A stretch of DNA of 63,836 nt, the filler included, from Octopus bimaculoides (Eukaryota), in assembly GCF_001194135.2 (NCBI RefSeq). It is 6 parts of 5 records of this genome, joined end to end, with 100 filler letters (N's around TTAATTAATTAA, not from the genome) between each part and the next. Parts side by side here need not be neighbours in the genome. Positions count along the whole stretch, not along the records: positions 48,752 to 54,950 come from NW_026365742.1; 5 more parts are not named here. One strand, written 5' to 3'. This document shows, piece after piece, positions 1 through 63,836 of the stretch; positions within the stretch are counted from its first letter, which is position 1, and the number at the start of each line of letters is the position of its first letter. The notes under the pieces are model-generated. The model saw only the letters and a program-made list of their open reading frames with translations. It was not told where the DNA came from and did no database searches. Both the position numbers and the translations under genes were made by a program.

Positions 1-76
1 ATATGTATGTATATATGTGCATGTATGAATGCATATATGTGTGTATATGTATATATATATATATGTGTGTGTGTGC

Positions 77-108
<32 letters not shown>

Positions 109-237
109 ATGTGTGTGTGTATGTATATACATGCATGATTGTGTTTGTGGGAATTTACGTTTGTAATTATGTGAATATTGTTGTGTACTGTGCGCTTATA
201 TTTGTTTATTTGCCAACACATACGCACACACACACAC

Positions 238-268
<31 letters not shown>

Positions 269-480
269 CACACACACACACACACACACACACAACACAC
301 ACACACACATGCGCGCTTGTTGTTGTTTTTTTTTCTTAATATATTTTTTTTTCAATTCTTTTGCAGTTTTGTGAATGATGCTAATGCTGTTTAACTCCAG
401 CTCACACTTGTTTCAGCCAACCTATAATGAAAACTCTCCAGCCATGACCAACACGCATTTGGTCACACATCTACGACTTA

Positions 481-696
481 TTCTTTTACTCGTGTCAGTC
501 ATTTGACTGCGGCCATGCTGGAACACCGCTTTTAGTCGAACAAATCGACTCCAGGACTTATTCTTTGTAAGCCTAGTACTTATTCTATCGGTCATATTTT
601 TCTGAACCGCTAGGTTACGGGGACGTAAACACACAATCATCGGTAGTCAGTCGATGGTGGGGGGGGGAGGTCAAACTCAGACACACAGACACACAC

Positions 697-728
<32 letters not shown>

Positions 729-895
729 ATATACGACGGGCTTCCTTCAGTTTCCCTCTACCAAATCCACTCACAAGTCTTTGCTCGGCCCGAGTTTACA
801 GTGGAAGACACTTGCCCAAGGTGCCACGCAGTGGGACTGAACCTAGAAACATGTGGTTGGTAAGCAAGCTACTTACCACACAGCCACTCCTGCAC
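481..895 (-). mobile_element. tRNA-derived SINE family B, near full length, with internal microsatellite
   Basis: The minus strand begins GCAGGAGTGGCTGTGTGGTAAG (A-box-like), followed by a B-box-like GGTTCAGTCCC. A (TA/CA)n spacer and a 3' module (CAGCATGGCCGCAGTCAAATGAC) follow. More than 10 homologous copies are visible in this window. Confidence 0.85.
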
Positions 896-1109
896 TTGTC
901 TACTACTTACCACAAAATCTTCCGTATTCTACTTTTCTTAAAGGTATTCTAAGAGTGTGAATTGTGGGACACTTGGCTGCTACTTTCAACATGTCGATCC
1001 ACAATGCTGAGGCTTCCGAATTGGCTGGTGTTCGGACCGTGTGCAGAACTACAGAGCCAAAGTGAAATGAGAAAAAAATACAACCATTGATGGCATTTTA
1101 TTTTACCCT

Positions 1110-1428
1110 GTGATGGCGCCTGGATCAGTGGTTAAGGCATTCGGCTCACCATCGTAAGTATGCGAGTTCGATTATAGGCAGTGCGTTATATCCTTGAGCA
1201 TTTATTTCACGTTATCTCAGTCCACTCAGCTGTCAAAAGTAATTAGTACCTGTAATTCAATCGTTCAGCCATGTCACATTCAGTGCCACGCTGAATCTCC
1301 CTGAAAACTATGTTAACTGTACTCGTGTGTCTGCGGAGTACACAGCCACATGTACGCGGGTTTCACGAGCAGGCTCTTCCGTTGATCGAATCACCTAGAA
1401 CGCTCGTCGTCGTAAGCGACGGAGTGCC
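1110..1428 (+). mobile_element. tRNA-derived SINE family A (head + core + tail type 1)
   Basis: A-box-like TGGATCAGTGG, B-box-like GAGTTCGATT and core CAGTCCACTCAGCTG. The tail ends GACGGAGTGCCA and is homologous to 4330-4500 and 20300-20480. Confidence 0.8.
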
Positions 1429-1780
1429 AGTTTGTTTTGCCCTGATATGTCAGCACAACTACATTGTTTGAGGAATGTCAACATAAATGGCGGTGCCCCA
1501 GCATGGCCACGGCTCGTAAACTGAAACTAGATGAAATAAATAAATATATATATATATATTTATATATCAATGACGAATAAGTATCGATAAAGCAATGCAT
1601 AATTTAATTCAGTTGTGTGTTGCGTGTTTCTGTGTGCCTGCGCGCGCGCGCGTGTGTGTGTATGCATGATTACTCGAGTGAGCGCGTGTGAGCGTATTTA
1701 CATGTATATGCATGTAGGTATATGCATATACATGTGTGAATGTATGTATGTATATGTGTTTGTGCGCGTGTACATGTATG

Positions 1781-1855
<75 letters not shown>

Positions 1856-1865
1856 AAATGCATGA

Positions 1866-1899
<34 letters not shown>

Positions 1900-2038
1900 T
1901 AAGATAAAGAGAGAGTGAGAGAAAGAGAGTGAGAGAAAGAGAGAGAGATGTGTGGGTGTATGATGTGTGCATGTATGTATGTATGTATGTTTGTACTTAT
2001 ATGGAATATATATATACGAATGTATGTATATATGTCTG

Positions 2039-2083
<45 letters not shown>

Positions 2084-2140
2084 ATATGCTTGTATGTATT
2101 TATATGAATATATATACGAATGTACGTATATATGTATAAA

Positions 2141-2310
2141 GGCGCCGATGTTGGTTTGTTTACGTCCCATAACTTAGCGGTTAGGCAAAAGAAACAAATA
2201 GAAAAAGTACTAAGCTTACAAAAAATAAGTCCTTGGATCGCTTTGTTCGACCAAAGGTGGTGCTCCAGCATGGCCGCAGCCAAATGATTGAAACAAGTAA
2301 AAGAGTAAAA
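2141..2310 (+). mobile_element. SINE family B 3' module
   Basis: GTGGTGCTCCAGCATGGCCGCAGCCAAATGATTGAAACAAGTAAAAG matches the other family B copies. Confidence 0.8.
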
Positions 2311-2509
2311 GAGTATATATGTATATTTATATATATGCGCGTGTGTATGTGCGTGTGTGTATGTGTGTATATATATTTTTTTTCATGTGCGTCTATGTGT
2401 GTATATACACATCCATATATGCATACGTGTATGAACATGTGCGCATGAATGTATATACATACTATACACACATACGTACATGCATACGCATATATTGGCG
2501 CGTGCATAA

Positions 2510-3135
2510 TTAAGTAGTAAATAGCTTGCTTCCCCGCCGCATGGTTTCGGTTTGTGTCCCATTGCGGGGTACATCGGGCGAAGTGCCATTTACTAGAACC
2601 TCAGCCGACCAAAGCTTTGTTAATATATTATGGAGACATAAAATGAAAGGCGGCGACCTAGCAGAAATGTTAGCACGCCGGGCGAAATGTTGAGCGGTAT
2701 TTCGTCTGTCTTTACGTTCTGAGCTCAAATTCCGCCGAGGTCGACTTTGCCTTTCATCCTTTCGGGGTCGGTTAAATAAGTACCAGTTGCGCACTGGGGA
2801 ACGATGTAATCGACTTAATCCGTTTGTCTGTCCTTGTTTGTCCCCACTATGTGTGGCCCTTTGTGGGCAGTAAAGAAATGAGAAAATGAAAGAAGCCCGT
2901 CGTATTTGTGTGGGTGGGTAGGCCTTTTGTGCCTGTGTTTGACACCCATTCCTTCTTGACAACAGGTTTTGGTGTTTTCACATCACCGTAACCTAGCAGT
3001 TTGACGAAAGACCGTTAAAACAAAAAAAACATGCTTCAAGAAAAATTAATGAGTCCTGATGTCGATTCGTTTGCCTAAAATTCTTCAAGGCAGTGTTCCG
3101 GCATGGCCGCAGTCTCATGACTAAAACAAACAAGA
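2510..3135 (+). mobile_element. SINE family B interrupted by a family C insertion
   Basis: Head at 2510-2640; the element resumes at 2893 (AAGCCCGTCGTAT) and continues to the 3' module ending near 3135. Confidence 0.75.
2650..2882 (+). mobile_element. tRNA-derived SINE family C with 10-bp target-site duplication
   Basis: GGCGGCGACCTAGCAGAA head and TGAGCTCAAATTCCGCC B-box-like motif. AAAATGAAAG is directly repeated at 2640-2649 and 2883-2892. Confidence 0.85.
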
Positions 3136-3164
3136 GATGACAGATGCATGTATGTATGCCATTA

Positions 3165-3442
3165 TTCAGTTCTAATTTGTTTGTTTGTTTGTTTGTTTGT
3201 TTGCTAATGGACAAGATATCTGAAGAAATTGCTGGATGGATTCTGATGAAACTTTCAGGGATGTTCGGCCTTGAAACTGGCACGAACTGATTAGATTTTG
3301 GGATCGATCTGGTACCGGGCAAAGATTCTGGATTATTTTTTCCGTTAGAGCAGTCGAGTTTATTTCAGATATTTTCATTTTAAAAATCATCTCTAGCTAA
3401 TCGTCGAGAGGACGTTGGAATTGCTTTGGCGGAGGTTTGCTC
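3165..3442 (+). mobile_element. 5'-truncated copy of Helentron-type (HINE/DINE-1-like) non-autonomous element
   Basis: (GTTT)n tract and body homologous to 44872-45252, ending at the subterminal repeat TTGGCGGAGGT. Confidence 0.65.
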
Positions 3443-3509
3443 TTGTTTTTCATTGTGCTGGTGCTGCTCATTTATAATTTAGTGTCTCCCCAAAGATAGA
3501 AAGAGTTGA

Positions 3510-3800
3510 TTATGTGTCCAAGTATTCTTTCAAAATATGACTCACATTCTGCCAGAATACGCGACAAGGTGCACCAAACAAATGAATGGGTGTTTCAAAT
3601 TGGTAACAGACGACAACACCTGAACATTGTGAAAAAACAAAACTCATCTAGTATGGCCATATTCAAAGAAGTATACGTTTGGAAAACATTATCATGGAAG
3701 GAAGGGCAGAGTGCAATAGATGAAGTGGCAGGCAAAGAATGTAGTCGATGGACAATATCGAGAGTTGGCTGGAAAAGAGCGGCAGGGTAACTGAAAACTC
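3510..3800 (+). mobile_element. Decayed RTE-like LINE ORF C-terminus
   Basis: A frame with stops reads YGHIQRS..LENIIMEGRAECNR*SGRQRM*SMDNIESW, resembling the GH..R...ImeG...G.R..GR....W.dni tail of RTE-clade ORFs. Confidence 0.6.
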
Positions 3801-4329
3801 GCACGTAATCGAGAAGGCTTCCGTTGTAATGTCATCAATGTCCTGCAGGCGTACGAGACACGACGACATCGATGAATGCACAACTTCGGCATCGGTAACA
3901 CTCAGCACTGTCGCTATGGCCTCACAATTGAATCTATTGCTATCATATATTAATCTTTATCTGTCTGTTTCCATTTTAGTCAAGATGGCTTCTTTGCCAT
4001 CTCTCAGCTGTCTTCCACATTACACATGTAATACTGAAATCCTAATCTTACTACTTTAGTCAAGCGTCCCCCTCTCAATACGACTAACATCTCTTATAAA
4101 AATCTCTTGCCTGTCTTCGTTTTTCGGCTCAAAAGCATGTCTCACGCCCCTTTTGCTTCCTGTCAAACCAACTGGTTGAGCTACATGAACAATGGCTTCT
4201 AACAAACTCCGTAACTTTGTATAACAGCTGTTTTCCAACTTTAAGCTCTTGCACAAATCATATTAAAGGTAACTGGAGTTTTGCCGTAGCACTTTACGAC
4301 CCAATAACTGTGAAATGTTGTTTGGCACT

Positions 4330-4702
4330 CCGTCGGTTACGACGATGAGGGTTCCAGTTGATCCGATCAACGAAACAGCCTGCTCGTGAAATTAACTTGC
4401 AAGTGGCTGAGCACTCCACAGACACGTGTACCCTTAACGTATTTCTCAGGGATATTCAGCGTGACACAGTGTGATAAGGCTGACCCTTTGAAAAACAGGC
4501 ACAACAGAAACAGGAAGTAAGTGTTTGAGAAAGTTGTGGTGAAAGAGTACAGCAGGATTCGCCACCATCCCCTGCTGGAGCCCCGTGGAGCTTTAGGTGT
4601 TTTCGCTCAATAAACACTCACAACGCCCGGTCTGGGAATCGAAACCGCGATCCTATGACCGCGAGTCCGCTGCCCTAACCACTGGGTCATTGCGCCTCCA
4701 CA
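4330..4702 (-). mobile_element. tRNA-derived SINE (A-related head, different middle, tail type 1)
   Basis: Minus-strand head TGTGGAGGCGCAATGACCCAGTGGTTAGG...GGTTTCGATTCC. The tail is shared with 1110-1428, and the copy is CpG-rich. Confidence 0.85.
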
Positions 4703-5222
4703 CTGTGAAATGTAATGCTAGACTAAGCCACTCTCGAAAAGGCTTGTCAGCGCAGTTGTCAATTTCTCTCCATTTCCTTAATGGTATTTCTTCTGTTAGG
4801 AATGGTTATATGAGTTTCAACAGCAAAGGCCATGATAGAACGACACCTTAAATTCTACAAACCTCAATTACTGATGACAGTTAATCCTTCGCTCGTCATA
4901 TCAGTCTCAATAATCCCTGTTGACGTTATTCAAGGATATTATACCGATGCAACTAAAGGCTTTTCTAATATATGAATCTGAATTCAGTTCAACTAAACAG
5001 AGACATATATGCATATATACATACGCATATGTACATACATCTATACGTATATAATGATGCAACGACTGTTTGTGTATAAAGCTTGAAACACGTGCACCAC
5101 GGAATCCTTTGTGTTCTGTTTTAATTTTACTTTTTTAATTTATTCTTTCACCTCGGCCACTATCTGGCATATACAGGTATTTACAATTATCAAGTATTAC
5201 CTCTAAAATTTGCTTTATATAC

Positions 5223-5226
<4 letters not shown>

Positions 5227-5275
<49 letters not shown>

Positions 5276-5276
5276 C

Positions 5277-5307
<31 letters not shown>

Positions 5308-5315
5308 TGTGTGTG
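5227..5315. repeat. (GT)n microsatellite
   Basis: Directly visible. Confidence 0.95.
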
Positions 5316-5721
5316 GGCACAGGACATCACGAAACGTGTACAGCAAAAAATACGAAGCACGAGTAGATGGAACATGAACTATTCTTTGGAACAACGAAAG
5401 ACACATTTGGAAAACAAAACAAACAACATAAAGAACGACCCTTCATCAGTTGTTGGCTGTTTTTTTTTCTTTTTCCAGTCTCGTATTTCGAGCATACACA
5501 CAAAGAGATATACACGTAGTGCCTTTGAAAGCAGCGTGTTAGTCGGCAAATCGATTCATCAATAAGGTTTCCTCGTCCGTACTTAGGTCAGAACTCCCTT
5601 TGGGACAGGCATCAATACACAACATCTCGTATCCTTGGCTTAGAAATACTGAGATTTGGTCTCGCTCAAATACATTGATTTAACAATTATTGTTGGCTTT
5701 AGCAACAACACAAACGACATT

Positions 5722-5761
<40 letters not shown>

Positions 5762-5762
5762 T

Positions 5763-5806
<44 letters not shown>

Positions 5807-6207
5807 GGTGGTAGTAGTAGCAGCAGTAGTAATACTAATTATTGTTATGGCTGATTTTTTCTTTTACTTCCTCCTGCTGCCCTCTTATCGTTACAACAGC
5901 ATGTGGTTTGTTGTTTGTTATTTTCATTGTTATTGCTACTTCTGCTGCTGCTACTACTGCTGCTACTACTGCTGCTACTTCTGCTACTGCTACTGCTTCT
6001 GCTATTGCTGCTGCTGCTGCTAATTATGATGATAATACTGTTAATCTGCTTTTAATGGTGGCAACAGGGCTTGAGCACTAGTGTATCCCGAGTATTAATG
6101 TTGTCGCTGCAGCTGCTGCTGCTGGTGGTGGTGGTGATGGTGGTGGTGGTGGTGGTGTTAGTGGTGGTAGTGGCGTTAGTGGAGGTGGTGGTGGTGGTGG
6201 TGGTGGC
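5722..6207. repeat. Compound trinucleotide repeats (GTA/GTG, CTA/CTG, GTG)
   Basis: Directly visible; these repeats generate the poly-V, poly-C and poly-T ORFs in the track. Confidence 0.9.
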
Positions 6208-6479
6208 GATGGCGGAGTATTCGACGGGGGTGGGCAGAGTACAATGGTGGAGGGGAATAAGTGCTCCGGTTGTACATATATATTTATTACAGGGTCCATA
6301 ATATAAAATGCTGGCGTTTTTATGTCTGCCGCCAGCAATTAACCGAATTACATCAAACACCACGTGTTTGCGTCTCTCTCTCTCTACGTGGAGAATTTAC
6401 AACAAACGCAAACCTTCGTGAGTATCAACAACCTCATTATGTTTAAAACTTTGTTTCGGGATGCCAATCACTAAAGTTA

Positions 6480-6640
6480 GTCGTGTTCGTCATGTTCTTG
6501 AGCAAATTACATCCTTTCACGTTGATCCCGGCCATTCCAACTGTAAATGAGATTCTACGCGATGGGCTGGCGTCCTGTTCAGGTGGGTTGTTGTGATTTC
6601 GGTCCCTTATTGAAAGCCAAGTAACCGGCCCTATGAATCC
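6480..6640 (+). mobile_element. SINE family A fragment (core + tail type 2)
   Basis: GTTCTTGAGCAA...TTTCACGTTG core followed by GCGATGGGCTGGCGTCCTGTTCAGG, homologous to 39005-39250. Confidence 0.55.
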
Positions 6641-6769
6641 TATCGACGATGTTTTTTATAAACACAGAATATAACGTTAGGCAAGACTAAGAAATCGAAG
6701 GTTTACTGTAGTTGTGAAGTTTTGATCCGCTGGTCTTCAGTTGTTGAATTTCTTTCTAATTATAACACA

Positions 6770-6970
6770 AGGCCAGTAATATTTAGAGTAGAGACATTTC
6801 GATTACATCGACTCTTGTACTTCACTGGTACTTTATTTTATCGACATCGAAAAGATGCAGGTCAAAGTCGGCCTCTGTGGTATTTGAGCTCTAAATATAA
6901 AGTTCGAAGAAATGCCGCAAAGAATTTTATCCGAAACGCTAACTACCCTGCCTGCTGGCTACCTTCTTCA
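6770..6970 (-). mobile_element. Diverged SINE family C
   Basis: CAAAGTCGGCCTCTGTGGTATTTGAGCTC resembles the reverse complement of family C. Confidence 0.6.
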
Positions 6971-7424
6971 GTTATTGAATTAGTATCAGTAAATTCTGAG
7001 AGCTGGTTTCTTCCTTTTATTTTTAATTATGTTTAAACATATATACATAAGCATAATGGCTGAAAATCGATTTTGAATCTTGCCATCCCTGGAGAGTTCT
7101 CTTAAATATTAGCGCCGAGTTGTGTTTTTAAAGTCCTGTTAAGGACTGACCATCTTTTGCAAAGATGTGGCAACGATGACCACCTCTTGCAGCATATATT
7201 CAGAGATCTTACCACCCACACTGACACATGCCTACATACCAACATGGAAGGTAATTGACTCCGAGAAGACAACGTATTATAATTGATCGAAAATATAAGC
7301 AATATAATTCGAAGAGTGTCTGGTTTCCAAATGTAACAGGTGAAAAGAAACGGACATATTTAATATGGCGAACACAACGACTAAAGTATTCTATTCAGAA
7401 ATCTCTCTGATATCGCTGCTTTAC

Positions 7425-7550
7425 CTCTGAATTTAGATTCGAGCAATTTCGCTAATGAATTTGTTATATGCAATACAACGCTACTATTCTCTGTCTCCAT
7501 TTGAGATTGCGACGTCTTTCTTTTGCTGTCATTAAATTCGCTAACGGTAA
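7425..7550 (-). CDS. Candidate internal exon (126 nt, phase 1-1), product unknown
   Basis: TTTAG| acceptor and AGAG|GTAAAG donor around an open frame TVSEFNDSKRKTSQSQMETENSSVVLHITNSLAKLLESKFR. No homology recognised. Confidence 0.35.
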
Positions 7551-8304
7551 CTAAACGGTCAGTGGTGAGTGTCATGTCCAGAATATATCATTATACAATA
7601 CAAATTCTTCTGCACAAAATTAGGTCTCTTCAACAGAAATACCATTCGTTTATCGCAATTAATCGGTATGCAAGGTAATAAAGACAATTTTAGCTGACAT
7701 ATTGATTTTGCATTGAATCGACAAAGAGCATGAATTACAAGAAAGAAATATATTGACCCCAGTATATTATTGATTTCTGTGGGTCTTACACAATACACAG
7801 AATACAATGACCCCTTATTTCAGACTAAATCAAACGGAAACTGTAAATGCGATGGTATTTTTAGGGGCATCAGCTTTATAAGTTGAACGACCTGGTTACT
7901 AAAAAATACTTGGTACTGGCATTCCAAAATCCACCTGCAACATATTCTCCACTTGCATTAGTTTAACGCTCGAGAAGTGACAAAGTCTTTAACGTTTTGA
8001 GCCTAGGCTCTTCCACAGAAAGGAACACAGAAAGACAACGTTTGTTGTCTACACTACCTGTCTTCGTCTTTTGTTTTTTGTTTTTTTTTTGCAAATTCTT
8101 CCTATATATTACACGCTCACGTGGTCGCACCACTTGGTCCTGTCTTCTTTCATTACCCAACGAACTTTTATACCTTCTACGCCGAACTAGTCTACCTGGA
8201 TTCTCTACCTGGACGTTCTACTCTCGTACTCTTCAGCTGCACCTCTCCTGCACATGGATTACACTGGACTCCTAATATATATATATTATATATATATATT
8301 ACTT

Positions 8305-8410
8305 TTCTTTTACTTGTTTCAGTCATTTCATTGCGACCATGCTGGGGCACCGCTTTTAGTCCAGCAAATCGACCACAGGACTTATTCTATCGGTCTCTTT
8401 TTTGAGATCA
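8305..8410 (-). mobile_element. SINE family B 3' module
   Basis: TTTACTTGTTTCAGTCATTTCATTGCGACCATGCTGGGGCACC. Confidence 0.75.
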
Positions 8411-8593
8411 ATGACTTTTCGTCACTGGAAAAAGTATATATATACATATATTTGCGATGGGAACCACTTCACATGGCCAACCGGTTTTTACGTTCTGAAC
8501 TCAAATTCTGCCGAGTACTGGAGTCGATGCAATCGATTTTCCTCCTTCCCCGAATTTACTGGCCTTGTGCCAAAATTTGAAACCATTACTATT

Positions 8594-9021
8594 CTTTTCT
8601 GCTCTAGACACAAAGCCCGAAATTTGGGGGGAGGGGACCAGTCGATTAGATCGACTCCAGTATGCAACTGGTACTTAATTTATCAACCCCGATAGGATGA
8701 AAGTCAAAGTCGACCTCGGCGGAATTTGAACTCAGAATGTAAAGACAGACGAAATACCACTAAGTATTTCGCCCGGCGTGCTACCGTTTCTTATTTCATT
8801 ATTGCCCACAAGGGGCTAAACATAGAGGGGACAAACAAGGACAGACAAAGGGATTAAGTCGATTACATCGACTCCAGTGCCTAACTGGTACTTAATTTAT
8901 CGAACCCCAAAGGATGTAAGGCAAAGTCGACCTCGGCGGAATTTGAGCCCCGGACATAACAGCAGACAAAATACCGCTAAGCATTTCGCCCGCGTGCTAA
9001 CGACTCTGCCATCTCGCCGCC
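8594..9021 (-). mobile_element. Head-to-tail dimer of SINE family C flanked by an 18-bp direct repeat
   Basis: Two minus-strand units. TTTGAAACCATTA(C/T)TATT occurs at 8576-8593 and 9022-9039, the first being the tail of a plus-strand family C fragment at about 8485-8593. Confidence 0.8.
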
Positions 9022-9733
9022 TTTGAAACCATTATTATTATCGTTGTAGCGCTGGTTGCTTTTCCTTCTATTGTGTCTGCTTCAGCAGCCAGCGAAGCTG
9101 AAACGGCTATAAATATAAGCAGGCCTTTATAGAATACATACACCTATTATCTCATTCTTTGCATTTATCTCGTTTTTAATTATTCATATGTAATATTCCA
9201 TTTTCCGTTGTACTTTTCTGTACAGTTCATTGATTTCTAAGTACTTTTAAGGCTGTCTTCGTTCTAAATTCTCTTATCTTTTTCTTCTTTTTTTTTCACC
9301 TGTCTTATCTATTATCTTAATAGTGCTGTTAATTTATTTTCCGGATTTCAAGGTTGCCTTGGCACATTTCTTCTAATCCGAGACTCCCGTAATCTCAACT
9401 AGTAAATGTGCGTTTCCCTGTTGCCGTGATCCCTGTTGCTTCTTCCTTACGAATTCAATTTTAGGGTCGTCCATTTGCAGAAGAAGTCCTCCTATTGATT
9501 TCTGAAGCCGACACCTGTTGCTTGTCTGTCTTTTTCTTCTAATTTCTACTACTATTATTATCATCATCATCATCNNNNNNNNNNNNNNNNNNNNNNNNNN
9601 NNNNNNNNNNNNNNNNNNNNNNNNNNNNNNNNNNNNNNNNNNNNNNNNNNNNNNNNNNNNGGAGGGGGGGAGGAAGAGGAAGAGCAGCAGCAGTAGTGGT
9701 AGTAGCAGCAGCAGCAGTTGTAATAGTAATAGT

Positions 9734-9794
<61 letters not shown>

Positions 9795-9799
9795 TTTTC

Positions 9800-10610
9800 T
9801 TTTGACTCAAGTTCGCTTTCATTGTTGGTACGGATTTATGTGGATAGCAGTTACTACCTGTAACCTTACGTATCCACAAGTTTTCAGCTGTCTTTCAAGT
9901 GCTTAGAACCCTCCTGATAATTCTTGATCTCCTTAAGAGACAAACCTTCTGTAGGATCTCTACCGGTCATTCTATTTCCATCTTCTTCAACCATTTTATC
10001 TATACCTTGGTTTACTGTTCCCAGCGCACTAATTATTATAGGCGCGACCTTTACAGTTCGCATGCTCCAAATTCTAACTACTTCAAATTTTAAAGAGTTG
10101 TGTTTTCTTTGTTTTTCTTCCTCTTTCTTTTCGATCCTGGAAACAAATGGGTATGATGGGTCAATAAGTAAGCAACTTCGCTTTTCTTTACATATGATTG
10201 TAATATCTGATCTATTGCTTTGTAACTTCTTGTCCGTTTGAAGTAGAAAGTCCCACAAAATCGTACATTTCTTCGAATCTTTTCCTCTTTCGACTCCATG
10301 ATAGTACCATCTGTTTCTAGCTTCAAATCTCCATCTCTAGCAAATTTTCCAATGTAAAACATTTATAAATTGGTCGTGCTTCCATTTCTTGTATTCTTCT
10401 TGTGCCAACTTGCGGAATTCTGTCACAATGTGTGTTACTGTCTCGTTCCAAGTTCCACAGGTTCTACATTTTTCTGATACATTCTCTTCATATGTATTTT
10501 TTCTTAAGTTGTTTGTTTTTATTCCTTGATCTTGGGCTGCTACAATTAGGCTCTGTTTCTTTTTTCAAGCCCAGGGTTTTGTTCCCCATACGTCTTCAGT
10601 AGCTGTCCAA
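9800..10610 (-). mobile_element. R4/Dong-like non-LTR retrotransposon 3' part (zinc knuckle + restriction-like endonuclease)
   Basis: VTHIVTEFRKLAQEEYKKWKHD...LHWK followed by WDFLLQTDKKLQSNRSDITIICKEKRSCLLID...PIIISALG. The 3' end abuts a (TAC)n tract. Confidence 0.8.
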
Positions 10611-10644
10611 ATTTGGCCATGCAAAGTATTATTATTTTTACTGA

Positions 10645-10667
10645 TGTTATTATTACTATTATTATTA

Positions 10668-10721
<54 letters not shown>
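10645..10721. repeat. (TTA)n tract at the 3' end of the second R4-like fragment
   Basis: Directly visible. Confidence 0.9.
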
Positions 10722-10722
<1 letters not shown>

Positions 10723-11170
10723 TCAGTAGTCTTATTTATTTTCATTACGTTCTTTCACTGCACTACCGAGTCTAGCTCCGTGTGACTTGAAGAACGTGTG
10801 CGGTACCTAGCAGTGCTATTTTCTGTATGTTATATACATTTTTAAAGTCCTGGTGTTTTGGTTACGTAATTCTCTGAATGTTTTTTTTTATCATACATAA
10901 TGCACCTTACTATGATAGGAATTGTTTCTGTTTTTAGGCTCCACATTCGAGTTACCTCTATTTCCAGAGTTTAATAGTTTCTCCGCTTCCTTTAGAGATA
11001 CATTTTCATCTGTTGGTATTAATACAAAGATCAGAAGGTATTTTTTTCCTCATTGATCCCTAACATCTATGTCCGGTGTATTAGCCTTGATTCTTCTATC
11101 TGTGTGTATTGGCATATAGCAGAGTATGATTGCTTTGTCATTTTTTGTGATCTTTTCTTAAAACAGAAGA
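10722..11170 (-). mobile_element. Second R4/Dong-like 3' fragment (endonuclease C-terminus)
   Basis: Frameshifted ...PTDENVSLKEAEKL...EVTRMWSLKTETIPIIV...IQKIALLGTAHVL, followed by (TAA)n. Confidence 0.7.
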
Positions 11171-11264
11171 CATGATAAGATGCGAAGGTGATCTGTCGGT
11201 TATTTCAAGTAAGGTGAATAAACGTGGCTCCTTCATCGGATCGTATATAGGTAAATTGTTTTAA

Positions 11265-11314
<50 letters not shown>

Positions 11315-11701
11315 CAAGGAAATATTGTAGACGCAGCAAAGGCAGTTGACTAGATTTATAACACACTATCATACATTCGGTTCTTCCAGCTCACCAGCGG
11401 AAACTAAATGCAATTGCAACTAGTAATTGAATCTTCACACACCTTCATATTCGATTAGATTTTTCCGTTTAAAAAAAATGGATTGACAGATATTGTTTCC
11501 CTATCTTTTAATAGAAACATTACCACCAAAATTCTGCCACATGCTGATAACTAATTTATAGAAAAAATACCAGAACGTTCAATAGATTAGTTTAGCAGAA
11601 TCTATATTAAGAATTGGATTTTTTCACTTACGTCCGATCATTCAAATACAACGTGCAACATAAATACGTATATATANNNNNNNNNNNNNNNNNNNNNNNN
11701 N

Positions 11702-11742
<41 letters not shown>

Positions 11743-11745
<3 letters not shown>

Positions 11746-12297
11746 GAGGGGTAGTCAAAAAGTAATGCCATTTTGTGTTTAGGACAGGTATAATTACCAG
11801 CACAGAGGCATGTATCGTGCATCAAAATGAAGCTGGTCCTCTATGGATCACATCCCTACTTCTCAACGTAGTCACCATTTCACTCAATAGCAATTTTCTA
11901 CCTTCGAATGAGAGCATGTATCCTTGCCCCCGAAAATTCTGTTGACTGTTCTTTGAGCCACTTCTTCACTACAGTTTTCACTTCCTCGTCACTGGAATAA
12001 TGTTTGCCTCTCAAACCTTCTTTCATGGGACCGAAGAGATGATAGTCCAGTGACGAGGAAGTGAAAACTGTAGTGAAGAAGTGGCTCAAAGAACAGTCAA
12101 CAGAATTTTACAGGGAAGGGATACATGCTTTTATTCGAAGGTGGAACATTGCTATTGAGAGAAACGGTTACTATGTTGAGAAGTAGGGATGTGATCCACA
12201 GGGGACCAGCTTCATTTTGATGTATGATACATGTTCCTGTGTTGGTAACTATACTTGTCCTAAACAAAATAGCATTACGTTTTGACTCACCCTCGTA
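11743..12297. mobile_element. Palindromic mariner-derived MITE: two inverted 3' ends
   Basis: Termini TACGAGGGGTAGTCAAAAAGTAATGC and GCATTACGTTTTGACTCACCCTCGTA. Arms 11743-11996 and 12046-12297 are reverse complements. The minus strand reads DYHLFGPMKEGLRGKHYSSDEEVK (mariner C-terminus). Confidence 0.9.
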
Positions 12298-12997
12298 TAT
12301 CTGTGTCTGTGAGAAATATATATATAAAAGGAAGGATGCAGAATATATTGAAAATGTGTGTAGATGTGAATTCCTTATACCTTATACCAGTTCTGAGACA
12401 AAAAGATTGTGTCCCAGGAAACTGGTATAATAAGATGAGAAGAAGCAGATAAATTAAGAACAAATGGTCGATAACGATATTTGACATATTAGTTCAGAGG
12501 AGGGGGAAGTCTTGAAGTCTATACAGAAAAGACTACAAGAAAATGCTATAAGTCTCTGTTGTGTTTGGTGAGTGAGGCTTGGCTCATCAGTGAAATTACT
12601 TCTGTATTTTATTTACTTGTTTATTTGAAGTTGCCATTTATATATCATACTAAATGTATGATACATGGTTAGAAGACATAATGCTATAGAGCTGTTGATA
12701 ATGAATATGATTTCATAGATTTGTGTTAAATACACGACACATGCCGGAGCGAGAGTTATTTATCTGAATTTTTAACTTTGAAAAATTTACTTTAAGCTCT
12801 ACCGTTCATAGAAACAAAATAGCTCACCAAAGTATTCTCTTCGGGCAAGAAACTGTTGATAATATGGAAAAAATAGGTACATTCCACTCTGGAATATCAC
12901 TAATGCGTTTGAGACACACGCTGAGTCAAATACACGAGGAGTTATTTTAGACCAGATCTAATTTTGAATAAAGAAAGCAAGTGATCAAATTGAAAAA

Positions 12998-14024
12998 TTA
13001 ATCATCAATGTACCTTCCCTGGTTATATATGACTTCCTTCCATCTATTTACAAACTTTTTAATCCCATCAATGTAAAACTCTTTTGGTTTCAAAGCGAAG
13101 AACTCTGAAATGTCAGTTTCGACCTCCTCCTGGCTTGCGAAAGTTATGTCCCCCAAATATTTCTGTAAACTACGAAACAAATGGTAGTCTGAAGGATCAA
13201 GGAGGGAGAATAAGGTAGATGAGGAATTTTTTCCCAACCAAGCTCTTCGATATTCTGTGATGTGATCTTTGCAGTGTTGGGTCGCGCATTATCCTGATGA
13301 AACATCACTCCTTTTCGATTCACTGAAGCGGGTCTTTTTTTCTTTAAAGCTTGGTTCAAACGCTCTAAATGCTGACAGTAGACTTGAGCATTGATTATTG
13401 CATTAGGTGGTAACAATTCAAAGTGAATTACTCCTTTGTAATCCCACCAGATTGAGAGAAGTACCTTTTTCCCATGAAGTTCCCTACTCGGTTGTGGTTG
13501 AGCTTTTCCCCTTTTACCAAACCACTGTTTACGACATTTAACATTTCGATAGAAGATCCATTTTTCGTCACCAGTCACAAGTCTATCCAAAAACGGTGAA
13601 ATGAGTTCGCGAGAATGGAGAGAAGAGCAGATGTCAACTCGGGATTTGCGGTTGCTTTCGGACAATTCATAAGGCACCCATTTTCCAACTTTAGGAACCT
13701 TTCCAAGTTGTTCAAGATGACGATGAACAGTTGTATAGTTTAAACTAAGCTTTATTGCCAATTCTTCAACTGATAATGCAGGATTTTCTTCAAGTAATGC
13801 CTCAAGGAGTTTATCATCAAACTCAACTGGATGTCCTGTTCGACTTCATCTTCAAGGCTGAAATCTCCACTTCTGAATTTTGCAAACCATCTTCTGCAAG
13901 TCCTTTCATTCAAGCATTCTTTCCCATAAACTGAGTGTATATTTCGAGTCGTTTCGGCTGCAGAGTTTCCTTTTTTATACTCATAAGGCATTATGTGCCT
14001 TAAATGATCTTTGTTTACTTCCAT
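12998..14024 (-). pseudogene. Full-length DD34D mariner transposase, two frameshifts
   Basis: MEVNKDHLRHIM...RRWFAKFRSGDFSLEDE, WVPYEL, TGDEKW, HQDNARP and PYSP..DYHLF. About 342 codons over three frames. Matching TIRs not found. Confidence 0.92.
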
Positions 14025-14207
14025 GTTAGAAAGGGTTTTAATCAAAGAAATTTTAATTCTATTATTCTGTAAAATATATTTAATTAGTTTAAATGTACAC
14101 ACATGCATAAAAATAATTTTTAATTCCATTAGACATTCTAAAATACAATTAGATTTCATTCAATTTTAAAAAAAGGTAAAATCGGACAGAACTAATAGAT
14201 AAATAAT

Positions 14208-15059
14208 TACAGGGTGCCGTGAATAAACTGTCGTTTAAATTACGCAAAAATGAAAATAACACTGACATCTCATTTTAACAGATATATTTACCATAATTAC
14301 ATAAAAATATCTTGAAATACTAAACAGTAAATTTATTCAGTAAAATCGCCATTGACTTCAACCTCGGCCTCCAGAGGGCTTCGGAACCTTCTGCAACTCT
14401 TCTGGACGGACTCCTTGTTTACGTTGGTGAATGCTGCCATAATCCTTGCCTTCAGTTCATCTTTGTTGTTGCAAGGAGTTTTGTCGGTCTTTCGCTCAAC
14501 TGCACCCCACACATAATAATCAAGGGGGTTGCAGTCTGGGGAGTTAGGTGGCCAGATGTTAGGGGTGATGTAGTTGTAAAAATTGTCTGACAGCCACGTC
14601 TGGGTTCTCCTCCTTGTGTAGCATAGTGCAGAACCCTGTTGCTGAAGGTCCAGAACAGCACTACCTCTTCCAGGCACTTGATGTACGCCTCCGTGTTGAG
14701 TATGAGGCCGTGTGGGAAGATGTATGGAGGCATAACGTCGCTATCACTAGTGATCACTCCAAACACCATGATGGTGGTGACTGCATGTTTGATTTTTATC
14801 ACACTCGGTACATGTCCTCAGATTGAAACCCAAACACTCTGAAATGTTCGTATTGGAGCTTCTAGTGCGAATGCCAAGCAGTACAGCCTGTCGTTTCCAA
14901 AAATCTGGCAGAGTGAATTGTGCCATGTTGCTGTTTTTGTTACAGACGGTGCCCAACTGACCCTACCATACTGTGTAGTCGACAAATTCAGAAGCACACA
15001 ATGCGCATGCGCGAAGCTAGAAATATAAAATGGCGACAATTCACCCGTTGTAACCTGTA
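14208..15059 (-). mobile_element. Internally deleted DD37D (maT-like) Tc1/mariner element, copy 1
   Basis: TACAGG termini with TA. QQ[G]SA...WPPNSPDCNPLDYYVW gives 37 residues between the 2nd and 3rd catalytic positions; the 2nd D is mutated to G. Confidence 0.85.
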
Positions 15060-16019
15060 TATAAATTTGGTGTCCACAATTAGAACAGCGTTCAATTTAA
15101 TTCCCCCTCGGTGTATCATGATGCATAACGAACATGTTTGATGTAGTGACTTACGAGATCAACGTAAGCGTTTCGCGTTTGCAGGCATTGACAAGCCTCA
15201 AGGAAGGTGAAATCCGTCTGTCGTTCTCTTGAGTCACTGGAGCGAAGATGTTCGTAACGCTTCGATATATATTGTGTTTTTAACGCAACAAGTTTATAAA
15301 GAGCTTTTTTCTCAAGACAATTCCACGGAATATTGCCGTTTAAAGATGTATATATCTTTAGTCCGATACACAGGTAGATATAATAATTCAATGCTGCTTC
15401 ATTTGCGTGTACTGAGTTTTCCTACAGCCCTGCAAGCCTCTTTAATATCAGTGAATGTTTAATTCACTGTTTCCTTTGGGTATCAAAACACATATTTAGT
15501 GTAAGCAGGTGATAATAAAATGCACTGCATTGAGAAACCTCAGAAAGGCGAAATGCATCTGTCACTTTGGGATGCACTGCACCGACGATGTTGATCTCGT
15601 TCCGATGTATGCTGAGTTTTTAACACATATCTATGAAAATATTTTATTTCAGACACTTCAACAGCATCATACCTTCAAATTGTGTGTAAATGTTTACTAT
15701 GATAAGATTGCGATTTATATTTAATGTTGTTCCAATTGCGTACACCAGATTTATAATTTATTTATTTAGATCTGGCTTAAAATATTTGTCCGTTTATACG
15801 ACTCAATGACTCTAACGCATCAGCAATATTCCAGAGTAAACTGTGCTTATGTGTTGCAGAGTATTAGCACTTTCTTACCTGAAGAGAATAATCTGGTGAA
15901 CGGTTTTTCCTCTAAGAAGGAGGAGAGCTCATGGCCTTTTGTAAAAATGTTCAAAGTTATAAACAAGATAAATGACTTCGATTTGATTTCTGATTATTAT
16001 TCATGATTTATGAGTAACA

Positions 16020-17300
16020 AATGGCAATAAATCGTGAGTAACTTGGGAGTTCAAACCCTGATAGCGATTAAAATTTGAACTCAGGCTTCTTCCGTATGCT
16101 GTCAGGTCCGTCCTCCAATTCGCTATACTTTTTCGAAGCAATCGCTCGACATTCGATGCAATGTCAAATAGGTTCAGACACTCTATAATCTAAGAATGTG
16201 ATATCATATCGTACGCCTTACGATAGTCAATACATGACATGGCTAAGTTATTTGTCCTCCTCTTGCAGTCTCTAAGTATAGTTTTGTCTGTCAGGAGTTG
16301 ATCTTTAGTACCTTTGCACTTACGCTTGCAACCCTTCTGCTCATGTGGCAGGACTCCATTTTTTTTTCAGATGTTCGTACATTGAATCTGCGAGTATTCC
16401 AGCCAGTAACTTCCACATACGTGGCAAAGAGGATATCGGCTTGTAATTGTCTACCGTATTGCCTTTTTCGATGTTCACTGTCCTACCCAGTGTCAACCAC
16501 TCTGGTGTTACTTGGTCGGCATTTAACAAGGTGTTGAGTTGTGCAGCTATTCGTGCATGATATTCACCAAATCTTTTAATCCAGTAATCTTGAACTCCAT
16601 CTGGTCCCGGGGCCTTCTAATTGCTAATCTTTTTGTTAATTTCCTTCACTTCCCTGACTGAAATAACTAGTTCTGCCTGTTTTGGACAGACTACTGTTTG
16701 TTTCAGTTCTTGCAACCATTCAGCATCCTTCTTGTGCTCCTTGTCTTTGCTCCAGATGTCACTCCAAAACCGTTGACTTTCATTGTTATCTGGTATCAAC
16801 TTTTCATCTGTACACTCTCCATGTATTTCTTTATAGAATCTCTTCTGATCTACACTGAATAACCTATTCTGGTAGAAACCCTTCATTTTTTGGCCGTATC
16901 TTATCATCTTTGCTTTCTTTGCAACGAGACGCTGTTTCAGTTCCTCCATTACCAGTTTCAGGCCCTTTCTTTCAATATCATACTTCCTGTTCAGCGCCCT
17001 GTATTTTTGTTCACTTTTAAGCTCCCCTTTCTCTTTTCGCTCTAACACGGAGATTTCCTTCGCAAGCATGTCTAACCCTGCCTGGATTCTTCTTTTCCAC
17101 CATGGATCTTTTCTTTTGTCACTCCCATTATAATTCTTTTTCTTGACATCACGTTTTCTGCTACAACAATACTTGCTGCTTTGATCAAATTATTTGTTTC
17201 TGTGATGTTGTTTGTTCTGATGTATTTCAAAATTTCATTTTCATTTTTCGTTTCTTGGTTCAATTTCCATCGACCAACCTTTTTAAGTTTGCAAATAATG
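16020..17300 (-). mobile_element. R4/Dong-like non-LTR retrotransposon, N-terminal and RT region
   Basis: QNRLFSVDQKRFY, FWSDIWS, KAPGPDG, YKPISSLPRMWKLL, EQKGC..GTKDQLL and IDYRKAYD, with frameshifts. Confidence 0.85.
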
Positions 17301-18059
17301 TCACCCTAGGTGCCTTACTGTAGGACTGAACCCGGAACCATGATGTTGAAAAACAATCTGCTTACCATACACCCACGCCTGCACCTAAATTAAATTATAT
17401 AAATTTTCTTTTAATTTATTCTGCTCATTACAGTGTACTTTCTATTATTCAAATACGACCATAAAATGTCGTCTATTCATTGTGGAACGCATTTTCTCTC
17501 TATAAATAAGAAAACAACTCGCCAATGTTCGATAAATATTGGTTTTGCACTTAAATGCTTTGTCTTTTACCGATTCCATTATCAGATAATAAAGAATTAC
17601 GTGTTTTGTCCTTTTCCTTCTACAGAAGTCTAATCACGACGGAAGCAAACGAACGTATCCCTATATGACAGACTAAGAAGAGAGTTGCTATCAGAGCAAG
17701 CAACATACTAGAAATAATAGCCAGATTATCTCTAAGGCATTCATTGTCGTTCAAGAACGCATTAAATCAGTTGTTCTCAAACTTTTTAATATTTAGGCGA
17801 GACCCAAAACCTGGATTTCTTTTAGGAAGCCGCAACAAAATAGTTTAACATAAGTGAATTAAAGAAAAGACTTATTTTTTATGGGGGGAATACCACCGAG
17901 GGCCACTGGATGGATGCTTGAGGACCGCATGAAGACCTGGGAGCAGTGGTTGTGAATCGCTCCACAAGGCAGGGTGGTCGCGACTAGAATGTAAGTTGAA
18001 TCAGGTTTGATCAACGGATAAATAGCAATACGATAGAGTGTGGGAACTTCTATATGGTC

Positions 18060-18262
18060 GCATGACTTTCTAGAAATAGCAGTTAATTTAACCCCCCGAA
18101 TTACAAACAATATTCATGAATTATGACAAGAAGAAAATCAGATAATGTAGAATGTCGTACATGAAAGTTGATTTAAAAACAAAGACGAGTTGGTCACGAC
18201 TGGGACGCTTTTGAAATAGGTCTGCTCGGTCAGGTCTAGACCCGGGTGAAACAACAAGTATA
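18060..18262 (+). mobile_element. Family D dispersed repeat 3' end with (AAC)n tail
   Basis: GGTCACGACTGGGACGC...AGGTCTGCTCGGTCAGG...GAAACAACAA is the reverse complement of the units at 59790-60390. Confidence 0.6.
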
Positions 18263-18294
18263 ACAATAACAAAAGACTACAATATCTATATATC

Positions 18295-18590
18295 TACGGG
18301 CATATGGCATAGTGGTTAAGAGCGCGGGATACTACCCCAAGATTCCGAGTTCGATTCCAAGCAGTGACCTGAACAATAATAATTATAATAATAATAATAA
18401 TAATAATAACATCGAAAAATACCTTAGGAATGAGAACCCAGATTCGAAATTTCCCCAAGACACCTGATGAAGGTTGGAGGGTATACCAGCCGAAACGTTG
18501 TGTTAACAACAAACAAGATGAGGACAAATATCCGTCAAATGTAAATAATGTAAATAATGTACATAATTCCTCATCTCTTAAATATAGAAC
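18295..18590 (+). mobile_element. tRNA-headed element with (AAT)n spacer and Penelope-like 3' part
   Basis: A box TGGCATAGTGG, B box GAGTTCGATTCC and (AAT)n, then CCTGATGAAGG...CCGAAACGTTGTG. Confidence 0.7.
18459..18504 (+). ncRNA. Minimal type I hammerhead ribozyme motif (Penelope-type)
   Basis: GACAC-CTGATGA-A-GGTTGG/loop/CCAGCC-GAAA-CG-TT-GTGTT. Stem I pairs GACAC/GTGTT, stem II is 6 bp, stem III is the palindromic ACGT, and the cleavage triplet is GUU. Confidence 0.65.
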
Positions 18591-18724
18591 TGTGTTACAA
18601 TATATAATAATTATGCAGATTGATGAAAGCCGCTTATTGTGATAATTTAGTGATGATACCCTTTCGATAACAATAAACAGCTGATAACATTAAGCAGATT
18701 ATATAAACGTATTGAATTCTTTTT

Positions 18725-18976
18725 TTTACTTCTTTCAGTCATTGGACTCCAGCCATACTGGGGCAACGTCTTGAAGCGTTTTGTCAATCAAATTCAGCCC
18801 AGTACTNNNNNNNNNNNNNNNNNNNNNNNNNNNNNNNNNNNNNNNNNNNNNNNNNNNNNNNNNNNNNNNNNNNNNNNNNNNNNNNNNNNNNNNNNNNNNN
18901 NNNNNNNNNNNNNNNNNNNNNNNNNNNNNNNNNNNNNNNNNNNNNNNNNNNNNNNNNNNNNNNNNNNNNNNNNNNN

Positions 18977-19008
<32 letters not shown>

Positions 19009-19065
19009 ACGGGCTTCTTTCAGTTTCCGTCTGCCAAATCCACACACAAGTCTTACCACACAACC
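18725..19065 (-). mobile_element. SINE family B spanning a gap
   Basis: 3' module at 18725-18806 and head part at 19007-19065. Confidence 0.7.
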
Positions 19066-19561
19066 ACACCTGCACCTATGATCAGTTAAAATATGTGACA
19101 GAGTTCATGTTATAGTTCTAAATGTAAAAGAGAGTGAACACAGAGAGGCGAATGAAATCACACGTTAAAGACGCTATGTCGCAATGAATGAAAGTTATTT
19201 TTCTATAGTTGACATCTTTCATATTAAAAGAAACTTGAAAGTACATTTTGATATAACAAAAAATATATCAAAATTAGGATTTTTAAGAAGTTTCTAAACA
19301 TTGTAGACATTAATAAATACTTTCTTCTAATAAAGTTACATGCATATAACAAAATGATAAGCAGTTTTATTTATTATAGTATAGATTTCCTACATTAACA
19401 ATATCAACATGAGGAACAAAGCTTAGAATTCTGAGATCAAAATTCGGTCACAACGTTTCGCTAATCTCCAACAGCGAAATGCTTTTGAGTTCAAAATATT
19501 GGCTAGTGTTCAATACGTTGGCTGATGTTCTGGTTTTTAATAGGAGTTTGGATTTCATTAC

Positions 19562-19600
19562 CTTTCGCTGACAGTTTCCGCCCGGGAGCACGAAGTCATC
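19562..19600 (-). CDS. Candidate 39-nt micro-exon
   Basis: TTTCATCAG| acceptor and AAG|GTAATG donor, GC-rich within AT-rich DNA. Phase 0 reads DDFVLPGGNCQRK. Confidence 0.35.
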
Positions 19601-20299
19601 CTGATGAAACGATAACCATAATTAAGGCAAAATCAAATTTCTAATTAAAATGCCGTAACTATCGTGAAATCACTAATAAACATACATTGAGTCACGGATA
19701 GTATGTGTATATATGTGTGCGAAAGAGAAAAATTCTGTGTGAGTGTGTGTTTACGTTGTGTGAATGTATGTGCGAATGTATACTAGTGTAGTTGTTCGTA
19801 TGTGTGCATGTGAGTGCGTGCGAGTGTGTGCATGTTTCTTTTTCTTGGTACATGTATATGTTTGAGTGTATGCTGTGAGTGTGCGTATGTTTTTTGATTA
19901 TATATCAATGTATGAGTTCATGAGTGCATATGCATGCATGCGAATGTGTGTTTCTGTTGTATATATGTGCGGTTAGATAGCTGTGTGTGCGCACGCAAGT
20001 ACGTATGTAGTGTAAGTGTTGCCGTGTGCATATGTGTAAACGTGTACGTATAAGCTTGTGTATGTGTGCATATGTGTATGTGTGCATATGTGTATGTGTG
20101 CATATGTGCATGTGTGGTTGTATATCTATGTGTGTGCTCTTGAGTGCGCTCGCGCGTGTGTAAGAAAGTGGCAGACAGAGAAAGATTGGGGGAGAGAGAG
20201 ACAGGTGAGTGTGGAGAAAGCGTGCAACATACCACGTTGGTCAATAAGAAAAGTCTAAAGAAAAGTTCTATACACGTTTATTTCGATGCCAGGATGATT

Positions 20300-20612
20300 G
20301 GTACTCCGTCGGTTGCGACGTCGAGGGTTCCACTTCACCCGATCAACGGAACAGTCTGCTCGTGAAGTTAACGAGCAAGTGGCCGAGCACTCCACACACA
20401 TGCTTACTCATAAGGTAATTCTCACGGAGATTCAGCGTGACAGAGAATGTGACAAGGCTGGCCCTTATGAATTACAGGTACTACTAATTTTCGCCAGCTG
20501 AGTGGATTGGAGCAACGTTAAATAAAGTGCCTTGCTCAAGGACGCGACGTGCCACCAGGATTCGAACTAACGGCTTTAGGATACTGAGGTAAATGCGCTA
20601 ACCACCAAAACA
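20300..20612 (-). mobile_element. SINE family A (head + core + tail type 1)
   Basis: Core CAGCTGAGTGGATTGGAGCAAC and B-box-like GGATTCGAAC; tail shared with 1110 and 4330. Confidence 0.8.
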
Positions 20613-20689
20613 CGTCAGGATCACAGTGATGTTAGATCAACTGTCGCATGTATTTTATTCATTCATTTATTTATCTATTCTTTTACTCT

Positions 20690-21116
20690 TTTATTTCTTT
20701 CAGTCATTTGACTGCGGCCATGCTGGAGCACCGCCTGTTAGTCGAACGAATCGACTCCAGGACTTATTCTTTGTAAGACTACTACTTATTCTACCGGCTC
20801 CTTTTGCCGAACCTCCAATTTACCGGGATGTAAACGCACCAACATCGGTTGTCAAGCGATGGTGTGGAACAAACACAGACATACAGACATACACACGCAC
20901 ACACACACACACACACACATACACACACACACACACACACACAAACATGTATATATGTATGCATATGTATGTATATATATGTATATATATATATATGTGT
21001 GTGTATATATATATATATGCGCGTATATATATATATATATGTGTGTATGTATGTATATGATATATATATGCATATACGAAAGGCTTGTTTCAGTTTTCGT
21101 ATTTGGTCGGCCCGAG
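20690..21116 (-). mobile_element. SINE family B with internal microsatellite
   Basis: CAGTCATTTGACTGCGGCCATGCTGGAGCACCGCC module. Confidence 0.8.
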
Positions 21117-21390
21117 AATATGCGTTCCAGTTTGGTGATGGTAGGGTCGGGTCAAGGCATGGTGGTCAGACGGTAATCGCTGACGGATGCGATGTACGCG
21201 TTCGCCACCTCCACCCGACCTTGTAGGGATAGCTTCCTCTCGGCCTATTGCTGGGTGAGAGTCTCCACGCTTCACGTTATCTCGTCCCAGTTCTTCTCCA
21301 TTTGGGGGTCCGGACCAAACCAGACCCCGAGCAATTTAACCGGTCTGTGGGTCCTGTGTCCCACGATGGAGACACTGTTGGACGGCATGG
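21117..21390 (-). mobile_element. Tx1/L1-clade LINE ORF2 fragment (post-RT region)
   Basis: VKLLGVWFGPDPQMEKNWDEIT*SVETLTQQ*AERKLSLQGRVEVANAYIASV, matching the lGv.fg...NW...W..R.LSl.GR motif. Confidence 0.75.
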
Positions 21391-21550
21391 GCTTGCTTTT
21401 CCAGTTTCCATCACCAAATTCACTCACAAGGCTTTGGTCAGCCCGAAGATATAGCAGAAGACACTTTCCCAAGGTGATACGCTGTGGAACTGAACCAGGG
21501 ACCGTGTGGTTTGGAAACAGTGATTCTTACCACACAACAACGCTTGCGCT
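21391..21550 (-). mobile_element. SINE family B head
   Basis: CACTCACAAGGCTTTGGTCAGCCCG...ACACTTTCCCAAGG. Confidence 0.75.
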
Positions 21551-23122
21551 TGTATAGCTAAATTTTATATCTCCCTCAAATGAAACTGTACACTCCTAAA
21601 GGAAAAAACAAGGGAAAAAAAGCATTGGACAGTCTTTAATGTGCAAAATTATCGAGGTGGTCATGTTTGTAATGGCCTTGATGGTAGGCCTGATTAATTA
21701 GAACTGACTCGAGCTTCTTCATCATCATCATCAACATTAACAACGACGGCGACGATCACCATTTTATTTCCTGCCACCTTCCTTTATAAGAAACAACTTC
21801 CATGCAATCTAGTAATATCATCATTATCATCATCGCCACGATCATCATCATCTTCATCATCACCATCATCCTCATCAACATCACCATTATCATCATCGTC
21901 ACCGTCTGCGTTGACGTCATCATCATCATCATCATCATCATCGTATTTATCAACATCACCATCGTCATAGTAATGAGAGCCAACCGCGACCATCCTTTTA
22001 CTTCGCTGTATTTAGGGTTTGTGCGTGTGTGTATATATGTTTGCACACACATACATACACACATACACACACATACACACATATATATATATAAGATCGN
22101 NNNNNNNNNNNNNNNNNNNNNNNNNNNNNNNNNNNNNNNNNNNNNNNNNNNNNNNNNNNNNNNNNNNNNNNNNNNNNNNNNNNNNNNNNNNNNNNNNNNN
22201 NNNNNNNNNNNNNNNNNNNNNNNNNNNNNNNNNNNNNNNNNNNNNNNNNNNNNNNNNNNNNNNNNNNNNNNNNNNNNNNNNNNNNNNNNNNNNNNNNNNN
22301 NNNNNNNNNNNNNNNNNNNNNNNNNNNNNNNNNNNNNNNNTATATATATATACTTCCTTAATACAAATATATATATGTGTGTATGTATATATATGTATGT
22401 ATGCATTGTATGTATGTATGTATGTATGCATGTATGTTTGTATGTGTGTGTGTGTGTATGTATGTGTGCATGTATGTATGTATGTATGTATGTGTGTGTG
22501 CTTGTATATAAATGTGTGTGTGTGCGTGTTTGCATAAAAGAGTGGGCTCTGGAAATTGTTCAGTAAAGGGTGCAGATATAATGAGCAATCGGGTTCAAAG
22601 ATGCAACTAACTTAAATTCGTTGAAAGCCACCCGCTCCCCACTCTCACCGCCACCGCATTCACATCCACAACTAATTAGCAGCCGATATCACCATAACCT
22701 CCACACTCTCCGTTCTCATAGGCTCCACCACGACACTATCACTTGTACTTGAGCCGCCACTGCTACCCCCGACAGTAAAAGCCACGTGACTGCTATTACC
22801 TCTAATTAGAATATAATGTGGTAATTCGGGTGGGGAAAGGGTACTCGTGTTTTTTGCGAGTTATGCAGAATGAAACAATAATCAAAAAGCGGGTGGCAGA
22901 GCAGTGGATGAAGACGAAGGAAAGAATAAATGAAGGACTGAAAGAAATAAACGAAATTAAAAGGAAAAAAATAGATGGGATTAATATAAAAAGAAATCTA
23001 TTAAAAAAAGAGTGAAAGAAAAATATATTACAGAAAGAAAACAAAGAATAATTAGGGAAAAAGAAATAGATAGATGAATAAACAAACAAATAAACAACTA
23101 TAGTATGGAATAAAGAAATCTG

Positions 23123-23168
<46 letters not shown>

Positions 23169-23486
23169 NNNNNNNNNNNNNNNNNNNNNNNNNNNNNNNN
23201 NNNNNNNNNNNNTTAATTAATTAANNNNNNNNNNNNNNNNNNNNNNNNNNNNNNNNNNNNNNNNNNNNATATATATATATATATATATATATATACCCAG
23301 CTCTTCGAAACGCCGGTGTTAAAACGGGGGTAGCTGATGAAGGAAAATGTTCTCTATGTGGCTTGTGTGTTTTCTTGTCTACGTTTTGTTTGCAATGTCC
23401 TGTACCCAGATATGCACCTATACATACAGGTGGATGTCGGTATGCACATACCTGTACGTATATATGCATATACTCATTCACTATTT

Positions 23487-23522
<36 letters not shown>

Positions 23523-23759
23523 TAAGATATGATATATTAATATATTAGATTAGATACATTATTAGATACATTATAATATAACCACGCAAAGTACTAACTT
23601 TATGATTCATGCGGTTAGTGCTTAGTGTGGCTATTTGAGTCGTTTTGTGACTCATTTCTAGCAATTGCATGTAGATATATAGTAATCTTTCGGTATTAGT
23701 AGACGAAGTCATTCACCATCTTTTTCAGCCCTGCCCCTTAACAAAACTTTTCATCGTTA

Positions 23760-23885
23760 GCGGCTCGCCTTACTGAGATGTCAGGTGATACCCATGAGGG
23801 TACTTGGCTTTCCCAACGCCTTAGCCTCGCCATCGCCCGTGGTAATGCCGCGAGCGCGTTAGCTTGCTTCGGTAGGTTCCGTTGA
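23760..23885 (+). mobile_element. CRE-clade non-LTR retrotransposon C-terminus
   Basis: ARLTEMSGDTHEGTWLSQRLSLAIARGNAASALAC; the QRlS.Ai.RGNA motif is typical of CRE ORF ends. A T-rich tail follows. Confidence 0.65.
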
Positions 23886-24298
23886 ACCATGTACTCGATC
23901 AATTGATGCACCTGGTGCTACATTGATGTGCTTTTTCTTTCTCCTTTTGTTTTTGTTTTTTGTTTTTTGTTTTCTTTTGTAAATTATATTCCCTTTCACT
24001 GAATTATTGCAAATTGAAACAATTATTTTGAACCATCTGACACTCTAGTAAGCCTGTCAGATGTTGCAGATAGAAAGAAACAGTAAAGTGTCCTTCTGTC
24101 CTTTCTTTTATACTATAAAAAGTAAAGAAACCATATTTGCCACTTATTTATTTATCCCCCTCCCCCAAATTACATTCTTTTCATACTTTTGCCACTTGCA
24201 CCTTTATCTGTTAAATAAAACCATGATTTATATCATGAGGAAACATTGTGTGAGTTAATTACGTCGTGTACTAATATCGAAATATTGCCGTGTGTGTG

Positions 24299-24350
<52 letters not shown>

Positions 24351-24990
24351 NNNNNNNNNNNNNNNNNNNNNNNNNNNNNNNNNNNNNNNNNNNNNNNNNN
24401 NNNNNNNNNNNNNNNNNNNNNNNNNNNNNNNNNNNNNNNNNNNNNNNNNNNNNNNNNNNNNNNNNNNNNNNNNNNNNNNNNNNNNNNNNNNNNNNNNNNN
24501 NNNNNNNNNNNNNNNNNNNNNNNNNNNNNNNNNNNNNNNNNNNNNNNNNNNNNNNNNNNNNNNNNNNNNNNNNNNNNNNNNNNNNNNNNNNNNNNNNNNN
24601 NNNNNNNNNNNNNNNNNNNNNNNNNNNNNNNNNNNNNNNNNNNNNNNNNNNNNNNNNNNNNNNNNNNNNNNNNNNNNNNNNNNNNNNNNNNNNNNNNNNN
24701 NNNNNNNNNNNNNNNNNNNNNNNNNNNNNNNNNNNNNNNNNNNNNNNNNNNNNNNNNNNNNNNNNNNNNNNNNNNNNNNNNNNNNNNNNNNNNNNNNNNN
24801 NNNNNNNNNNNNNNNNNNNNNNNNNNNNNNNNNNNNNNNNNNNNNNNNNNNNNNNNNNNNNNNNNNNNNNNNNNNNNNNNNNNNNNNNNNNNNNNNNNNN
24901 NNNNNNNNNNNNNNNNNNNNNNNNNNNNNNNNNNNNNNNNNNNNNNNNNNNNNNNNNNNNNNNNNNNNNNNNNNNNNNNNNNNNNNNNNN

Positions 24991-25023
<33 letters not shown>

Positions 25024-25878
25024 CACGTACACGCGCATACATGCACGCACAGATACACACACACATGTTCATGCAAGAAACAATAGCAAAATTCCTACCA
25101 AAGTACGTCAGTAAGAAGAGCGCATTGTTGACTGTGATAAAGGTCTGTATGTAAAAGCATTTCAAACCATAACTCTACCAGGTGGGGCACATATGGGGCT
25201 AAAGAACGAAATACTTACATATACAAGAATATTTTTATATGTCCATGCCAAAGAAATAATTGATGGTTAGGGATATCTTAATCTTCAGACATTCTTCTTG
25301 TAGGAGGTAGCACATTGATCTGTCAATTATATTAAGAAGATTTCTATTGTTCTCATTTTATGAGTTTAAGCATACATATAGGTAAGGAATGATGTTATAG
25401 TAAAATGAGGCTCAAAGAGAAAATAGCTCTTTTTAAAACTAAAAAGAAAACGAAATATATAAAACAATGTTGCAAAATATATCATCATTTCTAATAGATA
25501 TTTTACTTAGAATCTTGCAAAAACTAAAAAGAAAAAGTTTAAATATTACATTTTAAATTAAAACAAAGCAAAATATGTTTTCAAACAGTTCGGCACATTT
25601 TCACAACAGATAGACAGAGGGCATTTCAAACAATATACATACGATTAAAACATCAGAAAAACAATATACTATAGTTTCCTTTTCTTTTCTTTTTTTTTTT
25701 TTTGTTTTTGTCAGCAGAGAAATTGAATATAACGTAGTAACACAGAGAAAAGGAAAATCTTGAAATTGTTTCGCTAATGACCAGAATTTTTTTTTAAATG
25801 GAGAAAATGATTCTGAAAATATCTATTGATCACATACTCCCTGTTTGTTTCTTGGGATTATGTAGATAATTCTGTTAC

Positions 25879-25953
25879 CTTGGTCATGCGGTTTTGCAGC
25901 CTTCAAACTTTTGCGCGGTTTGGCGTTTGTCAGGCAACTGTCGACAGCACTTG
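25879..25953 (-). CDS. Candidate internal exon (75 nt, phase 1-1)
   Basis: Donor CAAG|GTAACA, with tandem acceptors at 25959 and 25953. Only the second acceptor gives an open frame (SAVDSCLTNAKPRKSLKAAKPHDQ). The segment is a GC-rich island. Confidence 0.3.
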
Positions 25954-26834
25954 CTCAAGCTGCAAATAACATTGAAATAGCTACATACTAATGAATTACT
26001 ATAGATACCTATCAAGCATGGGAATACGTGGGTTGTGTAAGACATAATATAATAGTCAGAGAATTTTGTAAGGAGTGTTTTGTTAAAAAGAAAGAGCAAC
26101 TAGGAAGATATTAACGAACGGCTCACCCATACCTACCCCCGGCAAGGAATGAAATGAACAGGAAATTTTCTGGGATATAGGTTGCCTGTTTGTTTAGTTT
26201 TGTCGTTTGACTATCCCACATTCTTATTAATTCTGCTTGTAAAGAACATATAGCCTTGTCCAAAATCAACTACTCAGACAAGTCAATAAATAAAGAGCAA
26301 AAGTTCCAACAGGTTTGACAGGCCGTGCGCCATACGTTACATCAAGTTTAATTCATTGTGGGCAGAACCTGTTACCACCTACACGTCTCATTACTTCGAA
26401 GTTGTTTTTTCTTCTCTCACTCGTTTCTCAAATCTGCCAATACGTGTCACTGTGGAAGTAATATAACATTCTAAACACGAAGAGTTATCAACTTTTTGCC
26501 AAGTGTGGTTATTAATGAGTCTCCTCTTTCCTTTCTCTCTCCCCTCCCTCTCCCTTCTCCCTATCTGTCTCTCTCTCTCTCTCTCTCTCTNNNNNNNNNN
26601 NNNNNNNNNNNNNNNNNNNNNNNNNNNNNNNNNNNNNNNNNNNNNNNNNNNNNNNNNNNNNNNNNNNNNNNNNNNNNNNNNNNNNNNNNNNNNNNNNNNN
26701 NNNNNNNNNNNNNNNNNNNNNNNNNNNNNNNNNNNNNNNNNNNNNNNNNNNNNNNNNNNNNNNNNNNNNNNNNNNNNNNNNNNNNNNNNNNNNNNNNNNN
26801 NNNNNNNNNNNNNNNNNNNNNNNNNNNNNNNNNN

Positions 26835-26899
<65 letters not shown>

Positions 26900-27361
26900 T
26901 AGCAGAGAAACCAAGCCTTGCTCGGGATTAAAATATCATAGTTTTTTATTGTTTTACTTGTTTCAGTATTATAACTCGATTTCATTCGGGTCTACTCGGG
27001 CCATATTCTAAAGATGAGGAATTCCAAAAAAAGAAAAAAAAGAAAATTTTATTAAAAATTGGTAACGAAAAACAGCATGCCAAATGTTTAAACAGTCTTT
27101 CAGAAGCGACTGGAGAAACCTTGCAGATGCAGATGTGAAGGGCAAAGAATGAGGGGAAAATGCTGGAAAAAAAACAAAACACCAATCAGGTCTCTGCACA
27201 AAACTGAAATAGTATAATACGACTGCAATTATAGTGTTTTGGATACAATATGTAGTCACACCCAACCTAATTTTGATGAATCAGTGTCGCGACGTGAACC
27301 CATGGATTGGGAGTTTGACTGGCAGATGTGGTCATGTTGCAGAGGTGGCCAGCTAGGTGAA

Positions 27362-27479
27362 GAAGGTGGATGCAGTTGGTCTAAAAAATTGATAAAATGA
27401 CAATGACTCCAGCGACATGAAAAAGGTGGATGCAGTTGGGCTAAAAGATTGAGAAAGTTACAATAACTCCAGCGACGGG
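27362..27479. repeat. 60-bp tandem duplication
   Basis: AAGGTGGATGCAGTTGG(T/G)CTAAAA...ACTCCAGCGAC occurs twice. Confidence 0.85.
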
Positions 27480-30229
27480 AGAGTAATGGCGGTAGGTTCA
27501 AAAGTGTTATTGCAGGGCTTCTTTGTAGACAATGTTCCTGGTGTTGCCCAGATTACCACAAATGAAGATATTGTGTGGACTGCCGACACGGGAGCATCCG
27601 ACCTGCTGTGCCAAATTTAAGCAACTACTTGCAACGACTCTCACTGTGCCCTGTTGATGCTCATTGCAAAGCATACTTTTACAGGAAATTGCCGTCGCAT
27701 AAATTCAAATGGCACAGCAGAGGGACTTAGGCTCATAGGGCTTAATAACTTTGTCATGCTCAGAATGGTTGTTATCAGAATTAAGGTCCAATATTTTTGA
27801 TGATCAGACGCGTACCGTTGCATAGTNNNNNNNNNNNNNNNNNNNNNNNNNNNNNNNNNNNNNNNNNNNNNNNNNNNNNNNNNNNNNNNNNNNNNNNNNN
27901 NNNNNNNNNNNNNNNNNNNNNNNNNNNNNNNNNNNNNNNNNNNNNNNNNNNNNNNNNNNNNNNNNNNNNNNNNNNNNNNNNNNNNNNNNNNNNNNNNNNN
28001 NNNNNNNNNNNNNNNNNNNNNNNNNNNNNNNNNNNNNNNNNNNNNNNNNNNNNNNNNNNNNNNNNNNNNNNNNNNNNNNNNNNNNNNNNNNNNNNNNNNN
28101 NNNNNNNNNNNNNNNNNNNNNNNNNNNNNNNNNNNNNNNNNNNNNNNNNNNNNNNNNNNNNNNNNNNNNNNNNNNNNNNNNNNNNNNNNNNNNNNNNNNN
28201 NNNNNNNNNNNNNNNNNNNNNNNNNNNNNNNNNNNNNNNNNNNNNNNNNNNNNNNNNNNNNNNNNNNNNNNNNNNNNNNNNNNNNNNNNNNNNNNNNNNN
28301 NNNNNNNNNNNNNNNNNNNNNNNNNNNNNNNNNNNNNNNNAGAGGAATTAATCTCTCTTCGTTCCTTTGCGTCACATGGGCTCAACTTACCTCATCTCTT
28401 CATCTGACACCAACCTCACCTCTTATCTTCTTTTGACGCCAACCCCACACGGATTCCGACTCACCTCCCACATTCACTGCCTCCTCCACCTACTCACCTG
28501 CATATTCTCACCTACATGCACCACTATACACAGTATTCAACTCATACACACCATTCAGCTCATCACTCACTTCAAACACCATTACACACACACCCACATC
28601 TTCTCATCCACACACACTTCTCAGCACCCAAACCAAAAACCATCATCCACACACCCAAACACAATCTTCAATAGCGTCACCACACATACCATTATATGAG
28701 CAACCGCACACACTCTTTAACTCAGTAGACACACCACACACCATCATGCACACACCCACACCCACACAATACCTAAACACAGACAATATATAGAAACACA
28801 CGCAACACGCATAATCACCTGCAACACACATTGACAAAGATAACTTTCGCCCACATGCATACACTATACACATGCACACTGTTTGGTCACAGAGGCACAC
28901 GCACATACACATGTGCACACACCACGTGAAAAAGCACATATCAACTGCTACACAAACACACACACAAACACGCACACATACACAAACACGTTACACACGC
29001 ACACAAACGTCAAATTCACGCGCCCCCATTCACACATACACACCGTTCTCACATACACACACGCGCTTACGCACCTTAGCTTGTTGGGATCACGATTATT
29101 ATCTCCCTTTCATTCAACCTCTTTTTTCAATCATTCACCATGCTGGACCACTGAACTTTACACGTTTTTTTTTCATTCTCTCTCTCTCTATTTATTCCCT
29201 CTTATTCCTTTCTGTCGAAACGTAAAAATCTTTTCCCTTTTTTCCCGAGCATCAAGCTAATACACTTGTTTGTTGTTCCTACACCTGTCTGCATCTTTTT
29301 TCTCTAAATTTGAGCTATATATATATATATATATNNNNNNNNNNNNNNNNNNNNNNNNNNNNNNNNNNNNNNNNNNNNNNNNNNNNNNNNNNNNNNNNNN
29401 NNNNNNNNNNNNNNNNNNNNNNNNNNNNNNNNNNNNNNNNNNNNNNNNNNNNNNNNNNNNNNNNNNNNNNNNNNNNNNNNNNNNNNNNNNNNNNNNNNNN
29501 NNNNNNNNNNNNNNNNNNNNNNNNNNNNNNNNNNNNNNNNNNNNNNNNNNNNNNNNNNNNNNNNNNNNNNNNNNNNNNNNNNNNNNNNNNNNNNNNNNNN
29601 NNNNNNNNNNNNNNNNNNNNNNNNNNNNNNNNNNNNNNNNNNNNNNNNNNNNNNNNNNNNNNNNNNNNNNNNNNNNNNNNNNNNNNNNNNNNNNNNNNNN
29701 NNNNNNNNNNNNNNNNNNNNNNNNNNNNNNNNNNNNNNNNNNNNNNNNNNNNNNNNNNNNNNNNNNNNNNNNNNNNNNNNNNNNNNNNNNNNNNNNNNNN
29801 NNNNNNNNNNNNNNNNNNNNNNNNNNNNNNNNNNNNNNNNNNNNNNNNNNNNNNNNNNNNNNNNNNNNNNNNNNNNNNNNNNNNNNNNNNNNNNNNNNNN
29901 NNNNNNNNNNNNNNNNNNNNNNNNNNNNNNNNNNNNNNNNNNNNNNNNNNNNNNNNNNNNNNNNNNNNNNNNNNNNNNNNNNNNNNNNNNNNNNNNNNNN
30001 NNNNNNNNNNNNNNNNNNNNNNNNNNNNNNNNNNNNNNNNNNNNNNNNNNNNNNNNNNNNNNNNNNNNNNNNNNNNNNNNNNNNNNNNNNNNNNNNNNNN
30101 NNNNNNNNNNNNNNNNNNNNNNNNNNNNNNNNNNTGGAGAGTGAGTGATGTGCGTATTCTTTACCTCCGCCCATAAATACATATGCATACATCTTTTTAT
30201 GCGTAACAGAGAGAGACAGAGACAGAGAC

Positions 30230-30280
<51 letters not shown>

Positions 30281-31864
30281 TAGACAGACAGACAGACAGA
30301 GAAACAGACAATGACTGTATTTCCTCATGACATATAGAGAATGCAATTTTTTTAGCTGTGGCTTATTTTAATACAGTATATATGTGTACATTTTCATAAA
30401 TGTTTTTCCGAGTAGAAATCTACGCATGTGTGAAACATCGGACGAAAGTGAAACATTAGAAAGCAAATTGAAATATTGTCCGAAAATGACGTCAAAATTG
30501 TGCTACTCGCGTAGTTGTAAAACAGAGTTGTTGAGTGAAAAACAGTTTATTTAGTATATAGATAATAAGCAGCAGCTATGTTTCGTTATAATTAAAGATT
30601 GTCGCAGGCTGTTTTGTTACAACTCTCAAAGTTGTCAACGAACTGTCATCCGGATCAGCTGTTTTATTCGTTAATTTCCATAATTTTTTTTTTTTATTTA
30701 CTTTTGTTTTAAAATGAAAGAGAGAAGAAAGTGAAAAATGTATGAACATATATATGAAATGGACGTGTGTGTGTGTGAGAGAGAGTGGGAAAGAGTGAGT
30801 GAGTGCCACTTACACATACATGAAAACACACACGTTCACTCACTCTCTCTCTCTCACACACACGCACATGTACATATAAAAAAGATGTATGCATATGTAT
30901 CGATGTATGTATGTATACATGACAACACACTCCTTCAATCATCCTCTTTCTCTCTCTATCTTTCTTTCTTCCACTCTCTCTTCTTCTTCTTCTTCTTCTC
31001 TCGCTCTCTTCCTCTCACTCTTTCTCTCTCTCTCTAACACACATACACGTCCATTTCTCCTCTCTTTCACTTTAAAACAAAAGTAAATAAATAAAAAAAA
31101 ATTTGTGGAAATTAACGAACGCAGATGACAATACAGATGTGACTAGCTTGGAGAAACATTACTTTCATTATTCACACATCGTCAGTCTCGTAATCGAACT
31201 CTGTAATTTTGGTTGAAATTGAAAGTGTGTAACTATTTTCACTTTCTAATGACACTTAGTCGTTGTAACTTTTAATATCAGCGCGTTTATTGTTTGGAAG
31301 TCACATTCATATACGAAGACACACACACAGACATACATTAATGCACGCCTCGAACCTATCTCNNNNNNNNNNNNNNNNNNNNNNNNNNNNNNNNNNNNNN
31401 NNNNNNNNNNNNNNNNNNNNNNNNNNNNNNNNNNNNNNNNNNNNNNNNNNNNNNNNNNNNNNNNNNNNNNNNNNNNNNNNNNNNNNNNNNNNNNNNNNNN
31501 NNNNNNNNNNNNNNNNNNNNNNNNNNNNNNNNNNNNNNNNNNNNNNNNNNNNNNNNNNNNNNNNNNNNNNNNNNNNNNNNNNNNNNNNNNNNNNNNNNNN
31601 NNNNNNNNNNNNNNNNNNNNNNNNNNNNNNNNNNNNNNNNNNNNNNNNNNNNNNNNNNNNNNNNNNNNNNNNNNNNNNNNNNNNNNNNNNNNNNNNNNNN
31701 NNNNNNNNNNNNNNNNNNNNNNNNNNNNNNNNNNNNNNNNNNNNNNNNNNNNNNNNNNNNNNNNNNNNNNNNNNNNNNNNNNNNNNNNNNNNNNNNNNNN
31801 NNNNNNNNNNNNNNNNNNNNNNNNNNNNNNNNNNNNNNNNNNNGATTATATTATATTTTATTTT

Positions 31865-32040
31865 ATTCTTTTATTCTTTTACATGTTTCAGTCATTTGAT
31901 TGCCGCCATGCTGGAGCACCGCCTTTAGTCGAATAGATCGACCCCAAGACTTATCTTTTGCAAGCTTAGTACTTATTCTATCGATCTAGGTTATGGGGAT
32001 GTAAACACACCAACATCGGTTTCAAACGCCGGTGGAGGAC
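31865..32040 (-). mobile_element. SINE family B 3' module
   Basis: CAGTCATTTGATTGCCGCCATGCTGGAGCACCGCC. Confidence 0.8.
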
Positions 32041-33480
32041 GAGGTTTATTCTCGTTTATGCGAATTCGGTGATGGGATACTTAGAACAAAAACTCTACCA
32101 GGAAATAGAGGAGAGATACAGCACTGAATTTAGGAAGTATATTGAAAAAGGATGGAAGAGATACCTCGACGATTGCTTTATAATCTGGACAAAATCTCAA
32201 ACACTGTGGAAGAATTCAACATCCTCCTCAACAACCTACACCCATCCACCCAATTTACAAAGGAGATGAGCAGTACCAAATTACCATTTCTAGATATAAT
32301 CGTAGTTAAAAAGAACACCGCCATTACCACAGATATATATTATAAACACACAGATACACACCAATACCTGAATTTTAAATCGTGCAATCCACCGCATACA
32401 AAATGTAACATCCCATACTGCTTAGTCAGAAGAATCTGTACCATTGTAGAGGATCTAAAGACAAGAAATCAGCGCCTGATGGAACTGAAAGAATTTCTGC
32501 TCAAACAAAAAAAACTACTTATAGAAAATGGTATTCAGCGGGCTTCGAAAATACCCATACAACACCGCAAAGAAGAGAAAAACAAGAGCAAATCATACCA
32601 TTTATAGTGACACACAATCCATGCCATCATAATATCTTCAATATTGCTAAAGCAAACCTACCAATCATTGCATAAAGTAAGGAATTGAGAAATATCATTA
32701 CAGATCAAAATATAACTCTGAGTAAGAGACAACCTAAAAGTTTGAAAAAATTATTAACAAAGGCAAGGTTTGACCTTAGCAACAAAAATCAAACATCCAC
32801 TGTGTCTAAATGCAATGATAGCCGATGCGGTACAGGCCAATTAATTCATACCGGCCCATATATGAACACAAAAACAAGGAAAATATTCACAAACGTGAAC
32901 ATGAACTGCAAAAGTAGAAATCTAATCTACTGCATCAAATGTCCAACTTGTGAAGAACTGTACGTTGGCCAGACAGGTAATGCACTATCAGAATGCTCGA
33001 GTGTGCATCGACAACAAATTAAAAATCCAGAGGTCCGCCAAATACCACTGAGTAACCATCTGGCAACATGTGGTCGAAAAACTTTTATATTTCCATTTCA
33101 TAAGCTTTACAACCTGAATGAAATTGAGAGAAAACTGAGAGAAAATGACTTTATTAAGAAATTCAAACCCAAGCTTAACAAACAATGATTAAATTAATCT
33201 TATTTGGGGTGTGAAAATCTTATCCCTTTAACTAAAACACAAAACATCTCTAAAAAGTACTGCTGTCATCATTTCTAAAAATATACAATGAAAAATGGTT
33301 TGGCATCATCTCTAAAAATAGCCAAACAACTACTACTGCTGTCCACCGGAATGTATATAAAAGACAAAAGACAGCCAGTCAACTACATTTGAAACATTTC
33401 TGTCACATAGGACCTTGAAGATGCTAGAAAGCAGGAAAGTATACTAGTCCTTTAATATTCAATATTTCATTTATTCAATA
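32041..33480 (+). mobile_element. 5'-truncated Penelope-like retroelement (RT C-terminus + GIY-YIG endonuclease)
   Basis: WKRYLDDCF, LPFLDI, YYKHTDTHQYL and NLIYCIKCPTCEELYVGQT, with several frameshifts. A 3' terminal region with a hammerhead-like relic follows. Confidence 0.92.
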
Positions 33481-33711
33481 AGACATTCGATACTTCATTT
33501 CATTTTACTATATATACTATATATTTCATATTCTATATCCTACATTAATTTAATAAGAATACAAATAAAACATAAAAAAACAGACAGAGTTGGAATTCTT
33601 TTGAATTATATNNNNNNNNNNNNNNNNNNNNNNNNNNNNNNNNNNNNNNNNNNNNTTAATTAATTAANNNNNNNNNNNNNNNNNNNNNNNNNNNNNNNNN
33701 NNNNNNNNNNN

Positions 33712-33778
<67 letters not shown>
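33712..33778. repeat. (CA)n microsatellite
   Basis: Directly visible. Confidence 0.95.
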
Positions 33779-33781
<3 letters not shown>

Positions 33782-33783
33782 CA

Positions 33784-34713
33784 CACAGAGGCATGACAGA
33801 AGTAAATAGACACACCATAAAACATTGTTTTATGTTTATTCTAACTTGAAAGGTTTAGATTTTTTATTAATTGACATTTTTATGTTTCTGGTTCTATATG
33901 TGACTGTTTAACCCATTACATACCAGTGATCTCATATGAGATCACTTAAAAATTACAAATTGCGTAATTATCTGTCAATATTTACACATATCTAACCTTT
34001 TTGCTATATCTACTAGGTATATTTCTCTGATATTCAAGTGAGGTTTGCTAATTTTTCACCCAATATCTCACTTATTTCTTTTTGAAATGTTATTTTGATC
34101 ATTCCTGCGTGTTTCTAAGGTTGTTTTATGCTAGAAATCAAAGTTTCATTAAAAAATTCCAGTTAATAGAATTATGGGAGGTAATGGGTTAATCATACCA
34201 TGTACAAAAGAAGCCTTGGAACTGTCTGAATTTCAAACAGGCTGAATTGTGAGTCATTCTGAAGGTGGATATAGTCAGTGTAAAAGATTGGGCCAGTGAG
34301 ATGATGGAGAAGCCACTAGCATTTTGGGACACTGTCATATTCTCTGATGAGTCCAGATTTGCTGTATTTCCTGACAGTGGTCGAGTGTGGGTCTGGAGAT
34401 TCTGTGATCAAGAATTTAATGTTAAAAAGATTGTAGCTGACAATGAAACACAGCAACTATTCTGTGATGGTCTGGGGAGCAATTTGGCGCAATGGTCAAT
34501 GAGAGCTGGTGGAGTGTGAGGGAAAAATAAACTCAGATAAATATGTGTCCATATAGCAGAAAGGACTCCTTCCAATCTTCTCCAGTGAAAAATGCAAAGG
34601 GCATGTCTGTATTTACAATATAACAATTAATAAATAATTTGAATGACTAATTTCTGATTAAATAAATTTTCATGATTATGAGTGTGTCTATTTGCTTCTG
34701 TCATGTCTGTGTA
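33784..34713 (+). mobile_element. Internally deleted Tc1-like element
   Basis: Inverted termini CACAG..CATGACAGAAG(T/C)AAATAGACACAC; transposase relic FWDTVIFSDESRFAVFPDSGRVWVWR. Confidence 0.85.
33908..34192. mobile_element. piggyBac-like MITE nested in the Tc1 element
   Basis: TTAA-CCCATTAC ... GTAATGGG-TTAA. Confidence 0.6.
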
Positions 34714-34717
34714 TATA

Positions 34718-35613
34718 TACAGGGTGTGGTGAATTAACTGTCATCTAAATTACACAAAAATGAAAACAACACTGACATCTCATTTTTAACATTCACCAAA
34801 ATTACATAAAAATATCTTGAAATAATAAAGAGTAAATTTATTCAATAAAACCTACCCTTTGGCTTCAACCATGGCCTCCAAACGACTTTGGAATCTCCTG
34901 CAAATCATCTGGACAGTCTCCTTGTTTAAGTTTATGAATGCTGCCATTATCTTTGCCTTTAGTTCATCTTTGGTGTTACAAGTTTTGTTGGTCTCTCACT
35001 CAACCATGCAGCACACATAATAATCAAGGGGGTTGCAGTCTGAGGAGTTAGGTGGCCAGATATTAGGGTTAATGTGGTTGCAGAAATTGTCTGACGGCCA
35101 TCACTGGGTACTCCTGCTTGTGTGGCATGGTGCAGGGTCCTGTTGTCAGACATAGGGTCTTCCAGCAGCCACTTTGTTGACTAAGGGCAGCACTACCTCT
35201 TCCAGGCACTTGATGTAGGCTTCTGTGTTGAGTCTGATGCTGTGTGGGAAGATGAATGGAAGCATAATGTTACCATCACTAATGGTGACTCCAAACACCA
35301 TGATGTTGACTGGATGTTTGATTTTTATCATTCCCGGTACATGTTTTGAGGAAATGGCAAATACACAGATTGACACCCACTCAGAAATATTTGTATTGGT
35401 GCTTCTGACGTGAATGCTAAGCAGTACAGCATGTTTCCAAATTTCTAGCAGAGTGAATTGCGTCATGGTGAATTGCGTCATGGTGAATTGCGTCATTCTT
35501 ACAGACGGTGCCCTGCTGACCCTTCTATACTGTGTAGTTGACAAAATCAAAAGCATGTGCATGTGCTAAATTAAAAGTATAAAATGGCAACAGTTTACCC
35601 ATTGTACCCTGTA
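34718..35613 (-). mobile_element. Internally deleted DD37D (maT-like) element, copy 2
   Basis: Homologous to 14208-15059 over its whole length, including the deletion junction. QQDPAPC retains the catalytic D. A 15-bp unit containing the start codon is triplicated (MTQFT x3). Confidence 0.85.
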
Positions 35614-35929
35614 TATACATATATTTATATACATATAAACACCTACAATTTTTCCTTTCCTTATAGTTCATTTATTGTTTTTGGAAATGCTGAATATGTA
35701 TTTTTATATAGATTCTTTGCTTAGAATATACCAGTGGACTTGGATGTTTGACATCCCTTTGAAGGATTTCGGTCCTCACCTCTTTTATATATATATATAT
35801 ATATATATATGCCATCTTATCTCTCTTGATCTCTCCCTCGCACTCTCTCTCCCTCGCTATCTCTCTTTCCCTCTCTTTCTCCCCAACCATGGTGGTAGCC
35901 ATGTGTCTCCTATATTGCAAACCCCTTAT

Positions 35930-35979
35930 TTCTATCCCTCTAACTTCTGTCCCTCTAACTTCTGTCCCTCTAACTTCTT
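35930..35979. repeat. 15-bp tandem repeat x3
   Basis: TCCCTCTAACTTCT(G) units. Confidence 0.85.
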
Positions 35980-36024
35980 ATCACCTGGCACACAAAACCA
36001 TCTCCTTCTATACTACACTCCCTA

Positions 36025-36260
36025 CCTGAATTGAGGTGTCTTGTGTTGCAAGTTACTTGGTGACCTCACTGCTGGTGGTGCCACATAAAAAGCCCCCAGT
36101 GCCACTCTGTAAAGTGGTTGGTTTCGGGATAGGTATCCAGCTGTAGAAACCATGCTACAACAACAGTAAAGCTTGGCACAGTGTTCTGACTTACAAATAC
36201 CTGTTGAACTGTCCAGTACAAACCAGCATGGAAAATAGACGTTAAATAACGAAGATGATA
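36025..36260 (+). mobile_element. Family E SINE/LINE-3'-like repeat with (GAT)n tail
   Basis: GGTATCCAGCTGTAGAAACC...CCAGCATGGAAAATAGACGTTAAATAACGAAGATGAT, homologous to 56305-56460 and 61115-61720. Confidence 0.7.
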
Positions 36261-36335
36261 TATACACATGTATATTTGTACATACATATACATACACACA
36301 CACATACATACATACATTCATGCATGCAAACTATA

Positions 36336-36405
<70 letters not shown>

Positions 36406-37987
36406 TACATACACACACATACATACACACCTATCTATATCATTCTAGTTATATGCCAACCTGTCTCTCCCTCTTTCCATCCCTCACCCTCTCTCTCTCC
36501 AGATATATATGTATATATACATACATACATGCATATATATATATATGCAAGTATATATATGCACACACACACACGCACACACGCACACACGCACACACAC
36601 ACTCACACATATATACATATAGATAGATAGATACGTAAGTAGACAGATAGAGAGATAGAAAGATAGATAGATAGCATCTTGTCTTTGGTGAACCTTTCCA
36701 ACTTAGGCCAACATACAAATGTAGATATTAAAATGTTGATTTGTTTTATTGTTGTCGTTTAGCCTGAGGAGAACTTTTCTCAAGCAGACAGATTATTGAA
36801 GCTTTCTAGTCATGACTATTCTACCTCTTTCTCTCAGGCACTATCTCCAGAACTTCATTACACTGGATATCTTTTTTTTTTTTTAAAGATGTGAAATTGT
36901 GGTCTGAGGGTAATTAATTCACTATTTCTTGATGGTTGTGCTACCACATGGAGATAATGATGATGATGCTGATGACGATGATGACGATGATGCTGATGAT
37001 GCAGATGATGATGATGATGATGACAACGGCGTCTATGACGATGATGACAGTGATGATGATGATAGCAATTGTTATATTCTTGTGATAGTTTCAGAATCAT
37101 ATCTTTCTACTGAAACAGATCTTCAATGATTATATACACTTACTTCACATTCATGGGGCACAGAGAAATGTATCAACTTCAATGGGACATCTACCAAACA
37201 ATCAATCAATGACCTGATAATTTATTTCACAAAACTGGGATCAATAGACCCCAGTGGCTTGATTTTTATACCCTTATATATATTTAATCTTATAACAACA
37301 GAAAAATGCTAACATGGGCATCATTCACTACCGACATATTTAAGCCTCCTGCTTCTCATAGATCACAAGGTCATCAATGACTTTTCTTCACTGTTCTTGA
37401 CTTTGAGTTGTCTTATCTACATCTCTCCCGTTCAATCCTTGTTGCTTGTAACTTTTGTTTAGATTTTGCTATGCCATGTCATATGTTTTCCTGATGGAAG
37501 GCTTTACTCTTTTAGGTCTTGTTCATTTTCAGTTGTCATTGATGCTTCTGTAATTTTGTTTTTCTTCTAGGTAGGGGTGTCAGCCCTTTGCAAACTCCTT
37601 TTTTACCTCATGGAAAAGGGAGTCCAAATTAGTCTCATCACTAAATTTTGACCAATTCAATGTTGGAGGGTCTACCATGAGCTTAAGCTAAACTGGTATT
37701 GCTTTCAGTGCCATTGAGGTGCACAAGCCAGTACACCACAACAAAGATTGAACCTTGTCATGGAATATGACTCATGGTTGGATGTAATCTTAGATCAGCA
37801 GCTCAGTAATTCAGCTGTTTATTATATGTGGTTCACAATGAGCAAAGATGACCTAAAATGGCTGGGGATAGGAACGTCATCCTGTTGTCAAAACCATGCA
37901 ATAAATGGAAACATACATGCAAGATGTGAACTTCAGAAGCTACAGTATGGACATGACATGTGCATGTGTGTGTGTATGTGTATATAT

Positions 37988-38400
37988 ACAGGTGCAAGAG
38001 TGGCTGTGTGGTAAGTAACTTGCTTTCCAACCACATGGTTCCGGGTTCAGTCACACTGCGTGGCACCTTGGGCAAGTGTCTTCTACTATAGCCTCAGGCT
38101 GACCAAAGCCTTGTGAGTGGATTTGGTAGACGGAAACTGAAAGAAGCCCATCGTATATATGTATATATATATATGTATGTGTGTGTGTATGCTTGTGTGT
38201 CTGTGCTTGTCCCTCCAACATCGCTTGTTAACCAATGCTGGAGTGTTTATGTCCTCATAACTTAGCAGTTTGGCAAAAATAGACCGATAGAATAAGTACT
38301 AGGCTTACAAAGAATAAGTCCTGGTGTCGAATTGCTCAACTAAAGGCAGTGCTCCAGCATGGCCATAGTCAAATGACTGAAACAAGTAAAAAGAAAGAAA
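37988..38400 (+). mobile_element. SINE family B, full length
   Basis: Head, microsatellite spacer and 3' module are all present. Confidence 0.88.
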
Positions 38401-38435
38401 GAATGTATATATATATATACGTATATGTATATATA

Positions 38436-38905
38436 TAGTAATCACTTGCCATATTGCAGTTCACCTATTGCGCCCTCAGTACATTGTGGATTTTCTGGCT
38501 AATATATGTAAATTTATATCGTGGACTCCTCAGTATATTGTGGGTTATAGATATTTATATTTTTTTAGATTTTAATTATTTCTGTATTAAAATAAGCATT
38601 TTCACACCTAAAAAATTAATAAATTAATAAATAAAAGTACAGTACAGTACTGCACTGTATAACACATTAATTAAAATTTATTAAAAGAAAACATGTTGTG
38701 CATTGTAAATGAGTAAACAAAAAATCGCAGATACTGCATGGAAAATGAAACTCGGGCGGTGAGTGTGTGGTGTTGTTTTGTATTTATAATAAAATATACA
38801 AAATTATAAAAATATACAGTACAGTACTGTTTCTACTTTGTAGATCTTCACCTATCGTGGGGGATTTTGGAATGTAAAACCCAGGGTAGTTGAGGGATTT
38901 CTGCA
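38436..38905. mobile_element. pogo/Tigger-like MITE, CpG-decayed
   Basis: Degenerate termini TAGTAATCACTTG and TGAGGGATTTCTG, consistent with a CAGTAATCCCTCG-type TIR. Confidence 0.5.
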
Positions 38906-39004
38906 TTTCCACATGCACCTACATGCTCTCACATACACACGCACGTGCACCTTCATTTTGGGATCACCACTACTTTATTATCTCCCCTTCTTCCTAGCTT
39001 CCTA

Positions 39005-39250
39005 AGTAAAGGTAAAGTTACCTTCTTGAGTCATGTAAACTCATAAGTGCCAGCTTCCATGGCATATACATTTCCCATCTGGATGAGACACCAGTCTGTC
39101 ACAGGATTACTCGTTCTTGCCAGCTGAGTGGACTGGAGCAATTTGAAATGAAGTGTTTTGCTCAAGAACACAACACATCACCCAGTCTAGGAATTGAAAC
39201 CACAATCTTACAATCATGAGTCCAACACCTGTAACCACAAAGCCACGCTT
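39005..39250 (-). mobile_element. SINE family A (head + core + tail type 2)
   Basis: Core CAGCTGAGTGGACTGGAGCAA; the tail ends AACTTTACCTTTAC. Confidence 0.75.
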
Positions 39251-40089
39251 GTTTCTCTGGGATTGGTCAAATTGATGAAGATACCTGTGAAGAGAATCCA
39301 ATAAGATTTGAAAATCAATTAAGGTTGTTCACCATTTCTTTTCAATTTATGGAGAAACAGCTAAATTAGCCCTATTTGTATAGGTTATATATATAAATAG
39401 TTACGTAGGACAGAGGACAAAACACATGATATAAAGAATTAGAGAATTGAGAAAATTGAATAAAATAAATACATTTATTATTCATAAGCATTAGATTATC
39501 TATTGGATTACTCAGAGTTGGATTAAATATTAGTCATTGAACACTTGGAAAATATCAAATCACTAGGCATAAGTAGTCCATTAATGGCAGTAGTTAAGGT
39601 AGTGGGTAGTGATTTTCTTCACTACTTCAGGGAGTGATGACCCTGCCTGACACGAGTCCTGGGCTCAGCTGGCTCCGGCTGACAGTACTCGGTATGGGCC
39701 CCCTATCCAGGGTTATGGAAAGGAGACAACTTTCAATGAAATCCAGAGTGGAGACCCATAGGTGGTTTAGTGTTTGACTTGACACTCTTCTGGCAGCTCC
39801 TGCAACCAAGCTGGTGCCAAATGTAATGTTCTGCACTCCTTTGGACTACGTCAGCAAGGTCGAGAGAGGAATCCTGATGATTGGGCTACCCAGGATTTCC
39901 TTACATCTAGCCCAGGCCTGCGCAAAACTGATTTTATGCACAACTCCATTGTCTCCCGAGACAAAAGGATGCCAACAAATGGTAGTAGATTAATTAGTTG
40001 ATGTTGTCTTGAGTCCTGGCAAATGACATTCGGTTTGAAACTGGATATAATGAAAATTTAACTTGGTGGGTAAACATCTTTTTATCTAA

Positions 40090-40400
40090 GTATGCATACA
40101 AAGATACATATCCCTCCTAGGCACAAGTCTGGGCAAGGTTCTTTATGGAAGATCAGCAGTCACCTGTGCATATCAGCCTCCTCTCTTCATGCCACTGGTG
40201 TTATCTATGGGAAAGGCAAAGGCCGATACAACTTGGCACCAGTAACACTGCAACTCATTTCTACAGCTGAGTGGACTGGAGCAACGTGAAATAAAGTGTC
40301 TTTCTCATGAACATAACACACATCCCAGTCCGGGAATTGAACTCATAACCTCACAATCATAAGCTTGTCATACTAACCATTGAGTCATGTACCTTCACAT
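40090..40400 (-). mobile_element. SINE family A (head + core + tail type 3)
   Basis: Head TGTGAAGGTACATGACTCAATGGTTAG..GAGTTCAATTCC, the same core and a third unrelated tail. Confidence 0.75.
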
Positions 40401-40402
40401 AG

Positions 40403-40502
40403 AAATATGGAATGCTTCACAAATTCGTGTGTCATTCTTGCGCAGGAGCCATGCTAATCTTCTCTGTATCATTCCAATTTTAGAATATGTATTGCCATAG
40501 CT
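40403..40502 (-). pseudogene. U6: U6 snRNA pseudogene, near full length
   Basis: Minus strand GCTATGGCAATACATATTCTAAAATTGGAATGATACAGAGAAGATTAGCATGGCTCCTGCGCAAGAATGACACACGAATTTGTGAAGCATTCCATATTT. The ACAGAGA box and AGC triad are intact. Many differences from recalled U6 are CpG transitions. No promoter is evident upstream. Confidence 0.93.
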
Positions 40503-40517
40503 ATATATATATATGTG

Positions 40518-40651
40518 TTAAACAAGAATATTATTGACAGTAACTTTGAAGTTTTGGCTAGTTAAACCATCATTGTATGGTGGCTTAACTGGCCAACAAT
40601 GGCTTAACTAGCTGAAACTTTGAAGTCACTATCAATAATATTCTTGTTTAA
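40518..40651. mobile_element. Foldback (hairpin) MITE with TTAA ends
   Basis: About 52-bp inverted arms, TTAAACAAGAATATTATTGA...CCAT and ATGG...TCAATAATATTCTTGTTTAA. Confidence 0.8.
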
Positions 40652-41719
40652 AAATAATAAATCTGTATTCTACAAAAATATAGACTAACCCTTCAAATTA
40701 AAATTGTTTTACTTTTAACTGAACGTAAAAACAAACATTAATATATATATATGAGAGAAAGAGATAAAGAGATGATGACTGTGTGTTTCTATATATACAT
40801 TAGGTATTTTTAGATTTATTATTTGTCTATATCTTTATGATTTGTATGCATGAATAATTAAATGTAATTTATAACATATATCCATAACTGAGCCTTACAC
40901 CTGCACACATATACGAATGAATAATAGATGAATTTCAATAACAATATATTTTAGAATACTCCATTCTGTTTGCATGAAAAACAACTGAGCTGAGGCTTGC
41001 CACAGCACAGGCGCTGCCAATAGATACCTGAAAACATAGTAAATTGGTAATTATTGATAAATGAGGCAATGCTGAGCTATGGAAAATCTGTGAAGAAAAT
41101 GGTAAATGTTAATCTTTTGGAATGATGATTGTCAGTGTATCTGGTTAAGGATAAGGTAGTGTTGACCTTTGCCACTGAAGGAAAATACCAATGTTATGAT
41201 TATTGATGATAGAGTCCCACTAATAAATCAATGTTCGCGTAACAATATAGTTTATTAGATTTTTGCAGCATTATCTATCAACTGTTTGATAGTGATCCTT
41301 TAGAATGGTTTACATTTCTCACAGTTAATAGCTCAGAAAGAGATTTGAAACAAAAATTTAATTCATTATTCCACCTTTCTCACCATATTTAAGAATGCTA
41401 TTTAGCTTTGCAAGTAGCAAGGTTGGTTTTCTGAAGTTCACTAAACTGGAAATAATTCTTTTGACATCAAGTAAAATCTACGGATTATTGTAATTATTGT
41501 AGCATAACTGGGCATACTATCAAACAGTATCTTTGTTCCTCAATCTAGCTGTAAGTTTAATTATTATATTCTTGCCAATATGGTGCATGTGGAGTGTACG
41601 TAGGACAGTGAGGTGTCAGTGGCGGTGGTAGTGGTGGTGATGGTGGTGGTTAGTGGGAAAAATATAGTTGTTGCATTGTGATGCTACTTTGCTATAGTGT
41701 GATATATGTCCTTAAGATG

Positions 41720-42168
41720 GTACGTTCTACTTCATCATCACCATCATCATCATCATCCTCCTCCTCCTCATCCTCCTCCTCCTCCTCATCATCATCACCA
41801 TCATCACCATCATCTGTAGTTGCAGTAGTNNNNNNNNNNNNNNNNNNNNNNNNNNNNNNNNNNNNNNNNNNNNNNNNNNNNNNNNNNNNNNNNNNNNNNN
41901 NNNNNNNNNNNNNNNNNNNNNNNNNNNNNNNNNNNNNNNNNNNNNNNNNNNNNNNNNNNNNNNNNNGCTGCCACCACCACCACCACCACCACCGCCGCCA
42001 CCACCACCATCATCATCAGCATCATCATCATCAGTAATCACTGCCATCATAATCATTATCACTATTGTCACTCACATGATGGACATTACCATTTTCACCA
42101 TCACCAACACCAACCCAATCTCTGCCATGATGATGATGATAACAATAACAACAACAGCAGCAACAATA

Positions 42169-42208
<40 letters not shown>

Positions 42209-42230
42209 TTGCTACAATCACTCCACCCCT
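41720..42230. repeat. Compound (CAT/CCT/CAC/ACT)n trinucleotide tracts
   Basis: Directly visible, spanning a gap. Confidence 0.9.
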
Positions 42231-43099
42231 AATACCACCGTTGCCACCAATGACAATCAACTGCAGCAAAAACAACATTATCAAGTGCTTTCATGGTACC
42301 AACTCCCTGCAGCTATAATAACAAACATAAGCAAGCCAATCATCATTTAGACAGAGAATGATGGACAGGAGAGGGGGAGAGGGCGGGGACTGGTGGTTGG
42401 GGGTTGGAGGGGGCACCAGCAAGGAGATGACGAGCCCTTATTTACATGATATATCTCCCCGTTTTACCCCCTTTCCTTCTAGTTTGTCATCTTTTACTTT
42501 CATAACATATTTTGGAAGGTTGCCATAGTGAAAAATGATTACAGGTGAGGGACACAAACAGACAGAAAATATCTTGATCAAGCCTCTCTTCGCCTCTCTC
42601 TCTCTCTCTCTCTCTCTTTCTTACACAGACTCTATCACTTTCTCTTTCTCTTTCTCTTTCTCTCTCTCCTTCTCTCAAATGTTGTAGGGTTTGTAAACGA
42701 AAAGAAAGCTGTGTTGAGGAGGGACTATCACTTCACTGTGATTAGGAGTGGAGTGAGAAATCATGCTGCTTAGACTTCTGATAGACAGAGAAATAATTGC
42801 CAGAACATTAATATATTTTCGTCAGGGAAGACAAGCTGACAAAGCAAAAGACTTATTGTACACATGAGCAAACACCTTGTAGATAGATGTCAGAGCTATT
42901 ACCATCATGGCTAGAAATTACTCTAGCTTTGGCTACACCAGTAAACATTTCAATGCTTACCTTAGTGTAAATGATGAAGTAGTTTCATTACAAAAATATT
43001 TGGTTTTAGTCTTAACTGGCATCTTAGTTATATTGTATGAATAATTACAAGAAATAATTCAAAATATAAATAAAGGAATTTTTGAAAATGAAGAAAATA

Positions 43100-43525
43100 G
43101 GTGCAGACGTGACAGTGTTGTAAGAAGCTTGCTTCCCAACCACATGGTTTTGGGTTCAGTTCCACTGCATGACACCTTGGGCAAGTGTCTTCTATTATAT
43201 ATAGCCTTGAGCTGACCAAAGTCTTGTGAGTGGATTTGGTAGAGAGAAACTGAAAGAAGTCCATTGTATGTGTGTGTTTGTGTGTATGTATGTATGTGTG
43301 TGTGTATGTCTTTGTGTTTGTGTTAGTCACCTACCACTGCTTGACAACCGGTGTTGGTGTATTTATGACCCCGTAAATTAGTGATTTGGTAAAAAAAGAC
43401 CGATAGAATAAGTACCAAGCTTTAAAAAATAAATAAGTACATGGGTTGATTTGTTCAATAAAACCTTTCAGGGCAGTGCCCTAGCATGGCTGCAGTCTAA
43501 TGACTGCAACAAGTAAAAGATAAAA
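43100..43525 (+). mobile_element. SINE family B, full length, CpG-decayed
   Basis: Head, spacer and 3' module are present. Confidence 0.85.
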
Positions 43526-43619
43526 GAAGATAAATATAGATAAATGACTTGAAGTTAAGTAAATTTATAATAAGTTAATAATCCCAACGCTTCTGCCTTT
43601 TATCATATAAACTCATAAG

Positions 43620-44760
43620 GCTGCGAGCAGATGGAATCAATAACATGCTGCTGAGTAAAATGCTTAGTGACACTTTGTCTATCTGTATGTTTTGAGTTCA
43701 AATTCTGCCAAGATCGACTCTGTCTTTCATCCTTTCAAAGGTCAAAAAAATAAGCACCATTTGAATCCTGGGTTTGATGTAATCAACTTACCTCCTCCTC
43801 CAAACTGAATGGCTTTGTGCCAAAATTTGAAACCATTATCAATAATTTAGAATTAGGCAGTGAGCTGGCAGAATTGTTAGCATACTTGGTAAAATGATTA
43901 GTGACATATTACATCCATCTTTATGTTCTGAGTTCAAATTCTGTCAAAGTTGACTTTGCCTTTCATCCTTTCATGGTTGATAAAATAAGTACCATTTGAG
44001 CCCTGGGGTCGATGCAATCGACTTATTCTCTCCTTTAGACTGAGTGACCTTATGCCAAATGTTGAAACTATTATACGAACTCTTGCCAGTATAGGACCGT
44101 TGGAGCTGGCTAACAAGGCTCAAATCCTCAGATTCATAAGAATGGGAAATGTTATGTAGTAATTGGTAGAATTTTTAAAAAAATCAGAGAAAGTGATTTG
44201 CTGTATTGCTGTATTTACCTCCAGCCCTTTATGTTATGAGCTCAAATTCCACCAAGGTCAGCTTTATCTTTCATCTTTCTGGGGTCAATAAAATAAAATA
44301 TCATTCAAGTACTGGTATTTATTTAATCTATAGATACTGGTACCAGCCTGAATTCTAGTAAGAGACTATAGGAGAAAACCCCATATGAATGTTTTTAGTG
44401 GTGCTGTCATTTCAAGATCAGATGAGAGTGTAAACATGAACAGTCACAATATTGCTGAGAGGAGTAGTGACAACAGGTATTATTAGGTTTGAAAATAATG
44501 TAGCAAGCTAGCAGAATTGGTAGCCAGACAAAGGCCAGACAAAATGCTTATCAGCATGTCATCCATATTTACATTTATGTTCAGGATTTAAATTCCACTG
44601 AGGTCATCTTTGCCTCTCATTCTTTTGGGGTTGATAAAATAAGCAATTGTCAAGAAGTGATGTTAATAAGACCAAAACATGTGATCAACTAATCCCTTCC
44701 CCAAAATTTCAGATCTTGTAGCTATAATACTTATAATAGAAAAGATTATTAGGTTTGAAA
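43620..44760 (+). mobile_element. Cluster of four same-orientation SINE family C copies
   Basis: Copies at about 43620, 43850, 44150 and 44495. The last is flanked by ATTATTAGGTTTGAAA at 44479-44494 and 44745-44760. Confidence 0.8.
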
Positions 44761-44871
44761 TGAAGAATGAATTTCAATATAAATAATACCACAGAAATCC
44801 TGTAATTTATAGCATGCTGAATATCTGTTATCATATATCCAATGCAAAAAGTAACCAAATAGAAAGGAATA

Positions 44872-45252
44872 TACAAAAGCACTCAGGGAGCACAAAACTC
44901 CACCAGGGCAACATCAACGTTCTCTCAACAATTAGCCAGAGATGATTTTTAAACTGAGAATATCTGAAATAAACTCGACTGCTCTCACAAGTGAGAAAAC
45001 TAAAAATGAACGCGACCGCTCTCAAAAAGTAAGTAAAAAAACAGGAAAAATAATCCAGAATCCTTGTCTGGTACTGGATCGGTCTCAAAATCTATCTAAT
45101 CAGCTTGTACCAGTGACAAGGCCAAACATCCCTAAAAGTTTCATACGAATCCATCCAGTGGTTCTTGAGATATCTTGTCCACAGACAAACCAACCAACAA
45201 ACAAATGCGACTGAAAACAATATCTCCTCTTTTGCTAAGGTGGAGGTAATAA
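44872..45252 (-). mobile_element. Helentron-type non-autonomous element (HINE/DINE-1-like), full length
   Basis: Minus strand: TTATTACCTCCACC 5' repeat, (GTTT/GTCT)n tract, subterminal GGTGGAGTT, GTGCTC-CCT-GAGTGC hairpin and T-rich end. Confidence 0.7.
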
Positions 45253-45429
45253 AAGTGTGTGAAGTCCAGAAATTCTTCAAAGACAAAAAAGTTTTTAGCT
45301 GAAAGAAAATTGCTTACTAGAAAAATAGGAAAGGGATCACAAAGAATCTAAGAAAAAACTAGAGGAAATAACCTCAAATGGTCCAATAACACGAATTATG
45401 TTAAGCAATAATGTAAAAAATAAAGTGTC

Positions 45430-45965
45430 TTTTATTTTTCATTTGCTTCAATTTTTGGACCATGGCCATGCTGGGGTACTGCCATAAAGAAATTAGTTGA
45501 CCCCAGTAATGTTTTTAAGTCTGGCTTTTTGTTTTTATTGATTTCAGTTGTCAAATGGTTTTTGGAGAAAAACACACTTACATGCTCACATACACACACC
45601 TGCACACACACACACGCACACATGCACACATACACACACACACACGCACACACACACATACACACACACATTCACATACATATGCACATATATACAATAC
45701 ATACACACACATGCACACACACATGCAGCATAACGCACATACACGTGCACACACGCACACACACACACACACACACGCAGTGCAACACACATATGATGGG
45801 CTTTCACACAATTTCTTTCTACCAAATTCACCCACAAAGCATTGGACGGCCTGGGGCTACTACAGTAAAGTAGAATAAACTTGTCTAATGTTGTGCTCAA
45901 GAAGGGGACTGAACCAATGACCATATGGTTGAAAAGCAAGATTCTTACATGCACAGCCATGACTG
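45430..45965 (-). mobile_element. SINE family B with long (CA)n spacer
   Basis: 3' module at 45430-45560 and head at 45795-45965. Confidence 0.75.
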
Positions 45966-46092
45966 TCCCTCTAGAAAAATAAAAATTATGCAAAAACATA
46001 AAAAGGCTAGCAATAATTGTTAGCAAGTGGCTTAAATAAAAGGGAAAGCAATTTCAAGAAATTAAGAAATAATTTTATAAAATTAATTTACA

Positions 46093-46510
46093 GGTGCAGG
46101 CGTGGCTGTGTGGTAAGAGGCTTGCTTCCAAACCACATGGTTTTGAGTTCAGTCCCACTGTGTGGAACCTTGGGCAAATGTCTTTTACTATAGCCTTAGG
46201 CTTGGATTTGGTCGCCTTAAATTTACTATAGCCTTGTGAGTGGATTTGGTAGAGAGAAACCGAAAGATGCCCGTTGTATAAATATATATTTGTATATGTA
46301 TATATTTATGTGTGTCTGTGTTTGTCCCCCATCATCACTGATTTTGTTGTGTTTACATCCCTGTAACTTAGCGGTTCAGCAAAATAGACCAATAGAATAA
46401 GTGCTAGGCTTACAAAAAATAAGTCCTTGAGTTGATTTCGTTGACTAAAAATCCTTAAAGGCTGTGTTCCAGCATGGCTGCAGTCAAATGATTGAAACAA
46501 GTAAAAGAAT
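46093..46510 (+). mobile_element. SINE family B, full length
   Basis: GGTGCAGGCGTGGCTGTGTGGTAAG head through CAGCATGGCTGCAGTCAAATG. Confidence 0.85.
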
Positions 46511-46925
46511 GCTTAAAAGAAAATTTGATCATTGTTTACATACAAGGAAACAACTTAGACATGTTTTGGTCTTATTGAACCTTATTAGCGTAATTTATTT
46601 AAATTTGCTTCATTCTATCATTTAAGATTGTTACAAGTAGAAAAATGGCCAATAAAAATTAACATAATTAAAGCAAGAAAAAAAAAAAAGGAAAAGAAAG
46701 TGAAGTAGATATTAATCTCAAATTTTTGCACAAGGCCAGCAATTTCAGGGAAAGCACTAGTCAGTTACATCAACACCAGTACTTAATTGGTTCTTAAATT
46801 ATCAACCCCAAAAGGATAAAAGCCAATATTCTATCTCTGTAGCATTTGAACTCAAAATATATAGTCAGAAGAAATGCTGCTATGCATTTTCTCCAGCACA
46901 GTAATGATTCTACCACCTTTCTGTC

Positions 46926-47153
46926 TTAACCCTTTAGCATTTAATCTGGCCATACCCCACCCCAATATTCTGCCTGTTTTATATTAGAACTGACAAGATC
47001 CAACCTCTTACACCTACCCTACAATGTCATTCTAAATACAAACAATCACATCATTTTAATGACAAAGCTATAAGACAATACATGATTAATTCAAAACAAT
47101 GTGAATAATTAAAAATTACATTTGACAGAGTAATCTGAATGCTAAAGGGTTAA
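46926..47153. mobile_element. piggyBac-like MITE
   Basis: TTAA-CCCTTTAGCATT ... AATGCTAAAGGG-TTAA (perfect 12-bp TIR). Confidence 0.85.
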
Positions 47154-47448
47154 TTAAGAGAAATATTAAGAATAGATTTGCTAAATCAGAGATGATGATG
47201 AATTAAATAACCACAACAGCATAAAATTTTTGCTTGCTTAGAACTGATGTTGAATAAAATGTAATAGCAACAGCCTAAGACTTTTAAGGGGAAAAAAATG
47301 TTTATACTATTATCTCAGTTTAAGAATATTAGCTAAATGAATTGATCACAAAAGAGAATTTGGAAGTGGGAGATGAACTTAACCTTGTGGGATTTCATCT
47401 CAAGTGTGGACATCTATTACATTACTACAATTATTAATCTGTTCAAAG

Positions 47449-47658
47449 GTGGTGAGCTGGCAGAATCGTTAGCACATTAGACGAAATGCTTAGTGGTATT
47501 TTGTCTGTCGTTATGTTCTGAGTTCAAATTCCACCAAGGTCGACTTTGCCTTTCATTCTTTCGGGGTAGATAAATTAAGACCAAGTTGTGTACTGGGGTC
47601 GATCTAATCGACTGACACCCTCCCCAAAAATTTTGGGCCTTGTGCCTAGAGTCATCTC
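47449..47658 (+). mobile_element. SINE family C
   Basis: GGTGGTGAGCTGGCAGAATCGTTAGC head. Confidence 0.85.
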
Positions 47659-48324
47659 CTGGTTTTTTCATGTGCCTTTAGTGCAGTGCATGTTGTTGCA
47701 AGCAATAGATTGGATTACCTGGGAATGACTCGTTTGTCAGTAAATATCATTGTCTCACAACACTAAATGTCTTCTGTATATTTCAAAATAAATAAACCCC
47801 AGAGTGAAATTATAAAAGAGTGGTATATTGATGAGTGATGATAAAACAACACTACTGCCATTGCTGCTACTGGCCTTTCATTTAATTCTAAACATAGGGA
47901 AATAAATGGTTATGTAGATAAAAAGTTTGTTTTTATGTGTCTAATTATGTCATGATGTTGACACTGCTTGGAAAAAATAATAGGTGCAGATCCTAAGACA
48001 ACTTAGAAATATGAACTGAGCTTGATAGATTGGCTAAACCTTTCTAAGAAGTGACTGAGCCCAATCACAGTCTGATAACTGAAATAAGTAAAAGACTACC
48101 CAAGAGTAGCCAGAAACACAAGTCTGCCCAAACTTGATGATTTACAACACTTGTTATTTTGAAATTTGCTGGTGTTTCGAGAGAACCTTTATTTAGTTAC
48201 TTGATTTGGTATAAACAGCAGCTAAGTTTCCTTAAATTACAGTTACTGTCAGTTTCCTCTTCAATTAGAAGGAGTGCTAGTGTTGCAAACAAAGCAATAC
48301 ACATCCATTGAGTGTTTGTGCTTG

Positions 48325-48453
48325 ATAACTTTGTACGAGTCCATACCTCATGGAGTTCAAGCTGTAATTACTGCCAAAGGTGGTCCTACCTCATATTAAA
48401 ATATATTTGTTTGAAATTTTATGGTGTTTCCATTATTTTATCCAACCTCTGTA
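48325..48453 (+). mobile_element. Tc1 3' end fragment
   Basis: LYESIPHGVQAVITAKGGPTSY* followed by ...ATCCAACCTCTGTA. Confidence 0.7.
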
Positions 48454-48769
48454 TATTACACACAAGCTGTTTGTGATTTCTTTTCCTTCTTTGGACTATT
48501 GCCTTTCACTTTTCTGACAAAGAGGTATACTTAAACCATCAAAAACTCTCTCTTTTCACTGAGAGTCAAACTAATACATTCCTTGTGCATGTCTTCTGGT
48601 TGTCTGTTATTGTTGTTAATTTTCTTTTACTTGAATTGACTATATATATATNNNNNNNNNNNNNNNNNNNNNNNNNNNNNNNNNNNNNNNNNNNNTTAAT
48701 TAATTAANNNNNNNNNNNNNNNNNNNNNNNNNNNNNNNNNNNNNNNNNNNNTATATATATATATATATA

Positions 48770-49620
48770 TATATGGTTGTGTGTGCGGATATAGGCAGGC
48801 ATATTAAGACCATTCTGGACTCAATAATTCCCCAGATTAAGCCTCACATTCCGCTCAACATATGGGTTAACACTGATGACGTTTCAAGTTGGTTCAACTC
48901 TATTACTTGTAGGAACAATTGCCCATTTATACAATTCGACATATCGAATTACTACTCAAGAATTTCTTCAATTTTATTGAATAAGTCCCTAATATATGCT
49001 CGTAACCTTTCACTTATAGCTAGAGAAAAAAAAATTGGCATCATGCTCTTAGCTAGGAAGACAATAATTGAATTCGAGGGTAAGCTTTGGACTAGGTCGG
49101 ATACCCCTGATAACTTCCATGTGGCCATGGGCTCGAGCGATGCAGCTCAGGTGACTGACGTAGTCAAGGCCTTTCTAGTTAAGAGGCTATTCTCGGAGGT
49201 ACCAGGCCTTCAGGGGGGTCTATACAGAGATGACACCCTCTTCATATACCCCACCAATAGCAAAAGTACTTTAGAAAGAATTAGAAAAAAAGATTAAACA
49301 TTTTTTAAATCATTTAATCTGAAACTTCAATTCATGACCAACAAGATAGTTGATTTCTTAGATGCTACATTAGACATAGATAAAGGCCTTCACTACTCTT
49401 ATAGAAAGCCAGAAGAAACCACAAGTTATATTGGCACATTATCTAATCACCCGCCCTGTATAATTAATACCACAGCCCAGCTGTTTCCGATAGACTAAGT
49501 TATCCTCAAACGAAAATATTTTTAGTGATCACGCTCATCATTATAATCAAGCTCTCTCTAACGCTGGGTACTCCCAGAAGCTATCTTTTGTTAAAAACTT
49601 AAATGATAAACCACCCAAAG
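48770..49620 (+). mobile_element. Second, distinct Penelope-like element RT (possibly Naiad-type)
   Basis: FIQFDISNYYSRI, FHVAMGSSDAAQVTDVV and GGLYRDDTL, then after a frameshift VDFLDATLD...YRKP...SNHPPCII. Confidence 0.75.
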
Positions 49621-50274
49621 CATCCATCATTAGTTAACAATCTGTTATTACATCAGATATTCACTCTCTCGATCGCAACATTCTTCTGTATATCTCACTT
49701 AAGTCTAGTATGTTTCATCCTGGCCTCCTGAAACAATTTCACTCCATTCCACACTTTTGTTCGCCATCCAGTTCGATCCGAAACAAGGCCTTTGGATCCA
49801 TTTCAAGTCGCTTCATGGTAATCCTTATGACATCCTTAAAACTCTTCGTTTACACCAATTGCGTTTCTCCTCAGCAAGCTGGCCATAAGACAGATGCTTG
49901 TGTATGCGTTCAGCTGCCATTCGAACAATATGGCCAAACTATCTCATTTGGTTTCTTTTCAAAATCATTGATTTAAATGAGGAGATGCCTGCTGACGCAA
50001 AGATATTTGCCTCTGGAATGAAAAAGTCCCATTAAATGCTTACAATGCAGCGAAGGCTTGTTTGGTGGAATCATTTTATCAGTGTGAAATGTCTTTTGCA
50101 ACACGTCCAAGTTCCAAAAGAATACAACAGTGATGGTAAGACCACCGATTTGTAAAGGGCCAATATTGTGTTATTTATATGTCGTCGACACCAAACGCGT
50201 GACTCCAAAGCACCAAATGCTTCTGCTGCACTTTGTATTCGCAGATGTATTTCTATTTACCAGATTACCATTCT

Positions 50275-50750
50275 TTTGTTGATTTAAACCAGTCATTCGA
50301 TACTGTTAGTCGAAATGCTCTGTGGCTACGTCTAATGGAAATAGGTGGGCCAGAAAAATTTGTGAATATGATCGTAGCTTTGCTTTAAGATATGAAGGCT
50401 AGCGTTAATGTTGGTGGTAGGCTTTGTGAATATTTCGCTGTGAAATATGGGGTAAAGCAAGGGGAGCTTGATACAACCATCGTCTTTGCAATATAATTTG
50501 CTGTTGGGACGTCACACGCTTTGCAAAACGCCGACGAGGGGATTTAAATAAAATCTCGAACAACAGGTAACGTTTTTAATCTGACCAGACTGATATTCAA
50601 GACAAAGGTTTTCCCTCCACTCAGTAGGGAACACTTATACGCTGACGATTGTGATCTAGTCAGTCACTCAGAAATGGGCCTTCAGTCTCTTGTTTCTGCA
50701 TTGCACACAGTTTGTGATGATATTCGCTTGAGCATCAAGTTAAAAAAAGA
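50275..50750 (+). mobile_element. RTE (BovB-like) LINE RT fragment
   Basis: FVDLNQSFDTVSRNALW, GVKQG, GNVFNLTRL and LYADDCDLV, with in-frame stops. Confidence 0.88.
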
Positions 50751-50850
50751 ACAAAAAGAAAAACAGTTGTAACGTTTCAAACTGCAAGTAGTGCTGTTTG
50801 CAATCCCACCGAAAGTCTTTGTTAAAGATGCTACTTGAGGTCGTTGACAC

Positions 50851-50898
<48 letters not shown>

Positions 50899-51399
50899 NN
50901 NNNNNNNNNNNNNNNNNNNNNNNNNNNNNNNNNNNNNNNNNNNNNNNNNNNNNNNNNNNNNNNNNNNNNNNNNNNNNNNNNNNNNNNNNNNNNNNNNNNN
51001 NNNNNNNNNNNNNNNNNNNNNNNNNNNNNNNNNNNNNNNNNNNNNNNNNNNNNNNNNNNNNNNNNNNNNNNNNNNNNNNNNNNNNNNNNNNNNNNNNNNN
51101 NNNNNNNNNNNNNNNNNNNNNNNNNNNNNNNNNNNNNNNNNNNNNNNNNNNNNNNNNNNNNNNNNNNNNNNNNNNNNNNNNNNNNNNNNNNNNNNNNNNN
51201 NNNNNNNNNNNNNNNNNNNNNNNNNNNNNNNNNNNNNNNNNNNNNNNNNNNNNNNNNNNNNNNNNNNNNNNNNNNNNNNNNNNNNNNNNNNNNNNNNNNN
51301 NNNNNNNNNNNNNNNNNNNNNNNNNNNNNNNNNNNNNNNNNNNNNNNNNNNNNNNNNNNNNNNNNNNNNNNNNNNATATATGCGCGTGCCTGTGTCTGT

Positions 51400-51605
51400 T
51401 TGATTATGTCTGTGTTTGTCACACGATCACCTCTTCATAACCGGTGTTGGAGTGTTTGCATCCCCGTATCTATGCGGTTAGTTAAAAAAGATTAATAGAA
51501 TAAGAACCGGGCTTAAAAAAACAACTGGGGTTCATCCATTTCACTAAAATTCTTTAAGGCGGTGCCCCAGCATGGTCGAAGTCTAATGACTGAAACAGGT
51601 AAATA
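51400..51605 (+). mobile_element. SINE family B 3' module
   Basis: GGCGGTGCCCCAGCATGGTCGAAGTCTAATGACTGAAAC. Confidence 0.75.
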
Positions 51606-51698
51606 AGGTAAGCAAGATACAATAACTATTTAAATGTGTTTAACCTTTCATCTGTAATAAAGCAGGTTCTATTATATCAGGAAACAAACAACACTGAC

Positions 51699-51882
51699 CT
51701 ATGAAATCGATCTTGTTACATAAGTTTCCGATGCAACAAGCAACACAGGAAGAGCCATTTGTCAATTTATTGCATTTATAGACATTGTTTCTCATAGCAT
51801 AAAGACATTTTCTGTATGTGCGGCAGGATTTTTCAGATTTCATTTTAACGCCATCCCTTGATAATTTGGTGTGGCACACAAG
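51699..51882 (-). CDS. Exon encoding the C-terminal part of a Ly6/uPAR (LU, three-finger-like) domain
   Basis: TTACAG| acceptor (phase 0) and ATAG|GTCAGT donor (phase 1). Reads LVCHTKLSRDGVKMKSEKSCRTYRKCLYAMRNNVYKCNKLTNGSSCVACCIGNLCNKIDFI, with the hallmark CC-x4-CN. Confidence 0.82.
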
Positions 51883-52982
51883 CTGTAACAGTAAACCCAG
51901 AAATCATATATTACTACGACAACAGCACAGGAGATACTGAAGATGGAAAACTATGAGTCATTGCTCTTAAAATTATCAAAAGACAACAAAGGAAATGTTG
52001 AAAGATGACTGCATAAGTTATTCCCTGTAAATTTTATTTATACTTAATGCATTTAAAGGATGTTTATAAATGCCCTGAATATGTAACGTTCTCATATCAC
52101 GTGTCAATATGGTCATCAAAAGCACATAAACACATGATCGTGCATAAACACGCACACACATGTACACACACGCACGCACACACACACACACATTGAGAGG
52201 AAATGACAAATAATTATAATTCTGTATAATTCGGTCAGAACTTCTTACTCGGGGGAAAGTACATTGAATCCTCTGTGCAAAATGTATGAACAGTCACGAT
52301 TTCAAACACCAGCAACAACAGAAATGAACACACCGGTACCCTTCGTAAAAGATGATNNNNNNNNNNNNNNNNNNNNNNNNNNNNNNNNNNNNNNNNNNNN
52401 NNNNNNNNNNNNNNNNNNNNNNNNNNNNNNNNNNNNNNNNNNNNNNNNNNNNNNNNNNNNNNNNNNNNNNNNNNNNNNNNNNNNNNNNNNNNNNNNNNNN
52501 NNNNNNNNNNNNNNNNNNNNNNNNNNNNNNNNNNNNNNNNNNNNNNNNNNNNNNNNNNNNNNNNNNNNNNNNNNNNNNNNNNNNNNNNNNNNNNNNNNNN
52601 NNNNNNNNNNNNNNNNNNNNNNNNNNNNNNNNNNNNNNNNNNNNNNNNNNNNNNNNNNNNNNNNNNNNNNNNNNNNNNNNNNNNNNNNNNNNNNNNNNNN
52701 NNNNNNNNNNNNAAACAGCCCTTTGGCTAGAAAGTTTCGAAACATGCCTGTGGAATACCAAATTTCATGTAAACATCTCTGACGTTCTAGCGTTAGACCA
52801 AAGCCATCTTTTGAATTTCCCTATTCCTTTAAGAAACTTTATTTTTACCAGCAAAAATTGTATGTTGTTGACGTCATAAGAATTTATAAACTCCAAGAAA
52901 ACATAAAATAATTATTTCTTTGCAGGCCAACAACAATAGTAATAACAATAATGATAATAATAATAATAACGATGGCACGATA

Positions 52983-53020
<38 letters not shown>

Positions 53021-54179
53021 TTCTTTTATTTGCCACCGCGTAACAACATGAGGGCGATGATACAAAAATAGACATAAAATGTCGGAATTTACAAGTATAA
53101 AATGATGAGAAAAAATATAGAAATTATACATACTATACAATAAGTAGAAAGGAAGTACGAGTATATAGTATACGACAGAAAAAATATGGTAATGATGTGG
53201 CCGTTTTGATATAGGAGGACCTCTAGGAAGAATCTAGGGACCCCACCGTTCAAGATCTTCCTGAACACCAAGAGCATGTGTCTTCGTTAATTCGTCTCCG
53301 ACTCACGGTCCTAAGAATGATTTCGATGTTTTTGTAGATTCTTCGTTCAGTTACTCTTATACAACCTTGTCTCATCTTTAAAATGCAGCCCTAAATTTCC
53401 CTTGTAAATATCGGCACATCCATAAGGAAGGTTCCAGAAGCCAGGAGAAATTGAACCGTCCTGTACCTGTTATGACATACAAAACCACTAGCCTGAGGAT
53501 ACCCACTTCACAGTAGGCAGCTGTTACTTTCAGACCAAGTTTTTGCAACATCCAGAAATGGTGGTGTCCAAGAGAACTGCCCATACTTTGAAATTTAAGA
53601 ATTTCCAGGATAATTCTGTTACACAATCGTTCAAATAGAAAATACTACGAGATAAGAATATCTCAATTCACCCAAGTTGGGAGTGAATGTATGCAGTTCA
53701 GAGATATTGATCCTGCTGATGTCTACCATTACTAATCTGGTTCAGCTCGTAGAACAGCGGAACTTACTTCCAGGTTGACTGAGGACAAGTTCTTCATACA
53801 TGTCACTCTAAGTACAGCCAAGTTTATTGGAGAAAGAGAAAGGAAGAGGCCACAATTAAGCTCGTGAGTTCGATTCCTTGACCGAGTGGCACCTTGTGTT
53901 CTTGAACAAGGCACTTAATTTTACGTTGCTCCAGTCTACTCAGCTAAACTGTGTAACCAGCCTATTGACGGTAACCTTTCTCTCCCTTCAAATCTGTAAT
54001 CATTGTTGTTCTGTTAAGGCAATAATCTAGCGGATGTCTGCATCTGCTTACGACTACATAGGCACCGAAAACAATTAGCAAATGCATGTTACAAATGCAT
54101 GATACTTGGTTATATTGGGTTTAGGTGAGGGTTATGAGTATATTGAAACAAAAAGGAAGAAAGGAACATTTCAATTTAC

Positions 54180-54271
54180 CTCATCGCCTGTACAGTTTGT
54201 CACTTCTGGTTCATTGCACATCATCCCTGAACATGTTTGACACTGCAAATTCCGTTGAAATAACGAGTAAT
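54180..54271 (-). CDS. Exon encoding the N-terminal part of the same LU domain
   Basis: TTGTATAG| acceptor (phase 1) and GAG|GTAAAT donor (phase 0). Reads YSLFQRNLQCQTCSGMMCNEPEVTNCTGDE, with the L-x-C-x2-C start motif. Confidence 0.8.
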
Positions 54272-55051
54272 CTATACAATACAATAAAATATCCATATTT
54301 AGGGACCGAATATGTAATGTATAAGAATAAGAGCAAATAATCACTTTATGGTGTAAAGCAAATATAAAAGTTTTAATGTTGGAATCAATACACATAAAGC
54401 ATTTAAACTAAATTGCTAATGAAGACTACGATAGCATGTTACGACTTTCACTTGCAATTGTTTCAGTTTTGTCACAAATTAAACTAAGAAAACTACGATA
54501 GCTACTTGATGGTCTTTTCTCTTTGTATTCTGCTCTCACAAAAAAGCTAAAATTGTGGCATAGCTTAAATAAAGGGAGATAATTCTAAAGTGGTGATGAT
54601 GCTTTTGTAGAATGAACTCCTCTATAAAATCTGTGCATGTCATTTGAATTTTGTAAAAATGTGTAAGGATATGATAACTATTGATTTAATGAGGAAACCT
54701 CTATGTCGTGACTCGACCTACTCAAATAGTAGCCAAAGCACATACATTATTTTCAAGACAGAAAGGCCACACTATAATATATAATCTTCGAAAAACTCAG
54801 TCTAATACTGAATAGTCAGAGCTGGAATGACTATGATACATGAACTCAGCAAAACATATTTGAATAAGCAATAGAAAACAATATCACTCAAATGTTTTTT
54901 CAATCAAACATATATATGTGGTGGGGTTATGTGTGTGTATATACGTATATNNNNNNNNNNNNNNNNNNNNNNNNNNNNNNNNNNNNNNNNNNNNTTAATT
55001 AATTAANNNNNNNNNNNNNNNNNNNNNNNNNNNNNNNNNNNNNNNNNNNNC

Positions 55052-55741
55052 ACCATCACCATTTCGAACACTGCTGTCACCACTGGACTGTCTACTACCA
55101 GCACCACCATCACCACTACCACCACCACCACCACCACTAGACTGTCTACTACCACCAACAACACCACCACCATCAAAACCACCACCAACACCATCACCAC
55201 TGGACTGTCTACTACCGCCAACACCACTACCACCACCACCACCAACACCACCACCACCAACACCACCACCACCAATATCACCACTAGACTGTCTACTACC
55301 ACCAACACCACCAACAACAACAACAACACCTCCAACACCACCACCACCAACACCACCACCACCAATATCACCACTAGACTGTCTACTTCCACCAACACCA
55401 CCACCAACAACAACAACAACACCTCCAACACCACCACCACCACCATCACCATGAACATTACCATTGGACTGTCTACAACCACCAATACCACCACCACCAC
55501 CATTACCACTAGACTGTCTACCACCACCACCAACAACATCATCACCACCACCAACACCATCACCAATGGACTGTCTACTACCACCAACACCATCGCCACC
55601 ACCACCAATATCACCACTAGACTATCTACTACCACCACCACCACCACCACCTCCAACAACACCACCACCACCCATGGCACACAACGATTCGTGCTAGCCT
55701 GGAAAGTTAGAGATTCTGTAGAGATAGAACCATACAATTGA
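55052..55741 (+). repeat. Codon-phased Thr-rich minisatellite; possible mucin-like coding segment
   Basis: Nine copies of C(A)(C/T/A)T(A/G)GACT(G/A)TCTAC separated by variable (ACC/AAC)n. The frame appears open from the gap to 55741 and repeats T(R/G)LSTTT. Confidence 0.7.
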
Positions 55742-55868
55742 TGGACTGATAGTGCTGAATCAATAACACTGGCTTTGTTTCATTCACATACACGCACCAA
55801 AAAAAACTATATTATATATATACATATACATACGTAAATATATATATATATATATATACATATATATC

Positions 55869-55900
<32 letters not shown>

Positions 55901-56007
55901 TAGGCATTTATTTGAAATTTTGTTCAAAATAATTTACTTATCATGAAGGATATAGACAATAATATTATACGTGTAAAAACACACAAATACACTCATATAT
56001 ACATACA

Positions 56008-56063
<56 letters not shown>

Positions 56064-56304
56064 TGTATGGATGTATATATATATACACTTACGTACGTGT
56101 GTGTTGGTGTGCACATGTGTGAAGCTTTATATATATATATATATATATATGTAGATATGGTATATTATTTTATCTATGTTACACACACACACACAAGTCT
56201 ATATATGCGTATATATACACATGTCTATATATTTATACATACATGTGTGTGTGTGTGTAGTTGTATAGCTTCTTTATATATATTATATAATATATAGATT
56301 GCAT

Positions 56305-56462
56305 TACACTCTCGGAGTGGTTGGCATTAGGAAGGGCATCCAGCTGTAGAATCTCTGCCAGATCAGATTGGAGCCTGGTGCAGCCTTCTGGTTCGCCAGT
56401 CCTCAATCAAATCGTCCAACCCATGCTAGCATGGAAAGCGGACGTTAAACAATGATGATCAT
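56305..56462 (+). mobile_element. Family E repeat
   Basis: GGTTGGCATTAGGAAGGGCATCCAGCTGTAG...CATGGAAAGCGGACGTTAAACAATGATGAT. Confidence 0.8.
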
Positions 56463-56687
56463 CATCATATAAATACATAGATATAAATATGTCCGAATGT
56501 ACACAATATATATATATGTTTATGTGTGTGTGTGTGTATATGAGAAAGGGTGAGACAGAGACAAACAGACAGAGAGAAAGGCATGCACATATTTACTGGA
56601 CAACGGTCAACAAATTTACTCCTTTGTTACTCAGGGTTTCGTTTCACAGAGCCAGAAAGCTATGAGGAACATAGCTGTGATCCTTTG

Positions 56688-58045
56688 TGGAGTGGCTGTG
56701 TGGTAAGTAGCTTGCTTACCAACCACATGGTTCCAGGTTCAGTCCCACTGCGTGGCACCTTGGGCAAGTATCTTCTACTATAGCCTCGGGCCGACCAAAG
56801 CCTTGTGAGTGGATTTTGTAGACAGAAACTGAAAGAAGCCTGTCGTATATATATATATATATATNNNNNNNNNNNNNNNNNNNNNNNNNNNNNNNNNNNN
56901 NNNNNNNNNNNNNNNNNNNNNNNNNNNNNNNNNNNNNNNNNNNNNNNNNNNNNNNNNNNNNNNNNNNNNNNNNNNNNNNNNNNNNNNNNNNNNNNNNNNN
57001 NNNNNNNNNNNNNNNNNNNNNNNNNNNNNNNNNNNNNNNNNNNNNNNNNNNNNNNNNNNNNNNNNNNNNNNNNNNNNNNNNNNNNNNNNNNNNNNNNNNN
57101 NNNNNNNNNNNNNNNNNNNNNNNNNNNNNNNNNNNNNNNNNNNNNNNNNNNNNNNNNNNNNNNNNNNNNNNNNNNNNNNNNNNNNNNNNNNNNNNNNNNN
57201 NNNNNNNNNNNNNNNNNNNNNNNNNNNNNNNNNNNNNNNNNNNNNNNNNNNNNNNNNNNNNNNNNNNNNNNNNNNNNNNNNNNNNNNNNNNNNNNNNNNN
57301 NNNNNNNNNNNNNNNNNNNNNNNNNNNNNNNNNNNNNNNNNNNNNNNNNNNNNNNNNNNNNNNNNNNNNNNNNNNNNNNNNNNNNNNNNNNNNNNNNNNN
57401 NNNNNNNNNNNNNNNNNNNNNNNNNNNNNNNNNNNNNNNNNNNNNNNNNNNNNNNNNNNNNNNNNNNNNNNNNNNNNNNNNNNNNNNNNNNNNNNNNNNN
57501 NNNNNNNNNNNNNNNNNNNNNNNNNNNNNNNNNNNNNNNNNNNNNNNNNNNNNNNNNNNNNNNNNNNNNNNNNNNNNNNNNNNNNNNNNNNNNNNNNNNN
57601 NNNNNNNNNNNNNNNNNNNNNNNNNNNNNNNNNNNNNNNNNNNNNNNNNNNNNNNNNNNNNNNNNNNNNNNNNNNNNNNNNNNNNNNNNNNNNNNNNNNN
57701 NNNNNNNNNNNNNNNNNNNNNNNNNNNNNNNNNNNNNNNNNNNNNNNNNNNNNNNNNNNNNNNNNNNNNNNNNNNNNNNNNNNNNNNNNNNNNNNNNNNN
57801 NNNNNNNNNNNNNNNNNNNNNNNNNNNNNNNNNNNNNNNNNNNNNNNNNNNNNNNNNNNNNNNNGGGCCTGTCTATCCCTAATTCTTAAATTTCTTTTCT
57901 TCTTTTACAAATTTCAATCCTTTCACTTTGGCCTTAATCAAAAGTTGTACTCAACCAGATTGATGAAATCTATATATTTGCAAGCCTGGTGCTTAGTCTA
58001 TCTCTCTTCTTGCAGGAACGTGAACAAACTAACACCAGTTATAAG
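56688..58045 (+). mobile_element. SINE family B split by a 1-kb gap
   Basis: A clean head at 56688-56850; a reverse-oriented 3'-module-like relic lies after the gap, so the two pieces may be separate copies. Confidence 0.55.
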
Positions 58046-58249
58046 GACAGACAGACACACACACACACACACACATACACACACATACTTGCATGCACGT
58101 ACAAACACATACATATACATACATATATGTATGCCTGCATGTATGTATAATCTTATATACATATTCATAAATATAGGTGTAAGTATACACATACATATAA
58201 ACACACGTGTGTATAAATATATATGTATACATATTTGTGAATGTGTGTA

Positions 58250-58362
58250 TCAATATATACACTTATATTTGTGAGTCAATGTATAAATATATATACACTT
58301 ATATTTGTGAGTCAATGTATAAATATATATACACTTATATTTGTGAGTCAATGTATAAATAT
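58250..58362. repeat. 36-bp tandem repeat x3
   Basis: TATATACACTTATATTTGTGAGTCAATGTATAAATA units. Confidence 0.9.
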
Positions 58363-58415
58363 NNNNNNNNNNATGTATAAATATATATACACATATATTT
58401 GTGTAAGTATGCTTT

Positions 58416-58463
<48 letters not shown>

Positions 58464-58604
58464 ACATGTGTATATTTAAAATTATTTGTATCTATATGTG
58501 TGTGTATGCATATGTATGTGTATATGTATATGTGTATATATATATTTGTGTATAAATGCATGCGTCTAAGTATATACATGTATGTGTGTACATTTATATA
58601 TTTG

Positions 58605-58643
<39 letters not shown>

Positions 58644-59226
58644 NNNNNNNNNNTACATACATACATACATACATACATACACATGCATGTATACACATAT
58701 ATATGCACATAGATTTCAATGAAAATGAGTGACAAGTGTAGTAATAATAGAAAATGATTTTGGAAATTTATACATTAGGTTTTTAATTCAAGTTAGAAGT
58801 ATATCCACACACACACACACTTACACACGTATATTGGATCCCACTTATGTGTGTGTGCTTAAGGAGAAGGTGTGGAGAGAGAGAGAGAGAGAAGGAGAGA
58901 GGGAGCCATTGAGATGAGTTTGAAATATATGTATATGATACACACACACACATATATATATATTTATATACACATATATATATGCATAGACACACACACA
59001 CACACACACAAACATTTATATTTATATACATATATATATATATATATATGCATACACACACACACACACACATATATTTATATACACATATATATATACC
59101 TAGACACACACACAAACATATTTACATACATATTTATATATATACACACACACACATATATATATTTATATGCACATATATATATATACATACACACACA
59201 CACACACACACACAAATATTTATATT

Positions 59227-59264
<38 letters not shown>

Positions 59265-59789
59265 CACACACACACACATATATATATATAGAGAGAGAAA
59301 GAGTGAGAGATATATCTATATATGTGTGGGTGTGTGTGTATGCATGTATTTAAACATGCACATACATATATATAGTTATATAAGTATGTGTGTATGTATG
59401 TATATAGCTTCAACGCTCCACTACAGGCACTCCGCTATCCTTTCCATCCTCGCCACCCACTAACCTCAGGCCATCAATTGAAAATGGTTACATCAGTACA
59501 AAAATTTTTGACATGTGTGATATACGATGCTTTTTCTGCGGAATCGGTACAAAGTAGGAAGTGGTGGGGGCGGGGGGGGCGGAAGCAGAGTGCGTGTGGG
59601 TGCTGGTGCTGGTGGTGGTGGGCCCATGGTGCTGGGTGGCAGGAGGAGGAGGAGGAGNNNNNNNNNNNNNNNNNNNNNNNNNNNNNNNNNNNNNNNNNNN
59701 NNNNNNNNNNNNNNGGTGGAGTGATGATGTGAGAGAGAGAGCTGTCATGTAGGATAGCCGCTGGAGAGGGGAGGTTATGATAATAGTGA

Positions 59790-60490
59790 CTGTTGTTTAG
59801 CCCTAGGTCTCTATGTGGTCAAGCATGCCCTGTGATCAGATACATTCCAAACGTGGCAATCCCTTCTGCATGCTTTGTACAAGAGCAATGGTTACAATGC
59901 TGGGGATTGTTGCTGCTGTTGTGAGTGTTTAACCCCAGGTCTCTCCATGAACGAGCAGATCCTCTGATCAAACACATTCCAAATGTGACCATCCCTTCTG
60001 CTTACTTTCTACTATAGCAATCGTTATGATGGTAGTGGTTATTGCTGTTGTAATTATATAGCCCTAGGTCTCGCCATGGCTGAGAAATCCCTCTGATCAA
60101 ACACATACCAAATGTGACCATCCCCTTGTAGTTGCTTTGTGTGATAGTGGTGATTATCATATTAGTGGTCATCACTCCTATTTAGCCCCAGGTCTCACCA
60201 TGACCAAGCATACATGTGATCATATACGTTCCAAATGTGACCATCCCTACTGGTTACTTTCCACAATAGTCATGTTTACAACGGCAGTGGTTGTTGCTGT
60301 TGTTGTTGTTTTTCTGTTTAACCCCAGGTCTCTCCATAATTGAGCAAATCTGTGATCAAATACATTCCAAATGTGACCATCCCTTAGGTTTTCTTTCTTG
60401 ACTATATTATTCAATATGGCCTATTTCTGTTGTGTTTTCCGTCTAAAGATGGTAGGCTGTGATTTGAGGTCAAATTGGCTGCTATTTCGT
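59790..60490 (-). repeat. Family D element with its 3' terminal unit (about 130 bp) repeated five times
   Basis: CCC(C/T)AGGTC anchors near 59801, 59933, 60062, 60186 and 60322, each followed by TGATCA.A.ACATTCCAAA.GTG.C.ATCCC. The element body lies at 60400-60490. Confidence 0.85.
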
Positions 60491-60670
60491 TCTGTTTAAT
60501 TAGATTGGGAGGATTACAGTTGGTTACTATTTCTACCATGTAGAGGAACCTGCTGCTGGCTTATATATANNNNNNNNNNNNNNNNNNNNNNNNNNNNNNN
60601 NNNNNNNNNNNNNTTAATTAATTAANNNNNNNNNNNNNNNNNNNNNNNNNNNNNNNNNNNNNNNNNNNNA

Positions 60671-61051
<381 letters not shown>

Positions 61052-61114
61052 TAAATCACTTTTGTATAATTACTTGAAGAAACAAACTTAGTCATAGAGT
61101 TTAGAAACCATATC

Positions 61115-61720
61115 ATTATCATCATCAGTTAATATCCATCTTCCATGCTGGCATGGGTTTGATGATTTGACTGAAAGCTGGTAAACTGGGAAGCTAAACC
61201 ATATTCCAATCTGATTTGGTATGGTTTCTAAGGCTGGATGCCCTTCCTAATGCCAACTATTCCAAGAATCTAGTGGGTGCTTTTTATGTGTCCATTGATG
61301 TAACACCGGTGTTGGCCACAACTACAGTCTCACTTGGCTTGACAGGTCTTCACATGCACGGTATATCGCCAAACGTCTCGGTTACCTCCATGAGTCCCAA
61401 CACACGAATGGTGCTTTTTATATGCCACCAGCAGAAGTGCCAGGCAGATGACTCTAGCATTGGCCACAACTTCAATTTCACATGCCTTTACAGGTCTTCT
61501 CAAGCACAGCTTATCACCCAACGTTTGAAGGGTGATACGCTGGCACGGTTTACCTGGAGCTGCACCAAGCACCATTGTCTGTTATAGCTTGGTTTCTACA
61601 GCTGGATGCCCTTCTTAATGACAGCCACTCCATTGAGTGTACTGGGTGTTCTTATTGTCACACCAGCACAAGTGCTTTCTATGTGGAACCAACACCAGTG
61701 TCAACTCTGCTGTGGTGGAT
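61115..61720 (-). mobile_element. Family E repeat, at least two tandem units
   Basis: GCTGGATGCCCTTC(C/T)TAATG occurs near 61232 and 61601; the (ATC)n tail is at 61115. Confidence 0.75.
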
Positions 61721-61859
61721 GGGGCTTCTTGCGTACAGCAACTTGTCTGATAGCCAGGTCCCTAGTACCTCCTTCGTAAGGCTCAATGTCTTGAGATCAG
61801 CCTTCAATAACTTACATTGTATTGTGTGTACAGACTTGCTTTTTCTGTATACTAATAAA

Positions 61860-62106
61860 GGAATGGATGAATAGTATTTTCATGTAACCCTGGGATAGTA
61901 TATTCCTTAACTCGGCCAGTCATGGATGATAGTATCCACTCAGTACATTGTTCTAAGTATAAACTGTAGGTACAGTCTACATCCTCATCATCATCTCCAA
62001 TAATTTCACCATCGATGTCTGCCTAAGTAAATCCTTCAAAATCATTGTCTGAGTCAGAATCAAACAAGATTTCTTTCAGAAAAGCTTCAAATGCAGGAGT
62101 GGCCAT
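61860..62106 (-). pseudogene. Possible decayed DNA-transposase acidic N-terminus (piggyBac-like)
   Basis: MATPAFEAFLKEILFDSDSDNDFEGFT*ADIDGEIIGDDDEDV. The call rests on composition and a DxDFEGF motif only. Confidence 0.3.
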
Positions 62107-63836
62107 TTACATTCAGTAAAAATAAAATCTAAAAGAAACTGCAATCGATTTTGAAGATTGGTTACCTCGTGCTTAGAATATAAACAATGAAAATAACACC
62201 AGAAAAGAAAAGTTTAGCCTCATTCTGAATCAAACGTACCCTGTTTATTGGAAATAAACTTAGCAATGTGACAAAATGCAGCTACAAGGAAAGAAACTCA
62301 TGTGGACAACAGTGCAGAGAAGGTTTAAAATTCATCCTACAAGATAAATATACATGACNNNNNNNNNNNNNNNNNNNNNNNNNNNNNNNNNNNNNNNNNN
62401 NNNNNNNNNNNNNNNNNNNNNNNNNNNNNNNNNNNNNNNNNNNNNNNNNNNNNNNNNNNNNNNNNNNNNNNNNNNNNNNNNNNNNNNNNNNNNNNNNNNN
62501 NNNNNNNNNNNNNNNNNNNNNNNNNNNNNNNNNNNNNNNNNNNNNNNNNNNNNNNNNNNNNNNNNNNNNNNNNNNNNNNNNNNNNNNNNNNNNNNNNNNN
62601 NNNNNNNNNNNNNNNNNNNNNNNNNNNNNNNNNNNNNNNNNNNNNNNNNNNNNNNNNNNNNNNNNNNNNNNNNNNNNNNNNNNNNNNNNNNNNNNNNNNN
62701 NNNNNNNNNNNNNNNNNNNNNNNNNNNNNNNNNNNNNNNNNNNNNNNNNNNNNNNNNNNNNNNNNNNNNNNNNNNNNNNNNNNNNNNTGATTATGCTTTG
62801 GCACAGGAAAAATGATATGACTGATAACAATATTTCATATTTTCTGTATCTATATATACAATAAAAGATGATATCATTGAACAGTTGTTATGTCGTAAAT
62901 AAATATACAAAATGAAAAAAGAAAATACTTCAGTGTTGTTTTCACTTCTGCTTCTTGTCTCTACTCTCTTTCACACTCTCATAAACTTACCTATCCACCC
63001 ATCCATCCTCAATTCTTTGCCCATAGTCACTCTCGATCTAATGTAACTTAACAGTTTGGTATAAGAGGCCAAAAATACAAGTACCCGGCATAAAAACAAA
63101 AGTAGTGGTGTCGATTTGTTCAATTGAAATTTTTCAATGCGGTGGCCACATTCTGATGCCTGTAAAAGATTGTAGGCAACGCTATTTGAAGTATGTTCGC
63201 AAAATACTTGTTGGGAGTCGACAACAGTTATCTCTCCTGTCAAACATTCTAGATCATGTGAAACAAACGTGAACATTGTGATTCCAGCCTCACCCACTCA
63301 GTGTTTGAAATTCAAATGTAATGTTTCAATTTACTGCCAATGAGGACCACCCACTGCTAAACAGAAAGAATATTAAATTTATTTTGAAGATGTACGTGTA
63401 TGAGCATCATCAGTTTACATGGCACATGTATGGGAATATCTGAAAAATCATGTAGAAACTGCCAGAAAAAAAAAAAAGATGAACCAATCATTTTTCTTTG
63501 CAAACCATTTATTTTATAAACCATAACTTTGTAAAATGGTTATTTACAACACAACAAAAGTAAATCACAACATTTAAAAGTTACTAAAAATGTAGACAAA
63601 ATACACTGGTCGGTATACACTGTAAAACTAAGATATTTGTTCAGTTGGTGTTAAGGTCACATATACAGATGTGACTGTTTTTGACTAAGTTCAACAATCA
63701 TTTGTATCTGCACATTAAGACTGGTAAATAAGGAATAATGGTATTCATTTTGGGGTTTGATTTTATAACTTGAAATTTGGGAGATTTGTTAAAAATGAAT
63801 ATATTTAGAAAGTGCAGAAATAGGGAATTCATTAAA

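Follow-up and report, generated by a model that had tools for sequence, protein, structure and literature searches.

A pair of exons on the minus strand of an Octopus bimaculoides genomic piece encodes, by homology and fold prediction, a true Ly6/uPAR (LU, three-finger) domain of the six-disulfide Lynx2/LYPD1 type. We consider it probable that this domain sits inside the extracellular part of an octopus adhesion GPCR, as an exon-shuffled module of phase 1-1. The exons lie in a 6.2-kb piece (positions 48752-54950) of the window, by which we mean the whole 63,836-nt stretch of DNA analysed. Because the LRR/LRRCT, SEA, HormR, GAIN, and 7TM exons fall outside that piece, we infer from sequence comparison that the copy belongs to an ADGRG-like, LRR-bearing, octopus-expanded adhesion GPCR family.

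Exon structure and splice sites

Exon a (54271-54180) joins exon b (51882-51699) in frame on the minus strand, with canonical AG/GT sites. Exon a, entered in phase 1 and left in phase 0, encodes (x)YSLFQRNLQCQTCSGMMCNEPEVTNCTGDE, which covers the N-terminal strand, loop I with its putative extra disulfide, and Cys 1-4. Exon b, entered in phase 0 and left in phase 1, encodes LVCHTK...CCIGNLCNKIDFI(G), which covers loops II and III, Cys 5-12, and the CCxxxxCN end. The junction inside the module is therefore phase 0, and the two at its ends are phase 1. Exon a is preceded by ...TTGTATAG. Its acceptor AG (54272-54273) follows a T-rich tract, and the context of this acceptor, TGTATTGTATAG, is identical in the homologous loci L001 (O. 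sinensis) and L003 (O. bimaculoides); the donor GT of exon a (54178-54179) reads GTAAAT. Exon b is preceded by ...CTGTTACAG, with its acceptor AG at 51883-51884, and its donor GT (51697-51698) reads GTCAGT. Splicing yields the peptide YSLFQRNLQCQTCSGMMCNEPEVTNCTGDELVCHTKLSRDGVKMKSEKSCRTYRKCLYAMRNNVYKCNKLTNGSSCVACCIGNLCNKIDFI (frame 2), with no stops and 12 Cys spaced C-x2-C-x4-C-x7-C-x6-C-x16-C-x5-C-x10-C-x8-C-x2-CC-x4-CN. The two-exon, phase 1-1, 12-Cys module described in an earlier note on this DNA, including this spacing and the canonical sites, was confirmed.

All four splice junctions occur at the same codon positions in L001, L003, and a third homologous locus, the more distant paralogue L002. 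The counterparts of exon a (L001 14153-14242; L002 5835-5924; L003 2808-2897) have the same boundaries, and the exon b donor after 'DFIG' is used in >15 relatives, which run on with WTNSFVFHLIF.... Octopus proteins match the spliced peptide at E=7e-32 and lower, and these matches, with the junction positions shared by the three loci, indicate that the exon pair is not a chance arrangement. We rejected an alternative acceptor, TTTGCAG/TG at 54243/54242, because its use would remove YSLFQRNLQ, a stretch conserved in relatives including the mRNA-derived P0022.

Introns and gaps

The intron between the LU exons (51885-54177, minus strand) aligns collinearly with L003 2898-4737, at 79-89% nucleotide identity, and also with L001. 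Besides an assembly gap, it contains dispersed repeats, AT-rich and AC-rich simple repeats, and a (GAT)n run. The N run at 52357-52712 falls within this intron, so the reading frame across it is irrelevant. On either side of this run the sequence keeps the order and orientation of L003 (52999-52713 corresponds to L003 3660-3927 and 52356-51949 to L003 4186-4579), with ~259 bp in L003 where the window has 356 N. The flanks are collinear with O. sinensis L001 too.

The 3' part of the upstream intron occupies 54274-54950 on the minus strand, and window positions 54794-53404 correspond to L003 2297-3658 at 85% nucleotide identity. By collinearity with L003, an LRRCT-like exon should lie ~110-280 bp past 54950; tblastn found no LRRCT exon inside the 6.2-kb piece. 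Downstream intron sequence (48752-51696, minus strand) includes a gap at 50899-51375, a (TA)21 run, and a repeat-derived ORF, and homology to L003 ends at 50711, where repeat-derived sequence starts. No further family exons were detected in the piece by tblastn with 36-48 relatives or by a SEA-like-region HMM against six-frame pieces. An exon concealed in the gap at 50899-51375 is unlikely, as the L003 counterpart (5212-5422) is an exon-free stretch. The next exon past exon b lies 2.2 kb downstream in L003, and the next detectable one 5.2 kb downstream in L001.

Domain identity and predicted fold

The Cys framework of the LU superfamily is present, with the N-terminal CxxC, the C-terminal CCxxxxCN, and all 12 Cys. 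Across 23 family domains, nine of the Cys columns do not vary and the other three are conserved at ≥90%. The best PDB match of the single sequence in phmmer was LYPD1 (6zss), with all 12 Cys aligned at an E-value of only 0.064, and a profile built from the 23 family domains matched LYPD1/Lynx2 at E=4.3e-6. SLURP-1, LYPD6, three-finger toxins, and activin/TGF-beta receptor ectodomains (ACVR1) came next with the same profile (E 0.02-0.8). Pfam gave no matches to the window peptide at E<=10 and only sub-threshold matches to the domains of the 23 relatives (Toxin_TOLIP 7, Activin_recp 7, UPAR_LY6_2 4, CD59 3).

A three-finger beta fold is predicted. AF2 with a 3-sequence alignment returned an unusable model (pLDDT 42), and we used the model from the 23-sequence alignment instead (pLDDT 77.9, pTM 0.69), which shows a hairpin in loop II and, at 53-68, a helix, both as in Lynx2. 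The top Foldseek match of this model was Lynx2 (TM 0.65/0.68), with every E-value at least 0.015, and the best 50 were all LU domains, snake three-finger toxins, or TGF-beta/activin/BMP receptor complexes. Alignment to Lynx2 suggests the disulfides C10-C33, C13-C18, C26-C50, C56-C79, C67-C76, and C80-C85 (peptide numbering).

The Ly6/three-finger assignment of the earlier note is borne out by the profile match to LYPD1 and by a fold prediction that places Lynx2 first. That note had named an activin-receptor-type ectodomain assignment as an outcome that would change its functional reading, and the prediction favours LU proteins over activin-receptor ectodomains. Two features it had singled out are less telling. 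The extra Cys pair is not unusual, since human Lynx2/LYPD1, LYPD6, and LYPD6B share a framework of six disulfides in which the extra bonds fall in loops I and III (PMC7582953), and conservation among relatives does not extend to the basic central loop.

Family architecture

An exhaustive HMMER scan recovered 35 relatives, against 2-3 from a word-indexed protein search alone. Most are long proteins with the LU module mid-protein, and in 30+ of them it follows LRR repeats and an LRRCT-like cap and precedes a SEA-like region, HormR, GAIN/GPS, and 7TM. Pfam matched the relatives to multiple LRR_8, GPS, 7tm_2, and weakly HRM, with an occasional Death domain in the family. P0010, a model truncated within the 7TM, has LRR_8 and 7tm_2 with no GPS match at E<=0.001, and its LU is ~68-70% identical to that of the window, as judged via the near-identical P0008 domain. 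The GAIN and 7TM of P0017 are closest to ADGRG2 and ADGRG6 (E ~1e-68 and ~1e-65, respectively). Source databases name family proteins 'adhesion GPCR G6-like / A3 / GPR126-like' (O. bimaculoides, O. vulgaris, Argonauta). The window LU shares 51-79% amino acid identity and the same exon boundaries with the family LU modules. Family genes are clustered on the same contigs. One member is represented by a spliced mRNA, the 4.2-kb Logan contig L004, in which an ORF of 1155 aa runs without interruption through LRR, LU, GPS, and 7TM.

The two closest loci place the module among receptor exons. L003 is 85-89% identical to the window in nucleotides, introns included, and 79% identical in amino acids; its exons lie on one strand in the order LRR (1538-1597), LRRCT (1866-2033), LU a, LU b, SEA-a (7083-7178), HormR (14518-14673), and GAIN (15618-19140). 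L001 is ~80% identical to the window in nucleotides and has the same exon order. The upstream exon is an LRRCT-like cap in L001, L002, and L003. In L001 and L003 the HormR/GAIN exons past the LU are on the same strand and annotated as a separate gene. The earlier note had called the domain hidden, which holds only in part: NCBI models already cover the O. sinensis and O. bimaculoides counterparts, that of O. sinensis under the name 'ly6/PLAUR domain-containing protein 1-like' (LYPD1-like).

Alternative explanations

A truncated paralogue, or an isoform produced by read-through or termination soon past the LU exons, would give a secreted LRR and LU protein without a 7TM. The O. bimaculoides 'decorin-like' X1-X3 models (P0006, 424-458 aa) have this form, with a signal peptide, LRRs, an LRRCT-like cap, and an LU 70% identical to that of the window, and end ~50 residues later; a 7TM is likewise missing from the models 'chaoptin X4' (P0007) and 'slit-like' (P0004). 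Read-through past the exon b donor gives GQCCLFPDIIEPALLQMKG in the window, and a stop comes after 20 codons in both the window and L003. However, many such models are partial or split predictions, the next 'gene' in L001 and L003 is the HormR/GAIN continuation, and the conserved donor after DFIG is in use throughout the family, and we regard this explanation as unlikely. A shade less likely still is a duplicate that is decaying or orphaned, in which case the two exons look intact but come from a recently copied receptor gene and no longer belong to a functional transcript. Exon identity to L003 (89.4%) is hardly above intron identity (79-89%), dN/dS against this closest copy is 0.75, and collinearity is lost 1 kb downstream at a repeat insertion. 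The family is also tandemly expanded, with many fragmentary models and single-Cys losses (P0002, P0019, P0018). Against decay, 12/12 Cys, the open frame, and 4/4 splice sites are intact, dN/dS is only 0.27 against L002, and intronic repeat insertions are ordinary.

The earlier note had raised a Lynx1/Sleepless-like or salivary toxin-like role, which would call for a small free Ly6/Lynx-like protein, either secreted or with a signal peptide, one LU, and a GPI anchor, acting as a modulator of nicotinic or chemotactile receptors or as a toxin. NCBI counterpart models of 151-179 aa exist (P0001, P0002 'LYPD1-like', P0048), the nearest solved structure is the nAChR modulator Lynx2, and the LU domain is split over two exons in typical Ly6 genes too (PMC4839075). 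Yet the short models begin MMCGCHLPA..., which is not a signal peptide and corresponds to the middle of the LRRCT-like cap after the LRR repeats in long relatives, L001, and L003; tblastn matches extend upstream of their annotated ATG, and the separately annotated HormR/GAIN exons come next on the same strand. An in-frame ATG at 54395 was rejected as a start codon because it is not conserved, being ACG in L003, with stops interrupting in L001 and L002. Typical Ly6 genes carry the GPI signal in the exon of the second LU half (PMC4839075), whereas here a conserved phase-1 donor follows. The read-through tail was likewise rejected as a GPI signal, as it is short and charged and has no GPI-type hydrophobic stretch. 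Next to the LU exons within the 6.2-kb piece we found neither a conserved start codon nor a signal peptide or GPI signal, and none of the 35 HMMER matches was a free octopus LU protein. With the LRRCT-like cap upstream in homologous loci and the module in relatives running on into SEA-like, HormR, GAIN/GPS, and 7TM, we consider a free protein of this kind very unlikely.

A proposed model for the receptor

Our preferred reading remains an LU module within an adhesion GPCR. The family architecture comprises a signal peptide, LRRNT and LRR repeats, an LRRCT-like cap, the LU, an optional SEA-like region, HormR, GAIN/GPS, 7TM, and sometimes a Death domain. If the window copy is joined to such exons and expressed, its LU and LRR solenoid could form a distal surface for ligand binding or adhesion. 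Binding to a partner, either in the matrix or on another cell, would pull on the GAIN domain and expose the tethered agonist, which would switch on the 7TM part, and the fast-evolving LU loops could adjust partner specificity from one tandemly expanded paralogue to the next. LU-terminal isoforms may also exist, as models P0001, P0002, P0048, and P0006 stop shortly past the LU.

A far more speculative idea, and the least likely of those considered here, is that the LU of these octopus-expanded adhesion GPCRs, reported in suckers, skin, and the axial nerve cord, acts as a tethered 'prototoxin' that contacts Cys-loop receptors (nicotinic or nAChR-derived chemotactile) in cis or trans and physically couples ionotropic chemotactile sensing to G-protein signalling.

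Comparison with known systems

The membrane-proximal part of the octopus family (SEA-like, HormR, GAIN, 7TM) resembles that of vertebrate ADGRG6 (GPR126)/ADGRG2. The N-terminal LRR and LRRCT form an ADGRA-type (ADGRA2/3, GPR124/125) arrangement, and in this ADGRA-type comparison the neighbouring gene gave a weak match to PF26588. At the place corresponding to the LU, ADGRG6 has CUB-PTX and ADGRA has an Ig domain. The LU modules of PLAUR are phase 1-1. uPAR (PLAUR), CD177, and C4.4A also carry the LU as a shuffled module beside other domains, with an exon pair per LU (PMC4839075), but they consist of LU repeats only and are GPI-anchored, while the octopus family has a single LU among LRR, SEA, and GAIN.

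Human LYPD1/Lynx2 (6zss) has identical Cys spacing from the fifth Cys on (x16, x5, x10, x8, x2, CC, x4, CN), is the best profile and best fold match to the octopus domain, and has a helix after loop II, as does the octopus model. Identity is ~28%, however, and the octopus loop I is shorter (x4 vs x8). Lynx2 is a single-domain, GPI-anchored protein of a 3-exon gene, whereas the octopus LU has no signal peptide or GPI signal, and exons for other domains flank the module in relatives.

Excerpts of Ritschard 2019 describe an octopus-specific adhesion-GPCR expansion ('group 3') with LRR and Death domains, and report expression of the expanded adhesion GPCRs in the axial nerve cord, suckers, and skin (PMC6408891). 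These proteins and the NCBI 'adhesion GPCR G6-like / GPR126-like / A3' models (O. bimaculoides, O. vulgaris, O. sinensis) resemble the family described here in having LRR/GPS/7tm_2 and an LU module 51-79% identical to that of the window, but the extra domains listed in those excerpts are LRR and Death only, with the LU unmentioned (PMC6408891). We found no mention of an LU domain in octopus adhesion GPCRs in the literature searched. The starfish proteins LyAr2 (XP_033635706) and XP_033635539.1 are GPCR-like membrane proteins with one N-terminal extracellular LU whose nearest human relative is Lynx2 (PMC11595613). By their published description they match the octopus family in type of architecture and in LU subtype, and they differ in being echinoderm proteins; the homologous human GPCR has no pronounced LU domain (PMC11595613).

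Implications

Relatives in a gastropod (Nucella, P0034), a scallop (P0032), and a sea cucumber, together with the published starfish LU-GPCRs, suggest that the LU-in-adhesion-GPCR architecture is old in bilaterians. Starfish Lynx2-like LU-GPCRs and the six-disulfide LU type were already known, and the octopus domain is not a new kind of molecule. The main value of the finding is for annotation, as scans of the Pfam/InterPro type overlook this module in octopus genomes. Gene predictors split the receptor genes, the fragments are named 'LYPD1-like', 'decorin-like', 'slit-like', or 'chaoptin', and a count of cephalopod Ly6/Lynx prototoxins would be misled by such names. The octopus-specific expansion of adhesion GPCRs has links to the suckers and to the nerve cord of the arm, and the module would provide it with a defined, fast-evolving putative binding domain.

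An LU domain of Lynx2 subtype

LU exon a (minus strand, 54271-54180; 5' flank ...TTGTATAG, 3' flank GTAAAT) and LU exon b (minus strand, 51882-51699; 5' flank ...CTGTTACAG, 3' flank GTCAGT) spliced in one frame to YSLFQRNLQCQTCSGMMCNEPEVTNCTGDELVCHTKLSRDGVKMKSEKSCRTYRKCLYAMRNNVYKCNKLTNGSSCVACCIGNLCNKIDFI, which contained 12 cysteines and no stop. The junction between the exons was phase 0 and the two outer junctions were phase 1. The two-exon, 12-cysteine description in the earlier note was correct, with exact cysteine spacing and an open frame. All four splice junctions occurred at identical codon positions in 3/3 homologous loci compared (L001 and L002 from O. sinensis, and L003, an O. bimaculoides scaffold). 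The spliced peptide matched octopus proteins at E=7e-32 and 1e-30, and a third match, P0048 from O. bimaculoides, shared 79% identity with it. Judged by sequence comparison, the match is not due to chance.

Pfam did not recognise the spliced window peptide. Human LYPD1/Lynx2 was the best PDB sequence match with 12/12 cysteines aligned. A profile built from 23 family domains strengthened this match to E=4.3e-6 and ranked SLURP-1, LYPD6, three-finger toxins, and activin/TGF-beta receptor ectodomains below it. AlphaFold2 depended on alignment depth: three sequences gave a useless model (pLDDT 42), while 23 sequences gave pLDDT 77.9 and pTM 0.69. Foldseek against the PDB also ranked Lynx2 first (TM 0.65/0.68, 3.1 Å), and each of the top 50 matches listed was an LU domain, a three-finger toxin, or a TGF-beta/activin/BMP receptor complex; E-values were all >0.01, as expected for a very small domain. 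Profile searches and the predicted model support the three-finger fold proposed earlier. The sixth disulfide, which the earlier note set apart from the classic domain, belongs to the known Lynx2/LYPD6/LYPD6B framework, in which loops I and III each add one bond to four core disulfides (PMC7582953), and Lynx2 has the same cysteine spacing as the window domain from the fifth cysteine on. A two-exon LU domain is the norm in Ly6/LU genes (PMC4839075). The window domain is a Lynx2-subtype LU domain.

Relatives and receptor architecture

An exhaustive HMMER scan, built on the window peptide aligned with the two O. sinensis models, recovered 35 relatives, the majority long (up to 1322 aa) with the module mid-protein. 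Pfam assigned N-terminal LRR_8 repeats, GPS, 7tm_2, and a weak HRM to the long relatives, with a Death domain in one protein and no match reported for the LU stretch in the same scan; weak matches to Toxin_TOLIP, Activin_recp, UPAR_LY6_2, and CD59 were seen in some relatives. The 50-residue "N-terminus" of the short NCBI models (MMCGCHLPA…C…C) comes immediately after the final LRR of the long proteins and has the four-cysteine pattern of an LRR C-terminal cap (LRRCT). More than 15 relatives shared a "DFIG" junction after the LU domain, followed by ~100 residues starting WTNSFVFHLIF… with weak SEA similarity (Pfam SEA match in 2/12 members; top PDB profile matches the ADGRF1 SEA region and SEA domain 1ivz), and then HormR, GAIN/GPS, and 7TM. 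The GAIN and 7TM regions of relative P0017 were nearest to ADGRG2 (E ~1e-68) and ADGRG6 (E ~1e-65). Database names included adhesion GPCR G6-like, GPR126-like, and A3, and fragments were named for their LRRs (decorin-like, slit-like, chaoptin). A 4.2-kb Logan contig, representing a spliced mRNA, carried an uninterrupted 1155-aa ORF of one family member; at least one relative therefore transcribes the module and splices it in this manner.

The 12-cysteine module also occurred in more distant members from Argonauta, a scallop, a sea cucumber, and the gastropod Nucella, whose protein has the full LRR-LU-GPS-7TM order. P0036 (Holothuria leucospilota, 837 aa, named "Apple domain-containing") had four 12-cysteine LU domains with Thr-rich, mucin-like linkers between them, and was the only relative whose LU domains passed Pfam thresholds (CD59, Toxin_TOLIP). 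P0020 (O. bimaculoides, 1283 aa) was a family adhesion GPCR whose cytoplasmic C terminus carried a Death domain (Pfam 27.6 bits), in agreement with the single Death-domain member reported in Ritschard 2019 (PMC6408891).

These relatives bear on the interpretation in the earlier note, of which the LU domain itself is real while the free Lynx-like or toxin protein is not upheld: most of the 35 relatives are long proteins with the module in mid-protein. The signal-peptide and GPI exons expected of a free protein did not emerge from the candidates tried. The position of an in-frame ATG (54395) reads ACG in L003, and stops intervene in L001 and L002; read-through of the exon b donor gives GQCCLFPDIIEPALLQMKG*, a charged and short tail unlike a GPI signal.

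Locus structure

The 6.2-kb piece held only the two LU exons, and neither tblastn with all relatives nor an HMM of the SEA-like region found other family exons in it. This is expected from exon spacing at the homologous loci. In L003, an LRRCT-like exon 775 bp upstream of LU-a projects ~110-280 bp past the piece's upper edge, and the next exon downstream of LU-b is 2.2 kb away (5.2 kb to the next detectable exon in L001). Both L003 and L001 carried LRR/LRRCT, LU-a, LU-b, HormR, and GAIN exons in that order on a single strand, and the gene predictor split each into a short LU model, labelled "LYPD1-like/uncharacterized", and a downstream HormR/GAIN model (L001 10001-17571 and 22658-27571; L003 1887-14031 and 14068-19287). 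One receptor gene appears to have been divided into two gene models in both reference octopus assemblies. The window gene probably belongs to the octopus expansion of LRR-bearing, ADGRG-like adhesion GPCRs.

An N run (52357-52712) falls in the LU-a/LU-b intron, so the reading frame across it is irrelevant, and order and orientation are what count. Both flanks were collinear with L003 (window 52999-52713 with 3660-3927; 52356-51949 with 4186-4579) and in the same order in L001; the 356 N compare with ~259 bp in L003. The counterpart of the second gap (50899-51375) in L003 is 5212-5422, a stretch with no exon. Homology to L003 stopped at 50711, where repeat-derived sequence starts. A 174-aa ORF (48773-49297, plus strand) had reverse-transcriptase-like motifs by eye (F.QFDI..YYS.I and YRDD) and no Pfam match, and is a dispersed repeat given its 64% nucleotide identity to L001 946-1554; the 50711 limit of L003 homology lies just upstream of this ORF. 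Simple repeats included a (TA)21 microsatellite adjoining the second gap (50856-50898), a (GAT)13 microsatellite (52979-53018), and, within the LU intron, a run of AC-rich decamers (52148-52191).

Constraint and possible paralogue decay

dN/dS for the window copy was 0.75 against L003, 0.59 against L001, and 0.27 against L002. Exon identity to L003 (89.4%) was scarcely above that of the introns (85-89%). The window copy is intact in its 12 cysteines, open frame, and four splice sites, and may be functional. Some paralogues had lost a single cysteine. P0002 and P0019 (both O. sinensis; third cysteine, the loop-I partner, to Gly) and P0018 (without the eighth) had odd cysteine numbers and may be degenerating or functionally diverged. 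In L002 (VCDQ01007639.1), four tandem copies of the LU-b acceptor region and first 11 codons (QPVCQYRLSMN), ~141 bp apart, occupied 6952-7406 in the intron upstream of LU-b, with the real exon at 7655. The P0005 model (O. vulgaris, 195 aa) had a second-half LU exon preceding a complete LU domain, either a local LU-exon duplication or an assembly/annotation artefact.

Proposed function and known counterparts

In an adhesion GPCR, the LU module would act as a protein-binding domain placed after the LRR solenoid and before the SEA-like/HormR/GAIN stalk. A partner bound at the distal LRR-LU end would, as other adhesion GPCRs do, place force on the GAIN domain and tethered agonist, and variable LU loops might diversify specificity among tandem paralogues. 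The window's relatives fit an adhesion-GPCR expansion that Ritschard et al. report as specific to octopus and as having LRR and Death domains. This expansion is co-localised and under positive selection, with expression in axial nerve cord, suckers, and skin; the available part of that paper does not mention an LU domain (PMC6408891). No description of the octopus LU module in adhesion GPCRs was found in the literature searched. An LU domain in GPCR-like proteins is already known from starfish: LyAr2 and XP_033635539.1 are GPCR-like with an N-terminal Lynx2-like LU domain, and the same paper reports that the homologous human GPCR has no pronounced LU domain (PMC11595613). The value of the finding lies chiefly in annotation and evolutionary context.
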